A stretch of DNA of 62,068 nucleotides from Parcubacteria group bacterium ADurb.Bin115. Its GTDB lineage: Bacteria; Patescibacteriota; Patescibacteriia; Patescibacteriales; UBA12465. Positions 1 through 62,068 of this stretch are shown here, piece after piece (position 1 is the stretch's first letter; every line of letters begins with the position of its first letter). Both the position numbers and the translations under genes were made by a program. The stretch spans positions 1-62,068 of the forward strand of contig MWDX01000014.1 in NCBI GenBank assembly GCA_002070735.1, in the 5' to 3' direction. The notes under the pieces are model-generated. The model worked only from the letters and a program-made list of their open reading frames with translations. It was not told the origin of the DNA and made no database searches.

Positions 1-106
1 GCATTATTTAGGTCGTCCAGCTGATGCCTTTAACTTAATGAGAAGTAAAGCCTTGGGAATTTCTAACGCAAATATCAGACAGATCCCAGTGGGTGAAGTT
101 AAATAA
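1..106 (+). CDS. 3' end of a gene cut by the window edge; repeat-module envelope/secreted protein fragment
   Basis: Frame 2 reads HYLGRPADAFNLMRSKALGISNANIRQIPVGEVK then TAA at 104-106. This is the same YLGRPADAF-x-MR-x-LGLGI module that is duplicated in the 43390-44640 protein. Confidence 0.5.
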   Translation, partial: HYLGRPADAFNLMRSKALGISNANIRQIPVGEVK

Positions 107-130
107 TCTAGTTATAAAATAAAATACTAC

Positions 131-157
131 AAAAGACCTGTGTTTACAGGTCTTTTT
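131..157 (+). terminator. Rho-independent terminator after the truncated upstream gene
   Basis: AAAAGACCTGT / ACAGGTCTTTT stem with a 4-nt loop, followed by a T run. Confidence 0.65.
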
Positions 158-279
158 GTATGATAGGGTATAATTAAAAATATTATTATAATAGTTCTTA
201 GGATTGAGGCCTTGTATTTCATCTATTATTAGCCACCCAAGTCCGAAAACTATCCCTCCAGGCGAGCCGAGATGAACGG

Positions 280-308
280 AAACAGACAGCGATGTCTGTT
301 TTTGTTTT
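280..308 (+). terminator. Orphan terminator-like hairpin with no annotated gene upstream
   Basis: AAACAGACA GCGA TGTCTGTTT followed by TTGTTTT. It lies about 120 nt after the previous terminator, in a non-coding stretch. Confidence 0.4.
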
Positions 309-497
309 AATGTAAGTCTATATTCCGAGTTCCAAAGTAGTCCGAAAATATTGATATATTTTTACTATTTTAGTAAACATACGGATTTTATTGACTTAAA
401 AAAGTCCGAATCCATTCCACTGTGTCCATTTCACTGTTTAAAAAAAATAATTATTGACATATAATGAATAAGTAAAGCGATTTAAATCACAATATTT

Positions 498-995
498 ATG
501 GCTATTCATTATTCAATTTCATCTCTGCTCAGGGAATCAATAACAGAGTATTTAGCAGTATCTGAATACTGTGTTGGATACAGAAAAGATCGAGATATTT
601 GGGGGTCAACTGGATGTTTTGGTTATCCGGCTGCTGTTTTGCTATTAGCTATTGCGGATTCAATCGGATCATATGTAATAGGGGGAGATACAAGAAATCA
701 TTTTAAAATATTAAATTATAAAGAATATTATAATTTAAATTTGACCAATGAAGAGCTTAAACTAGTTTATGAAGATCATCGTTGCTTATTAACACATAAT
801 GCTGCCATGAGTCTTAATGTTGGTTTAAGCGTTGGAGAAGATAAAACTGAAATTGTTGAACGAAAAGATGGTAAATTATATTTAAACCTAGAGCCATTTT
901 TAAAAATATCAAAAATCGCTGTTGCTAAATTTTTTAACGACATAGACAATATCGTAAATAATAGTGATCAGATTAATAAAATATTAAACAAATAG
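498..995 (+). CDS. Hypothetical protein, no family recognised
   Basis: 165-aa ORF with an ATG start in the AT-rich accessory block. TATAAT at 459-464 lies upstream. No motif I can name. Confidence 0.5.
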   Translation: MAIHYSISSLLRESITEYLAVSEYCVGYRKDRDIWGSTGCFGYPAAVLLLAIADSIGSYVIGGDTRNHFKILNYKEYYNLNLTNEELKLVYEDHRCLLTHNAAMSLNVGLSVGEDKTEIVERKDGKLYLNLEPFLKISKIAVAKFFNDIDNIVNNSDQINKILNK

Positions 996-1262
996 AATAT
1001 TTTAAAGAAGCTAGATTTTAAATTAGATTGTGTAGTTAAAAAACACAGGCGAGTGTTTATTGATAAAAATAATAATTTCGAGTTAGTTCTTGATAAAGTT
1101 GTTGGTCTTGGATACTTTATGGAAATTGAGTATGTTGGTAAAATGACGAAAATTAACGGTCAAAAATTTCAAGAGTTAATTAATTATCTTAACCTTAAAG
1201 AAAGTCAGATCATATCCGGTTGTGGTTACCCAGATTTACTAATGGAAAAAAATAAGATATAA
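996..1262 (+). pseudogene. Remnant of a CYTH-domain (CyaB/ThTPase-like) gene; only the C-terminal third survives
   Basis: The frame is open from 996, immediately after the TAG of the preceding ORF. It reads ILKKLDFKLDCVVKKHRRVFIDKNNNFELVLDKVVGLGYFMEIEY..., matching the C-terminal K-x-R ... LD ... LG-x-F-x-EIE pattern of CYTH proteins. The N-terminal ExExK part is absent. Confidence 0.55.
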
Positions 1263-1278
1263 CTTATAACTTATACAT

Positions 1279-2460
1279 ATGAATTTTGAACAAAATAATA
1301 ATTTGAAGAATGAATCATTGGAACCAAATGAGATAAGCGACCCCTCTTCTAAAGAAGTATCTAATAATGATTCTATTATTTCGGAGCAGGAGTTAATTGA
1401 TTTAAAAAAGAAGGATGAAGAAAAAACAAATTTTGAGCTAGCTAAAATTAGGGAGTCTATTAGTGGTAATTTAGATAACGACAAAGAATCAGAAAGAGTT
1501 TTTGATTTAACAATAAAAGAAGGTGAAACTGATTTTGATTTTTTGGGACGCTTATCTAAATTTTTAGTTGATAAACAAGAAATACAAAATATTAAAAATA
1601 ATCCTGACGGAAATGATAAAATAATTAAACTTTTAAAGAAAAAAGAAGATCAAATAAATGAGGTTTATCAAGATAAAGATAATGAAAAGCTTATTAGGCT
1701 TTCATTTATTGAAGCAACGAAATCTTTAGGCAATAGTGAATTATTAAATAATAAGGAAAATGAAAGATGTTTAAATGACATAGATATTTCAATCAGTTCT
1801 AGAAATATGAGCTGGGATTTAAATGAAAAGTCTAAACATGAAGATAGGATTAATTTTTTTTCTGAAACAAATCAAGAGAGATCTTTCTTTCCGTCTCGTT
1901 ACAAAAAAGATAACATTTACTATTCCGGCAGTCTTTTTAATGTCCACTCTAACTCGCCTGAAGCTAGAGAATATTTAAAGAATAAATTAGACGGAAAAGT
2001 TATATACCTTTTAGGTGGGGGTAAATCAGTGAATGACTTACTGCAGGACAATCAAATAAACCCTAAACAGATTGTAAATATTGACCCATTTATATCGGAA
2101 GAGGACATCGAAAAAAATAAAAAAGGTTTTTATAGGTCGATTCCCGAAAGGGCGGATAGTAAAAATTTAATAGAAAAAATTAATAACGAAAAGATAGAAT
2201 TAGCTGATGAAATTTGGGCCTCTTATTCAGTGCCTTTTTATAATGAGTCAGTAGAAGAAATTGATAATCTTATTAGTAATATTAAAGGATTATTAAAAGA
2301 GGGAGGGAACTGTCGTATAACTCCAATTAGCACTCAAAACGAAAAAGCTAAACAGGCAATGCTATATAATTTAAAACAAATTGTCGACTCTAAAGAATAC
2401 AATATACATGCCAATAAAGATACTTTAATTATTCATAAATTATTCATAAATAGAAATTAG
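1279..2460 (+). CDS. Hypothetical protein: low-complexity N/K/E-rich N-terminal half plus a C-terminal Rossmann-like, methyltransferase-like region
   Basis: 393-aa ORF. The C-terminal part has VIYLLGGGKS (motif I-like), NIDP, ADEIWASYSVPFY and LLKEGGNCRITPI, which resembles the LLKPGG motif of class I SAM methyltransferases. Confidence 0.45.
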   Translation: MNFEQNNNLKNESLEPNEISDPSSKEVSNNDSIISEQELIDLKKKDEEKTNFELAKIRESISGNLDNDKESERVFDLTIKEGETDFDFLGRLSKFLVDKQEIQNIKNNPDGNDKIIKLLKKKEDQINEVYQDKDNEKLIRLSFIEATKSLGNSELLNNKENERCLNDIDISISSRNMSWDLNEKSKHEDRINFFSETNQERSFFPSRYKKDNIYYSGSLFNVHSNSPEAREYLKNKLDGKVIYLLGGGKSVNDLLQDNQINPKQIVNIDPFISEEDIEKNKKGFYRSIPERADSKNLIEKINNEKIELADEIWASYSVPFYNESVEEIDNLISNIKGLLKEGGNCRITPISTQNEKAKQAMLYNLKQIVDSKEYNIHANKDTLIIHKLFINRN

Positions 2461-2495
2461 TCACATCGGGTTTGATTAAAACTATATTTACAATT

Positions 2496-3761
2496 ATGAC
2501 CATAAAAAATAAACCGGAACTATTGGCGCCAGCCGGTAATTTAGAAAAATTAAAGACCGCTTTAGCTCACGGTGCCGATGCGGTCTATTGTGGTTTGCCG
2601 GATTTTTCTTTACGTACTCGCGTTAATGATTTTTCTTTGGAAGATATTAAGGAAGGGATTGTCTATGCCCACGCTTTAGGCAAGAAGGTTTACATTACTT
2701 TAAATATTATCGCTCGTAATAATCATCTGGCCAAGTTAAAAAGTCATGTCAGAAAATTAAAGACGCTCAAGCCGGACGCTATCTTTATCGCCGATCCCGG
2801 CGTTTTAGAAATAGTTAAAGCAATTTGGCCGGGGGCACGCTTGAGTCTAAGTACGCAGGCTAATTGCACCAATATTGCCTCTGCTCGTTTCTGGGCGAAA
2901 CAGGGATTTAAGCGTTTAATTTTGTCGCGAGAACTGGGAATAAAAGAAATTGCTGCTATTAAAGCTGGTCTTAAAAATACGGAAATAGAAGTCTTCGTGC
3001 ACGGTGCTTTGTGCAGTTCCTATTCTGGCCGCTGCTTCTTATCTGATTATTTTAGCGGCCGTAGCGCTAATCTCGGCGATTGCGCTCAGCCTTGTCGCTG
3101 GGAATATGAAATTAAACCGTACGGGCACGAAAAAAGCCTGATTGTGGGCGAAGACACGCATGGTACTTATTTTTTGAATTCTAAAGATTTATGTTTGCTT
3201 GAACGTTTGCCGGAAATAGTCCATGCCGGTGTTAACGCTTTGAAAATAGAAGGCAGAGCCAAGAGCGTATATTATCTAGCTAATGTGGTCGGCGCCTATC
3301 GTCGGGCCTTAGATTTGATTGCCGCGGGCAAAGCCAAGGCGGTTCTTAGAAAAGAGTTGTCTTTTTTAAAGTCGGAATTAACAGAAAAATTAAATCAACG
3401 CGGCTATACCGAAGGCTTTATGTTTACAAGAGAGGACAATCTGCAGAATTATGAGGGTAATTTTCCGGATTCTCCTTGGGAATTTTGCGGTCAAGTTATT
3501 TCCAGTCTTAAACAAGGAAAACATTTTATACTACTAGTTAAGGTTCACAATACTTTATTGGCTGACGATGAATTAGAAATTATTGCGCCCGCTTATCGTG
3601 TCAATCAGATAAAAGCGGCGGCGATGCGAGACGCCGAAACGGGCGATGAAATTTATGAAGCTCATGGCGGCGGCGGAAACAGCCACATTTTAATTACGTC
3701 CGCCAAAAATTGGCCAGCCTATAGCGTTTTGCGCCGTCGTTTAAGAAAAACAAGCTCTTAA
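2496..3761 (+). CDS. Peptidase U32 family protein (collagenase-like / RlhA-TrhP family)
   Basis: PELLAPAGNLEKLKTALAHGADAVYCG and the U32 signature EVFVHGALCSSYSGRCFLS. The ATG at 2496 is preferred over the TTG at 2472 used by the ORF track. Confidence 0.85.
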   Translation: MTIKNKPELLAPAGNLEKLKTALAHGADAVYCGLPDFSLRTRVNDFSLEDIKEGIVYAHALGKKVYITLNIIARNNHLAKLKSHVRKLKTLKPDAIFIADPGVLEIVKAIWPGARLSLSTQANCTNIASARFWAKQGFKRLILSRELGIKEIAAIKAGLKNTEIEVFVHGALCSSYSGRCFLSDYFSGRSANLGDCAQPCRWEYEIKPYGHEKSLIVGEDTHGTYFLNSKDLCLLERLPEIVHAGVNALKIEGRAKSVYYLANVVGAYRRALDLIAAGKAKAVLRKELSFLKSELTEKLNQRGYTEGFMFTREDNLQNYEGNFPDSPWEFCGQVISSLKQGKHFILLVKVHNTLLADDELEIIAPAYRVNQIKAAAMRDAETGDEIYEAHGGGGNSHILITSAKNWPAYSVLRRRLRKTSS

Positions 3762-3796
3762 AGAAAGCTGGCTACGTTTTTTCTGTCTATATCTGT

Positions 3797-4273
3797 TTAG
3801 TTAAAATATTTGGCTATGACTGAGCCGATGCCGTTGCTCAGTAAAAGTACGGCTATGGCTATCACTAAATGTTCGCCTAAGCTTTCTAAACGGCTTTGTC
3901 CCTGGCTTTTAGCCAAAAAATAACTAAGAAGACTAAGAATGCTTAGTCCCCAGACGATGCTGATGATAATGGCCGTGGACAAGGAAAAAAATATAACCGG
4001 GACGACAAAGGTAAGGGCAAAGATGAATTTAAACAAGAAAGTAAAGCCGGTAGCGGCCAAGACTTCTTTGGCTATTGCCCCCTTTTCAGTTTCTTTGGAA
4101 ACATGAACTCCAAGCGCATCCGAGAAAGCATCGGCAAGGGCGATGGTTAAAATGCCGCCGATAACGGCTAGTTTTGAGCCAGTGGAAGCGTTCAGGCCAA
4201 TCATCAGACCTAGAGTCGTGATAACCGCCGAGGTTAGACCGAAGCCTAGTCCGGTCAGCATAGATTTATTCAT
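3797..4273 (-). CDS. VIT1/CCC1-like (DUF125) small integral membrane protein
   Basis: 158 aa with about 5 hydrophobic helices. The ALADAFSDALGVHVSKETE acidic loop is typical of short VIT-family proteins. Confidence 0.5.
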   Translation of the reverse strand: MNKSMLTGLGFGLTSAVITTLGLMIGLNASTGSKLAVIGGILTIALADAFSDALGVHVSKETEKGAIAKEVLAATGFTFLFKFIFALTFVVPVIFFSLSTAIIISIVWGLSILSLLSYFLAKSQGQSRLESLGEHLVIAIAVLLLSNGIGSVIAKYFN

Positions 4274-4316
4274 ATAGTATTATTTTACCTTGCTATTATA
4301 ACAATTATTAGCATTT

Positions 4317-5453
4317 ATGTCTTTATGGCGGGAAAAAAATAAAAAATTTTTATTTTTGCTTCTTGGCAGCTTAGTTTTTTTGTGTTCTCTCTTTTTTTAT
4401 CAAATCAGCGGCAACGGTCTGGAGGTTCGGCCTGATATCAATTCTGAAAGAAATGAAAAAGATAAGAATGAAAAAGATAAGGAGGAAAAAATATGGCCAG
4501 AATTACCGATGCGCCCACCTTTGGTTTTATTATTCGGCGGTGATGTTATGCTATCGCGCACTGTTAACGCCAAAATGGCTGCCTATGATGATTATGAGTG
4601 GCCGTTTGCACAAATATCTCAATTAACATCTAGCGCCGATATTACCATCTTCAATCTTGAGTCTCCTTTTTTAAAAGATGCCGATTATAATGTTCCTTCC
4701 GGCTCTTTTATGTTTAAGGCCGACCCGAAAGCTATTATTGGTTTGCAGGCGGCAGGAGTGGATGTTTTGTCTTTAGCCAATAATCATATAATGAATATGG
4801 GTGGCCGGGGTCTTGATGATACCTTGTCGATTTTACAAATGGCGGGAATAGGCGCTGTTGGCGCCGGTCAAAATGAAAAAGCGGCGCGTCAAGGATATTT
4901 GTGGACAGGTAAGGGTTGGAAAGTCGCCTTTTTATCCTATGCCTATCCTGATGATAATAGTGTTGCCGGCGAAAAAAAGCCTGGCATCTCTACCATGGAT
5001 GTGGACAATTTGCGGGAAGATATCGCGCGTTGGCGCCATCAAGCCGATTTAGTGATCGTTTTGATGCACGCCGGCACGGAATATGTTTCTTCTCCCAATA
5101 AAGAGCAAGTAACTTTTGCCCGGGCGGCGATTGATGCCGGCGCTGATGCCGTTATCGGCCATCACCCTCATTGGCCACAGTCTTGGGAAATATATCAGAA
5201 TAAGCCGATTTTCTATTCTTTAGGCAATTTGGTTTTTGATCAGATGTGGTCAAGGGAAACCAGCCAGGGATTATTGGCCCGTCTGACTTTTAACGATAAT
5301 TTTTCTGGGCAGGCAGAATTGTGGCCAATTATTATCAGTGATTACGGACAGGCGCAATTATGGCCGGAAGTTGTGCCGGAATCTATTTTTTGGGATGCCT
5401 ATGATTTACCGATTCCAGCTGATTTATCTTGGCCAGCCCTCGGCGGCAATTAA
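4317..5453 (+). CDS. capA: CapA-family metallophosphoesterase-like protein (poly-gamma-glutamate capsule synthesis family), N-terminally membrane anchored
   Basis: GGDVMLSR, NLESP, LANNH, LMHAGTEY and GHHPH motifs. N-terminal hydrophobic anchor. Confidence 0.8.
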   Translation: MSLWREKNKKFLFLLLGSLVFLCSLFFYQISGNGLEVRPDINSERNEKDKNEKDKEEKIWPELPMRPPLVLLFGGDVMLSRTVNAKMAAYDDYEWPFAQISQLTSSADITIFNLESPFLKDADYNVPSGSFMFKADPKAIIGLQAAGVDVLSLANNHIMNMGGRGLDDTLSILQMAGIGAVGAGQNEKAARQGYLWTGKGWKVAFLSYAYPDDNSVAGEKKPGISTMDVDNLREDIARWRHQADLVIVLMHAGTEYVSSPNKEQVTFARAAIDAGADAVIGHHPHWPQSWEIYQNKPIFYSLGNLVFDQMWSRETSQGLLARLTFNDNFSGQAELWPIIISDYGQAQLWPEVVPESIFWDAYDLPIPADLSWPALGGN

Positions 5454-6246
5454 TTTCCAGAGGTTTTAATAAGGGCTCAAAGCAGTTTTTCTTAGATAGA
5501 GGAGAAATTGTTTTTGTGATCTTTCGGCATTGCCCGCATAGTTGTAATATCGCTTCCGCTTGTCGTCGGTAGTATGATGGTAATTCTTTTTTTTCTGGCA
5601 GTCTTTTTAATCCGCGATGTGCAAAATTACGGCGTCCATTTTGCCAGTCATCGCGGTAGTCGTAGAGGTCGTCGGCCAATTGTTTAGCTGCCAGCAGATA
5701 GCGCCCCGCCCGAAATAGACCCTGGGTTTCGGTTTTTTTCCAACCTAAAAACAGACTAAAATGTAACGGGGCAATTAACAAAAAAAGAGATTTTCCGCTT
5801 GGTGCCAATATTCCTCGCGGTATTGTTTTTGGTTGTTTTACCTCGGAAAAAAGAGCATTATTTTCTCTTAACGATAATTTTAATAAAAAATTTTTTCCAG
5901 TTGGTTCAAGTGGCACGGCTAAACTCAGCGCTACCGCGCTCTCCCAGCAAGCTTTAACCAAAGGCAGGTTTATTGTTTTAGTCGTCCGATCGTCGAGGAG
6001 GTCGTCTTGAAGATTGGCGGCGGTCCAGCGGTACAAGGAAGCCGCTCCTAAATATATGGCCGCATCTTTTTGTTTGGTGGATGGGTGCGGTGGCAGTATG
6101 GAAAGAACCAGTGTTGATATTAATCCCTTGTGGTCGTCTCTTAGTGTCTCCAGCCAAAACTTCTCTAGCGCCCCAACCAGAGGCTTGGGCCAGTCTTTTT
6201 TTATATTTTCCGCCAGTTGATAAATTTCTTTTCTTTTATTCTTCAT
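5383..6246 (-). CDS. Hypothetical protein with two Asp-rich DDxxD motifs (class I isoprenoid-synthase-like)
   Basis: 287 aa. Contains NLQDDLLDD and, about 110 residues later, LADDLYDYRDDWQNGRRN. Its ATG overlaps the histidine kinase stop as ATGA (6243-6246). Its 3' end overlaps capA convergently by 71 nt. Confidence 0.4.
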   Translation of the reverse strand: MKNKRKEIYQLAENIKKDWPKPLVGALEKFWLETLRDDHKGLISTLVLSILPPHPSTKQKDAAIYLGAASLYRWTAANLQDDLLDDRTTKTINLPLVKACWESAVALSLAVPLEPTGKNFLLKLSLRENNALFSEVKQPKTIPRGILAPSGKSLFLLIAPLHFSLFLGWKKTETQGLFRAGRYLLAAKQLADDLYDYRDDWQNGRRNFAHRGLKRLPEKKELPSYYRRQAEAILQLCGQCRKITKTISPLSKKNCFEPLLKPLEINCRRGLAKINQLESVNHRHPKK

Positions 6247-7616
6247 ATAGGGAGACTAACCGTAAAAGCGCTGCCTTTCCCCAGCTGGCTATCAACCGCG
6301 ATCGCGCCTTGGAAATCATTTTCAATAATTTCTTTGACTATGCTAAGACCGAGACCCACGTTTTTACTGTCTTCGGGCTTGGTGGTAAAAAAGATATTAA
6401 AAATTTTATGCAGATGATCGGGCGGGATGCCGATGCCGTTGTCTTTAACGGAAATTAAAAGTTTATTTGAATCAGTTTGTTTTTTAATTGTGATTTTAAT
6501 TATTCCGGCTGTTGGCTTATTTTGCGCGCAAGCATCAATAGCATTGGATAAAAGATTCATAAATATCTGTCCGAAGCGGATAGGTCCTCCTTTGATATAA
6601 TAGTCGCCCTCCGCTTCAAGTTGGATTATGGTTTGTGACGCTCTCGCTTTTCCTTCCATAATTTTTTGGATTTTTTCTATTTCTTGCCTGACGGAAAAAT
6701 ATTTTTCTTGGTTTTGCCGGCGCAGACAGCGGTTGGCACTATTGATTAATTCGTTGATTCTGGCGGTGGCGCTCAGAGCTTGTTGAACGTACACGTTTGA
6801 TTTTTCAATTTCGCAGTCGCCTTTCGTTTCTATTTGTTCGAGGTTAAGGCTAACAATGGTAAGCGGATTGATAATATCGTGAAAAATACTGCTTGTCAGT
6901 TGTCCAATACTGGCTAAAGCCTGCAGTTGTTCCAGCTTTTCCCGCTGCATTATTTTCACTGCTTTAGTTCTTTCGGCGACCTTAATTTCTAATTCTTCGT
7001 TAATTTTATTAAGCTCCTCTTGTTTATGTTTTAAGGACAAAAAAGTTTGTTTATTTTCTTTTACGATCATCCAGGCAAGTCCGAAAATGAGTCCGAGAAC
7101 AATAACATAAGATAGAGCATCGGCTAATTGCATCGGTTGTTGGCGCCAATCGTTATTTACTTTGATTATTTGGTTTGTTTGCAGCCAATTTAAGCCGATG
7201 ATGGCGCCAGCAAAGATTGAAGCAATAGTTAAGGCCGCTTTCGTATTTAAAAAGATGCCGGCTAACATGATTATAAGCACCGTCATTAATAAAGCGGCCG
7301 GCAAGTCCGCCCCCCAATAACTTAAACAGAATATTGTCGGCAAGGTATAGGCGGTAATCAGCAGCCAGGCGCTTAGATTCCTATAACCTTTTTTAAACAG
7401 AATTTGGAGAATAATAAAAAATGCCAATAGTCCGAGCGTTGCGCTTAAGGGGAGTCCTTGATTATCGGGATTAATAATAAAATCATGCAAGCGGATAAGA
7501 TTAAGTAGAAACATGATGACGATTGAGATGGCTAAACTTTTTTCTAGCTTTTTTTCTGCTGGTGATGTTGATTTTATTGATTTCAGCCAGGCTGCCCATA
7601 TTTTTTTAAACTTCAT
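6243..7616 (-). CDS. Sensor histidine kinase with a multi-pass membrane sensor region
   Basis: About 6 N-terminal TM helices, a coiled coil, the H-box SSIFHDIINPLT and an HATPase_c region (NLLSNAIDA, DNGIGI, GLGLSI). The ATG at 7616 (MKFKK) is preferred over the upstream track start at 7727. Confidence 0.85.
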   Translation of the reverse strand: MKFKKIWAAWLKSIKSTSPAEKKLEKSLAISIVIMFLLNLIRLHDFIINPDNQGLPLSATLGLLAFFIILQILFKKGYRNLSAWLLITAYTLPTIFCLSYWGADLPAALLMTVLIIMLAGIFLNTKAALTIASIFAGAIIGLNWLQTNQIIKVNNDWRQQPMQLADALSYVIVLGLIFGLAWMIVKENKQTFLSLKHKQEELNKINEELEIKVAERTKAVKIMQREKLEQLQALASIGQLTSSIFHDIINPLTIVSLNLEQIETKGDCEIEKSNVYVQQALSATARINELINSANRCLRRQNQEKYFSVRQEIEKIQKIMEGKARASQTIIQLEAEGDYYIKGGPIRFGQIFMNLLSNAIDACAQNKPTAGIIKITIKKQTDSNKLLISVKDNGIGIPPDHLHKIFNIFFTTKPEDSKNVGLGLSIVKEIIENDFQGAIAVDSQLGKGSAFTVSLPI

Positions 7617-7890
7617 AAAAATAAATTTTGTTGATATTAATTTCGGTTCTTCGCAAGGGGTTTTCCGAAAATTATAAAAGCGCCTTCCTTTAAAAGACAG
7701 GAAGGCGCTTAGGTTTAACTGCGCCAAGGGGTGCCGGGATTATCGATATTTTCCGGTTTTTGACCAGTTAAGTGTGAAAATTTTTTCATATAAGGATATT
7801 TTCGTTTTTTGTAAAGCGGCTCGACCGCGGACTTTATTTGTCCCCGCTCTTATAATTATAGCGAGCGGAGTCTAAATTCTATTTAACATT

Positions 7891-8562
7891 TCAGATAGAT
7901 GTGTCCAATTTATATCCGCGTCCAATAATGCTGTGAATTAACTTAGGTTGATGGTTGTCTATTTTCCGTCTTAGCCTGAGGATGTGCGTCTCCACGGTAT
8001 TAGAAAAGGGATCGACATCGCCACTCCAGACATGTTCCAATAAAGATTCCCGAGAAACTATTTTTCCGGCATTAAGAAGAAGATGTTGGAGTAAAGAAAA
8101 CTCCTTGTTAGTTAAGCGTATATCTTTATTAGCTCTTCTGACTTTAAATGATTTTGGCTCCAGTTCTAAGTCTGCAAAAATCAGTTTTTCTTCTTTAATT
8201 GTTTGCGGTCTCCTTAGTAGCGCCCTGATTCTGGCTAGCAGCTCTTCTCCGGAGAAGGGTTTGCTTAGATAATCATCGGCCCCGATATCTAAAATATTAA
8301 TTTTATCAATTATACTTTGGCGGACGCTAAGCATGATGATAGGTACATTGCGTCCGTCGTCCCTAATTTCTTTAATAATACTGCCACCATCGAGTTTAGG
8401 CAAAACATAGTCAGTGATAATTAAGTCATAAGCTTGAGTTCGGGCCATAAATGAGCCTTTTTCGCCGTCATTGGCAATATCGACGGCAAAGCCGGCCTTC
8501 TTGAGGAGAGAGCCTAGTAATTCGGCTAAATTTTTTTCATCTTCAATAATAAGTAAGCGCAT
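7891..8562 (-). CDS. OmpR-family response regulator (receiver plus winged-helix)
   Basis: MRLLIIEDE...DLIITDYVLPKLDG...SKPF receiver motifs. C-terminal LELEPKSFKVRR...LTNKEFSLLQHL...GRGYKL trans_reg_C pattern. Confidence 0.9.
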   Translation of the reverse strand: MRLLIIEDEKNLAELLGSLLKKAGFAVDIANDGEKGSFMARTQAYDLIITDYVLPKLDGGSIIKEIRDDGRNVPIIMLSVRQSIIDKINILDIGADDYLSKPFSGEELLARIRALLRRPQTIKEEKLIFADLELEPKSFKVRRANKDIRLTNKEFSLLQHLLLNAGKIVSRESLLEHVWSGDVDPFSNTVETHILRLRRKIDNHQPKLIHSIIGRGYKLDTSI

Positions 8563-8639
8563 ATATTTATTTTACCATAAATTTATTAAAAGCTGACAGT
8601 CTGCCGAGATCTGTCAGCTTGAGGACTTGTCTGTTCCTA

Positions 8640-8804
8640 TTAATCGCAGAAGATATCTTCTAAATCGTAGCGTCCGTAAGGAAGTTTGGTCCTGTGTCGG
8701 CATTTTTTATCAGGTTTTGCCAGACAGAGTTTTAATTTTCCTTTTCTTCCTTGATGGGGGCAAGTTGTGGCGGAACATTTTGGCCAGGGAAGGTACTTTT
8801 TCAT
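8640..8804 (-). CDS. Possible 54-aa Cys-rich basic micro-protein (below the ORF-track cutoff)
   Basis: Reads ATG...TAA as MKKYLPWPKCSATTCPHQGRKGKLKLCLAKPDKKCRHRTKLPYGRYDLEDIFCD. It is followed on the minus strand by the hairpin AGCTGACAG-N12-CTGTCAGCT (8591-8620). Confidence 0.3.
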   Translation of the reverse strand: MKKYLPWPKCSATTCPHQGRKGKLKLCLAKPDKKCRHRTKLPYGRYDLEDIFCD

Positions 8805-8913
8805 GATTTTTATTTTTTATAATGAGCTTTTTCTATTATATCAATTGCTCGATAACATTCAGTTAACATTTTTCGGGTTTGCCCTTTTTTAGGAATCAGG
8901 CTAGAATTAAAAT

Positions 8914-10998
8914 ATGGCGGTATTGAAAAAAAAACGTTTTTTTCTGGGAGATTTTAGGTCATCTCGAGGAAAGGGAAACGACCCTTTTGTGATAAAAGAG
9001 GGTAATTTTAAATTTGGCCAGTTGAAAGATTCAGCCTATTATACTGATTGGACTGAACACTCATTTTTATCTGATAGTCGCGACAAGGAAGTGGTTGGGA
9101 GGACTTTTGATGTTAAAAAGATTCTGCCGATAAAAATAATAATTTTGTTATTTATTCTTATTTTAGCTGGCCGGACTGCTTGGCTGCAATTAATAAGAGG
9201 GTCTCATTATTTTGGTTTAGCTGAGGGCAATCGTCTGCGCTTAGAAAATATTGAACCGAAAAGAGGAATTATTTATGATCGAAAGAGACGCGCCTTGGTT
9301 CGCAATACCGCTAATTTTGTCCTATCTTTAAGACCGATAGATTTGCCTAGAGATGAACTAGCTAGAGATGAATTGCTACGGCGTATCAGCTTTATAATCG
9401 ACGATATGCCCGCGGAGCCCACTTTAAATGCCAACTTCGATTTAGTGTCTGACGGACCCTCTTTTCAACTCATGAAAAACGCTATCGCTGGCATTTCTCC
9501 TTTTTCCCTTGAGGCTTATCAGCCAGTTTTTATTGCCGATAATATTGGTTATGAGCAAGCCTTGCATCTTCTTGCTTCCATTGATTCTTTACCCGGGGTG
9601 ATTATTGATACTAAAATTAGGCGGGAATATCCTTTTACCGCGGATCAGGAAGACGGCACTCCTTCAGATTTATCCAGTCTTTCCCATATTTTAGGTTATA
9701 CCGGTAAGATTACTCTTGAGGCTCTTAACCGTCTTGGCTCTCAATACTCTTTAGTTGATTATGTTGGCAAGACCGGTTTGGAATATTCTTGGGAGAAAGA
9801 ATTAAAAGGAATTAACGGTCATAAAAATATTGAAGTTGATGCTTTCGGCAGACGTAAGAAGGTGGTGAGCGAATTAGAACCTGTTGCTGGTTATAATCTA
9901 AAATTGTCTTTAGATTTAGATTTACAGCGCCAGGCAGAAATTGTTACCAAGAGTTGGTTATTAAAAACAAAAACGTCCAGGGCGGCGGTGATTGCGATGG
10001 ATCCTCGCAACGGACAGATTTTGGCTTTGGTGAGCCTACCTGCTTATAATAATAATCTTTTTGCCCGCGGTCTTAGCCAAGAAGAATATGATGTTTTTCT
10101 TAATGATGAAAATCATCCGCTTTTCAATCGTGCGATTAGCGGAGAGCTTCCTTCCGGTTCGACTATTAAGCCGGTAGTCGCCGCCGCCGCTTTACAGGAA
10201 AAGATTATTTCTGAAAATACCAGTTTTCTTAGTGTCGGTGGTATTTATATAGGTCAGTGGTTTTTTCCTGATTGGAAGGCTGGTGGTCATGGATTAACCG
10301 ATGTGCGCAAAGCCTTGGCGGAATCAGTCAATACTTTTTTCTATTATATCGGGGGCGGTTATCAGGATTTTGTCGGTTTGGGCGTTGACCGATTGGTTAC
10401 ATATATGCGCTTATTTGGTTTTGGAGAAAAAACTGGTATCGACTTAAATGGAGAGTCTGCCGGATTTGTGCCGACACCTTCCTGGAAAGAAGAGACTAAA
10501 AATGAAGCTTGGTATATCGGCGATACTTATCATATTGCCATCGGTCAAGGCGATATCTTGGTAACACCGCTTCAAGTGGCTAATTTTACCGCCGCTATCG
10601 CTAATGGCGGTACTCTTTACCGTCCCAGTTTGGTTCAAAGCTTGTTGGCTGAAAATAATCAAAAAATAAAGGATATCGCTCCGGAAATTATTCGTCGCGA
10701 TTTTATCGATCCCTATAATTTACAGGTAGTACGGGAGGGTATGCGTCAGACGGTTACCGCCGGTAGTGCTCGCAGTTTAAGGGTTTTGCCGGTAAGTGTC
10801 GCCGGCAAGACCGGCACCGCCCAGTGGTCGAGTACGAAAGAAAATCACGCTTGGTTTACCGGCTTTGCTCCTTATGAAAATCCGGAAATCGTGATTACGG
10901 TTTTGGTTGAAGAGGGGCGAGAGGGTAGTGAGGTTTCTGTGCCGATTGCGCAGGAAATTCTTAATTGGTATTTTTCTCAACCAGAAAATATTCATTAA
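8914..10998 (+). CDS. mrdA: Penicillin-binding protein 2 (class B transpeptidase)
   Basis: N-terminal TM anchor and a PBP dimerisation region. Transpeptidase motifs SGSTIKP (SxxK), SVN (SxN) and KTGTA (KTG). Confidence 0.9.
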   Translation: MAVLKKKRFFLGDFRSSRGKGNDPFVIKEGNFKFGQLKDSAYYTDWTEHSFLSDSRDKEVVGRTFDVKKILPIKIIILLFILILAGRTAWLQLIRGSHYFGLAEGNRLRLENIEPKRGIIYDRKRRALVRNTANFVLSLRPIDLPRDELARDELLRRISFIIDDMPAEPTLNANFDLVSDGPSFQLMKNAIAGISPFSLEAYQPVFIADNIGYEQALHLLASIDSLPGVIIDTKIRREYPFTADQEDGTPSDLSSLSHILGYTGKITLEALNRLGSQYSLVDYVGKTGLEYSWEKELKGINGHKNIEVDAFGRRKKVVSELEPVAGYNLKLSLDLDLQRQAEIVTKSWLLKTKTSRAAVIAMDPRNGQILALVSLPAYNNNLFARGLSQEEYDVFLNDENHPLFNRAISGELPSGSTIKPVVAAAALQEKIISENTSFLSVGGIYIGQWFFPDWKAGGHGLTDVRKALAESVNTFFYYIGGGYQDFVGLGVDRLVTYMRLFGFGEKTGIDLNGESAGFVPTPSWKEETKNEAWYIGDTYHIAIGQGDILVTPLQVANFTAAIANGGTLYRPSLVQSLLAENNQKIKDIAPEIIRRDFIDPYNLQVVREGMRQTVTAGSARSLRVLPVSVAGKTGTAQWSSTKENHAWFTGFAPYENPEIVITVLVEEGREGSEVSVPIAQEILNWYFSQPENIH

Positions 10999-11052
10999 TG
11001 AAAAGGTTGTAGTAATAATTTTATATTAATATTAGCCAATTTAATATTATTA

Positions 11053-11079
11053 TTAGCACTCTATTGACTTGAGTGCTAA
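11053..11079 (+). promoter_or_regulatory. CIRCE operator (HrcA binding site) upstream of hrcA
   Basis: TTAGCACTC-TATTGACTT-GAGTGCTAA, a perfect match to the consensus TTAGCACTC-N9-GAGTGCTAA. Confidence 0.92.
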
Positions 11080-11092
11080 TTTTTTTTATAAT
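11064..11092 (+). promoter_or_regulatory. Sigma-70 type promoter of the hrcA operon, overlapping CIRCE
   Basis: TTGACT (11064-11069), 17-nt spacer, TATAAT (11087-11092). Confidence 0.65.
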
Positions 11093-11119
11093 ATTATTAG
11101 TAATCTAAATTAAGGTTTT

Positions 11120-11806
11120 ATGGATTTAAGTAAACGTCAACAATTAATCCTACACACCTTGTTAAAAGAGTACGTGAAAAGTGCTCAACCTGTCGCCTCC
11201 GGTATTTTGGTGGAAAAATATCATTTAGACATTTCTCCGGCCACCGTCCGCAATGAGTTAATGTATTTAGAGGAAGAGGGTTATATTTATCAGCCCCATA
11301 CTTCGGCGGGAAGAGTGCCGACCGAGAAGGCCTATTTATTGGAATTAGCTACTGCTGGCGTCAAGAAGCGCGATTTGCGCCAGAGTGATAAGGACAGTTT
11401 AGAATTGGCTTTATCCTCAATTGATAATTTAAAACCGGCGGCTAAAGTTTTAGCGGAGTTATCTGGCAATGCTGTTTTTTGGGCTTTTCATAAGAATAAT
11501 CTCTATCATACCGGTCTATCTAATCTTTTTGCTCAACCTGAATTTAAGCAGACGGAAATTGTTTACGATGTGTCTCAAGTAATCGACCGGATGGAAGAAA
11601 TTATTGATAATCTTTTTAATGATTTGCCGGACGGTCCGAAAGTGTTTTTGGGCGAAGACAATCCTTTCGGTTCTTTCTTAGGTACGGTGATTTTAAAATA
11701 CCGCCAAGATGGCGTTTCCGGCTTGGTGGGTATTTTAGGCCCAATACGTATGGACTATAACCGCAATCTCTCACTTCTTTCTTATTTGTATGAATATTTT
11801 AAATAA
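11120..11806 (+). CDS. hrcA: Heat-inducible transcription repressor HrcA, short form (228 aa)
   Basis: The N-terminal winged-helix reads RQQLILHTLLKEYVKSAQPVASGILVEKYHLDISPATVRNELMYLEEEGYIYQPHTSAGRVPTEKAY. It lies next to CIRCE and grpE. Confidence 0.85.
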   Translation: MDLSKRQQLILHTLLKEYVKSAQPVASGILVEKYHLDISPATVRNELMYLEEEGYIYQPHTSAGRVPTEKAYLLELATAGVKKRDLRQSDKDSLELALSSIDNLKPAAKVLAELSGNAVFWAFHKNNLYHTGLSNLFAQPEFKQTEIVYDVSQVIDRMEEIIDNLFNDLPDGPKVFLGEDNPFGSFLGTVILKYRQDGVSGLVGILGPIRMDYNRNLSLLSYLYEYFK

Positions 11807-11811
11807 TAAAT

Positions 11812-12843
11812 ATGGAAAATCTAAAACCAGGAATTTATCGACACTATAAAGGCAATGAATATGAATTATTATTTATTGCTACCCAGACTGAAACCGGAGA
11901 ATCTTTGGCTGTCTATCGTTCTCTTGTTGATAATAAAATTTGGGCTAGACCTTTAGCGATGTGGCTGGGCAAGGTGACGGTCGAAGGCAAGGAAAAGCCC
12001 CGTTTCACTTGGGTAAGAGAAGCGTGTCCTCGCTATCCGGAGCCGGTGGTCGGTTCTATTATCTATAATGACTCGGGCGAGATTTTGCTGATTAAAAATC
12101 CTCAATGGACCAATTGGTCTATCCCCGGTGGACATATTAAGTGGGGGGAAAAAATGGAAGAGGCTTTACGCCGGAAAATAGAAGAACAGACTTCTTTACA
12201 GATTGATAAGATTAAATTTATTACAGCTGCTGACGGTATCAAGCTTCCATATTTTTTAAAGGATAAGCATTTTATTTTTTTGAATTTTTTTGCCCATCTG
12301 GCCGGAGGCGAGCCTCAATTATCCGATAAGATGACCGAATATGTTTGGGTTAAACCGGAAACGGCTTTGAAAGAATTTTCAGTGGCACCTTTCGTTGTCG
12401 ATTTATTGGCGGCGTTTATCCGCAGACAATCAGGTTCAGACTCTGATAATGATTTTGAAGGTAAGTATAAACGCGCCTTGGCTGATTATCAGAACCTTTT
12501 GAAACGGTCCGTGAAAGAAAAAGAGGAGTTTGTCCGCTTTGCCATCGGTGATTTTTTACATGACATCATTCCCGTCTATGACCACTTAAAGATGTCTTTA
12601 TCTGCTTTACCGGAGAATGAAAAAGAAAGCGCTTGGGTAAAGGGGGTAGAATATGTTTTAAAACAGTTTAAAGAAATCTTGTCCGCTCGCGGCGTAGAGG
12701 AGATTAAGACTAAAGGACAGAAATTTGATCATAATCTGATGGAGGCTTTAGAAGGTAAAGGCGATAAAGTGGTACAGGAAGTTATGCCTGGCTATACGCT
12801 CAATGGTCGTGTTATCCGCGCCGCCAAAGTAATTGTTGGTTAA
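11812..12843 (+). CDS. grpE: Triple-domain fusion: DUF1653, Nudix-fold (degenerate Nudix box), GrpE nucleotide-exchange factor
   Basis: aa 1-70: GIYRHYKGNEYELLFIATQTETGESLAVYRSL...WARPLAMW...PRFTWV (DUF1653). aa about 75-200: Nudix fold with GGHIKWGEKMEEALRRKIEEQTSL. aa about 205-343: GrpE core (YKRALADYQNLLKR, IIPVYDHL, GVEEI...GQKFDHNLMEA, GYTLNGRVIRAAKVIV). Confidence 0.85.
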   Translation: MENLKPGIYRHYKGNEYELLFIATQTETGESLAVYRSLVDNKIWARPLAMWLGKVTVEGKEKPRFTWVREACPRYPEPVVGSIIYNDSGEILLIKNPQWTNWSIPGGHIKWGEKMEEALRRKIEEQTSLQIDKIKFITAADGIKLPYFLKDKHFIFLNFFAHLAGGEPQLSDKMTEYVWVKPETALKEFSVAPFVVDLLAAFIRRQSGSDSDNDFEGKYKRALADYQNLLKRSVKEKEEFVRFAIGDFLHDIIPVYDHLKMSLSALPENEKESAWVKGVEYVLKQFKEILSARGVEEIKTKGQKFDHNLMEALEGKGDKVVQEVMPGYTLNGRVIRAAKVIVG

Positions 12844-12932
12844 TTAATCATTATTATTAAATTTTTTAGTTTTTCTCTTTATCTACCATTTAATTATATT
12901 ATTTGGTTTTAAAGAGAAAAAGATATAAATTT

Positions 12933-13376
12933 ATGTCTTTAATAAAATGGAATCCCTTTTTAAGCGACAGCTTCGGTTTTGAAGACATGGATAAAATGTT
13001 CGGCGAAATATTGCCGGCCGTACGCAGCAATCAATTCGGCTTCACACCGGCGCTTGATATGTATGAAGATAAAAATAATATCGTCGTCGAGACGCAATTA
13101 GCCGGTATTGATCCGGAAAAGGTAAGTATTTCAATTGAAAATGATGTTTTGTGCATTAAGGGCGAGAGCGAACGTCAGAGCGAAGTTGACGAAAAGAATT
13201 ATTATCGCAAAGAAATTCGCCGCGGCTCTTTTTATCGTTCTGTTCCTCTGCCAACTAAGGTTGATGGCGAGAAGGCGACAGCGGTCAATGAGGATGGAAT
13301 TTTAAAAATCAGCATTCCTAAGGCGCCGGAAGCCCAGCCGAAGACAATTAAAATTCAAAGCAGCAAGAAGAAATAA
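12933..13376 (+). CDS. Hsp20 / alpha-crystallin small heat-shock protein
   Basis: Alpha-crystallin domain: PALDMYEDKNNIVVETQLAGIDPEKVSISIENDVLCIKGE...FYRSVPLP...ATAVNEDGILKISIPK. ATG at 12933 preferred. Confidence 0.9.
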   Translation: MSLIKWNPFLSDSFGFEDMDKMFGEILPAVRSNQFGFTPALDMYEDKNNIVVETQLAGIDPEKVSISIENDVLCIKGESERQSEVDEKNYYRKEIRRGSFYRSVPLPTKVDGEKATAVNEDGILKISIPKAPEAQPKTIKIQSSKKK

Positions 13377-13485
13377 TTTTTATTTGTCCGTGTTCGGCGC
13401 CTTTGATAAAAGGCGTCGAGACGGGTGAGTAAAAGTGATAAAAATAAAATTAATTAATAATTTCGTAATCTAACTATTAAAAAAT

Positions 13486-15396
13486 ATGGGAAAAATTTTA
13501 GGAATTGACTTAGGCACGACTAATTCCGCCATGGCGATCATGGATGGTGGCGTCCCTAAGATTTTAGAAAATATTGAAGGCAATCGCACCACTCCTTCAA
13601 TTGTCGCCATTTCCAAAAATGGTGAGCGTTTAGTTGGTGCCGCCGCTAAACGTCAGGCCGTTATTAATCCAGAAAATACCGTTTATGCCGTGAAGCGTTT
13701 AATTGGTCGACACTTCAATGATGAAGAAGTCCAACGCGATTTAAGCACGATGCCGTATAAGATTGTGCAGGCGGGAGAGGGTGTCAAGGTGAAGATGGGA
13801 GGCAAAGATTATTCTCCTCAAGAAGTTTCGGCCATGATCCTGTCTAAGCTTAAAGCCGACGCGGAAGCAAAAATCGGTGAGAAAATTACTGAAGCTATCA
13901 TTACCGTCCCCGCTTATTTTGATGACTCTCAGCGCCAGGCGACTAAAGATGCTGGGCTTATTGCTGGTTTGGACGTCAAGCGTATCATTAATGAACCGAC
14001 AGCCGCCGCCTTGGCTTACGGCTTTGATAAGAAACAGGGGCAGAAGATTGTTGTCTATGATTTGGGTGGCGGAACTTTCGATGTCTCTGTGCTTGATATT
14101 TCTGCTGATACAGTGGAGGTTAAAGCTACAAACGGTAATACTCATTTAGGCGGAGAAGATTTTGATAAGATTATTATTGATTGGATTATCTCTGAATTTA
14201 AAAAAGATCAGGGTATTGATTTGTCTAAAGATACTTTAGCTTTGCAGCGGATTAAAGAATCGGCGGAAAAAGCTAAAATAGAATTATCTACGGCAATGGA
14301 AACCGAAATCAATCAGCCTTTTATTACCACTGATCAGAATGGGCCTAAACATTTAGTTATGAAGCTAAGTCGCGCCAAACTCGAAGTTTTAGTGGGCGAC
14401 TTGGTGGCGAAGACAATTGAGCCTTGTAAGAAAGCGATAGCTGATTCTGGTTTCAGCTTAAGTGATATCAATGAAGTAATTATGGTCGGCGGTATGACCC
14501 GTATGCCTTTAGTCCAGCAAAAGGTAAAGGAATTTTTTGGCAAAGAACCAAATTTAAACGTCAATCCTGATGAAGTCGTGGCGATGGGCGCGGCTGTTCA
14601 AGCCGGTGTTCTTCAGGGCGACGTTAAAGATGTGCTCTTGCTTGACGTCACCCCTCTTACCTTGGGGATTGAAACTTTAGGTGGAGTTGCTACACCGTTA
14701 ATTGAACGCAATACCACTATCCCTACTTCTAAATCGCAGATTTTTTCCACCGCGGCCGACGGTCAGACTAGTGTGGAAATTCATGTTGTTCAAGGTGAGC
14801 GGCCGATGGCGGCTGACAATAAATCTCTGGGACGTTTTATCCTCGATGGTATTCCTTCAGCTCCCCGCGGGATACCTCAAGTTGAGGTAAAATTTGATTT
14901 GGATGCCAACGGCATCTTAAATGTGAGCGCGACTGATAAAGCCACCGGCAAGCAGCAGAATATTACGATTACCGCCTCTTCCGGCTTGTCCAAAGAAGAA
15001 ATTGAAAAGATGAAGAAAGAAGCGGAAGCTCACGCTGAAGAAGATAAGAAGAAGAAAGAACAAGTGGAGATTAAAAATCAGGCTGAAGCGGTTATTTTTA
15101 CTATTGAAAAAATGATTAAGGAGTCGGGTGATAAAATGAAGGCTGAGGATAAGACTGAGCTTGAAGCTAAGCTTGAATCTTTGAAAAAAACGAAAGAAGG
15201 CGAAGATTTTGCGGCTATTCAGAAATCGATGGAAGAATTAAATACTGTCGCCCAGCGTATTGGCGTTTCCATGTATCAAAATCAGCCGGGGGCAAGTTCT
15301 GCTAATCAGGGCAATGCGGCCAATTCCGCCGAATCCAGTAATACCGCTAAAGAGGGTGACAATGTAGTGGAAGGTGAAGTTGAAGATAAAAAATAA
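13486..15396 (+). CDS. dnaK: Molecular chaperone DnaK (Hsp70)
   Basis: [27 protein letters not shown] and a full-length Hsp70 architecture. Confidence 0.97.
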
Positions 15397-15410
15397 TTCT
15401 GATTCTTTTT

Positions 15411-15444
15411 CAGCAAGCCTCTCTTTTTCTGGGGAGGCTTGCTG
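15411..15444 (+). other. Strong stem-loop between dnaK and dnaJ (11-bp perfect stem, no T tract)
   Basis: CAGCAAGCCTC (15411-15421) pairs with GAGGCTTGCTG (15434-15444). Confidence 0.6.
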
Positions 15445-15479
15445 GCTTGAGAATAAGAAATTAAGTCTGGATATATAAT

Positions 15480-16559
15480 ATGTCAAAAGATTATTATAAA
15501 GATTTGGGAGTAGATAAGAACGCCAGCGCGGAGGAGATTAAAGCTGCTTTTCGAAAAAAGGCCCACCAATATCATCCTGATAAAGGTGGCGATGAAGCCA
15601 AATTTAAAGAGATAAACGAAGCGTATCAGGTTTTGGGTAATGCAGAAAAACGCAAGCAATATGATCAGTTCGGTTCTTCTTTTCAGGGTGACCAAGCCGG
15701 TGGTTTTAGTGGTTTTGGCGGTCGGGGTTTTGGCGGTTTTGAGGGCGTTAATATTAACATAGATGACCTTGGCGATATCTTCGGTGGTTTTGGCGATATC
15801 TTCGGTGGTTTTGGCGGTAATCGCGGGCGTCGGGGGCCAGAACAGGGCAGGAATTTAGAAATGAAATTAGTGGTTGATTTTTTAGATGCGATTCATGGTA
15901 CGGAAACGGAAATTAGTTTTCCTCATTTAAAGACTTGTCGCGTTTGCCATGGCAGTGGTCATGCAACTGGAGCTAAAATTGAGAATTGTCCAACTTGTGG
16001 CGGTAAGGGAACGATTAGCCGGATACAGCGGACGATTTTAGGCGCTATTCAAACCCAAACTGTCTGCCCTGATTGTCGGGGTGAAGGTAAAAAAGCCGGC
16101 GCTTCTTGTTCGGAATGTCAAGGAAAGGGAAGAATTAAGCAAACGGAAAAGGTAAAAGTTAAGATTCCGGCCGGTATTAACGATGGAGAAAGCATCCGTT
16201 TAGCCGGATATGGCGATGCCGGCGAAAAGGGTATGCCGGCGGGTGACTTGTTTTTGCGCATCAAAGTGACGCCTCATTCAAAATTTAAGAGAGAGGGGGA
16301 TGATATTTATTCTGAGGAAGAAATTTCTATGGTTCAGGCTACTTTGGGTGATACTATTGAAGTGAAGACCGTCCACGGTGCGGTAAAATTAAAGATTCCT
16401 GAAGGCACTCAACCTCAAACTGTTTTTCGTTTAAAAGATAAAGGCGCGCCTCGCCTTCGTGGTCGCGGTCAGGGCGATCATTTTGTAAAAGTGAAAGTAT
16501 TGATACCCAAAAATTTAAGCAAAGCCCAGCGTCAGTTATTAGCTGATTTAAAAATTTAA
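15480..16559 (+). CDS. dnaJ: Molecular chaperone DnaJ (Hsp40, type I)
   Basis: J domain with HPD (YHPDKGG), a G/F-rich region, four CxxCxGxG zinc-finger repeats and a C-terminal substrate-binding domain. Confidence 0.95.
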   Translation: MSKDYYKDLGVDKNASAEEIKAAFRKKAHQYHPDKGGDEAKFKEINEAYQVLGNAEKRKQYDQFGSSFQGDQAGGFSGFGGRGFGGFEGVNINIDDLGDIFGGFGDIFGGFGGNRGRRGPEQGRNLEMKLVVDFLDAIHGTETEISFPHLKTCRVCHGSGHATGAKIENCPTCGGKGTISRIQRTILGAIQTQTVCPDCRGEGKKAGASCSECQGKGRIKQTEKVKVKIPAGINDGESIRLAGYGDAGEKGMPAGDLFLRIKVTPHSKFKREGDDIYSEEEISMVQATLGDTIEVKTVHGAVKLKIPEGTQPQTVFRLKDKGAPRLRGRGQGDHFVKVKVLIPKNLSKAQRQLLADLKI

Positions 16560-16638
16560 GCATTGTTTTGTTTTGACTTTCTAATTGGTGGTGTTATACT
16601 TAATATAAGAGGAATTTTATAAATTAATCTTTTAATTT

Positions 16639-16797
16639 ATGTTTAAATGTGAATGGCTGAAAAAATTATTAGGTATAAAAAAAGATGGTTGTGGTCATTC
16701 TGAACAGGCGCAGACTGAGACGCCGGCGCCGGCGGCACCTATTACCGACGCCGCTTCTACTGATTTGGATAAACAGAAGGAAGCTTCTCTAAAGTAA
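16639..16797 (+). CDS. Possible 52-aa ORF at the end of the dnaK operon
   Basis: MFKCEWLKKLLGIKKDGCGHSEQAQTETPAPAAPITDAASTDLDKQKEASLK. It sits between dnaJ and the operon terminator. No recognised family. Confidence 0.25.
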   Translation: MFKCEWLKKLLGIKKDGCGHSEQAQTETPAPAAPITDAASTDLDKQKEASLK

Positions 16798-16815
16798 TAT
16801 TGTGGAATAATCTAT

Positions 16816-16840
16816 AAAAACGCGTTTAACGCGTTTTTTT
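16816..16840 (+). terminator. Rho-independent terminator of the hrcA-dnaJ operon
   Basis: AAAAACGCG TTTAA CGCGTTTTT plus a T run. Confidence 0.8.
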
Positions 16841-16854
16841 ATCATTTTTGTTTT

Positions 16855-17706
16855 ATGTTTATTGATACTCACGCTCATATAAACTTTCATGATTTTAAAG
16901 ATGATGCTGATGAAGTCATTCGTCGTTCTTTAGATAATGACACCTGGATGGTGCTTGTTGGCTCTGAGTATAAAACCTCTAATCGCGCTTTGAATTATGC
17001 TAATCACTATCAACATGGTGTTTATGCCGCTGTCGGGTTACACCCCATCCATTTAGAAGAGCAAACAGTGGCCAATAATGATGAAAACGGAGATTATAGC
17101 TTTATGACACGGGCTGAAGAGTTTAACTATGATACTTATGAAAAATTGGCTAAGTTTGAGAAGGTAGTAGCAATTGGTGAAATTGGGCTTGATTATTATC
17201 ATCTCGACCCGACTAAAAATGTAAATGAGGCCAAAAGGCGTCAGCAAGAAGTTTTTTTAAAACAGCTTGTATTAGCGCGTAATCTTGATTTACCGGCAAT
17301 TATCCATTGTCGTCAGGCTCATGATGATCTACTGTCCATTCTTCAAGATTTTCGTAAGGTTTACGCCGATTTTATTCCTTCTGATCGTCCTTGGGGGGTC
17401 ATTCATTGTTTTTCTGGAGACGAGGATTTGGCTTGGAAATATTTTTCTTTGGGGTTAATCATTTCTTTTACCGGTTTGATTACTTTCAGTAAGCAGTGGG
17501 ATGATGTTCTGAGGAAGGTTCCTTTGCATAAGTTTATGATTGAAACCGACTCTCCTTATATGACGCCTGAGCCTTATCGCGGCCGCCGTAATGAGCCTCT
17601 ATTGGTGCAATATGTAGCGGGAAGGGTGGCAGAAATACGTAATTCCAGTGTAGAGAAGATTGCCGCCGCGACGACGGAAACAGCTAGACAATTTTTTCGC
17701 ATTTGA
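16855..17706 (+). CDS. tatD: TatD-family metal-dependent hydrolase / DNase
   Basis: FIDTHAHINF, GEIGLDY, IHCR and ETDSPYMTP motifs. Confidence 0.9.
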   Translation: MFIDTHAHINFHDFKDDADEVIRRSLDNDTWMVLVGSEYKTSNRALNYANHYQHGVYAAVGLHPIHLEEQTVANNDENGDYSFMTRAEEFNYDTYEKLAKFEKVVAIGEIGLDYYHLDPTKNVNEAKRRQQEVFLKQLVLARNLDLPAIIHCRQAHDDLLSILQDFRKVYADFIPSDRPWGVIHCFSGDEDLAWKYFSLGLIISFTGLITFSKQWDDVLRKVPLHKFMIETDSPYMTPEPYRGRRNEPLLVQYVAGRVAEIRNSSVEKIAAATTETARQFFRI

Positions 17707-17754
17707 GCTTTAGTTGGTAGTCAGACGGCATTTAAATTTTGATTTTTGCCAGTC

Positions 17755-17783
17755 TTGACTTTTTCGCTAATCGGGTGTATATA
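17755..17783 (+). promoter_or_regulatory. Putative promoter of the ATP synthase operon
   Basis: TTGACT (17755-17760), 17-nt spacer, TATATA (17778-17783). Confidence 0.5.
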
Positions 17784-17820
17784 ACAAGTGGTTTTCTAAA
17801 AATTTATCTAATTTAAGCCT

Positions 17821-18108
17821 ATGGATAAACATTCTTTAAGGCAATTAATAATGTCTAGCGCCGCTTATAGCCTTTCTTCTATTCTCGGTCCCTTATTGTT
17901 GCTAGGTTTACCCGCTTACTTTATAGATCAGTATTTAGAAACCAAGCCATTGGTGACTTTAATTGCTGTTTTTATTTCTTTTTTAATCACCAATGTCCTT
18001 TTATTTAAAAAAGTTACTAAAATCAATCGGATGATGGCAAAAAATTTTCCTCCTCGTATTTCTATGGATGATGATAAAAAGGGGAATTCAGTCGTCAAGA
18101 ACGAATAA
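17821..18108 (+). CDS. AtpZ/AtpI-like small membrane protein preceding atpB
   Basis: 95 aa with two hydrophobic helices, immediately upstream of the F0 a subunit. Confidence 0.6.
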   Translation: MDKHSLRQLIMSSAAYSLSSILGPLLLLGLPAYFIDQYLETKPLVTLIAVFISFLITNVLLFKKVTKINRMMAKNFPPRISMDDDKKGNSVVKNE

Positions 18109-18110
18109 TT

Positions 18111-18851
18111 ATGCAGTTGGACATTTCTTTAGCTCCGGAGACTTTATTTCACATTGCTTCCATTCCAATTTCTAACACTTTTTTTTGGTCATGGCTAATA
18201 TTTGCTTTTCTAATAGTCGGCTCTTTATTTTTACGCCGAAGTTTGAAAATGCGTCCTGGTCACTTCCAAAATATTATTGAGATGTTGGTTGGCGGGGCTT
18301 TTGATTTTGTTGAATCGATGATAGGCGACAAAAAGAGAGCTTTGCGCGTCTTCCCCTTGGTTTTTACCATGTTTTTTTTCATTTTTTTCTGTAACCTTTT
18401 GACCTTTATTCCCGGCCAGGCGGCCGTTACCATTAAAACCGCCGGTGGCGTCGTCCCACTTTTTAGAGCGATTATTTCTGATTACGGCCTCGTTTTTGTT
18501 ATGACAATGGTGTCAGTGATTGTTACTCAGATTGTTGCTATTGCTTCTATGGGTCCACTGCGCTATGTTGGTAAATTTTTTAATTTTACCAATCCTTTGA
18601 ATTTCTTTTTAGGTTTGATGGACTTAGTGAGCGAACTGGCGAAGGTAATGTCTTTATCTTTCCGTTTATTTGGTAATATTTTTGCTGGTGAAGTGTTGGG
18701 GGCGGTTATGCTGTTTTTGTTCCCTTTCTTTTTACCCTTACCTTTCACTTTATTAAGCTTATTGACGGCAGTCGTTCAGCCTTTCGTTTTTTCAGTTTTG
18801 ACCTTGGTGTTTATTTCTATGGCGATTCAGCCGTCAGAAGCGGAGGCTTAA
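18111..18851 (+). CDS. atpB: F0F1 ATP synthase subunit a
   Basis: Polytopic. Conserved SLSFRLFGNIFAGE motif with the essential Arg. Confidence 0.92.
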   Translation: MQLDISLAPETLFHIASIPISNTFFWSWLIFAFLIVGSLFLRRSLKMRPGHFQNIIEMLVGGAFDFVESMIGDKKRALRVFPLVFTMFFFIFFCNLLTFIPGQAAVTIKTAGGVVPLFRAIISDYGLVFVMTMVSVIVTQIVAIASMGPLRYVGKFFNFTNPLNFFLGLMDLVSELAKVMSLSFRLFGNIFAGEVLGAVMLFLFPFFLPLPFTLLSLLTAVVQPFVFSVLTLVFISMAIQPSEAEA

Positions 18852-18888
18852 AAGGTAGCTTTAATATTTATTATAAACCATTAAATAA

Positions 18889-19140
<252 letters not shown>

Positions 19141-19204
19141 AAAGCAGAGCCTGTCCGCCTCTTTTTGCGGCGGATTGCTTTGTGTTTTAATTTAAAATTT
19201 TTAT

Positions 19205-19699
19205 ATGGGTTTAATCAAAGCTCTCGGCATCGATGGCCGCATTCTTTTAGCACAATTATTTAATTTTGCTCTTTTAGTGTTCATCTTATGGCGTTATGCC
19301 TATAAGCCGGTTTTAAATATTTTGGAAGAAAGACGCTCTAAGATAGAACAAGGCTTGAATGATGCGGAAACAGCGGCCGAAAAATTAAAACAAGCTGAAG
19401 AGAATAGTCGTCAGGTGATGATTGCCGCTCGCCAAGAAGCGGCGCAATTATTGGAAAAAGCTCAACATCAGGCGGAGTTACGCCAGCAAGAAATCGTTAG
19501 AAAAGCCCAAGAAGATATCGGTATTATGATGGAGAAGGAAAGAGAAAAAATTGAAGCCGAAAAAAAGTCTGTTTTAGCGGAACTTAAAGGCGAGTTATCG
19601 AACTTAATTTTATTGGGTTTAAAAAGTTTTTTACACGAGAATGTTGATGATAAGCGCGATAAAGAAGCGATTGACCGCCTTGTCAAAGATTTAATTTAA
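19205..19699 (+). CDS. atpF: F0F1 ATP synthase subunit b
   Basis: Single N-terminal TM helix, then a long charged coiled coil. Position in the operon agrees. Confidence 0.85.
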   Translation: MGLIKALGIDGRILLAQLFNFALLVFILWRYAYKPVLNILEERRSKIEQGLNDAETAAEKLKQAEENSRQVMIAARQEAAQLLEKAQHQAELRQQEIVRKAQEDIGIMMEKEREKIEAEKKSVLAELKGELSNLILLGLKSFLHENVDDKRDKEAIDRLVKDLI

Positions 19700-19703
19700 T
19701 TTT

Positions 19704-20108
19704 ATGAAAGTGAATGCCAAACAATACGCTCGTAGTCTCTTTGAGCTATTAGAGGGTAAAACCGAGAATGAAGCTAAGAGTTTAATTGCAAATTTTGTAA
19801 AATTTCTTTATCGCCGTCAAGATTTTGATAAGGCTAAGGCTATTATTAATGAATTAGAATCTCTGTATGACAGTTCTGACGGATTGACCAGAGCGGAACT
19901 ATTAAGTTCTCGGCCGCTGGACAATCAAATTAAATCTAAGATAAGCGCTTATATTAAGTCAAAGTTAGGTAAAACAGATATAGAGTTATCCGAAAAAATA
20001 GATAAAGATCTTATTGGTGGTTTCATTCTCCGTTATAATGGTCTAGTAATTGATGGCAGCTTTAAAAATAATTTATTAAAATTTAAGAAACAGCTTTTAA
20101 TTAATTAA
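19704..20108 (+). CDS. atpH: F0F1 ATP synthase subunit delta (OSCP), short 134-aa form
   Basis: Lies between atpF and atpA. C-terminal [22 protein letters not shown] matches the OSCP C-terminus. Confidence 0.7.
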
Positions 20109-20112
20109 TATT

Positions 20113-21636
20113 ATGTCTAGCACTAAAGATTTTATCGTCGAGCAGATAAAGCGGCAAATTGCTGATTTTCAGGTCAGCCTTGAAGAGAGCAGTGTGGGCC
20201 GAGTTTTGAAGATTTCCGACGGTATCGCTCTTGTTTCTGGTTTAACTGAGGCAATGATGAGCGAAATTTTAATTTTTAAGTCCAGTCAGGGTGAAATTGC
20301 CGGTCTTGCTTTAAATTTAGAAGAAAATTTAGTCGGCGCTATTATTATGGGTGATTTTTCCGGGATTAAGGAGGGGGACGAAGTCGTCTGCACCAAGCGT
20401 ATTTTAAGCGTGCCAGTTGGTGAGGTATTGGTGGGCAGGGTTGTTAATCCCTTGGGGGAAGCTATTGACGGCAAAGGCGTTTTGGCTACTAAAGAGTTTT
20501 ATCCTGTTGAAAAGATTGCTCCCGGGGTGATTACCCGCGCCCCCGTTAATCAGCCGGTTCAAACAGGTATAAAGGCTATTGATGCGATGATTCCTATTGG
20601 TCGTGGACAGCGCGAACTTATTATTGGTGATCGTCAGATTGGTAAGACCGCTATCGCTATCGACACTATTATCAACCAGAAAGGACAAAACATGAAGTGT
20701 ATTTATGTAGCTATTGGGCAAAAAGAGTCTAAAGTTGCAGAAATTGTTCGTAAATTAGAGGCTTCAGGGGCAATGGAATATACCACCATAGTTTTAGCTG
20801 GAGCTTCTAGCCCCGCTTCTTTACTTTACCTTGCTCCTTATGCCGGCACGGCTATGGCCGAATATTTTTTAGATAAAGGAGAAGATGTTTTGATAGTTTA
20901 TGATGATTTATCCAAACACGCTGTTTCTTATCGCGAAATTTCACTTTTATTGCGCCGGCCACCGGGGCGCGAAGCTTTCCCTGGTGATGTTTTTTATCTC
21001 CATTCCCGTCTTTTGGAAAGAGCTTGTAAATTAAATAAGGATTTTGGTGGCGGTTCCATTACCGCTTTGCCAATTATTGAAACCCAGGCCGGCGATATTT
21101 CTGCTTATATTCCCACCAATGTTATTTCTATCACCGATGGACAGATTTTCTTAGAGCCGGATATGTTCTATAAAGGTAATCGTCCGGCTATTAATGCTGG
21201 CTTGTCTGTTTCTCGTGTCGGTTCTTCCGCTCAGATTAAGGCTATGAAAAAAGTGGCTGGCAAGATGCGCCTTGAGGCTGCCCAGTTCCGCGAATTGGCC
21301 GCTTTTGCTCAATTTGGCTCTGATTTAGATGAAGATACCAACCGAAAACTGGAAAGAGGTAAGCGTTTGTATGAAATATTCAAGCAGGATCAGTATCAGC
21401 CTTTGTCCATTGATAAGCAGGTGGTTATATATTATGCCTTGATTAATGGTTATATAGACAAGGTGCCGGTAGAAAAAGTACGTGATTTTGAATCCGGTTT
21501 ATACAAATATTTAGAGGCAAACAACGAGGTCTCTAAGGCAATTTTAGAAAAGAAGGAGCTTGATGTTGAAACTGAAGAAAAAATTAAGCAACTTTTAGGT
21601 GATTACAAGGAAACCCTCGATTATCTATTAAGCTAA
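20113..21636 (+). CDS. atpA: F0F1 ATP synthase subunit alpha
   Basis: Walker A GDRQIGKT and full-length alpha-subunit similarity. Confidence 0.97.
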
Positions 21637-21659
21637 GGCGCGGGTAATCATTTGGCTTT

Positions 21660-22604
21660 ATGGCGAAAACTAAAGAAATATCAAGACGAATTAAATCCAT
21701 TAGTAATACTCGCAAGCTTACTAAAGCGATGGAAATGGTGGCGACCGCTAAAATGAGAAGAGCGGTCGAGGCGGTTTTAAAAACCAGAACCTATGCTAAT
21801 TTAAGTTGGGAAACTGTTTTGCATTTGTCTGCCACTAATGGTCAAAACGGAGAAAAACATCCTTTGTTGACACTTAGGCCGGAAACCAAAAAGGCGGCGG
21901 TTATTTTAATAACGTCTAATCGCGGCCTGTGTGGTGGATATAATGCGGCTATTATTAATAAAGTTAAAGGTTCCATTAAGCGTCATCCTGAAGTGCCATT
22001 AGATTTTATTCTAGTAGGCAAGAAAGGCGCGGCCGTTTATGCGCAAAATCAGACAGTAACAGCTGAATTTCCTAAAAGTGATATTTTAGAAGACTCTAAG
22101 GAAGTGGTGCCGATAGTAAATTTAGTGATTAAGGATTTTCTTGGTGGTCGGTATGATAAAGTTTTTTTAGCCTATACAGATTTTGTTAGCCCGGTTAAGC
22201 AAGTGCCCCGCATCAAGCAATTATTGCCTATTAACATTAATACTGAAAATGAATATTTAGGTGTTATTGGCGATCCTAAAGTGAGTGTAAACAAGGAAAT
22301 GCTGTCCGATAAGGCGGATAAACATTTAACTCCCCAGGCTGGTTTTGACTATATTTTTGAACCCAGTCCTTCCGAGGTTTTAGATAATATTATTCCGCGC
22401 CTGCTTGAAGTCCAGGTTTTTCAAGCCTTATTGGAGGCTAATGCTTCTGAGCATAGTGCTAGAATGAGCGCTATGCATCAAGCGACTGAAGCGGCCGGGG
22501 AGATGTTAAACGAACTGACTTTGTTTTATAATAAAGCCCGCCAGGCGGGTATCACTGCTGAAATTGCGGAAATCAGTGCTGGCGCTAACGCTCTGCTTAA
22601 TTAA
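21660..22604 (+). CDS. atpG: F0F1 ATP synthase subunit gamma
   Basis: IKSISNTRKLTKAMEMVATAKMRRA N-terminus and ARQAGITAEIAEISAGANAL C-terminus. Confidence 0.95.
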   Translation: MAKTKEISRRIKSISNTRKLTKAMEMVATAKMRRAVEAVLKTRTYANLSWETVLHLSATNGQNGEKHPLLTLRPETKKAAVILITSNRGLCGGYNAAIINKVKGSIKRHPEVPLDFILVGKKGAAVYAQNQTVTAEFPKSDILEDSKEVVPIVNLVIKDFLGGRYDKVFLAYTDFVSPVKQVPRIKQLLPININTENEYLGVIGDPKVSVNKEMLSDKADKHLTPQAGFDYIFEPSPSEVLDNIIPRLLEVQVFQALLEANASEHSARMSAMHQATEAAGEMLNELTLFYNKARQAGITAEIAEISAGANALLN

Positions 22605-22624
22605 ATTTTAATTTTGAATTTTGA

Positions 22625-24028
<1,404 letters not shown>

Positions 24029-24033
24029 TTATT

Positions 24034-24474
24034 ATGGCCGATAGAAAGATAATAAAATTTGAAATTGTTACTCCGGAACGTACTGTTTTTAAACAGGAGG
24101 TTTTTCAGGTGACTGTTCCTACTCAGTCTGGCGAGATTACGGTTTTACCGGATCATATTCCTTTAGTTTCAATTTTGAAGCCTGGAGTTTTGGAAATTAA
24201 AACGGTTGATCAGGAGACCGAAATTATTTCCGTGTCTGGGGGTTTTATTGAGGTATTGCGCGATAAGATTGTTATTTTGGCCGATACGGCGGAGAGAGCC
24301 CAAGAACTTGATGAAAATATTATCGCTGAGGCTCGCCGTCGAGCGGAAGTTTCTAAAGAAGAAGCCATGAGTCAAGATAACTATGATTTGTCCGCCGTGG
24401 CCGCCAAACTGGAAATAGAAGTTGCTCGTGAGCGGGCTTTGCATAAATGGCGTAAGCTCAAAAATATTAAATAG
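24034..24474 (+). CDS. atpC: F0F1 ATP synthase subunit epsilon
   Basis: Beta-sandwich followed by a helical hairpin. Last gene of the operon. Confidence 0.9.
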   Translation: MADRKIIKFEIVTPERTVFKQEVFQVTVPTQSGEITVLPDHIPLVSILKPGVLEIKTVDQETEIISVSGGFIEVLRDKIVILADTAERAQELDENIIAEARRRAEVSKEEAMSQDNYDLSAVAAKLEIEVARERALHKWRKLKNIK

Positions 24475-24482
24475 TTACTAAT

Positions 24483-24511
24483 AAAAAACCGGCCTGTTTC
24501 TGGCCGGTTTT
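24483..24511 (+). terminator. Rho-independent terminator of the atp operon
   Basis: AAAACCGGCC TGTTTCT GGCCGGTTTT. Confidence 0.85.
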
Positions 24512-24657
24512 GTGATATCTTAATTAAATCATCGATTAATTGATGATAGGTAAAATTGGCCGACTAAAACCGGTAAAGTAAAAGTCAAAAAAGAAAGAGT
24601 TATTTAGTTTTGCGAGCATATTATTCATCATTTTTTAATTATAGTAAAGCGTTTTGC

Positions 24658-25437
24658 CTATAACAATATCCAAGCGAAAATAATTATGCCCAAAATAATT
24701 CGGTACCAGCCAAAAACTTGAAAGTTATTCTTTTGGATAAATTTTAAGAAAAATTTTATTCCCAAAATAGCAGTAATAAAAGAAACTGCTAACCCAATTA
24801 GCCAGATTATGGCTTCATTCCCTTGTAATAATGGCGGGGTTTTATATAAATCTAAAGCCGTAGCCGCCGCCATTGTTGGCAAAGCAAGCAAGAAGGAAAA
24901 CTCAACAATATTTTTTCGAGACACGCCCAAGGCTAAGCCGCCCATAATAGTGGCGGCTGATCGGGAAACTCCTGGCACAATCGCTAGAGATTGAAAGATG
25001 CCAATATACGCTGCTTGGCGGTAACTTATTCGTGCCAAGCTTTGTTCATCGTTCTGTCGCTGGTGCTGAGCAAAATATTTTTCCAAAACGATAAGTATTA
25101 TGCCCCCAACTAATAAAGCGCCAGCGATTAAAGGTAAACTTTCAAATAAATAGGTTTTTGCCAGTTTGTATGAAGCTAAACCAATAATTGCAGTGGGGAT
25201 GAAGGCGGCGGTGATTTTTAGAATTAAGCGAGGTTGCCGAATGATTGTTTGAGCATAAAGAACAGCCACCGAAAGAATCGCTCCCAGCTGGATAGAAATA
25301 AGAAAACTGTCCAAAAAATCACTGCTAGGTATTTTAAGCGCTTTGGCGGTAATTATCAGGTGGGCGGTTGAAGATATTGGCAAAAATTCAGTTATACCTT
25401 CAATAATGCCAAGTATGAGAGAATGAAGGATGTTCAT
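24658..25437 (-). CDS. uppP: Undecaprenyl-diphosphate phosphatase
   Basis: GIIEGITEFLPISSTAHL, PGVSRSAATI and about 8 TM helices. Confidence 0.9.
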   Translation of the reverse strand: MNILHSLILGIIEGITEFLPISSTAHLIITAKALKIPSSDFLDSFLISIQLGAILSVAVLYAQTIIRQPRLILKITAAFIPTAIIGLASYKLAKTYLFESLPLIAGALLVGGIILIVLEKYFAQHQRQNDEQSLARISYRQAAYIGIFQSLAIVPGVSRSAATIMGGLALGVSRKNIVEFSFLLALPTMAAATALDLYKTPPLLQGNEAIIWLIGLAVSFITAILGIKFFLKFIQKNNFQVFGWYRIILGIIIFAWILL

Positions 25438-25510
25438 AGAGGTTTAGTATAGTTTTAGTTTAATATATTTTTTCATTTATCGCTAGTTGCCGGATTTCTT
25501 TCATTTAGAC

Positions 25511-25539
25511 TTGACAGGCTTTGGCAAAAACTATAAAAT
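25511..25539 (+). promoter_or_regulatory. Sigma-70 type promoter of groES-groEL
   Basis: TTGACA (25511-25516), 17-nt spacer, TAAAAT (25534-25539). CIRCE starts 10 nt downstream. Confidence 0.65.
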
Positions 25540-25549
25540 AGGTTTAGAC

Positions 25550-25576
25550 TTAGCACTCAATGCTAATGAGTGCTAA
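25550..25576 (+). promoter_or_regulatory. CIRCE operator upstream of groES
   Basis: TTAGCACTC-AATGCTAAT-GAGTGCTAA, a perfect consensus match. Confidence 0.92.
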
Positions 25577-25672
25577 TAAATATGTTTAATATTATTTATT
25601 AATATCAGCTAAAATTTTCCTTTAAAACATTTTACATGATTTGTTTTATGGATTATTTTAGCTCCCTGTGTT

Positions 25673-25963
25673 ATGACATTAAAACCATTATCTAATCACG
25701 TCATTGTGAAGCCGGCCGTTCAGGAAGAGGTTACCAAATCAGGAATTGTCCTCCCCGATACGGCTGATAAGGAGCGTCCGGAAAAAGGCGAAGTGATTGC
25801 GGTCGGACCGGGAAAGATTAGGGATAACGGTCAATTATCACCAATGAGTCTTAAGGTCGGCAACCAAGTCGTATTTAAAAAATATTCTCCTGATGAAATT
25901 AAGATTGATGGGGAAGATTATTTGATTTTAAGCGAAGATGATGTCGTCGCTATTATTGAATAA
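25673..25963 (+). CDS. groES: Co-chaperonin GroES
   Basis: 96 aa: LKPLSNHVIVKP...SGIVLPDTA...GEVIAVGPG. Confidence 0.95.
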   Translation: MTLKPLSNHVIVKPAVQEEVTKSGIVLPDTADKERPEKGEVIAVGPGKIRDNGQLSPMSLKVGNQVVFKKYSPDEIKIDGEDYLILSEDDVVAIIE

Positions 25964-25970
25964 ACTCTAA

Positions 25971-27653
<1,683 letters not shown>

Positions 27654-27676
27654 TTATTAATATTAGTATTGAAGAT

Positions 27677-27704
27677 AAAGAGGCGCTCATTGCGCCTCTT
27701 TTTT
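27677..27704 (+). terminator. Rho-independent terminator after groEL
   Basis: AAAGAGGCGC TCATT GCGCCTCTTT plus a T run. Confidence 0.85.
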
Positions 27705-27736
27705 AAAAGGGGGGAGGTTATTAATTATCAACTGTT

Positions 27737-27764
27737 TTGAATTTTTGGGTTTTATTGCTATAAT
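27737..27764 (+). promoter_or_regulatory. Putative promoter of the 27792-31567 gene string
   Basis: TTGAAT (27737-27742), 16-nt spacer, TATAAT (27759-27764). Confidence 0.45.
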
Positions 27765-27791
27765 ATTATCATAAAAGTAATCTTTGTTTAT

Positions 27792-28259
27792 ATGTATAGT
27801 CATAAAAAAACTACTAATATTCCTAAAAAGCCGATAGTAGTCGCTGTTTCTGGTTATTTCAATCCTTTACATGTCGGGCACTTAGAAATGATTGCGCGGG
27901 CAAAAAAATTAGGCGATAAATTGGTGGCGATAATCAATAATGATTTTCAGGTGAAACTTAAAGGGAGTGTTCCTTTTATGAGTTTAAAAGATAGAGTAAA
28001 AATTATTTCTGCTTTGCGTGACGTGGATGAAGTGTTTGTGTCGATTGACCGTGATAAAACGGTTTGTAAATCTCTAGCTAAATTGAAGCCGGATATTTTT
28101 GCTAATGGTGGCGATCGTCACAGCCTCGGCGATGTTCCGGAATATCCGATTTGCCAAAAATATAAGATAAAAATGGTTGACGGCTTGGGTAAAAAAATAC
28201 GGGCCAGTTCTGTTTTGATTGCGAAAGCGGCGGCCAAGAAAGCCAAAATTAAAAGTTAA
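27792..28259 (+). CDS. Cytidylyltransferase-like nucleotidyltransferase (HxGH family; RfaE domain II / TagD-like)
   Basis: VAVSGYFNPLHVGHLEMIARAKKLGDKLVAIINND carries the HxGH motif. Size of 155 aa fits. Confidence 0.7.
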   Translation: MYSHKKTTNIPKKPIVVAVSGYFNPLHVGHLEMIARAKKLGDKLVAIINNDFQVKLKGSVPFMSLKDRVKIISALRDVDEVFVSIDRDKTVCKSLAKLKPDIFANGGDRHSLGDVPEYPICQKYKIKMVDGLGKKIRASSVLIAKAAAKKAKIKS

Positions 28260-28269
28260 TCTATAAGCT

Positions 28270-29199
28270 ATGCGTCAAATTGTTCGCTATTTTATATTAT
28301 TAGTCTTAAGTTTATTGGTAACGACTATTGTCCTTAGCTTGGTTTTTAGTCGGAGCTTGTTGTCTTCTCTAGGCCCTGTTAACGGTTTGCTGGCGCGCTT
28401 GGATAATATTTTTAGTTCTTCTGAAGATAAAAAAATAGAACCACGACCAGAAAAAACTGTTCGTTTAATTGAAGGTTGGACCAGCCGCGACATGGGGCAA
28501 TACTTTGAAAGTCAAGGGATATGGCAAAGTGAAGAATTTTTGGAGTTTGTCGGCTTTCCGCAGATAGATTACAACAAAGAAAAAGATTTGCCGCCGCTTG
28601 AAGATTTTTCTGATGACTTTTCTTTTTTGTCGGATAAGCCAAAAAATCGCGGTCTTGAGGGTTATCTTTACCCTGATACTTACCGTATCTATGCCACCTC
28701 TTCTCCGCGAGAATTGGTTGTTAAGATGCTTCAGAATTTTGACAATCAATTGACACCAAAGATGCGTGCCGATATTAAAAAGCAGGGTAAAACCATTTAT
28801 GAAATTGTCACCATGGCTTCTTTGTTGGAAAAAGAGGCGCCGATAAATTATAAAAGTGGTGATAATCGTGATGCTAGAATTATTTCAGGAATTTTTTGGA
28901 ACAGGATAAAATATGGCCAGGCTTTGCAATCATGCGCCACTCTCGCCTATGTCTTAGGGGTTAATAAATCTCAGTATTCATCCGCTGATATCCAGACAGA
29001 ATCTCTCTATAATACTTATAAATATAGGGGTTTACCGCCGGGACCAATTAGTAATCCCGGTATTTTAGCGATTGAGGCCGCTATTTATCCATTAAGCACC
29101 AATTATAATTATTTTTTAACTCCCGCCGGCAGTAAAGATATTATTTATTCTACTACCTATAGCGAACATTTACGCAATAAGAGTAAATATTTGCCTTAA
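28270..29199 (+). CDS. mltG: Endolytic murein transglycosylase MltG (YceG-like)
   Basis: N-terminal TM helix. LEGYLYPDTY, ASLLEKEA, YNTYKYRGLPPGPISNPG. Confidence 0.85.
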   Translation: MRQIVRYFILLVLSLLVTTIVLSLVFSRSLLSSLGPVNGLLARLDNIFSSSEDKKIEPRPEKTVRLIEGWTSRDMGQYFESQGIWQSEEFLEFVGFPQIDYNKEKDLPPLEDFSDDFSFLSDKPKNRGLEGYLYPDTYRIYATSSPRELVVKMLQNFDNQLTPKMRADIKKQGKTIYEIVTMASLLEKEAPINYKSGDNRDARIISGIFWNRIKYGQALQSCATLAYVLGVNKSQYSSADIQTESLYNTYKYRGLPPGPISNPGILAIEAAIYPLSTNYNYFLTPAGSKDIIYSTTYSEHLRNKSKYLP

Positions 29200-29203
29200 T
29201 TTT

Positions 29204-31567
29204 ATGTTTGAGGAAGTCAAAATACCTTCCAGTGGCGCCAACAATTTTATTGAAGCGGCTAATCAGGGCGCGGGGGAAGATAAATCTGGAGCTAAGAAGA
29301 AGATATTAATCTTGATTTTGGCAATTATTATTATTGCCGCTTTAGGGGCAGGTATTTGGTGGCTTTCTCAGCGTCTTAAATCATCTTCGCAGCCATCCGG
29401 GGATGATAGTCAAGCCTCATCTTCAGCCCCGGCTCGGCTCAATGATTTTCATTTGGAAGGAATCGATGGACAAAAAGAAGGCTCTAATACGGCCGAAGAG
29501 CCTAATGCTGTTGAATATTTATATTTTTCTTATTTTTATCATGAGCCCGATAATATCATTGATGATTTTAAATTTCCTGAATATGCCGTCCCGATAAACG
29601 TGAAATTAGACGTATCTAATTATTATGATGTTTCGCGTAAGTTAAATTTAGATTCCAGTTTGGAATCTTTGAATAAGAACGGCTTTGCTATTTTAGACAA
29701 TCCTTGGCCCAAAGAAGCTAATGATTTCTACGCCTTAGGCGCTTTGCTTGATGATAAGCAGATACCCTTATTTATCAGCGCCGATTTCATCTCCTATTAT
29801 TATCAAAGTATTTTGAAAATGTCTTTTAAAGAAATTGAAGAAGGTGTTTTTTATGAAAGTCTCTGGAATATTAACCGTACTTTATACGAAGGCGCGCGTA
29901 TTCGTTATGAAAATCATTTACAAGTTTCTGGCAATATCAATGACCGTGTTCTGGAAGGGGAGCGCTTAGAGGCGGCTTTTTTTGCCGTGTCTTTAGAATT
30001 ATTAAAGCCGCGTTTGGATCAGGTTGACTCTGCCAATAATCTTAACTCCGGAAAATTCAGCGGTCGGGATCAGCAAAAATTTTCCTTTACTTTACCGGCT
30101 TATTTAAGTGATGATGTTACTAAAGAACTGGAGCTGATTCGCGCCGCTAAAGAACAGCAGAAATCTCCCGTTCTATTATATGATCGTGATTATAAATCAT
30201 TCATAATACCGCAGGAATATAAGAATAATGCCCGTTTACAAAATTTCTACCTGACAGCGGTCTGGCTTAATTCCGTGTTTCCTCTTAATTATCGGGACGA
30301 GTCTTGCCCCGAGTGTTTACTGGATAAAGATGATTGGCGAATTAATTTTACCGCCGCTTCTTTAATTGCTAGCGATTTCGCCAATAATCAAGAGTTGAAG
30401 AGCGAATGGGCGCGTATTTATAAAATTATTTCTTTTTTCAAGGGTTTAAGGGATGGTTGGAATTATGTACATTATCGTGATGGCCTGAAAAATAGTTTCG
30501 GCGATGATTTTGATGTTACCCGTCTGTTTGCGGAAGATAATCCAGAAGCAGAGGCAAATATGGAAAAATTGCGCCAAAATCTCCTTCAGAGGGAAGTGGT
30601 GCCAATGCAGGGGGGCTTAAGTTTGAAGACTATGGCCGGTTATAAAATTGCTGGCTTGCAGTTTTTGGCAGATTTTTATTGGCCAAATGATTTTATTTTT
30701 GGACACTTAAGATATCCCGAAGTTGGCGTTTATCAGGGCGGAGAAAAGCCAGTGGCTAATAATGTTACTGCTTGTTTGGTTCAAAAAAAATATCAGCGTT
30801 GTCAGGGTTCCAGTCAGGACATATTGAGTTTATTGTATCCAGCTTGGAACGGACCGCTATTTTTAGAAAATGGAAATTATGCTAATTATAAGGAAGCTTT
30901 AGAAAATTTACGCCCCTTAGTCGAGGGTGGCATGAACGAAAATCTTAATAATTATTGGTCTTCATTACTGGCCAATCGTTATTATTTAAATATTTCTGAC
31001 ACCCGTCTGCCCGCATATCTGCGCTCAAAAGATTGGCGCGCTCATATGGCTAATTCAGTTTTAGGTTCTTGGACGGATATGCAATTGCCTCTTGATAAAA
31101 TCAGTCTGCGTAGCCAGAGTACAAATAATTCAAATTTAGGAGCAACTGTCAGTTTTTCCGAATATAATTGGGTTGAGCCTAATATTGATTATCTTGATCG
31201 TCTTTTAGCTCATAATCAGATGATTTTAGGCATGTTCGAAGCAATCGGTTTGGATGAAAAGTCTAGTTTGGCCACCAATAATATCCGTGAAGCCGGCCGC
31301 CAACTAGCCGGGCTTAGAGCTATTATCGCCAAACAAGCGGTGGGAGAAGATTTAAATGCTGATGATAATCGATTTATTCGTGATTTTGTTCGTGCTTATT
31401 TGGTTGAAGAACCGGCCGAAAAAACCTTATCTTGGCGTAATAATTCTTTAGGCGCTAATATTAAGGAAAGCTTAGGCTCTCCTCGCCTCCTTATCATTGC
31501 TCATCCTGTGAGTGATAAGATTGTATTTTCTGTCGGTCCGGTATTTAATCATCAGGAGAGTAAATAA
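29204..31567 (+). CDS. Large (787 aa) N-terminally anchored extracytoplasmic protein, possibly DUF3160 family
   Basis: One TM helix at aa 33-53. The segment LNKNGFAILDNPW...FYALGALLDDKQIPLFISADFISYYYQSILKMSFKEIEE resembles, from memory, the NGF..-P.FvT.D..LH.YH region of DUF3160. Not verified. Confidence 0.45.
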   Translation: MFEEVKIPSSGANNFIEAANQGAGEDKSGAKKKILILILAIIIIAALGAGIWWLSQRLKSSSQPSGDDSQASSSAPARLNDFHLEGIDGQKEGSNTAEEPNAVEYLYFSYFYHEPDNIIDDFKFPEYAVPINVKLDVSNYYDVSRKLNLDSSLESLNKNGFAILDNPWPKEANDFYALGALLDDKQIPLFISADFISYYYQSILKMSFKEIEEGVFYESLWNINRTLYEGARIRYENHLQVSGNINDRVLEGERLEAAFFAVSLELLKPRLDQVDSANNLNSGKFSGRDQQKFSFTLPAYLSDDVTKELELIRAAKEQQKSPVLLYDRDYKSFIIPQEYKNNARLQNFYLTAVWLNSVFPLNYRDESCPECLLDKDDWRINFTAASLIASDFANNQELKSEWARIYKIISFFKGLRDGWNYVHYRDGLKNSFGDDFDVTRLFAEDNPEAEANMEKLRQNLLQREVVPMQGGLSLKTMAGYKIAGLQFLADFYWPNDFIFGHLRYPEVGVYQGGEKPVANNVTACLVQKKYQRCQGSSQDILSLLYPAWNGPLFLENGNYANYKEALENLRPLVEGGMNENLNNYWSSLLANRYYLNISDTRLPAYLRSKDWRAHMANSVLGSWTDMQLPLDKISLRSQSTNNSNLGATVSFSEYNWVEPNIDYLDRLLAHNQMILGMFEAIGLDEKSSLATNNIREAGRQLAGLRAIIAKQAVGEDLNADDNRFIRDFVRAYLVEEPAEKTLSWRNNSLGANIKESLGSPRLLIIAHPVSDKIVFSVGPVFNHQESK

Positions 31568-31586
31568 TTAATATTAATATTTATCT

Positions 31587-31612
31587 AAAAAACCGCCATT
31601 TGGCGGTTTTAT
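31587..31612. terminator. Bidirectional terminator between convergent genes
   Basis: AAAAAACCGCCATTTGGCGGTTTTAT, with an A run on one side and a T run on the other. Confidence 0.75.
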
Positions 31613-31685
31613 ATTAAAGAATTTATGCTGTAAATTTGCTTAATATTTAAATATTTTATATCCCTAATTTTTTAACCTGGACTTT

Positions 31686-33614
31686 TTATCGGCGATACTC
31701 GAACAGATAATTTTCTCCTTGTTCGATTTTTTCCCAGTAGTCGGCGCTCATTTTAGCTTCGGCGATAATTTTGTCGCTCGCCCACCAGTATTTATTGATA
31801 ATCAGGTAAGCTCTATTAACATCAGCAAAATCCATGGCCGCCAACATATTTTGGCGGTTAGCTTTTTTATATACCATATTTAAATAATATTGGTATAAAG
31901 GACCGCCGGTAGGGATGGGATAGAAATATATTTCTTGTCCTTCTTTTTTTATATAGCGATGATGGAAACCGAATTCATGCAGAGCGGCGGCGCTTACTTG
32001 CTGATTGGCTAGGGCAATATATTTTTCTCCCTGAGCTCGTTCTTCCGCTCTTTGCACAGATTTAATATCGGCGGCGCTGGTTGAATAGCCGCGGGAATTA
32101 TAATAGTTATCGAAGCGAGGATAGGAAGCATAAACGGACACGGTCATCATTAAGGCTAAGCCGATAGCAGCTATTATTTTAAAGCTTTTTTCCATTTTTA
32201 AAGCTTGTTGGCTTAAGTATCTAAACAATTCATAAAAAAGAGGCAGAGCGATAATGAGGGCAATAATGGGTAATCGCGATGCATAATTTTCTTGTTCGTA
32301 GGCGATTAAATTATTGAAGGTAAAACCGCGGCTGATTAAATAGGCGGTAATAGCGGCTAAGGAGGCAGAACTCAGGAGGCGGATATTATTTTCCGTTTTC
32401 AGTTGTTCTTCTGGCCAAATTTGTCGGCGTTTAAAAATTATAATTACCACCATTCCCAAGATTAGCCAGAAATAATTATTGATGAAAAAATAGCCGAGGT
32501 TAAGCCAATAATTTTCACTGTTTTTAAAGACAGGATTTAAGAGGCTGAGATTAAAATTTTGCCATGATAAAGAACCGAAGCCGGCAACTGCCCAGAGGGA
32601 AAAACAGAAAGCCAGCAGAGCGACTCCAAAGATTATTATTGGATTTTTAAAAAAACGACTTATTTTCAGCCGTGGCCAGCGTTTTTGGATAATGAACCAG
32701 CCGGCGGCTAAAATGGCGGGGATGCCGGCCAAAGGATGAACGGCCAAAGTGGCCAAGGCGGTGCTGATTATCAAGGCTTCGTTTTTTTGTCGGTAAATGA
32801 AAATAATTGTGGCCAATAACAACAGATAGCTGAAGTTTTGCGGTGTGCTCAGAATAAAAGGGGAAAAGCCGAGGAGAGTCAACAATATTATGGCCAACCA
32901 AGCTTCCGGTCGGGAAGATTTTTGCCGGAGCTGGCCTAAAATCCAGGGTAGGGATAAAGCGCTTACAAGCGGCAGGAAATATTGGTTGATAAGAGCTAAA
33001 CTGAGGCCGCTGATTTTATAAAGGGCGATAATCAAGCCATATTGTCCGATATAGTAGGGCGTCTTCGGTAAAATAAAGCCGATACGATTTATTTCAGCCA
33101 TTGCCGCTTGATGAATAAAGGGATCGAAGCCGTAGCCGAGGCGATAGACGATGGCGGCCACAGAAAAAATTTCCAGATAATATAGTCCCAGCAGAATATT
33201 TTTGAACAAACTTTTGGCTGTTTGGCTTAAAGCGCCAATTAGAGATAGATTAGCGGCAAAGAGGACAACAAAAAACCAAGGATTGATGACCGTCCAGGGA
33301 GAAATTATCGCTTTATCAGTCGCGTTCCCGGCGGCCATAATTACCATGATTATAATCATGGTAAGCGTCATTAAAGAGAAGAACCAAAAATACTTTGAAT
33401 TTTTAATGGAGACTTTAGTTGATATTTGCTCTTTAATTTGTTTCTTCCAGACCGCATAAATAATAGTGGCAATCAAAAAGGCGGCAATCAGGCCGATAAT
33501 ATCTAAAGCATGGAGAAAATAAACTAAAGCGACGCTACTGGTAAACAGCATTAACCAGAGCCAAAGACTATCAAAAGTAAGGGAAAATTTAAATTTTAGC
33601 ATATAATATATCAT
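31686..33614 (-). CDS. Large polytopic membrane protein (about 13 TM) with a C-terminal soluble domain; GT-C-like / unknown
   Basis: Continuous hydrophobic helices through aa about 500, then a soluble tail of about 140 aa. Contains YRLGYGFDPFIHQAAMAEI in an early loop. ATG at 33614 preferred over TTG at 33635. Confidence 0.5.
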   Translation of the reverse strand: MIYYMLKFKFSLTFDSLWLWLMLFTSSVALVYFLHALDIIGLIAAFLIATIIYAVWKKQIKEQISTKVSIKNSKYFWFFSLMTLTMIIIMVIMAAGNATDKAIISPWTVINPWFFVVLFAANLSLIGALSQTAKSLFKNILLGLYYLEIFSVAAIVYRLGYGFDPFIHQAAMAEINRIGFILPKTPYYIGQYGLIIALYKISGLSLALINQYFLPLVSALSLPWILGQLRQKSSRPEAWLAIILLTLLGFSPFILSTPQNFSYLLLLATIIFIYRQKNEALIISTALATLAVHPLAGIPAILAAGWFIIQKRWPRLKISRFFKNPIIIFGVALLAFCFSLWAVAGFGSLSWQNFNLSLLNPVFKNSENYWLNLGYFFINNYFWLILGMVVIIIFKRRQIWPEEQLKTENNIRLLSSASLAAITAYLISRGFTFNNLIAYEQENYASRLPIIALIIALPLFYELFRYLSQQALKMEKSFKIIAAIGLALMMTVSVYASYPRFDNYYNSRGYSTSAADIKSVQRAEERAQGEKYIALANQQVSAAALHEFGFHHRYIKKEGQEIYFYPIPTGGPLYQYYLNMVYKKANRQNMLAAMDFADVNRAYLIINKYWWASDKIIAEAKMSADYWEKIEQGENYLFEYRR

Positions 33615-33680
33615 AGCAGATTCTTGCTTATTCAAGCAATTTTGGCTACTATTAAAAAGAGGAGATTATGCCTTATTTTT

Positions 33681-35471
33681 ATGATTAAATTTCGCTTATT
33701 TAAGAATAATTTTGATTATTTTTTAGTATTTTTATTGGCATTCGTCTTTTTGGTGGCGACCGCTTGGTTTAATTATGCAACACAAAGTTCTGATTATGTA
33801 AAATTTTTATCGCCCGATGAAACTGCCAATTATTTTTTTGCCAAGCACTATGCCGAGACCGGCAGTATCGCCGTCTTTGAGCCGGCTAATTTAATCGCTG
33901 AGGAAATTGTCCATCCTCGGAGTATCAGGAGTGATAACGGCTGGCTTAAGCCCGTCAGTTTTTTGGGTATAATTTTAATTTATGGCCAGATAGCCTCTTG
34001 GTTGGGTACGGCGATAATTCCTTTTTTAACCCCACTTTTTGCCGCTTTTGGTATTATTTTTTTCTATGCTTTTGTGCGCAGACTGTTCGGTCGGCAGGTG
34101 GCTTTGATTTCCGCTTTTTTACTGGCTTCATTTCCTGTCTATTTTTTTTATTCGGCGCGAAGCATGTTTCATAATGTCTTGTTTCTGGTTTTTTTGTTGG
34201 CTGGCGCTTATTTTTTATTATTGAGCCTGCCGTCGCGGACAAGTGATAAGCGTAAATTTTGGACATGGCACTTGTCGGCTCAAGATTGTTTAACTTATAT
34301 TTTTTCTTTTTTAACCGGCCTAATGTTCGGCGGCGCGATTGGCACCCGTTCTTCGGAATTACTATGGCTGGGGCCGGTGCTTTTTATTGCTTGGCTTTTT
34401 TATGCCCGTCGTTTAGGGTTAACGAGATTAGTTTTAATGCTTGGTGGCTTAGTTTTAGCCTTGCTCCCGATATTCTATTGGAATCAGATTTTGTATGCTT
34501 CTCCTTTTTTTGGAGGCTATGGAGAAATGAACCGTTCTTTAACGGAAATTTCTCAAGTGGGCGGACAATTTTTACAATCCAGCGTGCGCGGAGATTTCAG
34601 CCATTACCGTTTAGCGGCGGCAACATTAATTGATAATGTTTTTTATTTCGGCTATCAACCCTACCAGTCTTTAAAGATGTTTTTCTACTATGTGTTAAAA
34701 ATGTTTCCCGCGTTATCGGCTTTTGCTTTTGCCGGTTTTTTAATTTTTATTTACAGAATAATCCGGCGACCGAATCGGGGTGCTTACTTATATCTTATTA
34801 CTTGGCTAGTTTTATCGTTAATTTTAGTTTTTTATTATGGCAGCTGGCATTTTAACGACAATCCTGATCCTAAAAGATTTACTATCGGTAATTCCTATAC
34901 GCGTTATTGGCTGCCGATGTATATTATGGCCATTCCCCTTGTGTCTTTGTTTGTTGTTTCTGTATCTAGATTTATTACTTCTATCTCCTGGCCGAGATTT
35001 GATTTTTCTTTAAAACGTCGTTGGCGTCGCTTTCTCGCTATCGGCTTATCGGCCCTGATTACCTGCTTTCTAATTTTTGTCAATTTAGAGTTTGTTTTTT
35101 TCGGCTCGGAAGAAGGCTTGGCGACTTTATATCACAATTATTTTGTTGATAAAACTAACGCGCAAGCTATTATCGGGTTGACTGAAGAGCGGGCGATTAT
35201 TGTCACCCAATATCACGACAAGCAGCTGTTTCCGCAAAGAAAGGTTGTTGTTTCTTTGCTTACCGACGCTGATGTTAATAAGAGCTTAGGCAAAATATTG
35301 CGCTTTTATCCGATTTATTACTATAATTTTACCTTTCCTAACAAGGATTTAAGCTATCTCAACGAACGGCGTCTACCCCAATTTGGCTTTATTATCAATC
35401 CGGTTGTTCATCGCGGTCAATTTACTTTGTATCGTTTAGATAAGATAGAACCCTTGGTAGAAAGTAAGTAG
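33681..35471 (+). CDS. GT-C fold glycosyltransferase (ArnT / PMT, GT39/GT83-like) membrane protein
   Basis: The first extracytoplasmic loop has FLSPDETANYFFAKHYAETGS, a DE motif as in ArnT/PMT enzymes. More than 10 TM helices. ATG at 33681 preferred. Confidence 0.6.
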   Translation: MIKFRLFKNNFDYFLVFLLAFVFLVATAWFNYATQSSDYVKFLSPDETANYFFAKHYAETGSIAVFEPANLIAEEIVHPRSIRSDNGWLKPVSFLGIILIYGQIASWLGTAIIPFLTPLFAAFGIIFFYAFVRRLFGRQVALISAFLLASFPVYFFYSARSMFHNVLFLVFLLAGAYFLLLSLPSRTSDKRKFWTWHLSAQDCLTYIFSFLTGLMFGGAIGTRSSELLWLGPVLFIAWLFYARRLGLTRLVLMLGGLVLALLPIFYWNQILYASPFFGGYGEMNRSLTEISQVGGQFLQSSVRGDFSHYRLAAATLIDNVFYFGYQPYQSLKMFFYYVLKMFPALSAFAFAGFLIFIYRIIRRPNRGAYLYLITWLVLSLILVFYYGSWHFNDNPDPKRFTIGNSYTRYWLPMYIMAIPLVSLFVVSVSRFITSISWPRFDFSLKRRWRRFLAIGLSALITCFLIFVNLEFVFFGSEEGLATLYHNYFVDKTNAQAIIGLTEERAIIVTQYHDKQLFPQRKVVVSLLTDADVNKSLGKILRFYPIYYYNFTFPNKDLSYLNERRLPQFGFIINPVVHRGQFTLYRLDKIEPLVESK

Positions 35472-35484
35472 TTAAATTATATTT

Positions 35485-36786
35485 ATGCAATATCATCTTA
35501 TCACTATTGGCTGTCAGATGAATAAAGCGGACAGCGAACGTATTGCTTCTTTTTTGGAGAAGCGTGGCTATGTTGCCTCCTCTTCTTGGTTGGGCGTCGA
35601 TTTGGTTGTTCTCACCACCTGTGGCGTCCGCCAGTCGGCCGAAGATAGAGTTTACGGCCTGGTTAATCGTATCCGTCAGGGTAATCCCAAAGCGGCCGTA
35701 GTCATCACTGGTTGTTTGGCGCGTCGAGAAGATGTGAAACGGCGCCTGCGAGGCAAAGTTGATTTATTTATGCCCATTAATGAATTGCCTAATATTTTTG
35801 CTTTACTGAAAGATTCACACCGGCAATTAAGTCTAAGTACTGATGCCGTTCGTGAATTAAGCGGAGAAAAATATTTGACTATCATCCCTAAATATCAGAG
35901 TACTTTTACCGCCTATATACCCATCGGCAACGGCTGCAATAATTTTTGTTCATATTGCGTCGTTCCTTATGCCCGCGGTCGGGAAGTGTATCGTCCAGCG
36001 GCGGATGTTATCAAAGAAGCAAAGGCTTTGCTAAAAAGAGGATATAAAGAAATAATTTTAATTGCTCAGAATGTTAATAGCTATAGAAGCGGACGCACGA
36101 ATTTTCTTCAATTGTTATCCAAATTAGCGGCTTTGCCTGGGAATTTTTGGTTGCGTTTTTCTTCTAGCCATCCTAAAGATTTATCGCCAGAATTAATTAA
36201 AGTTTTAGCTTCTTCTGATAAAATTTGCCATCACTTGCATGTGGCTGTCCAGTCAGGTGATGATGAAATTTTAAAAGCGATGAATCGCCACTATACGGCC
36301 GCTCATTTTTCTTCTTTAATAAAAAAAATTAGAAAAGCAAAACCAGGGATTGCCCTTACGACTGATGTGATTGTCGGTTTTCCCGGAGAAACAAAGAAAC
36401 AGTTTCAAAATTCCGTTAAATTATTTAAAAATTTGCAGTTTGATATGGCTTATATCGCCCAGTATAGCCCGCGGCCGGGAACGGCTTCTTGGTATATGAA
36501 AGATAATGTTAGCCGAGAAGAGAAACATCGGCGGGAGCAGATATTAACAGAAATTTTAAGAAAGAGTGGAAAGAAGGCTAACCGCGCTTATTGGCGCCGG
36601 ACGGTTATAGTTTTAGTAGAAGGAAAAAATAGGCGTGGCGGTTATTATGGTAAAACCTCAAGTTTCAAAACAGTTTCTTTTACAGCCCCGTCAGAGGTAA
36701 GGCCGGAAGATATTATTGGTAATTTTGTGTCGGTGAAAATTCAAAAGGTTCAAGATTTTGGTTTGGAAGGGGTTTTGAAAAAATAA
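35485..36786 (+). CDS. miaB: tRNA-i6A37 methylthiotransferase MiaB (radical SAM)
   Basis: UPF0004 N-terminal domain (TIGCQMNKADSE), CNNFCSYCVVPYARG and a C-terminal TRAM domain. Confidence 0.9.
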   Translation: MQYHLITIGCQMNKADSERIASFLEKRGYVASSSWLGVDLVVLTTCGVRQSAEDRVYGLVNRIRQGNPKAAVVITGCLARREDVKRRLRGKVDLFMPINELPNIFALLKDSHRQLSLSTDAVRELSGEKYLTIIPKYQSTFTAYIPIGNGCNNFCSYCVVPYARGREVYRPAADVIKEAKALLKRGYKEIILIAQNVNSYRSGRTNFLQLLSKLAALPGNFWLRFSSSHPKDLSPELIKVLASSDKICHHLHVAVQSGDDEILKAMNRHYTAAHFSSLIKKIRKAKPGIALTTDVIVGFPGETKKQFQNSVKLFKNLQFDMAYIAQYSPRPGTASWYMKDNVSREEKHRREQILTEILRKSGKKANRAYWRRTVIVLVEGKNRRGGYYGKTSSFKTVSFTAPSEVRPEDIIGNFVSVKIQKVQDFGLEGVLKK

Positions 36787-36865
36787 AAAAGGCCTAAACG
36801 CAATCCCGGCGTCAGGTCTATAAAACAAAGCATATTTATCCTAGAAAAATAACCTAATTTATTAT

Positions 36866-37816
36866 ATGTCCCCAAAAGCAATCAATCTTAATAAGCCCAA
36901 GGTTTTGGTTTTGCTCGGACCAACCGCTGTCGGCAAAACGGCTTTAGGTGTGCGTTTAGCTTGGAAATATCAAGGCGAAATTGTATCAGCCGATAGTCGC
37001 CAGGTCTATCAAGGTATGGATATCGGTACCGGCAAGGATTTAGCGGAATATAAAGTCGGGCGCAAACATATCCCTTATCATTTAATTGATGTTATTTCTC
37101 CCAATACTGAATTTAACCTCGCTCAATATCAGAAACTAGCTTTAGAGGCAATATCAGATATTATTAATCGCGGCCAATTGCCGATTATTGTCGGCGGCAC
37201 CGGTCTATACTTACAGGCGCTGGTCGATAATTATGATTTAAGCAAAATTAGTCCCGATTTAGAAAAACGGCGGGAGCTTGAGGCCTTAACCAAAGATGAA
37301 TTGTTTGGCCGTTTAAAAAAATTGAAGCCGGAATTTGCGCTTAAGCTTAACAATAGCGATAAGAATAATCCGCGTCGCTTGGTTCGTTATTTGGAAATTG
37401 TAGAAAAAGATGGCGACCTAAGCAATAAACAGGATTCCCCTTATGATTTTTTAGTGCTAGGTTTAGACTTTCCCGACGATATTTTGCGAGAGCGGATTAA
37501 TAAAAGGATTAAGAATCGTTTAGAAAAGGAAGATATGCTTAGCGAAGTCGAACGCCTTCATAATAGCGGTGTTAGCTGGGAAAGATTAATATCCTTTGGT
37601 CTAGAATATAAATTTCTCAGCTATTACCTTTTAGGGCGGCTTGATTATGACGAGATGGTGCAGAAATTAGGCGACGCTTCCTATCGTTTCGCTAAACGCC
37701 AGAAGACTTGGTTTAAGCGCTGGGAAAGACAGGGAAGAAAGATTCATTGGCTGAGGGGGCAAAGCGAGGCGGAAGTATTAAGCGAGGCGGAAGTATTAAT
37801 TGATAATTATCTTTAA
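36866..37816 (+). CDS. miaA: tRNA dimethylallyltransferase MiaA
   Basis: LLGPTAVGKTALGVRLA, SADSRQVYQGMDIGTGK, IIVGGTGLY. Confidence 0.92.
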   Translation: MSPKAINLNKPKVLVLLGPTAVGKTALGVRLAWKYQGEIVSADSRQVYQGMDIGTGKDLAEYKVGRKHIPYHLIDVISPNTEFNLAQYQKLALEAISDIINRGQLPIIVGGTGLYLQALVDNYDLSKISPDLEKRRELEALTKDELFGRLKKLKPEFALKLNNSDKNNPRRLVRYLEIVEKDGDLSNKQDSPYDFLVLGLDFPDDILRERINKRIKNRLEKEDMLSEVERLHNSGVSWERLISFGLEYKFLSYYLLGRLDYDEMVQKLGDASYRFAKRQKTWFKRWERQGRKIHWLRGQSEAEVLSEAEVLIDNYL

Positions 37817-37855
37817 TTTTTTATAAAGTCAGGAAGGAGTTTATTAATTTTTTAG

Positions 37856-39364
37856 CTATTCGTTAAGAATTTTCTCTAATAAATCTTTAACTTTTTCCGG
37901 ATTAGCCTTACCTTTAGTTTCGGCCATAACTTTGCCGATGAAAAATTGGATAAGTGGCTTTTTACCTTTCTTGTATTCGGCTGCCTGCCGTGGATTTGAA
38001 TTGATTATTTTTTTAATAGCTGTTGTTAGCTCCTCCTCGCTATCTAACTGTTCGAGGCCAAGTTTCGTCATAATATCACTCGGGTCGCCGCCTTCCCAAT
38101 ATATGATTTTTAAGATTCTCTGACCGGCGTTGGAATTAATCTTATTTTGCCATATTAATGACATTAATTCGGCAAAATTTTCAGCTGTCATTTTTAAATC
38201 GGAGATAGCGCGTTTATCGGTATTCAGGTTTTTAAGCAGTTCGCTGTTAATCCAGTTAGCGACCATTTGGGCGGCATTTTTATCTTGCCTTTCAAAATCA
38301 TCACCATTAGCTTCAATCCAAGCACCCATTTCTGAAACAACGTTTTCGAAGAAAGAGGCCAATTCTTTGTCGTTGGCGATAATGGCAGCGCTTTCAGTTT
38401 TGAGACCATATTGTCGCTGAAAACGTTTTTGTTTGGCATCAGGCAGTTCCACTAAGTTTTGTTTTAGTTGGTTCAACCAGGCTTCATCGATGATAATTGG
38501 CGGAATGTCCGGTTCAGGAAAATAGCGATAATCGGCGGCTGTTTCTTTCTTTCTTTGGGCGACGGTCGCATTCTTTTTTTCATCCCAACCTCTGGTTTCG
38601 GGAATAATTTCTTCTTTATTATCTAACATCTCGCTTTGTCTGGTAATCTCATAATTAATTGCCTTTTCAACGGCTCGGAAAGAATTAATATTTTTGATTT
38701 CCACCTTAGCGTTGAGCTTTTTTTTGCCAGTGGCAACAATCAAGCCATTTTCGTAGACCCAAGTACCAGGTTTTTGTAAACTGACATTGGCTTCGCAGCG
38801 CATTTCGCCTTTTTCCATATCAGCGTTACTGACTTCCAAGAAGCGCAATACTCTTTGGTAGGCCTGACAGAAGTTTTTAGCTTCTTCGGCGTTTTTAATT
38901 ACCGGCGCGGTTACTAATTCTACCAAGGGCGTACCGGCGCGGTTGAAATCAATTAAAGTGTCTTTACTATTTTGGGGGTGAAATAATTTGCCGGTGTCTT
39001 CTTCCAGGTGGATACGGGTGATAGCGATGTCTTTGTTACCGATATCAAGTCTGCCTTGATAGCAGAAAGGTTGATCATATTGGGAAATTTGGTAGCCTTT
39101 AGGGAGATCGGGATAAAAATAATTTTTACGGTCGAATTTTGAATGGTAGTTAATTTGACAATTTAAAGCTAAGCCTATAAGCAAGGTCCAGTCTATTGCT
39201 TGTTTATTTGGTACGGGCAAAGTGCCAGGATGACCTAGACAAATCGGGCAGACAGTCGTATTTGGCGCTTTGCCATCGCTGTCATTAGAGCAAGAACAGA
39301 ACATCTTGCTTTTGGTTTTTAATTCGGCGTGGATTTCCATGCCGATAATAACGTCGTATTTCAT
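37856..39364 (-). CDS. gatB: Asp/Glu-tRNA amidotransferase subunit B
   Basis: YDVIIGMEIHAEL, CPICLGHPGTLP, NRAGTPLVE and a C-terminal GatB/YqeY domain. Confidence 0.95.
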   Translation of the reverse strand: MKYDVIIGMEIHAELKTKSKMFCSCSNDSDGKAPNTTVCPICLGHPGTLPVPNKQAIDWTLLIGLALNCQINYHSKFDRKNYFYPDLPKGYQISQYDQPFCYQGRLDIGNKDIAITRIHLEEDTGKLFHPQNSKDTLIDFNRAGTPLVELVTAPVIKNAEEAKNFCQAYQRVLRFLEVSNADMEKGEMRCEANVSLQKPGTWVYENGLIVATGKKKLNAKVEIKNINSFRAVEKAINYEITRQSEMLDNKEEIIPETRGWDEKKNATVAQRKKETAADYRYFPEPDIPPIIIDEAWLNQLKQNLVELPDAKQKRFQRQYGLKTESAAIIANDKELASFFENVVSEMGAWIEANGDDFERQDKNAAQMVANWINSELLKNLNTDKRAISDLKMTAENFAELMSLIWQNKINSNAGQRILKIIYWEGGDPSDIMTKLGLEQLDSEEELTTAIKKIINSNPRQAAEYKKGKKPLIQFFIGKVMAETKGKANPEKVKDLLEKILNE

Positions 39365-39420
39365 ATAACTCTATTTTAACGAAAAAATAGCATTTAGGAA
39401 AGAAGTCTTGGCTATTTATC

Positions 39421-39440
39421 AAAAAAGGCCTTTAAGGCCT
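39421..39440 (-). terminator. Terminator after the tmk-dut gene (minus strand)
   Basis: AGGCC TTTAA GGCCT palindrome, with a T run following on the minus strand (an A run on the plus strand at 39421-39426). Confidence 0.55.
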
Positions 39441-39443
39441 TTA

Positions 39444-40760
39444 TTAGAATAAACCGGTGCTACCAAAACCACCACCGCCACGTTGACTGTCGTCTTCTAT
39501 TTTACCTGCTTGAACATCCGGCAGTTCTATTTTTTGAATTAGGAGTTGGGCAATTTTTTGTCCGGCTTGAATATGGTAGATATCCTCGCTTAGATTTTTA
39601 AATATCACTTTTATCTCTCCGCGGTAGCGGGAATCAATAACGCCACCCATAGTGGTAAATCCCTGGCTGGCCAAGCCGCTTTTATCCCAAATTAGACCAA
39701 CGTAGCCGTCAGGTATGGCTAGACGAATGCCGGTGGGGATTAAATCTTGACCGTAAGGAGGGATGGAGCAGTCTTCGGCCGCAAAGAGATCAAGGCCGGC
39801 GTCGTAAGGATGAGCCCGTTCTGGCAATTTGGCTTCAGGAAGCAAGCGTTCAACCATCAATCGATTAATTCCTTTATCGGCGATAGCGGGACTCTCATCT
39901 TTGTCTGAATGAGCAGGCAGACCGAGGGTTGGGCTTTCTCCCAAAACACTGGCGGCAGCGCTAATGCTGAGGCGCGGTACGTCTATTAATTCCGGCAGAT
40001 TTGGCGTTAGTTTGCTTTTATTAATCAAAATATCGTTAAGTGCTTGTAAGTCCGGAGTTTTTGGGGTGGTTTGATCGGAGTTTAAAATTCTATTTACATA
40101 AAGCCAAATCAGATAATGAATATCTTCTCGTTTTAATATTTCTTGCTTGCGCGTGCATCTGATTAAGCGGAAATCGGGCATTTCTTGGGCAATTTCTAAA
40201 TAAGTCTGGGCGGCTTGGCGGAGGTGTTGGAGGTTATCTTCATGAATATCTTTTGTTTTTCCTTTCCAGTCTTCACGTCGGCGGTTGTGAGCCAGTTTTT
40301 GAGAGATCTCCGGTTCCATGTAAAGAATTAAATATAAATCGGGCTTGGGTATATTGAAGACTTTATATTCTATTTCGCTCAACCAGTTATAGAATAATTT
40401 TCTTTCCAGGGCATTTTTAATCTTATTTCCTTGGTGGGCAAAACTGGCGGAAATATAGCGGTTGCAGATAACAACCTTTCCTTGTTCTAGCCATTCTCTG
40501 ATTTTAAAGCTGGCGTCAAAACGGTCGACCGAATAAAAGAGAGAGGCGGCATAGGGGTTAACATCATTAGCTTCACCATATTTGCCTGATAAGTATTCTT
40601 CAACCATGCCGGCTGATTTAGTATTATATTGAGGAAAATCGGCTAACTCTACTTCATAGCCTTCATGATGAAGTCTATTCGCTAAAATTTGCAACTGGGT
40701 AGTTTTGCCCGTGCCGTCAGTGCCGTCAATCACAATAAATTTTCCTGAATAATTAGACAT
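39444..40760 (-). CDS. tmk: Fusion protein: thymidylate kinase (N-terminal) plus dUTP diphosphatase (C-terminal)
   Basis: N-terminal: FIVIDGTDGTGKTTQ P-loop and a Tmk fold to about aa 225. A linker of about 70 aa rich in P/S/L follows. C-terminal: dUTPase motifs AGLDL, GLIWDKSGLA, GVIDSRYRGEI and RGGGGFGSTG. Confidence 0.85.
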   Translation of the reverse strand: MSNYSGKFIVIDGTDGTGKTTQLQILANRLHHEGYEVELADFPQYNTKSAGMVEEYLSGKYGEANDVNPYAASLFYSVDRFDASFKIREWLEQGKVVICNRYISASFAHQGNKIKNALERKLFYNWLSEIEYKVFNIPKPDLYLILYMEPEISQKLAHNRRREDWKGKTKDIHEDNLQHLRQAAQTYLEIAQEMPDFRLIRCTRKQEILKREDIHYLIWLYVNRILNSDQTTPKTPDLQALNDILINKSKLTPNLPELIDVPRLSISAAASVLGESPTLGLPAHSDKDESPAIADKGINRLMVERLLPEAKLPERAHPYDAGLDLFAAEDCSIPPYGQDLIPTGIRLAIPDGYVGLIWDKSGLASQGFTTMGGVIDSRYRGEIKVIFKNLSEDIYHIQAGQKIAQLLIQKIELPDVQAGKIEDDSQRGGGGFGSTGLF

Positions 40761-40839
40761 AATTTTTTCCTATCTTTTGGGATAATAAAAGAGTGCTTTG
40801 GGTTAAAGCCTCAGCACTCCTCCTAATGCTGCGTCTTGT

Positions 40840-41394
40840 TTAATTTTGTATCTCTTCCAGTATTTTGTCAATCTGGGAATATAATTCTTCCAAAGTGCCG
40901 TTATTATCCAGATTGAAACTGGCGGCGGCCATTACTTCTGGAATTTGCAGTTCGGCTTCGCGCCGGTCGTCTTCTAAAAATTCCTCAAAAGTCTTGTCAG
41001 CGTCGCCAGCGTTTTCATTGCGTAATTTCATCCGTTCGTAGCGTATTTCCGGAGAGGCGTTGATGCTAATTAGATGGAAGTTGGACAACTCTGTTAAACG
41101 GCTGATATCGGCTAAACGTCTGACGCCGTCAATTACGACGATGTTATGCGGGTCATTTTTGACATCTTCGGCAATGACACGGGCTAAAATATCGCTACCA
41201 AAACGTTTGCGAAGATCAAACGAAAGATTTTGCATATTTTCCCTGGAAATCGGCAGATAGAGGCGGTTTAAGATGTCGCGTAAAGCTGTAGAAAAACGGG
41301 CGCTGCCAGCATTATATTTTTCGCTTATATATTTTTGACAGACCGCTTTGCCACTGGCTAATTTACCGACGAAGCCGAGAACTAGTTTAGGCAT
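40840..41394 (-). CDS. P-loop nucleoside/nucleotide kinase-like protein (dNMP kinase / dephospho-CoA kinase-like), specificity unknown
   Basis: Walker A GKLASGK at aa 10-16. Size of 184 aa. Embedded in the dTTP-synthesis operon. Confidence 0.5.
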   Translation of the reverse strand: MPKLVLGFVGKLASGKAVCQKYISEKYNAGSARFSTALRDILNRLYLPISRENMQNLSFDLRKRFGSDILARVIAEDVKNDPHNIVVIDGVRRLADISRLTELSNFHLISINASPEIRYERMKLRNENAGDADKTFEEFLEDDRREAELQIPEVMAAASFNLDNNGTLEELYSQIDKILEEIQN

Positions 41395-41399
41395 AAAAT

Positions 41400-41906
41400 C
41401 TAAGAATAAATTACTTTATATTTTAGCATTAAAGTATTTTCATTTAGTTTTTGGCAATCCAATAAGTTTAAATTAGTTTCGCAGATTTCTGTAAATAATG
41501 ATAGGCCATGGCCGAATATTTTTGGCTCCACTGTCAAAATAATCTCGTTAATCAACTTTTTCTTCAAAAATAGAGTGTTTAAAAAAGAGCCGCCGCCCAA
41601 TAGAGCCTTGGTGTAGCCAAGTTGTTCCAGTTCCGCTAGTATTATTTCCGGTTCGCCTTTTACCCATTTGAGTAGACCCTCAATATTTTCGCCGCCGTCT
41701 GGCGAGAAAACGACATTCAGTCTTCCCGGCAATGGTTTAGGAAAAGTTTTAAAAGTATTTTCCCCCATCATAATAACGCCGAAGTCTCGGGAAACTTCGA
41801 CAAAAAGCTTTTTGTCTTCCTGGCTGGTCCAATTCGCCAACTGGCTTTTGTCTTTGGCGATTTTACCATCAACAGTAACGGCCATGATGAGGGTAACCGG
41901 TATCAT
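41400..41906 (-). CDS. Dihydrofolate reductase-like protein (RibD C-terminal domain type)
   Basis: IMAVTVDGKIA...MGENTF...LLGGGSFLN...EIILTVEPKIFG. Lies immediately downstream of thyA. Confidence 0.7.
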   Translation of the reverse strand: MIPVTLIMAVTVDGKIAKDKSQLANWTSQEDKKLFVEVSRDFGVIMMGENTFKTFPKPLPGRLNVVFSPDGGENIEGLLKWVKGEPEIILAELEQLGYTKALLGGGSFLNTLFLKKKLINEIILTVEPKIFGHGLSLFTEICETNLNLLDCQKLNENTLMLKYKVIYS

Positions 41907-41910
41907 AAGT

Positions 41911-42726
41911 TTAAATGGCTATCGGAGCCTTTATTCCTGGCAAAGGATTATATCCTTCCAGTTGAAAATCTTCATATTGAAAGGAAAAAATATCTTTGAC
42001 TTCGGGATTTATTATCATTGTTGGCAAGGGTCTGGGCGTGCGGCCGAGCTGTTCAGCCACTTGTTCACGATGGTTGTTATATATATGAAGGTCGCCGAAA
42101 GTGTGGACGAAGTCTCCTAGTTTTTTGCCGGTAACCTGGGCCATCATCATTGTCAACAGAGCGTAAGAAGCGATATTGAAGGGTACCCCCAGAAATAAAT
42201 CGGCGCTGCGCTGGTATAGCTGGCAAGATAGGTGGTCATCGGCGTCGACATAAAATTGGAATAAGCTGTGGCAAGGGGGCGGGGCGGTTTTTTTGCCGGA
42301 AATAAGCATTCTTAAGTCACCAACATTCCAGCCGCTAACAATAATTCTCCTGGAACTGGGATTGTTTTTTATCATTTCCACCGCTTCGGCAATCTGATTT
42401 ATTTTATCTCCATTGGGCGCTTCCCAGGCGGTCCACTGCTTACCGTAAATCGGTCCCAAATCGCCGTTTTCATCCGCCCATTCATCCCAAATGGTTACGC
42501 CGTGTTCATTCAGATATTTAATATTAGTGTCTCCCTTTAAGAACCAAAGGAGTTCGTAGATAATTGATTTTAAATGCACCTTTTTGGTGGTCAGAAGGGG
42601 AAAACCCGCGTTTAAATCAAAGCGGATTTGCCGGCCGAAAACACTGGTTGTGCCCGTACCAGTACGGTCGTCTTTGTTTTTACCATTTTCCATTACGTCT
42701 TTTAATAAATCTAAATAGACTTTCAT
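41911..42726 (-). CDS. thyA: Thymidylate synthase ThyA
   Basis: [44 protein letters not shown]. Confidence 0.95.
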
Positions 42727-42731
42727 ATTTT

Positions 42732-43229
42732 TTATTTCATGTCTTGGTAGGTGATTACTTCTTCCGACAATAATGTAAATTCTATACCCGCTTGTTCAAA
42801 TATTTCTTTACTGCGCGCACCGGCGTGGTAATCTTGAGCACAGACTACTTTTTTAATGCCGGCATTAATAATCATTTTGGCACAAGTATAGCAAGGTGTC
42901 ATTTTACAGTATAAAGTGCCACCCTCTATAGAGATGCCCATGCGGGCGGCCTCGCAGATGGCATTTTGTTCGGCGTGGGTGGTACGGATGCAGTGGCGAC
43001 TGGTACTGCCGTCTTCATGAGTAACAGTGTGCATCTCGTGTCCGACTTCATCGCAATGAGGCAGGCCGATGGGAGAGCCGACATAGCCGGTGGCGACAAT
43101 CCGGCGGTCGCGGGTGATGACACAGCCGGCGCGGCCGCGGTCGCAAGAACCGCGAGAGCCAACCATCTCGGTTATCTTCATAAAGTATTCATCCCAAGAA
43201 GGACGAATATATTTTTCTTCTGCACTCAT
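42732..43229 (-). CDS. comEB: dCMP deaminase (ComEB-type cytidine/deoxycytidylate deaminase)
   Basis: Zinc motifs HAEQNAI and PCYTCAKMI. Size of 165 aa. Confidence 0.9.
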
Positions 43230-43389
43230 ATTTTTTATTTTTTAATAATGAGTTTTTACTTTGATTATATTGTAGTATAGTTGAGAGATTTCTTAAATAT
43301 TGACAAGATATTACTAATCTTTTTTGCGTTGATTTTTTCTTAAAAACAGGCTAAAATAAAAGCATATTTTGTTTGATTTTTAAGTAAAA

Positions 43390-44640
43390 ATGTTATTATT
43401 TATGAGATATTGGCGATATTTGCTGATTATTATCTTTATATTTTTGTTTTTGCCTTTTTATTCAGGGCAAGCAGCTTCTTTAGCTGATAAATTAGCCGGG
43501 AGAATTGTTTTGAGCGTGGAAGAAAAGGGCGAGGCTTGGTATATAAATCCGCTGGATTTGCGTCGCTATTATCTCGGCCGTCCGGCTGACGCTTTCCAGG
43601 TGATGAGAAACCTTGGTTTGGGTATTAACGAGTCTCAATTTCAGGAAATCGCTCAAGCGGGCATGCCGGTTGAAGGCAATTTGGATTTAGCCAAGCGTTT
43701 GGCCGGTCGGATTATTCTGCAGGTCGAAAAAAATGGCGAAGCCTGGTATATTAATCCGCTGGATTTAAAAAAATATTATCTCGGCCGTCCGGCTGACGCT
43801 TTCCAAGTAATGAGAAATCTCGGTTTGGGAATCACGCGTCAAAATCTGGCGCAAATTCATAAGCCCGGCTTATCGGAAAGCATTAATCAATACAGCGGCT
43901 ACGAACATAAGCTGGTATCTACGGAGCGTGGAGATTTTAAAGTAGATGTTTTGCGGATTGATTTAAAAAATCCAAATTTAGAGATTTTGAGTTTGGCGGC
44001 TGATAGCCAAGTCTGTACGGATGGAGTTTGCCGCGCGCAAAGCCTGGGGGATTATGTCTTTGCCAATCAAGGTTTTGCCGGCGTTAACGGTAGCTATTTT
44101 TGTTCTTCGTCCGGGTGTGGCCGGCCCAATTATTATTTTTTTCCGGTTTATGACAGCTTGTCTGGAGAGATGGTCAATGCTGACCAATTAAAATATTGGA
44201 CTACTGGCCCGCTTATAGCTTTTGACACGAATAATAAATTTTATTATTTTAAAGATTCCCGGGAGTTTAAAAGTGTGGACGATTTTGAAAAGAACTATGG
44301 CGTAAAATTGCAGGCGGCTTTGGGCAATCAGCCACGCTTAGTGGAAAACAAGATGAATGTCTTGATTGATTGGGATTTGGATAAAGGGCAAAAGACCGGT
44401 AAGTATTGGCGCAACGCTTTGGGTTATAAGGATGATCCCGTTAATCCGGGTAAAGGTGAATTATATATAGTAATTGCCCACCAAGCGACTATCGATGATT
44501 TGGCTGTGATTATGAAAGCGATGGGCATGGATTATGCTCTCAATCTTGACGGTGGTTCCTCTTCGGCTCTTATTTATAACGGCGAATATATGGTCGGCCC
44601 TGGCCGCGATATTCCCAACGCTTTAGTGTTTAAGCAGTAA
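43390..44640 (+). CDS. Secreted protein: two tandem 69-aa modules plus a C-terminal phosphodiester glycosidase (DUF2233/NAGPA-like) domain
   Basis: N-terminal signal/anchor. Duplicated module LAGRI.L.VE..GEAWYINPLDL..YYLGRPADAFQVMRNLGLGI. The C-terminus has NQPRLVENK and ALNLDGGSSSAL, typical of phosphodiester glycosidase domains. Confidence 0.65.
   Translation: MLLFMRYWRYLLIIIFIFLFLPFYSGQAASLADKLAGRIVLSVEEKGEAWYINPLDLRRYYLGRPADAFQVMRNLGLGINESQFQEIAQAGMPVEGNLDLAKRLAGRIILQVEKNGEAWYINPLDLKKYYLGRPADAFQVMRNLGLGITRQNLAQIHKPGLSESINQYSGYEHKLVSTERGDFKVDVLRIDLKNPNLEILSLAADSQVCTDGVCRAQSLGDYVFANQGFAGVNGSYFCSSSGCGRPNYYFFPVYDSLSGEMVNADQLKYWTTGPLIAFDTNNKFYYFKDSREFKSVDDFEKNYGVKLQAALGNQPRLVENKMNVLIDWDLDKGQKTGKYWRNALGYKDDPVNPGKGELYIVIAHQATIDDLAVIMKAMGMDYALNLDGGSSSALIYNGEYMVGPGRDIPNALVFKQ
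43480..43860 (+). repeat. Intragenic tandem duplication, period 207 nt
   Basis: Unit 1 starts at 43480 and unit 2 at 43687. They include an identical 32-nt run, TATTATCTCGGCCGTCCGGCTGACGCTTTCCA. Confidence 0.85.
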
Positions 44641-44643
44641 TTT

Positions 44644-44916
44644 ATGGATATTGCCGATTTACAAGCAAAACTTAACGAGAAGGGGAAAATTTCTTTTCCG
44701 GTAAAAGTGTCGCCCGGCGCCGATAAGACAGAATGGCAGGAACCTTTAGCTGACGGCACTTTGCGTCTGAAAGTGAAGGCGGCCCCGGAAAGAGGGCAGG
44801 CTAACGCCGAACTTGTCGCCTTCTTGGCTGGTATTTTTCGGGTAAACAAGAAATTGGTGGAGATTACGGCCGGTGGTGGCGCCAGATTAAAAAGAATTAA
44901 AGTAAAAAAATCTTAA
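44644..44916 (+). CDS. DUF167 (YggU/UPF0235) family protein
   Basis: LRLKVKAAPERGQANAELVAFLAGIFRVNKKLVEITAGGGARLKRIKV. Confidence 0.8.
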   Translation: MDIADLQAKLNEKGKISFPVKVSPGADKTEWQEPLADGTLRLKVKAAPERGQANAELVAFLAGIFRVNKKLVEITAGGGARLKRIKVKKS

Positions 44917-44919
44917 TTT

Positions 44920-45771
44920 ATGTCCCTTGATGTTTCCGTCATTATTGTTTCCTGGAAGGTAAAAGACCGCTTGCGCGCCAATTTATCGGCTTTATTGCCT
45001 TCTTTAAATGGCTTGTCGGCCGAGGTTTTCGTGGTGGATAATAACTCCCGAGACGGCAGCGCGGAAATGGTTTCTAAAGAATTTTCGACAGTGAGGTTGA
45101 TTGCCAATCAAGAAAATCTTGGCTTTGCCAAAGCCAATAATCAAGCAATTAAGGAAGCGAAAGGAGACTTTATTCTGCTTCTTAATCCCGACATGCTGGT
45201 TTTTCCGGATACGGTTAAAAATATGCTGGCTTGGATGAAAACTAATCAACAAGCGGTGGTTGCCGGTTGCCGCTTGGAAAATGAATCCGGAGAGCGATTG
45301 CCGTCTGTACGCCGTTTTCCGCGCTTAAGCGATCAGTTAGCGATAGTTTTGAAGTTTCCTCATCTTTTTCCGTCTTGGCTAAATTCTTATCTTTGTAAAA
45401 ATTTTGATTATAGCCAAGCGGCGAGGGTTGATTCTGTGCGCGGCGCTTTCTTTATGATTAACCGCGCCGCTTGGCAGAATATTTCCGCTTCCGCTTTGCC
45501 TTTATTGGATGAGCGGTATTTTATTTGGTTTGAAGAAGTAGATTTTTGCCGGCAGGTTTATAAGAATGGCGGGGAAGTCTGGTATACGCCGGTTGCCCGT
45601 TGTCTGGATTATGTCGGCCAGAGCTTCAATCAGGTCGATGTTTCTAACAAGCAGCTATATTTTCAAGATTCAATGCTTAAATATTTTCAGAAATGGGAGC
45701 CTTCTTGGCAGTGTTTTGTATTAAAGAGCGCCTGGCCATTGGGGAGGTTCTTGGCTAAAATTTTTTCTTAG
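44920..45771 (+). CDS. Glycosyltransferase family 2
   Basis: VSVIIVSWK, VVDNNSRDGS, NLGFAKANNQA, LLNPDM, EEVDFC. Confidence 0.85.
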   Translation: MSLDVSVIIVSWKVKDRLRANLSALLPSLNGLSAEVFVVDNNSRDGSAEMVSKEFSTVRLIANQENLGFAKANNQAIKEAKGDFILLLNPDMLVFPDTVKNMLAWMKTNQQAVVAGCRLENESGERLPSVRRFPRLSDQLAIVLKFPHLFPSWLNSYLCKNFDYSQAARVDSVRGAFFMINRAAWQNISASALPLLDERYFIWFEEVDFCRQVYKNGGEVWYTPVARCLDYVGQSFNQVDVSNKQLYFQDSMLKYFQKWEPSWQCFVLKSAWPLGRFLAKIFS

Positions 45772-45774
45772 ACT

Positions 45775-46833
45775 ATGAAAGTTGGCATTATTCTCGTCAA
45801 TTATAAAGATTATGCTCAGCGTTTTTTGACGCCTTGTTTAGCTTCAATTCGCGCTTTGGATGCTTCTTGCCGGCCGGATATTTTTATTGTCGATAATGCC
45901 AGTACGGCCGAATCAGCCGCTTATTTGCGCGACCAGGCGCCGGCGGCTCGTTTTATTTTTAATAAAAATAATGATGGTTTCGCCAAAGGTAATAACGATG
46001 CTTTGCGTCTGATGATGGCGGAAAATTATGATTATGCTTTATTATTAAACATGGACGCTTCTTTAGCGCCCAGGGCTTTAACGGAATTGGTACGCATAGT
46101 CGAGGCTAATCCGGCTGCCGCCGCCGTACAGGCGCGTTTAATGTTTAACTCGGACAGGGAGATGATAAACAGCTTGGGTAATGTTACGCATTTTTTGGGT
46201 TTCGGCTATTGCGACGCCTATCGTCAAACATTCCTGGACAGAGGCGAGGAGGTAAAAAAAATCGCTTATCCTTCCGGGGCGGCGGTTTTGCTAAGAATGG
46301 AAGCTTTGCGCGCCGTCGGCTTGTTGGACGAAGAATTTTGGATGTATAATGAAGACCAGGATTTGGGCTGGCGTTTCTGGCTGTCTGGTTGGCAGTGTTT
46401 GTTGGCTTTTAAGGCGGTCGCCTATCATCAATATGAATTCAGCCGTTCGGTCAGCAAATATTATTGGATGGAAAGAAACCGCTTGATTGCGGCTTGGAAA
46501 AATTATTCAATTTTATCTTTAATCTTGTTTTTACCGCCTTTGCTGGTAATGGAACTGGGCATGAGTTTTTTCGCTTTACGTTCCGGTTGGCTGAAGGAAA
46601 AGAAAAGAGCCTGGGCTTATTTTTTCAATCTTAAAAATTGGTCGTATCTGCTTCAAGCCAGAAAACAGGCACAAACTTTGCGCTGCGTACCTGACTATAA
46701 AATATTACCTTTATTTTCCGGACACATCTGGTATCAGGAAATTGATAACCCGGTGTTAAAATATTTAGTTAATCCTTTGTTTTCTTTTTATTTTTTCATC
46801 GCTCGCAGGATAATAAGAATCTGCCGGCAATAA
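45775..46833 (+). CDS. Glycosyltransferase family 2 with a C-terminal membrane region
   Basis: GIILVNYK, IVDNAST, NDGFAKGNNDA, LLNMDA, NEDQDLGWR. Two or three C-terminal TM helices. Confidence 0.85.
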   Translation: MKVGIILVNYKDYAQRFLTPCLASIRALDASCRPDIFIVDNASTAESAAYLRDQAPAARFIFNKNNDGFAKGNNDALRLMMAENYDYALLLNMDASLAPRALTELVRIVEANPAAAAVQARLMFNSDREMINSLGNVTHFLGFGYCDAYRQTFLDRGEEVKKIAYPSGAAVLLRMEALRAVGLLDEEFWMYNEDQDLGWRFWLSGWQCLLAFKAVAYHQYEFSRSVSKYYWMERNRLIAAWKNYSILSLILFLPPLLVMELGMSFFALRSGWLKEKKRAWAYFFNLKNWSYLLQARKQAQTLRCVPDYKILPLFSGHIWYQEIDNPVLKYLVNPLFSFYFFIARRIIRICRQ

Positions 46834-46834
46834 T

Positions 46835-47623
46835 ATGGACTTATCGATTATCATCGTCAATTATAAAAGCCGTTTAAAATTGGAAGCTTGCCTGCGGTCT
46901 TTAGCCACGGCTGATTTAAGCGACCTGGAATATGAGATTATTTTAGTGGAAAACGCTTCTGGCGATAAGCTGGCTGATTTAACCGCGGTTGATGCGCGCA
47001 TCCGATTGATTGAGAGCGAGCAAAATTTGGGCATGGGAGGCGGTAATAATCTCGGTATCGCGGCCAGCTCCGGTGAAATGATATTAATCGCTAATCCAGA
47101 TCTTGTCTTCAGTCGTGAAGCCGTTAAGAAGCTTGTTTTATATTTAACAAATAATCGCGAGGTCGCTATCGTTGGCCCTAAGCTATTAAATTCTGACGGA
47201 ACTTTACAGTATTCTTGCGCCCGTTTCCCCAGCATATTTTTACCGGTATTAAGGCGGACGGCGGTCGGTCACTATTTGCCCGGATTAATAGATAGATATT
47301 TAATGAAACATGAAAATCATCAGGAGACGAGAAATGTCGATTGGCTGTTAGGAGCGTGTTTATTGGTAAGGCGAGGAGAGCTTTTTAATCATGAAAAATT
47401 ATTTGATGAAAGATTTTTTATGTATTTTGAAGACGTCGATCTTTGCCGCCGCGCCCATGAGCAAGGGAAGAAAGTTGTCTATTATCCGGAAGCAACGGTT
47501 ATCCACGACCATCAGCGCAAGAGCGCTCGTTTGCCGTGGTACCTCGCCATTTTTAAAGACCATCTGGCCCAAGAACACTTAAAATCATGGTGGAAATATT
47601 TTAAGAAGTGGGGATGGCGCTAA
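46835..47623 (+). CDS. Glycosyltransferase family 2
   Basis: LSIIIVNYK, LVENASGD, NLGMGGGNNLG, IANPDL, FEDVDLCRR. Confidence 0.85.
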   Translation: MDLSIIIVNYKSRLKLEACLRSLATADLSDLEYEIILVENASGDKLADLTAVDARIRLIESEQNLGMGGGNNLGIAASSGEMILIANPDLVFSREAVKKLVLYLTNNREVAIVGPKLLNSDGTLQYSCARFPSIFLPVLRRTAVGHYLPGLIDRYLMKHENHQETRNVDWLLGACLLVRRGELFNHEKLFDERFFMYFEDVDLCRRAHEQGKKVVYYPEATVIHDHQRKSARLPWYLAIFKDHLAQEHLKSWWKYFKKWGWR

Positions 47624-47646
47624 ACGGCTGTCCCGCTGATAATTAT

Positions 47647-48525
47647 ATGCAAAAAATCAAAAAAGCAATTTTGCCGGTAGCCGGATTCGGCACGCGTTTC
47701 TTGCCGGTGACTAAGGCTCAGCCTAAAGAAATGTTGCCGGTAGTCGATAAGCCGGTGATTCAGTATTTAGTGGAAGAAGCGGCGGCCGCCGGCATTGAAG
47801 AAATAATCTTTGTCACCGGACGTGGCAAACGGGCGATTGAAGATCATTTCGATTATTCTTTTGAATTGTCTAAAACTTTAGTGGAAAAGAATAAGCTGGA
47901 TTTGGTGAAGAAGGTTCAAGCGATTGAAAATCTGGCCAAATTTTCTTATGTCCGCCAGCCGATTCCTTTGGGCGACGGGCATGCGGTCATGTGTGCCTCT
48001 CATCTTGTTCGTGACGATGAGCCGGTGTTAGTGATGTTTGGTGATACTTTATACGATGCGCCGATTTCCCCAGTCAAGCAGGTAATGGATGTTTATGAAC
48101 GTTATGGGGATGCGGTTATCGGTTTATCCGAAGTGGAACATAAAGATGTTAGTCAGTTCGGGGTAATCGACGGTTTGGATTTGGGAGAGGGAATTTATGA
48201 AATTAAGAAATTTATCGAAAAACCGTCGCTGGAAGAAGCCCCCTCTAATCTAGTGCAAGTCGGCATCAACATTATTACACCAGAAATTATCAATATCCTT
48301 AAGTCGATGCAATCCGGCAAATCCGGAGAAATTCGTTTGGCAGACGCCTATGATGTCATGCTGGAGCAGGGGCATGTGCTTTATGGTAAACAGTTAGAGG
48401 GTGAGTGGCTTGATACCGGCAATAAATTTAATTTAATCAAGGCTAATATCAAGATAGGCATAAAAGATCCAGAAATAGGTGAAGACCTGAAAGACTTCTT
48501 GCGTGGCCTAGCCAAGTCTCTTTAG
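47647..48525 (+). CDS. galU: UTP-glucose-1-phosphate uridylyltransferase
   Basis: KAILPVAGFGTRFLPVTKAQPKEMLPVVDKPVIQYLVEEA, and YVRQPIPLGDGHAV. ATG at 47647 preferred. Confidence 0.9.
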   Translation: MQKIKKAILPVAGFGTRFLPVTKAQPKEMLPVVDKPVIQYLVEEAAAAGIEEIIFVTGRGKRAIEDHFDYSFELSKTLVEKNKLDLVKKVQAIENLAKFSYVRQPIPLGDGHAVMCASHLVRDDEPVLVMFGDTLYDAPISPVKQVMDVYERYGDAVIGLSEVEHKDVSQFGVIDGLDLGEGIYEIKKFIEKPSLEEAPSNLVQVGINIITPEIINILKSMQSGKSGEIRLADAYDVMLEQGHVLYGKQLEGEWLDTGNKFNLIKANIKIGIKDPEIGEDLKDFLRGLAKSL

Positions 48526-48534
48526 ACGAAAAAG

Positions 48535-48598
48535 TTTTTATAAGATCAAAAAACCCCGTCTTCAAAAAGCCATCCCTGAGAAGGGGTGGCTTTTTGAG
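48535..48598. repeat. 64-nt intergenic element, copy 1 (hairpin / bidirectional terminator)
   Basis: TTTTTATAAGATCAAAAAACCCCGTCTTCAAAAAGCCATCCCTGAGAAGGGGTGGCTTTTTGAG. Near-identical to 55531-55594. Lies between convergent genes. Confidence 0.8.
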
Positions 48599-48622
48599 GG
48601 CGGAAAGGAGCTCATTACCTTG

Positions 48623-49957
48623 TTACTGAAGTTGTAATTTATAGATGCCGGCCTGCTGTCCGATTTTTGCGTAGAAGTATAATAGCTGATTTTTTTCATC
48701 TAAGGCGAGGTTAGAAATTTCCTCCGCTTTTAACAGCGTGATAGGCAAACGTTTGTCTAAGTTCAAATTAATAATTTTAATTTCGTCGTTATTCGCATAA
48801 ATTATATAATTTTTACTTCGGTTCCAAACGGCTCCTGTTAATTTCTCGCTTACTCTTATCAATAATTCTTGACGATTGCTATTAAGGTCAAAAGAATAGA
48901 TTTCAAATTCATTGTACCACATTAAAGTGGAGGCGTTGAGCCATTGCCAAGCGGTTACTGGTCGAAGCTGTTTGTTTATTGGTTGCTGGGCGTAATCATT
49001 AAGCAGATAGAGAGCTTTTTGTTTGCGGTCGTATAGATTGAGATGATATTTATCTTGCTTGAATATATAATCACCGGCCGGTAGGTTGATGCTATTTTGT
49101 AGAAGATGATTGTCGGCTCTATACAGCCTTAAATACATTTGTTCATTTTGTCTTTCGATTGTATAGATTAGGTTTCCGCGGACAGTGTAAGCAACATAAT
49201 CGCTGCCGCTGAGGACAGTGCTGATTGTATTATTGTCGGTGAGAATACAATTAATATGGCCGTCAGCTTGATAATATATTTTTTTGCCGTTTTCGTCCCA
49301 ATAAAAATTATTGGCTTCTTGGCCAATCATGGCGAGGGTGTCATTGCTTTGTCCATTGTCGAGATTAAGGATTTTTCCTCCGAAAAGTATACGCGCGCCG
49401 TCTTTAGACCACTGGATGTCTCCTTGGGATAATTGTAGGCCTAAATCGCTTTTTGTTTCCGTTTTTAAATTAATAGCCGTGCCCTCTTCGGGGAGAATTA
49501 GCCTTCGGTTGTCCGGGCTTAACTCTAATGTTTGAGGCGCGCATAGGCTGAGATTGAGCGGCAAGGAACGCTTGAATAATATCAAATCTTCTGCAAAAGT
49601 TGTTTGACCCGGGTAAATATTAATTTTTTTTTCCAGGGGCCAGTAGCCGTCCTTTTCTAGCATTAAGATATATTCTCCTGGCGGCAAATTTTTGATTTTT
49701 TGGGGAGTAAGAGCGTCACTTCGACCAATATCAAGCAGTATGGATTTGCGCCGGCGTTCGCCGTTTAAAAAAATAGAAGCGCCAGAGGGTTCGCTGTCAA
49801 CAATAAGCATGCCGGTTTTTTGAAAAATTTGGTCAAAACGCGGCGGCCAGCGTTTGTTAAGGCTATAGCCAGCGGCATAAACGGAAACAAAAAAAGTAAT
49901 AATCACAAACAAGATTATAAATAGGATAAATAGCCAGTCGCGAATTTTTTTAGGCAT
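48623..49957 (-). CDS. Membrane-anchored PEGA-domain protein with a repetitive beta-rich (propeller-like) C-terminal region
   Basis: N-terminal TM helix. IVDSEPSGASIFLNGERR...PGEYILMLEKDGYWP is PEGA-like. Lies downstream of murA on the same strand. Confidence 0.5.
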   Translation of the reverse strand: MPKKIRDWLFILFIILFVIITFFVSVYAAGYSLNKRWPPRFDQIFQKTGMLIVDSEPSGASIFLNGERRRKSILLDIGRSDALTPQKIKNLPPGEYILMLEKDGYWPLEKKINIYPGQTTFAEDLILFKRSLPLNLSLCAPQTLELSPDNRRLILPEEGTAINLKTETKSDLGLQLSQGDIQWSKDGARILFGGKILNLDNGQSNDTLAMIGQEANNFYWDENGKKIYYQADGHINCILTDNNTISTVLSGSDYVAYTVRGNLIYTIERQNEQMYLRLYRADNHLLQNSINLPAGDYIFKQDKYHLNLYDRKQKALYLLNDYAQQPINKQLRPVTAWQWLNASTLMWYNEFEIYSFDLNSNRQELLIRVSEKLTGAVWNRSKNYIIYANNDEIKIINLNLDKRLPITLLKAEEISNLALDEKNQLLYFYAKIGQQAGIYKLQLQ

Positions 49958-49962
49958 AAATT

Positions 49963-51228
49963 TTATTCTACTCGGCTGATATCGGCGCCTATTTTCCGCA
50001 GTCTTTCTTCCAATTTTTCATAACCGCGGTCAATCTGGTAGACATTGTCTATTTCCGTACGTCCTTCGGCAATTAGACCCGCGATAACCAAAGCGATGCC
50101 CGCTCTTAAATCAGGGCTAATTAGTCTTTTTCCGAATAATGGCGTCGGTCCTTGAATAACGACGCGGTGAGGATCGCACATGATGATACTGGCGCCCATT
50201 TGCGAAAGCATATCTGTCCAGAGCAAACGCCGGTCATAAATTGTTTCATGAATGAGTGATATACCCTGGGCTTGAGTCATAAGGACGACATAGGGCGATT
50301 GTAAATCGGTAGCGAATCCTGGATATTCGTGAGTTTTAATATCATGCGCTTTCAAAGGGCGCTTGCCTTTTTTAATTTTTAGCCAGTCGCGACCATATTC
50401 AAAATCTACGCCGATTCTTTCCATTATTTTTAAGAGCGTCATGATATGCTCTGGTTGGCAATTGATGATTTCTAGATTGGCATTAGCGGCCGCCGCTAAA
50501 ATAGCGAAAGACCCGGTTTCGATTCTGTCCGGTATGACCGTGAATTCTCCGGCGCCAATTTTATTTTGTCCTTTGATGACCATGATGGGCGTGCCGGCGC
50601 CGCTTATTTGTGCTCCTTGAGTATTGAGATAATCGGCGAGTGCACTTATTTCTGGTTCCATGGCGCAATTTTTCAAGATGGTAGTGCCGGGAATAATACT
50701 AGCTGTCATCATCATGCTTTCGGTCGCCGTGACGCTAACTAGCGGAAAGAAATACTCTGCCGCCTGCAAGTGTTTAGCTTTGATATGATAGAATTTTCCA
50801 GATTCTTCTTTAATTTCGGCGCCAAAGGCACGGTAGCCTTCAAGAAATAAATCTATCGGCCTTCCGCCAGCGCCGATGACACAACCACCGGGATGAGGAA
50901 ATTTAGCTTCACCGAAGCGGGCGAGTAATGGCCCGACAAACATAATGGAACCACGGAATTTATCTGCCATCTTGGCATTTAATTCGTTGTTGGCAATATT
51001 TGAGGTGTCTATATTAGCCTCCGAGCCATTATACGTAATCTTCGCGCCTAGGTCAGTTAGGACCTCAAACGAACGGGTCACATCTTCAATGTTCGGCAAA
51101 TTTTTAATAGTTATTTTTTCGGTCGACAGAATTGATGCTGGGATGATTTTTAGGGCTGAATTTTTAGCGCCACTGACTGCAATTTGCCCGCTTAGGGGTT
51201 TTTTGCCGTTAATGATAAATTTAGGCAT
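49963..51228 (-). CDS. murA: UDP-N-acetylglucosamine 1-carboxyvinyltransferase
   Basis: SGAKNSAL, and the catalytic-loop region HPGGCVIGAGGRPIDL. Full-length EPSP-synthase-fold protein. Confidence 0.95.
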   Translation of the reverse strand: MPKFIINGKKPLSGQIAVSGAKNSALKIIPASILSTEKITIKNLPNIEDVTRSFEVLTDLGAKITYNGSEANIDTSNIANNELNAKMADKFRGSIMFVGPLLARFGEAKFPHPGGCVIGAGGRPIDLFLEGYRAFGAEIKEESGKFYHIKAKHLQAAEYFFPLVSVTATESMMMTASIIPGTTILKNCAMEPEISALADYLNTQGAQISGAGTPIMVIKGQNKIGAGEFTVIPDRIETGSFAILAAAANANLEIINCQPEHIMTLLKIMERIGVDFEYGRDWLKIKKGKRPLKAHDIKTHEYPGFATDLQSPYVVLMTQAQGISLIHETIYDRRLLWTDMLSQMGASIIMCDPHRVVIQGPTPLFGKRLISPDLRAGIALVIAGLIAEGRTEIDNVYQIDRGYEKLEERLRKIGADISRVE

Positions 51229-51271
51229 AAAGGCTTTATATTTTTATATTAACTTTATCTTATCTTATTTA

Positions 51272-51299
51272 TTGACATTTTTCAAATATTTGATAATAT
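51272..51299 (+). promoter_or_regulatory. Putative rplU promoter
   Basis: TTGACA (51272-51277), 16-nt spacer, TAATAT (51294-51299). Confidence 0.55.
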
Positions 51300-51358
51300 T
51301 TAAAGGTGAATCGGCGAGAGCCTGATTTTTTCTAATAATTTTGCTAATATTAAATAAT

Positions 51359-51673
51359 ATGGCGAAGATTGCAGTGATTGCCACCGGCGGCAAACAATAT
51401 AAAGTCAAGGAAGGCGAAACCATTAAAGTGGAAAAACTAGAATTGGCAGCCGGAGAAAAGGTTAAATTTGATACTTTATTAGTGGCGGAAATAGATGGCA
51501 GTCAATTAGAAATCGGCAGCCCGTCTTTAGGCGAGAAAGTAGAGGCTGAAGTTATTGACACCACTAAGCAAGATAAAGTAAAAGTAGTTAAGTATAAAAG
51601 TAAAACTCGTTACAAGAAAAATGTTGGCCATCGTCAGTTGAAGACAACTGTGAAGATTTTGAGTATCGCTTAA
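51359..51673 (+). CDS. rplU: 50S ribosomal protein L21
   Basis: MAKIAVIATGGKQYKVKEGE...VVKYKSKTRYKKNVGHRQ. ATG at 51359 preferred. Confidence 0.92.
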   Translation: MAKIAVIATGGKQYKVKEGETIKVEKLELAAGEKVKFDTLLVAEIDGSQLEIGSPSLGEKVEAEVIDTTKQDKVKVVKYKSKTRYKKNVGHRQLKTTVKILSIA

Positions 51674-51700
51674 TATTTTTAAGAAATAATTTTAAGACAT

Positions 51701-51737
51701 AAAAACCCGCTTTTTATTAGAGGCGGATTTTTTTATG
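51701..51737. terminator. Imperfect hairpin terminator between rplU and convergent recR
   Basis: AAAAACCCGC-N12-GCGGATTTTT, with one mismatch. Confidence 0.45.
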
Positions 51738-51779
51738 TTTCTGCTTTAAATTTATGTTTAACTTTTTTTGAAGTACAAG

Positions 51780-52370
51780 TTATAAGGTGTTTCTATATTT
51801 TAAAGCGTTGGCCAGGGTTAGTTCATCGGCATATTCTAAATCTGAACCGGCTGGCAGGCCTCTAGCCAGTCGGCTTATTTTAATCTCGGGGAATGTTTTT
51901 TTTAAAAATAAAGAGGTGCTTTCTCCCTCTAAAGTAAAGTTGAGACCAAGAATCAATTCTTTTACTTTATTAGCATTAATTAATTCTTTCAGTTCCTTAA
52001 GTGGGAGCTGGTCGGGGCCGATATTTTCCAGAGTGTTTAAAAGTCGGTCGATTACAAAATAACGGCCATTAAACTGCTTGGTGTTTTCAATTACGGCTAA
52101 ATCTTGACTATTTTCAACGATGCAAAGAATTTCTGGAGATCTTTTTTTGTCACCACAAATCGGACAAGGGTCGCTGTCACTAAAAGTGCGGCAGATTGAA
52201 CAGCGTTTGATATTATCTGGCAGTGATGATATAAAGGAAGCTAATTCTTTGACTTGAACGGTTTTTTGATTCAGTAAATAAAAAACATAACGTTCGGCAG
52301 TTTTCGGTCCGACGCTTGGAAATTTAGAAAAGCTTTCAATTAGTTTTTGAATATATTCAGGGTATTTCAT
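51780..52370 (-). CDS. recR: Recombination protein RecR
   Basis: Helix-hairpin-helix N-terminus, Cys4 zinc finger CSICRTFSDSDPCPIC and a Toprim domain. Confidence 0.93.
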   Translation of the reverse strand: MKYPEYIQKLIESFSKFPSVGPKTAERYVFYLLNQKTVQVKELASFISSLPDNIKRCSICRTFSDSDPCPICGDKKRSPEILCIVENSQDLAVIENTKQFNGRYFVIDRLLNTLENIGPDQLPLKELKELINANKVKELILGLNFTLEGESTSLFLKKTFPEIKISRLARGLPAGSDLEYADELTLANALKYRNTL

Positions 52371-52646
52371 TTAGTTTAAGCCAGGGAGGCCGCCCATGTC
52401 TTGTAATTTTTTAGCCATCAGCCGTTGGGTTCTTTTAATTGCATCGTTAAAGCATGATTTGACGGCGTTGGCTTGGTTTTCGGTATTTAACTCCGGATTT
52501 AAAGTTAACTCTATAATTTCCATATTGCCGTTTAATGTTAGTTTAACGCCGTTTTTTTCTTCGGTGACGCTTTCTTGTGCGAGGGCGCTTTGCATGGTTT
52601 TTGCCTGGCTGCGCAAATCTTTGAATTGTTTGAGTTTGTTGAACAT
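52371..52646 (-). CDS. YbaB/EbfC-family nucleoid-associated protein
   Basis: 91 aa. Lies immediately upstream of recR. LQDMGGLPGL C-terminus. Confidence 0.85.
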   Translation of the reverse strand: MFNKLKQFKDLRSQAKTMQSALAQESVTEEKNGVKLTLNGNMEIIELTLNPELNTENQANAVKSCFNDAIKRTQRLMAKKLQDMGGLPGLN

Positions 52647-52673
52647 AGGTTTATATTATTATTTTTAATTTTT

Positions 52674-54071
52674 TTAAGGTGTATTGTTTTGGCGGCTGAG
52701 ATTGCGGAAGCTGGCCGTATTTTCATCAAAAAATAAGTCGATTTTACCAGTTGGTCCGTTGCGGTGCTTGGCGATATGGATCTCCGCTTTATATCTTTCG
52801 TCTATAGATAAGTCATTGGGATTATAGTTGCGGTCGGCAGCTTTGCGATAGATAAACATTACGACATCGGCGTCTTGTTCAATGGAACCGGAGTCGCGCA
52901 GATGTGAAAGTTTGGGAATAGCCGGACTACTTTGTTCGACCGCGCGCGATAATTGGGCTAGCGCTAAAACAGGGATATTTAGTTCGCGGGCGATACCTTT
53001 CAGGCCGCGGCTGATTTCTCCAATTTCTTGAACACGGTTGTCGCTATATTTGCCTCGCCCCTCCATTAACTGTAAATAGTCGATGACAATTAGACCCAAG
53101 CCTTTTTCTATTTGTAAGCGTCGACATTTGGCACGGATTTCCATCACAGACAAACTACTGGAGTCATCAATATATATGGGTGCTTCTGCTAACTCTCCCA
53201 TTGATTTGCCGATTTTTGTGAAATCATTATCTTCCTCTTTATCTGAGAGATTGCCGGTGCGCATTTTCCAGAGATTTACATTCGCTTGGGCGCAAATCAT
53301 GCGGTCAACTAGCTGTTCTTTACCCATTTCTAAAGAGAAGATGCCAACTCCAACTTTATTCTTAATGGCCGCTTGGCGAGCAATATCAAGAGCTAGGGAA
53401 GTTTTACCGACACTGGGTCGAGCGGCAAGTATTATCAAATCTGATTTTTGTAATCCGGCCAGCAGGGAATCAAGGTCGTTAAAACCGGTACTTAATCCTC
53501 TTAATTTGCCGCCATGTTTATGTAATTCGTCGATTCTTTCAAAGGCATCGGCTAATAGACTGTCTAAGGGGAGGAAGGCATTTTTTAAAAATTTGCGAGA
53601 AACGCTGAAAATCTTTTTTTCTGTTTCATCCAAGATTTCATCTATCTCCCTATCTTCATCGAAGCTGGCGTTGGTTATTTCTGCCGCCGCTTGCTGTAAT
53701 CGGCGTAAGGTTGCTTTTTTTTGGATGATGCTGGCGTATTGGCTGACATTGCCCGCGGTTGCGACCGCGTTTGATAGCTTAGCCAGATAAGTGCGACCAC
53801 CAATATCGGTCAACTGCTTTTTATCTTCCAACTTATTCGCTAGAGTAATGATGTCAATCGGCTCTTGGCTGTTATATAACTCCTGGATGGCTTCGTAGAT
53901 TTTTTGGTTAGCTTGGCGGTAGAAGTCTTGGGGAAGAATCATATCCGCTACTTTGATAATCGCGTCTTTATCGATTAAAAGACAGCCCAAAAGCGATTCT
54001 TCCGCTTCTAAGCTATGGGGTGGTATTTTTTCTAACAAAATGTCTTCTCCGGCCATATATTTACAGTTCAT
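52674..54071 (-). CDS. dnaB: Replicative DNA helicase DnaB
   Basis: PPHSLEAEESLLGCLL and Walker A ARPSVGKT. The true start may be the MAGED Met at 54056. Confidence 0.95.
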   Translation of the reverse strand: MNCKYMAGEDILLEKIPPHSLEAEESLLGCLLIDKDAIIKVADMILPQDFYRQANQKIYEAIQELYNSQEPIDIITLANKLEDKKQLTDIGGRTYLAKLSNAVATAGNVSQYASIIQKKATLRRLQQAAAEITNASFDEDREIDEILDETEKKIFSVSRKFLKNAFLPLDSLLADAFERIDELHKHGGKLRGLSTGFNDLDSLLAGLQKSDLIILAARPSVGKTSLALDIARQAAIKNKVGVGIFSLEMGKEQLVDRMICAQANVNLWKMRTGNLSDKEEDNDFTKIGKSMGELAEAPIYIDDSSSLSVMEIRAKCRRLQIEKGLGLIVIDYLQLMEGRGKYSDNRVQEIGEISRGLKGIARELNIPVLALAQLSRAVEQSSPAIPKLSHLRDSGSIEQDADVVMFIYRKAADRNYNPNDLSIDERYKAEIHIAKHRNGPTGKIDLFFDENTASFRNLSRQNNTP

Positions 54072-54200
54072 TGTTTTTATATCTTATCTTATTATCAGGC
54101 GCTTATCAAGTAAATTTTATTCACTCTTTGTACACGCTTTATACTCAGGTTATGTATATAGCACGTTATACGAATTGACAAATTATTGATTTAAGAGTAT

Positions 54201-54425
54201 TTGGCCCAAGAAGCTGGTCGCTTTATACCCTTTGAAAGAGCCCTGCTGAAACAATATCAAGATACAGGAAGTTCGGTGGTCAAGAATTTTTTCGATTATT
54301 TAATTGAGAAAAGACTACTCCATCTAAGTGGTCTAGGATGGTTTTTAAGCAACGACAAAATTGTGGCCCCTAGCGATCCGGCCTGTCCGAATTGTCCTTA
54401 TAAGTTTAAGTGTTTTTTTGGCTGA
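54201..54425 (+). CDS. Possible small protein with a C-terminal CxxC...C cluster
   Basis: 74-aa ORF with a TTG start, ending ...SDPACPNCPYKFKCFFG. A strong terminator follows. No family recognised. Confidence 0.3.
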   Translation: MAQEAGRFIPFERALLKQYQDTGSSVVKNFFDYLIEKRLLHLSGLGWFLSNDKIVAPSDPACPNCPYKFKCFFG

Positions 54426-54434
54426 ATTGCCAAC

Positions 54435-54472
54435 AAAAAGCCGTTTCTTCGTTTATAGGAAACGGCTTTTTT
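54435..54472. terminator. Bidirectional terminator serving the small ORF (+) and tRNA-Thr (-)
   Basis: AAAAGCCGTTTC-N11-GAAACGGCTTTT. Confidence 0.8.
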
Positions 54473-54474
54473 AT

Positions 54475-54551
54475 TGGAGCCGCCTGTCGGATTCGAACCC
54501 ACGACCTGCTGTTTACAAAACAGCTGCTCTGACCAACTGAGCTAAGGCGGC
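54475..54551 (-). tRNA. tRNA-Thr (anticodon UGU), CCA encoded
   Basis: The reverse complement is GCCGCCTTAGCTCAGTTGGTCAGAGCAGCTGTTTTGTAAACAGCAGGTCGTGGGTTCGAATCCGACAGGCGGCTCCA. It folds by hand into a cloverleaf with anticodon loop TTTGTAA. There is one G-G mismatch in the T stem. Confidence 0.8.
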
Positions 54552-54629
54552 ATTATTTTTCAATGTTATCTGATTTTATGTTGTTTGGCAAGATTTGTGA
54601 ACTTACCCTGAATATTGTATATTTAAAAT

Positions 54630-55499
54630 ATGAGGATAGACTTACAATTACATTCTTTATATTCGGATGGTTATCACTCGCCTTCTCAGTTGGTGCGCAT
54701 GATATATTTGCAGGGTATAAAAGCGGCATCTTTGACCGATCATAATACAATCGCCGGACAAGCGGAATTCAAGCGAGCCTGTGCCCGCTATCGGATTAAA
54801 TATATCCCCGGCTTGGAGCTGTATGTCCGTTATAAACAGAGGACCTTCAATGTATTATGGTACAATTATGACCTTAATTCTCCCGTTTTACTCAAAATGT
54901 TGGATACGACCTGCTTGCGCCGCCGTCGGTTTGCAGAAAAGGTGGCCGGTCGCTGGCGTCGCCTCGGTTTAAAATTTAATTGGCGTAATTTTTTGCGTGA
55001 GCATCCTTATTACTTGTCGACTAATCATTTAGTTAATGCCGTTTGGAAATCGCCTGATAATCGCCGGAAGATTAAAGAGGCTTTAGAGTTGAAAAATGTT
55101 CGCGAAGAAGATATTATGCGCTATTGCCTTTTTCCTAAAACCGGACCTCGTTTTCAGGATGCGTATGTCAGTTTGACTAAAATTTTACAGGTTAGAAAAG
55201 AAACGGGCGGACAGTTGATTTTTTGTCATCCGGGATTGAATAATAAGATGAAAAACGGTTTGGTTGAAAAAACAATTGATGCCGGTTTAGACGGCTTTGA
55301 ATTGCTATCCCCCCATCATGGTTATAATGCTATCATGTATTTGAGTAGTTTGTTTAAGAGAAAAAAGGTGATTATGACCGGCGGATCCGATTTTCACAAG
55401 CCTGGCGATTTCGGCACTAAACCTCGTTATTCCTGGGACTGGTTTGTGGTGGACAGCGATAAGTTGCCGGGGGTGAATAGGATTTTGGATAATAAATAA
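54630..55499 (+). CDS. PHP-domain metal-dependent phosphoesterase
   Basis: MRIDLQLHSLYSDGYHSPSQLV...SLTDHNTIAG...FCHPG...GGSDFH. Confidence 0.8.
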   Translation: MRIDLQLHSLYSDGYHSPSQLVRMIYLQGIKAASLTDHNTIAGQAEFKRACARYRIKYIPGLELYVRYKQRTFNVLWYNYDLNSPVLLKMLDTTCLRRRRFAEKVAGRWRRLGLKFNWRNFLREHPYYLSTNHLVNAVWKSPDNRRKIKEALELKNVREEDIMRYCLFPKTGPRFQDAYVSLTKILQVRKETGGQLIFCHPGLNNKMKNGLVEKTIDAGLDGFELLSPHHGYNAIMYLSSLFKRKKVIMTGGSDFHKPGDFGTKPRYSWDWFVVDSDKLPGVNRILDNK

Positions 55500-55530
55500 T
55501 AACAATCGCTTACCTTTGTGGGAGTGGTCA

Positions 55531-55594
55531 TTTTTATAAGATTAAAAAACCCCGTCTGAAAAAAGCCATCCTTGAGAAAGGGTGGCTTTTTGAG
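55531..55594. repeat. 64-nt intergenic element, copy 2
   Basis: TTTTTATAAGATTAAAAAACCCCGTCTGAAAAAAGCCATCCTTGAGAAAGGGTGGCTTTTTGAG. Differs from copy 1 at 5 positions, two of which are a compensatory pair in the stem. Confidence 0.8.
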
Positions 55595-55610
55595 TGTGTG
55601 TGGCCAAATA

Positions 55611-56309
55611 TTATTTCGCATTATCCGCATTATCACCGAAGATCAGTTTTTTGTAGAATTGCTTTTCTGGAGGAAGCAGGCTGATTAATTGTAAGCATTG
55701 CTTACATTCTTTCAGGACGTGCCCCTCTTTTTCTGTCATTTCTTTTTCTGACTCCTCGGTCATTTTTTTGATACGAGAAAGCAAAAGTTCTTCCACTTCC
55801 TCTACGGATAACTTAAATTTTTTATCAAGCCGGGACGAGGCTTCAAGGGCGATTGTCACGTTGCCGTTCTTTACAGCCATCCTTTTGGCCAGATACAGCC
55901 ATGTAGTTAACAATTCTGAGCTTAGGTTTACGTATCTAGTGGCGGCCATGATTTGAATTTCAAGCGCGGGCTTTTTTTGTTTGATCAGCCGTTGTACCAT
56001 AATTTTTAGGGCGCCTATGCTTATTGGTATCGATAAGCGGGTTGCTGAATCTATTAATTCAGCAATATTTTCCCCCGCTTTTAAATAAGCGATAAAACGT
56101 ACGTTCGCCTCTTGATTATTCAAAGCTAATAAAGTTGCAACAATTTTTTTTGCCCCCATGTTTTGATAAGCAGTATCCCATTCTTCATATTTTAGTTGAC
56201 GTTGGTCAATAAGAATGGCGGCGTTGATGGCGCCAGCCAAATTATGATTGGCGAGACATAATCCAATTATAGCCTCGGCCATGTTTAATTTTTGATTATT
56301 ATTTGCCAT
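55611..56309 (-). CDS. Hypothetical all-alpha protein
   Basis: 232-aa ORF with an ATG start. No recognisable motif. Lies between the two tRNA genes. Confidence 0.5.
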   Translation of the reverse strand: MANNNQKLNMAEAIIGLCLANHNLAGAINAAILIDQRQLKYEEWDTAYQNMGAKKIVATLLALNNQEANVRFIAYLKAGENIAELIDSATRLSIPISIGALKIMVQRLIKQKKPALEIQIMAATRYVNLSSELLTTWLYLAKRMAVKNGNVTIALEASSRLDKKFKLSVEEVEELLLSRIKKMTEESEKEMTEKEGHVLKECKQCLQLISLLPPEKQFYKKLIFGDNADNAK

Positions 56310-56315
56310 TTTTTA

Positions 56316-56381
56316 AAGATTAAAGTGATTTCTCTGCGTTCAAGTGAAATTTTTTGTCAACAGGGAGATCACTTTAATCTT
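56316..56381. repeat. Inverted repeat (17 paired nt with a 2-nt bulge, 30-nt loop) ending 6 nt before the start codon of the 55611-56309 gene
   Basis: AAGATTAAAGTGATTTCTC (56316-56334) pairs with GAGATCACTTTAATCTT (56365-56381). Confidence 0.7.
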
Positions 56382-56444
56382 ATTTTTAAAGAGCCTTAAG
56401 TGTTTAAATTACAATTATTTTTTCTAAAAGTCAATAATAACAAC

Positions 56445-56477
56445 AAAAGAAAAAGACTTAGTCAACCAAGTCTTTTT
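56445..56477 (-). terminator. Terminator downstream of tRNA-Lys
   Basis: AAAAAGACTT-N8-AAGTCTTTTT. A T-rich run follows on the minus strand. Confidence 0.65.
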
Positions 56478-56482
56478 ATGTG

Positions 56483-56555
56483 TGCGCCCAGGGGGATTCG
56501 AACCCACGACCGTCTCCTTAAAAGGGAGCTGCTCTACCAACTGAGCTATAGGCGC
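56483..56555 (-). tRNA. tRNA-Lys (anticodon UUU), CCA not encoded
   Basis: The reverse complement is GCGCCTATAGCTCAGTTGGTAGAGCAGCTCCCTTTTAAGGAGACGGTCGTGGGTTCGAATCCCCCTGGGCGCA. It forms a cloverleaf with anticodon loop CTTTTAA. There is one T-C mismatch in the T stem. Confidence 0.8.
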
Positions 56556-56667
56556 TCTTTGTTAAATAAAAAATTTAACAACAGATGTAATTATTCTGAT
56601 GTTAACAAAAATATTTTTTTTTGACAAGGGTTTGTATTAGTATGGCTGTTTTTTATTATGTAGTATT

Positions 56668-56790
56668 TGCTGGCCGAAATTTGAACTCATTTTGAGAAAA
56701 ATCTGCAAGCGGATTTTTGAATCCCGCCCAGTGTTTTTGATATTCTGCTAACGCAGAATTGTGGAAACACTCCCCACTCCGAAAAAATTT
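56668..56790 (+). repeat. GC-rich nested-hairpin element, copy A
   Basis: TGAACTCA (56682-56689). Hairpin AAAAATC-N8-GATTTTT (56697-56718). CGCCC. Outer stem AGTGTTT/AAACACT (56730-56736 / 56765-56771) enclosing ATTCTGC-TAAC-GCAGAAT (56742-56759). Homologous to the core of 58364-58570. Confidence 0.55.
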
Positions 56791-56814
56791 TACAAAAATC
56801 TTTTAGTCATTTTC

Positions 56815-57531
56815 TTATAAATCATCTAAAGGACTATTGATTTCCTGTAATTTTGGAGTGGAAACTTGGAGGTAAATTTGGGTTGTTTCTAATCCTTTGT
56901 GGCCTAATAACTTTTGGATGTATCTAATATCAACTCCTTTCTTTAACAAATGGGTGAATAAATATTGATCGTCATCTTCTCTTGTTTCTAAAAAAGTTTT
57001 CAAATCTTTATTGGCTCTTTTTGAAAGAATAGTTTGGCGATCTTTTTCCTTTGCCTAAATTGACCCTGATAATTCCTTCTGCTAAATCAATATCCTTTAT
57101 TTAATTTAATGGCTTCTGAAACTCTTAATCCCGAAACATACATAATTTCCATTAGTAATTTATGCTTTAGATTTGCTGTCGCTTCACCATTTTTCTGATT
57201 TCATCTTTAGTCAAAACAACCGGTAGGCGTTTTTCTTTCTTTGGGTGTTTGATATCAAAAAAATCTTCTTTTAAGAACTTAAGTATAATAAAATTTCAAG
57301 ACGTTGATGGCTAAACTCAAAGTAGCGTTAGAAACTTCTTTATTAGCCAAATATCTTTTAATATCTTCATTGGCAATTTCTTTTGGACTTTTTTGTATAA
57401 TTTAAGAATTTTCTGTTATAATGTAGATAACCCTTGATGGTCTTACGACTAAATCCGCGAATCTTAAGCTCGCGTTCAAAGTTATACATTGGGTCGCGTT
57501 CAATTCTGGTTGTTCGAAATTCTGTGTTCAT
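56815..57531 (-). pseudogene. Decayed tyrosine recombinase/integrase gene (Xer/IntI superfamily)
   Basis: The N-terminal SAM-like domain is intact (NFERELKIRGFSRKTIKGYLHYNRKFLNYTKKS). A frameshift then gives SPKEIANEDIKRYLANKEVSNATLSLAINVLKFYYT, followed by stops and frameshifts through ...KEKRLPVVLTKDEIRKM...[26 protein letters not shown]. The last frame reads [43 protein letters not shown]...SPLDDL. The segment that should carry the HxxR box is deleted. Confidence 0.8.
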
Positions 57532-57595
57532 AGTGTATATGATTACACAAAAAGGTCGATTTTTAAGCAAGCTTTAAATAGGTGTGGTTAAAACT

Positions 57596-57656
57596 TGTTA
57601 GGCGTAATTTAGAAGGTCACTCTTTCTCCGACCACCCACCCAAAATGACGGCGCGC
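57596..57656 (-). repeat. Partial, inverted copy (copy C) of the GC-rich element; contains GTTAGGC
   Basis: Three blocks, TGTTAGGCGT (57596-57605), AGAAGGTC (57611-57618) and GACGGCGCGC (57647-57656), are exact reverse complements of 58453-58462, 58388-58395 and 58366-58375, in collinear order. Confidence 0.6.
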
Positions 57657-57697
57657 TAAAAAGAAACATATATAAATTATCTAATTTAAATAAAATT

Positions 57698-58348
57698 ATG
57701 GTTACTCAATATGATAAAATTTCTCAAAAATTTAAAAATGCCGACGAATCTGTTCCTGATGTTACAAGACCAATTCTTTATTCTCTTGTAACAAAGAAGA
57801 AAGGAAAACTTTTGGATTTGGGTTGTGGTTACGGAGAAGATTTAGTTCATTTTCAAAAAGAAGATTTCGAAGTTTATGGAATTGATGTTTCAAAAGAAAT
57901 GGTTAAAGAGGCAGAAAAGAAAAGCCAAGGTGCAAAAGTTTCTGTTTCTTCTTTTGAAAAACTTCCTTATGATGAAGAAACTTTTGACATAATCTTTAGT
58001 AGATATGCTTTACAGCATTCAGACAAAATTACTCCAATTTTTAAAGAAGTATCTCGTGTCTTGAAAAAAGGTGGAGAGTTTGTTTTCTTGGTTACTCATC
58101 CCATAAGACATTATTTTGAAAAGAAAACAAAAGATTACTGGAAACAAGAAATTTGTTCTTCGTTAATTTTAGGCGGAAAAGTAAGAGTTGAAGAACCTTC
58201 TCATAAATTAAATGAATATATCAACAAAGAAATTCTTTCCAAATTTGATTTAATTGATTTTATTGAAGAATTTGACCCTGCCGCAGAAAAAATCAAAGAT
58301 GCAGGAAAATATCCAAGTATTCTAATTTTGAAATTTAAAAAAAGATAA
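57698..58348 (+). CDS. Class I SAM-dependent methyltransferase (Methyltransf_11/25-like)
   Basis: LLDLGCGYGED (motif I), GIDVS, FDIIFSRYALQH, VLKKGGEFVFLV. Confidence 0.85.
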   Translation: MVTQYDKISQKFKNADESVPDVTRPILYSLVTKKKGKLLDLGCGYGEDLVHFQKEDFEVYGIDVSKEMVKEAEKKSQGAKVSVSSFEKLPYDEETFDIIFSRYALQHSDKITPIFKEVSRVLKKGGEFVFLVTHPIRHYFEKKTKDYWKQEICSSLILGGKVRVEEPSHKLNEYINKEILSKFDLIDFIEEFDPAAEKIKDAGKYPSILILKFKKR

Positions 58349-58363
58349 TTTTATGTTAAAACA

Positions 58364-58570
58364 ACGCGCGCCGTCCCACTACCGCGAGACCTTCTGAACT
58401 CAAAAATTCGCAGAATTTTTGCCACGCCCTGCGGGCTTTCACTTCGTTCAGGACGCCTAACAGCGATTAACAGGGAAATTCCTGCGAAATTTTCCTGAAT
58501 TCTGCTTCGCAGAACTTCTGTTAATCGCAATGTTATATTCAATCAGGGATCGGCTTAGAAAAGCGCGCGT
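58364..58570 (+). repeat. GC-rich nested-hairpin element, copy B (full length, about 207 nt), including an attC-like 84-nt imperfect palindrome
   Basis: Closing stem ACGCGCGC (58364-58371) / GCGCGCGT (58563-58570). TGAACTCA (58395-58402). Hairpin AAAAATTC-GCA-GAATTTTT (58402-58420). GCCTAAC (58455-58461). GCGATTAACAG (58463-58473) pairs with CTGTTAATCGC (58518-58528). Inner hairpin TTCTGC-TTC-GCAGAA. Confidence 0.6.
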
Positions 58571-58606
58571 AAAGAGTAAATTTAATAAATTCATTTAAAT
58601 ATTATT

Positions 58607-59329
58607 ATGAAGAACAAAGAATTTTTTTATCTGCAATATAATAAAGTAAATTGGCAGAATCAAGAAAAAACAAAAATCAATTCTTTTGTAGATAATTTTA
58701 TTATCCAAAATATCATTTCAAAGAAAGAAGGAGATGAAATTAAAATTTTTGATATTGGTTTTGGTATTGGTTTTTTTCTTCGGATGTTGCAAAAAAATTT
58801 ATCCAAATCTTTCAAAACCATAATTCTTGAGGGTTGCGAACCTTCTCGCAAGAATTATAAATATTTCAAATCAAAACCATTAAATCTAAAGAACACAAGA
58901 CTTAGAGTTTTCAATAAAACTTTTCTTCAAACAAATACAGATACAAAATTTGATTTTCTGACGGCGATATATGTTTTTACCCATTTTGCATCCGATGAGT
59001 TAAATGATGTCGCCCAAAAAATAAATTCAATGCTGAACAATGAAGGCAAACTTATTTTAGTAGTTGCTAATGAAAAGTATTTAGAAGAAAAACTAAAATC
59101 CAAAAAAGATCTTTTCATTGAAAGAAACATATTTGAATTTGACAACCAGAAATATAAAGAAGTTCTTCATTATTCAGAGATTCCACAGATTGGCACTATC
59201 ATAGATTATAATAGAGAAGAAAAGTTTTATCCTGATTTATTCAAGAGGCATGGTTTTAATTTAGACTCAAAGAAAGATTTAGACGATAATGGATTTATAT
59301 GTACGATTTTTGTTTTTTCAAAAAGATAG
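58607..59329 (+). CDS. Class I SAM-dependent methyltransferase-like protein
   Basis: IKIFDIGFGIGFFL (motif I-like), FDFLTAIYVFTHF, MLNNEGKLILVV. Confidence 0.7.
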   Translation: MKNKEFFYLQYNKVNWQNQEKTKINSFVDNFIIQNIISKKEGDEIKIFDIGFGIGFFLRMLQKNLSKSFKTIILEGCEPSRKNYKYFKSKPLNLKNTRLRVFNKTFLQTNTDTKFDFLTAIYVFTHFASDELNDVAQKINSMLNNEGKLILVVANEKYLEEKLKSKKDLFIERNIFEFDNQKYKEVLHYSEIPQIGTIIDYNREEKFYPDLFKRHGFNLDSKKDLDDNGFICTIFVFSKR

Positions 59330-59607
59330 TCGTGCGCCAAGAAATAGGAAGAGCCAACGATATAAAAGAAATAATTGAGGAAGAATTACAATCAACTTTG
59401 TTTGATTTTTCTGATTTTGAATGGGCAAAAGAATACATTTTTGATGTTGTTGTGAGATAAAAAATAAATTTTAAATTTCTAGTTTCGCCCAAATTTTTGT
59501 TCCATTTCATTGTGCAAAAACTTTGCATATTCGTAAGCGTTAGACAAAATTGATTTTCGGGTGCCAATAGATATTTTTATAAATTGAATCTACTTACAAA
59601 TATAATT

Positions 59608-60411
59608 ATGTATAGACCTTGTAAAATGAATGTTGATAAAAATAGTAAAAAGGTTGTATTTGAATTAACAACATATTGTAATTTAGATTGCCGCCACTGT
59701 ATTTATAGTATTTCAAATAAACCCTATTCTTCTAATTTTCTTTCAAGAAAAGAGGCATATAGTCTGATTGATAAAATTTCCAAAAAGAAGATATACAAAC
59801 TTGTTTTAACGGGAGGGGAGCCAACGTTACACCCTGACTTCATTGATATTTCTAAATACGCAATTTCAAAAATTCCAAAAGTTTCTCTTTGTACTAATGG
59901 CGTTATCTTGAATAAGAGTTTAGAAAATAAAGTGGTTAATTTAAATTTCTCAACTTATACTATTAGCATAGATTCTCATATTGATAAAATCCATGATAAA
60001 ATTAGAGGGAAGAAAGGGGCATTACAAAAAACACTTGGTTTTATAAAAAAGCTTAAATCAAAAAACAAAAACATATCTATTCATATCGCACTCCATCCAG
60101 AAAATGTTGATGCAATGAAAGATACTATTAAATTTTGTAAAGGTCTTGCGCCAGAAGTGGTCATAAGTTCAATTTATCATTATGATAAAATATATACGAA
60201 TTTAAATACAATAAAAGATTACAAGTTAATGTCAAAAAAGTTTTATGAAAAATATAAAAATAATCCCGAGGTTACCCTTGTTGGCTTTAAAACATTTTGC
60301 ACAAATAAAGATTGTTTAGATCAAAAAAATATTTTTATGGTTAATAGCAAGGGCGAACTAGTAACATGTTATTGGAAGAAAAATGGGGGTAAAGTAGTTA
60401 AAAAATATTAA
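59608..60411 (+). CDS. Radical SAM enzyme (MoaA/NifB/PqqE-like core), substrate unknown
   Basis: ELTTYCNLDCRHCIY (CxxxCxxC), LVLTGGEPTL, a CTNG motif, and extra C-terminal Cys residues (FCTNKDCLD...TCYW). ATG at 59608 preferred over TTG at 59584. Confidence 0.8.
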   Translation: MYRPCKMNVDKNSKKVVFELTTYCNLDCRHCIYSISNKPYSSNFLSRKEAYSLIDKISKKKIYKLVLTGGEPTLHPDFIDISKYAISKIPKVSLCTNGVILNKSLENKVVNLNFSTYTISIDSHIDKIHDKIRGKKGALQKTLGFIKKLKSKNKNISIHIALHPENVDAMKDTIKFCKGLAPEVVISSIYHYDKIYTNLNTIKDYKLMSKKFYEKYKNNPEVTLVGFKTFCTNKDCLDQKNIFMVNSKGELVTCYWKKNGGKVVKKY

Positions 60412-60434
60412 TTTATATAATTTGATAATTTATT

Positions 60435-61514
60435 ATGGAGATTAAAGATAAATATTTATTTTCAAATGTGCATGATTTTGAGTATATCAAAAAGGTTTTG
60501 TTAAATAAGAAACTTTCTGGTACGGCGGATATTGTTAATGAATATGAACTAAAACTGGCTAATTTTTTTAATTCAAAATTTGCTGTCGCCACTTCTTCTG
60601 GTACTTCAGCGATACAAACTGCTCTTTTCGCTGCTGGTGTTAATCAAGGAGATGATGTAATAGTATCTTCTACATGCCCAGTAATGTCTGTTTTTCCAAT
60701 AATACAATCAGGTGCCAATATAATCTTCTGCGATACTGTAAAAGATAATTTTGGATTAAGTGTTAATGAAATAGAAACATTAATAACATCTAAAACAAAA
60801 GCGGTAATTGAGGTGCCTATGTGGGGCTATCCTACTAATGTAAAAGAGTTGCAGCGGGTTCTTAAATCTAAAAATATTCCATTAATATTGGATTTAGCCC
60901 AAGCACACGGAACGAAACTGAATAATCACTATTTATCATATTACGGAGATATTTCTTGCTTTAGTACGCATGATAGAAAAATTCTTGCAACCGGCGAAGG
61001 TGGTTTCCTCCTGACAAATAATGAAAACTATTATAACAAATCAAAAAGTTTCATTGCTTTTGGAAATATGAATACCATTGATTATGGGCTTAACTTTAAA
61101 CTCGGAGCTTTACAGGCAGCATTAGGGTTAAATAGAATTGACTATATTTCCAAACAATTAAAAATAAGAAAAAGCAATGCCCAGTATATAAAAGATGGTC
61201 TGGAGCATCCTCAAATAAGTGAATTAGCTATAATTGAGAAGGGAGAACCTAATTATTATACCTTGTTATTAAAACTAAATTTGGAGGATACTCATAAATT
61301 TATTGATTATCTATCTGACAAAGGAATTCCTTCAGATATAATTAGATACAATTGCAAGGTATTGTATAAATATCCCATACTAAGTAAATTTAAAAGAGTT
61401 TGTCCAAATTCCGAGAAGCTTTTACAAAGTATCACTACAATTCCGGTCCATCCGGGGCTTAAGAGACATGAAATTGACTACATAATTTCCACAATAAATA
61501 ATTTCAGGTATTAA
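60435..61514 (+). CDS. DegT/DnrJ/EryC1/StrS-family PLP-dependent aminotransferase
   Basis: ATSSGTSAIQTALFA, ILDLAQAHG and FSTHDRKILATGEGGFL, with the Schiff-base Lys in the family-typical context. Confidence 0.88.
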   Translation: MEIKDKYLFSNVHDFEYIKKVLLNKKLSGTADIVNEYELKLANFFNSKFAVATSSGTSAIQTALFAAGVNQGDDVIVSSTCPVMSVFPIIQSGANIIFCDTVKDNFGLSVNEIETLITSKTKAVIEVPMWGYPTNVKELQRVLKSKNIPLILDLAQAHGTKLNNHYLSYYGDISCFSTHDRKILATGEGGFLLTNNENYYNKSKSFIAFGNMNTIDYGLNFKLGALQAALGLNRIDYISKQLKIRKSNAQYIKDGLEHPQISELAIIEKGEPNYYTLLLKLNLEDTHKFIDYLSDKGIPSDIIRYNCKVLYKYPILSKFKRVCPNSEKLLQSITTIPVHPGLKRHEIDYIISTINNFRY

Positions 61515-61516
61515 AT

Positions 61517-62011
61517 ATGGTATTTAATAAGAATAACGTAGAAAAACATTTTACCGCCTCTGCCTTAATTATTAATAAAGAAAAGAAGGTATTATTAGTT
61601 AATCACCGAAAGTTAGGTGTCTGGCTTTATCCCGGAGGACATGTTGAATGGAATGAAACTCCAGATGAAACAGTTGTGCGGGAAGTTAAAGAAGAAACTG
61701 GTTTGAATGTGGAAATAATTAGTGACCGGGACAGTACCTTGTCTGATCTAGAAGCAGATGTTTCCGTGCTGCACCATCCTTATGTTATACTATGTGAAAA
61801 AATAAATGGAGATAACCAACATTATCATCTTGATTTGATTTATTTATGTAAAATAGAGAATGAAGAAAACAGTGAGCTACATTATAACCCTAAAGAATCA
61901 TCTGATATTAGATTTTTCAGTTTAGAAGATTTAAATAATATAAATTTATTTCCTAATTTTAGAAAATTACTTGAGAAAATATTAAAACAAAAAGTACCCA
62001 CTGAAGAATAG
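61517..62011 (+). CDS. Nudix hydrolase with a canonical Nudix box
   Basis: GGHVEWNETPDETVVREVKEETGL fits G-x5-E-x7-REUxEExGU. Confidence 0.88.
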   Translation: MVFNKNNVEKHFTASALIINKEKKVLLVNHRKLGVWLYPGGHVEWNETPDETVVREVKEETGLNVEIISDRDSTLSDLEADVSVLHHPYVILCEKINGDNQHYHLDLIYLCKIENEENSELHYNPKESSDIRFFSLEDLNNINLFPNFRKLLEKILKQKVPTEE

Positions 62012-62068
62012 GCATATGTGGGATGTGTGAATTAATTCTGTGTAAAGATATTTAAAATATTATATAAT

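Follow-up and report, generated by a model that had tools for sequence, protein, structure and literature searches.

In the Xer-type systems XerS/difSL and XerH/difH, a single recombinase has its site nearby, and the attP(+) of the CTX-phi type IMEX is a folded single-stranded hairpin that is recombined by XerCD. CPR bacteria have small genomes that are thought to hold few mobile-element mechanisms. Integrons are defined by IntI and by an extra domain that sets the IntI clade apart and surrounds patch III (Messier & Roy 2001, cited by PMC9668308); PMC9668308 and PMC4792948 regard this domain as the innovation that permits recombination of folded attC sites. A further subgroup of Xer-related recombinases, called 'Cand', comes from candidate phyla (PMC8138268).

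The locus described here lies in a 62-kb stretch of DNA (the window, meaning the whole analysed stretch) of Parcubacteria group bacterium ADurb.Bin115, a member of Ca. Paceibacterota. Its host is a CPR bacterium, as the original prediction had supposed from the letters of the DNA. Every sequence feature listed in that prediction is present at its position, and the integron-like layout it described was recovered: a divergent recombinase, an attI-like site, palindrome-closed cassettes and boundaries of the G|TT type (Table 1). We read the locus, with a probability of about 0.7, as the relic of an integron-like cassette platform that has an Xer-like recombinase and a family of hairpin sites of its own. 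It is no classical integron, degenerate or otherwise.

Table 1. Features of the locus in the 62-kb window (columns: feature, position, strand, basis)
tRNA-Lys(UUU), context only	56482..56555	-	ARAGORN; Rfam tRNA, 66.4 bits
Xer-like ('Cand'/XerA-type) tyrosine recombinase pseudogene	56815..57531	-	three-frame translation; tblastn vs intact P0011; Pfam
Promoter-like stretch of the recombinase gene	57542..57570	-	TTGCTT-N17-GTGTAAT in gene orientation; conserved upstream at >=10 loci
attI-like site A, AGGTGTGGTTAAAACTTGTTA|GGCGTAAT	57580..57609	+	GTTA (57597-57600) closes the conserved part
Cassette 1: leader, methyltransferase gene and hairpin	57598..58532	+	inverted start/end match
Cargo of cassette 1: class I SAM-dependent methyltransferase, 216 aa	57698..58348	+	Pfam Methyltransf_11, 83.6 bits; NCBI name
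attC-like hairpin 1, intact	58451..58543	+	fold z = -6.1; R1 87.2 bits, R2 74.9 bits; family covariation
Cassette 2, start TTATATTCAAT: second class I methyltransferase and 53-aa ORF	58533..59539	+	
attC-like hairpin 2, decayed	59451..59550	+	R2 18.0 bits, E = 0.024, 8-kb search
Third unit, start TTAGACAAAAT	59540..62016	+	Pfam; comparison with L051 and L001

The recombinase gene had been taken for a decayed one, and comparison with the intact homologue P0011 confirmed it: tblastn and three-frame translation gave at least five frame changes and one in-frame stop, and 41 residues (P0011 199-239) are missing, with which the catalytic box HSLRHSFA (HxLRHSFA) has gone. The region of the catalytic Tyr and the C terminus SPLDDL are still present, and Pfam recognizes the domains Phage_integrase and Phage_int_SAM_4. 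The same pseudogene is carried by at least 21 metagenome contigs. Judging from these lesions, the recombinase of the window is dead. Upstream alignments of the homologues from at least ten loci contain TTGCTT...TATAAT, and the corresponding stretch of the window (Table 1) probably represents the promoter of the recombinase gene.

Whether the enzyme was an IntI or a Xer had been held undecidable from the pseudogene; the intact homologues (68-94% identity) answer the question. They are 285 aa long and never have the IntI-specific domain of roughly 40 aa: alignment with IntI1 leaves a 40-residue gap, and residues 186-203 of P0011 align to residues 180-238 of VchIntIA. They pass the XerA-type model NF040815 (229-271 bits, cut-off 220) in a single stretch that covers profile positions 4-261 of 263, and they miss the integron integrase model TIGR02249 (229-234 bits in two stretches, cut-off 265); with NF011946 they reach 149-160 bits, under 435. 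NF040815 is also the best NCBIfam match of the pseudogene reconstruction (174.7 bits), which stays below the cut-off of 220 because of the deletion. The best PDB match of the recombinase is Pyrococcus XerA (4a8e), with 199.8 bits in one stretch. A more distant homologue, P0041 (50% identity), has a housekeeping context near parAB and topA, where hairpins are absent. The subfamily itself behaves unlike a chromosome-dimer resolvase. In place of the single conserved housekeeping copy, working on one dif site near the terminus, that Xer/dif dimer resolution requires, we found genes in changing contexts, sometimes in two copies and with variable cassettes alongside, and repeated pseudogenization (window, L013, L020, L025-L031, L043).

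Upstream of the recombinase gene, in at least ten unrelated contexts, a 20-nt site is conserved that includes GTTAGGC (57597-57603 in the window, 66 nt upstream of the minus-strand ATG at 57529-57531), and homology stops there. GGTGCGTTTAAAACTTGTTA is found at this place in L011, L013, L014, L015/L034, L018, L019, L020, L022, L025, L026, L035 and L043; beyond it the sequence is unrelated between loci, homology ending at GTTA. Homology between the window and the sister strain L051 also breaks off within site A, at 57599. The putative crossover point of site A is at GTTA (57597-57600), with cleavage predicted at G|TT. An attI-like insertion site adjoins the recombinase gene, as in integrons; its sequence is unrelated to attI1. 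GTTAGGC and GCCTAAC occur once each in the 62-kb window. Two apparent partners of site A at other loci were rejected, one (L028) because it matches by chance within a 23S rRNA gene and one (L026) because it is a second copy of the recombinase. L022 has an inverted site-A partner without a detectable hairpin.

Hairpin 1 starts with R'' = GCCTAAC (58455-58461), followed by A-GCGATTAACAG, and its 3' side reads CTGTTAATCGC-AA-TGTTA (58518-58535), with R' = GTTATAT. In order, it consists of R'', A, an 11-bp stem (GCGATTAACAG/CTGTTAATCGC), a three-way junction with two small hairpins, the bulge AA, T and R'. The 84-nt attC-like palindrome of the original prediction is well supported: as DNA, the segment folds with -19.3 kcal/mol, compared to -6.4 +/- 2.1 kcal/mol for shuffled sequences (0 of 200 as good), and it belongs to a family of 22 copies at 13 loci. 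The motifs are more than chance, for independent loci show this arrangement again.

The family is held together by structure. Compensatory changes were found in 9 of 19 pairs of a MAFFT alignment. The other part of the covariation statistics comes from an alignment fitted to the hairpin model, in which 89.6% of the cells are paired (71.7% in shuffles, 44% or less when the partners are slid), double changes affect 74 cells (27.7 expected) and the covariation score is 0.467 (0.151 in shuffles, with 0 of 500 reaching 0.467). In addition to strong covariation, the members share TAAC/GTTA ends, the position of the bulge, the three-way junction and a bulged C; they have no unpaired central spacer and no canonical extrahelical-base positions. 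With a threshold of E < 0.1, E-values of the hairpin models being rough, no further copy was detected elsewhere in the 62-kb window, in L037 or in L039, which has the homologue in housekeeping context, and none in 50 kb of true integrons. The CPR hairpin model found 0 of 12 VCRs and no class 1 attCs. As a proxy for a canonical attC model, we used a home-made one, R3, trained on 8 VCRs and on 4 attCs of class 1 integrons. It found 12 of 12 VCRs and gave 10.5 bits (E = 3.1) for the window hairpin and 9.7-12.3 bits for other CPR hairpins; since its sensitivity is limited (the untrained class 1 attC of blaIMP was missed, and RNAalifold retained only 9 pairs), this negative result is weaker than one of IntegronFinder would be. 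After the second methyltransferase, no convincing palindrome had been seen. This is correct as far as an intact one is concerned, but a half-decayed copy of the family is present: hairpin 2 has lost its 5' arm and keeps its 3' half, CCCAAATT...AAACTT-TGCATATTCG-TAAG-CGTTAGAC, the end of which is GTTAGAC at 59539-59545. At the same place L051 has an intact hairpin (52.3 bits), and homology to the window resumes at 59535.

Each cassette should begin with bases that pair with the 5' arm of its own hairpin, and at 92 of 120 variable positions they do; permutations gave 60.2 +/- 5.4 on average and 0 of 200,000 reached 92, with the reservation that the first-cassette partners in seven loci had originally been found by a search for complements, an ascertainment bias, and were later recovered independently by the hairpin models. 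The match comprises at least four of five positions in 15 of 24 cassettes and is weak or fails in nine (e.g., L035_c1, L047_c1 and L051_c1). In the window, cassette 1 matches at all five: its first bases, TTAGGCGT, complement ACGCCTAA at its own 3' end, and the complementarity of GTTAGGC and GCCTAAC is longer than had been noted, a perfect inverted match of 10 nt between TGTTAGGCGT (57596-57605) and ACGCCTAACA (58453-58462). Compared with the 3' flank of its own hairpin, the 5' arm agrees at 45 of 100 positions only. As a control, a Vibrio superintegron obeyed the rule perfectly in 8 of 8 cases.

Intact copies of the platform are found in other ultra-small (CPR) bacteria. L047 combines an intact 285-aa recombinase with seven co-oriented hairpins reading away from it, one per ORF or ORF pair, and arrays with two hairpins are found in L011, L013, L014, L034 and L041; throughout, the orientation of the hairpins relative to the recombinase is uniform. 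The cargo is accessory and biased toward defence: it includes two restriction-modification systems of type II, a nuclease of the OLD family, patatin and EVE. An apparent case of one cassette at different array positions (L014 vs L015/L034) was discarded; only about 21 nt at the boundary are common, and no cargo. Some of the MAG labels among the loci are non-CPR (TA06, Acetothermia, Aminicenantes), which may reflect binning errors or a wider host range.

In the platform, the gene of an Xer-like tyrosine recombinase is divergent from the adjoining attI-like site A, ...AAAACTTG|TTA. A cassette has a short leader that is conserved, one ORF or a few that read away from the recombinase, and an imperfect palindrome of 90-110 nt, composed of a TAAC/GTTA 'R box', a bulge of 2-4 nt, a stem of 11-12 bp with free sequence and a three-way junction. 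In the mechanism that we propose, the cassette would be a circle that recombines at the GTT in its hairpin with the one in site A or in a further hairpin, and the R box would be split in this event: the bases behind GTT would become the 5' end of the cassette, and their complement would stay in the 5' arm of its 3' hairpin. The catalyst would presumably be the recombinase described here, the exact position of cleavage would be the one marked in site A, and the hairpin may act as folded single-stranded DNA, like attC.

The same platform could also operate on duplex DNA with the chemistry of pdif. The hairpin would then be two inverted double-stranded sites (GTTAATCGC..TGTTA) placed back to back, and ordinary Xer-type recombination would take place without a folded strand. 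Such a route would suit a Xer-like recombinase that lacks the helix with which IntI reads extrahelical bases in folded attC, the words GTTAA...TGTTA that site A and both hairpin arms have in common, and a gene between inverted sites, as described for pdif modules in PMC7399989; the counts of G.T and A.C are symmetric as well (28 vs 30), without sign of a preferred folded strand. The difficulty is the long stem, the sequence of which is free between loci while its pairing is kept (9 of 12 pairs compensatory in the model-fitted alignment), whereas protein-binding duplex sites should keep sequence rather than pairing. The fixed position of the bulge, the conserved three-way junction and the bulged C are also hard to account for, and we regard the duplex route as unlikely, if still deserving some weight.

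Returning to the relic of a cassette platform, the cargo of cassette 1 is a methyltransferase, as predicted, and that of cassette 2 is a divergent one (ORF 58607-59329, 240 aa; Pfam Methyltransf_23, 32.2 bits). The two cassettes have similar leaders (repeat D3) and always occur together, on 21 contigs; both methyltransferases are acquired cassette cargo. Genes for a radical SAM protein (59584-60411), a DegT-type aminotransferase (60435-61514) and a NUDIX protein (61517-62011), assigned by Pfam, make up the third unit. In L051, this unit is closed by an attC-like hairpin (L051 11649-11749, R2 56 bits), the 5' arm of which, GTCTAAC, complements the start of the third unit; its end is replaced in the window's own strain (L051 vs L001). 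The array in the window is frozen in this order, two methyltransferase cassettes followed by the radical-SAM/aminotransferase/NUDIX unit. The cassette leaders share a TATAAT-like box, which suggests that cassettes carry a promoter-like leader of their own, unlike classical integron cassettes. A promoter/terminator scan was at background, with 15 promoters found and 14.6 expected. An invertible segment, with the inverted sites A and B around the methyltransferase gene, was considered and dropped: the other loci follow a direct-repeat logic, and the opposite orientation was seen in no contig.

Comparison with a sister strain points to exchange at the sites. The flanks of L051/L052 are 99.9% and 99.2% identical to the window, and between window positions 57599 and 59535 they contain, instead of the two methyltransferase cassettes of the window, a different cassette, with an ICMT/PEMT-type methyltransferase and an intact hairpin. 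The original prediction had proposed to look for variable gene content in related genomes; cassette content does differ, and the breakpoints, GTT (57599) and 59535 next to GTTAGAC, lie exactly at the predicted sites. Because both alleles share the lesions of the pseudogene, the swap either predates the decay, used a recombinase in trans or is the result of homologous recombination between strains with different arrays.

An ordinary genomic island beside tRNA-Lys, brought in by an integrase of the phage type whose gene later decayed, would leave the hairpin and the heptamers incidental, as terminators or chance. The tRNA gene is indeed 260 nt from the pseudogene, on the downstream side of the recombinase, GC drops from ~0.40-0.44 (about 0.42) to ~0.30 from about 56 kb onward, the low-GC region beginning near the tRNA, and tRNA genes are found downstream of the homologues in L019 and L022 too. 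However, no partial copy of tRNA-Lys that would mark the end of an island exists in the window, L001 or L051, the island would lie on the 5' side of the tRNA, and the unit of recombinase and site A occurs in many tRNA-free contexts. Furthermore, the hairpin belongs to a conserved family that is linked to the recombinase, and the strain differences fall at the sites and not at the tRNA. The island reading is largely refuted and very improbable.

Equally improbable is a reading of the hairpins as small autonomous repeats (of MITE, REP or PATE-like type, with an IS200/IS605 Y1 transposase as one possible mobilizer) or as RNA elements, such as terminators or stabilisers, that merely accumulate between accessory genes. 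There is an element with Y1_Tnp in the sister strain, the small internal stem-loops score terminator-like and the hairpins are 3' of ORFs, but the ends of the IS (CCCTGCGC..GCGCAGGG) are unrelated to the hairpins and the other loci are without a Y1 transposase. A transposing palindrome would have ends that complement each other, whereas here the 5' arm pairs with the distant start of the cassette and not with the 3' flank; the uniform orientation relative to the recombinase also speaks against it. No Rfam family matches the hairpin: at the gathering threshold two tRNAs passed and nothing else, and with E up to 10 the hairpin drew only chance matches of the miRNA type between 56.4 and 59.7 kb. 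Self-comparison of the intergenic regions with the window gave no second copy.

A degenerate classical integron, with canonical attC sites and an IntI-type integrase from which the specific segment was deleted, is refuted as stated and has next to no probability left: the layout, the IntI-like motifs RLPVVLT and SPLD and the rank of TIGR02249 as second-best model of the pseudogene (158 bits) would fit, but the intact homologues are under the cut-off of that model, over that of NF040815 and always without the domain, and the canonical proxy and the CPR model do not find each other's sites. Of the 'degenerate integron or cassette remnant' that had been suggested, the cassette relic remains as the probable reading and the classical integron does not. 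Three outcomes had been named as speaking against an integron; two were obtained, namely no attC model hit (by proxy) and Xer-type homologues without the domain, and the third, a lack of cassette variability, was contradicted.

In sum, the window itself carries the smaller message: it is a frozen relic with two acquired methyltransferases, a dead recombinase, an intact hairpin 1 and a hairpin 2 of which half is lost. The family as a whole leads us to the tentative suggestion, for which we claim somewhat less than even confidence, that a second kind of integron exists in CPR bacteria, in which an Xer-like recombinase free of the IntI domain captures and reshuffles cassettes by way of its own folded hairpins, either as an independent invention or from near the transition of Xer to IntI. 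We found no description of integron-like arrays in CPR/Patescibacteria in the searchable literature, which is mostly without subscription journals, and an earlier description is possible. If the suggestion is true, structure-specific recombination of the attC type does not need the IntI insertion, and the origin of the integron system from Xer-like ancestors could be tested with a concrete system. CPR bacteria would also be seen to have a further way of capturing genes, among them restriction-modification and other defence systems, and an entire class of arrays would prove to escape integron finders that look for IntI and canonical attC. As a new set of structure-specific recombination sites, the hairpins may also be of practical use.

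How does the platform compare to known systems? With archaeal XerA/dif it shares the sequence family, as seen from the PDB match and from NF040815, and with the single-recombinase Xer systems the recombination site directly upstream of the gene; in contrast to the latter, the subfamily described here is often pseudogenized and is found in changing contexts with variable cassettes. The pdif modules of Acinetobacter are similar in that they depend on a Xer-family recombinase, have single genes between inverted sites and are strung together. However, pdif sites are duplex sites of 28 bp with conserved sequence, one between neighbouring modules, whereas here paired inverted arms lie 45-130 nt apart and have a conserved structure and a free stem sequence, and one end of the array holds a recombinase gene dedicated to it, together with the site of that gene. 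CTX-phi attP(+) has in common with the hairpins the Xer-family enzyme and two inverted half-sites that are folded with a bulged centre, but there a phage genome enters the chromosomal dif by means of the host XerCD, and a cassette array with a dedicated recombinase does not exist.

The likeness to integrons extends to a recombinase divergent from an adjoining insertion site, co-oriented cassettes that each end in an imperfect palindrome with TAAC...GTTA ends, GTT boundaries and a palindrome whose 5' arm complements the start of its own cassette, as in the Vibrio array (8 of 8). Arrays of up to at least seven cassettes, differences in content between strains and accessory or defence-related cargo are further common traits. 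Unlike integrons, the platform has a recombinase of the XerA-type/'Cand' group (PMC8138268) without the additional domain of IntI (the I2 helix region). Its hairpins are a separate family, to which the canonical (proxy) model is blind, as is the CPR model to canonical sites; instead of an unpaired central spacer, they have a bulge of 2-4 nt between the R and L boxes, a perfect L stem of 11-12 bp and a conserved three-way junction. The cassettes apparently possess a conserved leader with a promoter-like box, and the hosts are CPR bacteria.

The window most likely carries the decayed remains of an integron-like cassette system that is based on a Xer-type recombinase. Its host is a CPR bacterium of anaerobic digesters (Parcubacteria group bacterium ADurb.Bin115/Ca. 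Paceibacterota), and the locus is present at 99.8 to 100% identity in at least 21 metagenome contigs. The motifs GTTAGGC, GCCTAAC, GCGATTAACAG/CTGTTAATCGC-AA-TGTTA and GTTAGAC, on which the original prediction of a possible degenerate integron or cassette remnant was built, were all confirmed at the coordinates in the table, as was the methyltransferase ORF by profile. GTTAGGC and GCCTAAC occur once each in the 62-kb window.

Features of the recombinase locus and its surroundings in the window
Feature	Location	Description
Low-GC stretch at opposite window end	1-3000	GC 0.27-0.35 vs ~0.40 elsewhere
232-aa ORF	55611-56309 (minus)	between PHP-domain gene and tRNA-Lys; kept in all strains, frameshifted in some contigs; no match in Pfam or NCBIfam
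Perfect 9-bp inverted repeat, 5-nt spacer	56558-56582	TTGTTAAAT-AAAAA-ATTTAACAA; between tRNA-Lys and recombinase pseudogene, abutting tRNA-Lys 5' end; TTGTTAA/TTAACAA words in common with site A
tRNA-Lys	260 nt downstream of recombinase pseudogene	GC ~0.42 to ~0.30 from here through window end
GTTAGGC (end of site A)	57597-57603	66 nt upstream of minus-strand start codon
Leader, first cassette start	57605-57697	GC-rich clamp GACGGCGCGC at 57647
Hairpin 1, 5' arm	58455-58461	GCCTAAC, then A-GCGATTAACAG
Hairpin 1, 3' arm	58518-58535	CTGTTAATCGC-AA-TGTTA
Leader, second cassette start	58540-58606	GC-rich clamp GCGCGCGT at 58562
Second, decayed hairpin	59451-59550	18.0 bits, E = 0.024; 3' half intact, 5' arm lost
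GTTAGAC	59539-59545	
Methyltransferases 1 and 2	first two ORFs beyond site A	both class I SAM methyltransferases (Pfam/NCBIfam profiles)
Radical SAM protein, DegT-type aminotransferase, NUDIX hydrolase	after methyltransferase 2	Pfam/NCBIfam profiles

The recombinase gene is a pseudogene, as had been predicted; compared to the intact homologue P0011, it has at least five frame changes and one in-frame stop and is without 41 residues that include the HSLRHSFA box. Comparison with P0011 revealed no second copy of the family elsewhere in the window. With the reconstructed pseudogene as the query, thousands of homologues were recovered, the nearest of which are 68 to 71% identical and all 285 aa long. 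These close homologues pass NF040815, an NCBIfam XerA-type model, in one full-length stretch (229 to 271 bits; cut-off, 220) but stay below the threshold of the integron-integrase model TIGR02249 (220 to 248 bits vs 265), to which they align in two stretches. The best solved structure for a homologue is Pyrococcus XerA (4a8e); residues 186 to 203 of the homologue align opposite residues 180 to 238 of VchIntIA (2a3v), and a 40-residue gap relative to IntI1 marks the place of the missing IntI-specific domain. Judged by profile and alignment, the family is not an integron integrase. NCBI lists part of these proteins as "site-specific tyrosine recombinase/integron integrase," which is the name of NF040815; the label is model derived. 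Smyshlyaev et al. grouped Xer-related recombinases of candidate phyla as "Cand," a subgroup whose members presumably take the place of Xer (PMC8138268), and P0041, a more distant relative (50% identity), is found in a housekeeping neighbourhood.

Hairpin 1 (84-nt segment) folds as DNA with −19.3 kcal/mol (shuffled sequences, −6.4 ± 2.1; z = −6.1). Its 5' arm is complementary over 10 nt to the end of site A, the attI-like site just upstream of the recombinase gene (TGTTAGGCGT vs ACGCCTAACA). Closer inspection of the ends of cassette 1 (57596-57656 vs 58366-58462) revealed three complementary blocks (TGTTAGGCGT/ACGCCTAACA, AGAAGGTC/GACCTTCT, and GACGGCGCGC/GCGCGCCGTC), and therefore, the stem could extend well past the R box in a circular or single-stranded form. 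Searching the cassette side of each locus for the reverse complement of the locus-specific bases after GTTA gave a partner 0.3 to 1.7 kb away in the window and in L011, L013, L014, L015/L034, L020, and L026 (L-numbers denote contig loci with recombinase homologues or sister-strain sequence), always in the context nnnnTAAC-AGCG-stem and with the matching 3' arm (stem'-CGC, 2 to 4 nt, T-GTTA) 60 to 110 nt on. Nine aligned elements share a consensus outer structure with compensatory changes in 9 of 19 pairs. Two covariance models, R1 (built from these nine) and R2 (from 22 matches), found hairpin copies in 13 loci and, at E < 0.1, none in the rest of the window, the housekeeping-context locus L039, a Clostridiaceae locus, or 50 kb of genuine integrons. 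In the model-fitted 22-sequence alignment, 89.6% of cells are paired (shuffles, 71.7%; slid partners, at most 44%), both sides have changed in 74 cells (27.7 expected), and 9 of the 12 long-stem pairs are compensatory. The stem sequence is free across the family (GCGATTAACAG, GCGTGTTTGCG, GCCGTTAAGCG, GCGGATAAAAG, and others), and what is kept is the structure, the bulge position, the CCAAATT...AA(C)TT internal hairpin, and the TAAC/GTTA ends. Recombination of duplex sites, with a chemistry like that of pdif modules, is a real alternative, with which the lack of strand preference in the stem wobble counts agrees; however, free stem sequence with retained pairing favours a folded substrate.

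Among loci encoding close homologues, at least 10 that are otherwise unrelated in context share the 100 nt upstream of the recombinase gene. This conservation stops at ...GGTGCGTTTAAAACTTGTTA, beyond which only a CTCGG-like word and a loosely kept NNNNNAAT recur, and GTTAGGC of the window is the terminal part of this conserved site A. Cassette starts in the window, L014, L034, and L045 have a common leader, in the order GTTAnnnnnAAT, CTCGG/TCGG word, GC-rich clamp, and AT-rich TATAAT-like box 25 to 35 nt ahead of the ATG (repeat D3); unlike classical integron cassettes, these may carry their own promoters. In L022, site A (3979-3993) has an inverted partner (4918-4932; GTTAGTTGC vs GTTAGTTAC) 0.9 kb apart across a 250-aa ORF. 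Neither R1 nor R2 detected a hairpin in this region; the site may have decayed, or the locus may be arranged differently.

Three independent loci (window, L019, and L022) have a tRNA gene, in either orientation, 200 to 260 nt downstream of the recombinase gene. A tRNA-targeting island would account for such a position, but no tRNA-Lys duplication was found, and this reading leaves the recombinase-linked hairpin family unexplained. The inverted repeat next to tRNA-Lys may represent a recombinase site of the core type or an AT-rich coincidence. Most loci have GC-rich GCGAAGC-type hairpins within ~100 nt past the recombinase stop codon. In L028 to L031 (~6560-6760), a recombinase remnant (C-terminal 50 aa) with intact site A and promoter is separated by ~1.7 kb from a 23S rRNA gene, measured to the 5' end of the latter, and in L026/L038 (Parcubacteria ADurb.Bin247; L026 1300-3500), two decayed, inverted recombinase copies with one site A each flank a 2-kb segment with a 402-aa ORF, one hairpin, and a VIT1-family gene.

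When a cassette enters an integron, its R' box is cut in two; the cassette then begins with the bases after G|TT, and their complement (R'') is left at its end. This complementarity is perfect in 8/8 cassettes of a Vibrio superintegron control. In the CPR loci, 92 of 120 variable positions agree between the hairpin 5' arm and the beginning of the cassette that it closes (permutation mean, 60.2 ± 5.4; reached in 0 of 200,000 permutations), compared to just 45 of 100 between the arm and the 3' flank of the same hairpin. At least four of five positions match in 15 of 24 cassettes, and nine fit poorly. Internal cassettes found by the model alone also follow the rule (e.g., L011_c2, L013_c2, L041_c2, L047_c2, L047_c7, and L051_c2). 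These loci carry the cassette signature of integrons.

Arrays are found beside intact recombinases. In L047 (GCA_964569175.1), an intact recombinase of 285 aa and site A are accompanied by seven hairpins, which all share the strand that points away from the recombinase gene and separate a GT28 glycosyltransferase, a 50-aa ORF, IPPT plus a 67-aa ORF, a 92-aa ORF, a short-chain dehydrogenase, a PALP enzyme, a glyoxalase, and a 272-aa ORF. Two hairpins are found in L011, L013, L014, L034 (Saccharibacteria MAG), and L041, single ones in L035, L038, L045, and L028, and weaker ones in L036 (Moraniibacteriota MAG). As cargo, the loci carry, among others, two type II restriction-modification systems, an OLD-family nuclease, Yip1, patatin, an EVE-domain protein, DUF6884, and VIT1. 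In L011, the second hairpin is immediately followed by a segment identical, in inverted orientation, to the final 15 nt of the recombinase gene and ~85 nt of the GC-rich hairpin region downstream of it (1380-1480 vs 4975-5060); a fragment of another recombinase unit therefore bounds the far end of the array.

Cassette variability among related genomes, expected of an integron, was indeed observed, with both breakpoints at sites. Up to 57413, a contig of the sister strain (L051/L052) and the window agree at 99.9% identity; at this point, an IS200/IS605-type Y1 transposase element (L051 7547-8102; hairpin ends CCCTGCGC..GCGCAGGG) interrupts the pseudogene. Identity is 97.6% from there to 57599 (...AACTTGTT), and homology resumes at 59535 (GCGTTAGAC...; 99.2%). 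In between, instead of 1.9 kb in the window (methyltransferase 1, hairpin 1, methyltransferase 2, and decayed hairpin 2), the sister strain has 0.8 kb that encodes an ICMT/PEMT-type methyltransferase and ends in... an intact hairpin (R2, 52.3 bits). A further hairpin (56 bits) closes the radical-SAM/aminotransferase/NUDIX unit of the sister strain, its 5' arm GTCTAAC complementing the unit start TTAGAC; in the window's own strain, other DNA replaces this closing end. Both alleles have the pseudogene lesions in common, and therefore, the swap took place before the decay, via another enzyme, or by homologous exchange between strains. All 21 contigs compared show the two methyltransferases in the same arrangement, as expected with a dead platform recombinase. 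All contigs of the window's species break ~6.6 kb downstream of methyltransferase 1, and another strain has a DDE_Tnp_4 transposase in place of the second NUDIX gene (L005 14430-15341). Taking the hairpins as a MITE, REP, or RNA element explains neither the cassette rule nor the uniform orientation, and the ends of the L051 IS are unrelated to them.

In sum, the original prediction is partly supported: start/end complementarity, arrays, and strain-variable cassettes fit an integron-like system, whereas the recombinase, without IntI domain and below the TIGR02249 cut-off, and the hairpins depart from a classical integron. The full-text literature searched, whose coverage is incomplete so that prior work is possible, yielded no paper that describes integron-like arrays for CPR/Patescibacteria; the interest is high for the whole family and modest for the window relic alone. 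Archaeal integrons, reported in 2022, have an IntI with the additional domain. The CPR hairpins are not canonical attC: R2 found none of 12 Vibrio attCs (VCRs) plus class 1 attCs (best, 13 bits; E ~2). Conversely, R3, a proxy model of canonical attC (8 VCRs and 4 class 1 attCs) that is weaker than IntegronFinder's, found 12/12 VCRs, four of them untrained, and gave the CPR hairpins just 9.7 to 12.3 bits (E 1 to 5). R3 has 9 base pairs and missed one untrained attC. By eye, the CPR hairpins share with canonical attC the TAAC/GTTA R box and a similar R-to-L spacing but differ in a paired spacer, a 2- to 4-nt bulge in the 3' arm, a long perfect stem, and a conserved three-way junction.
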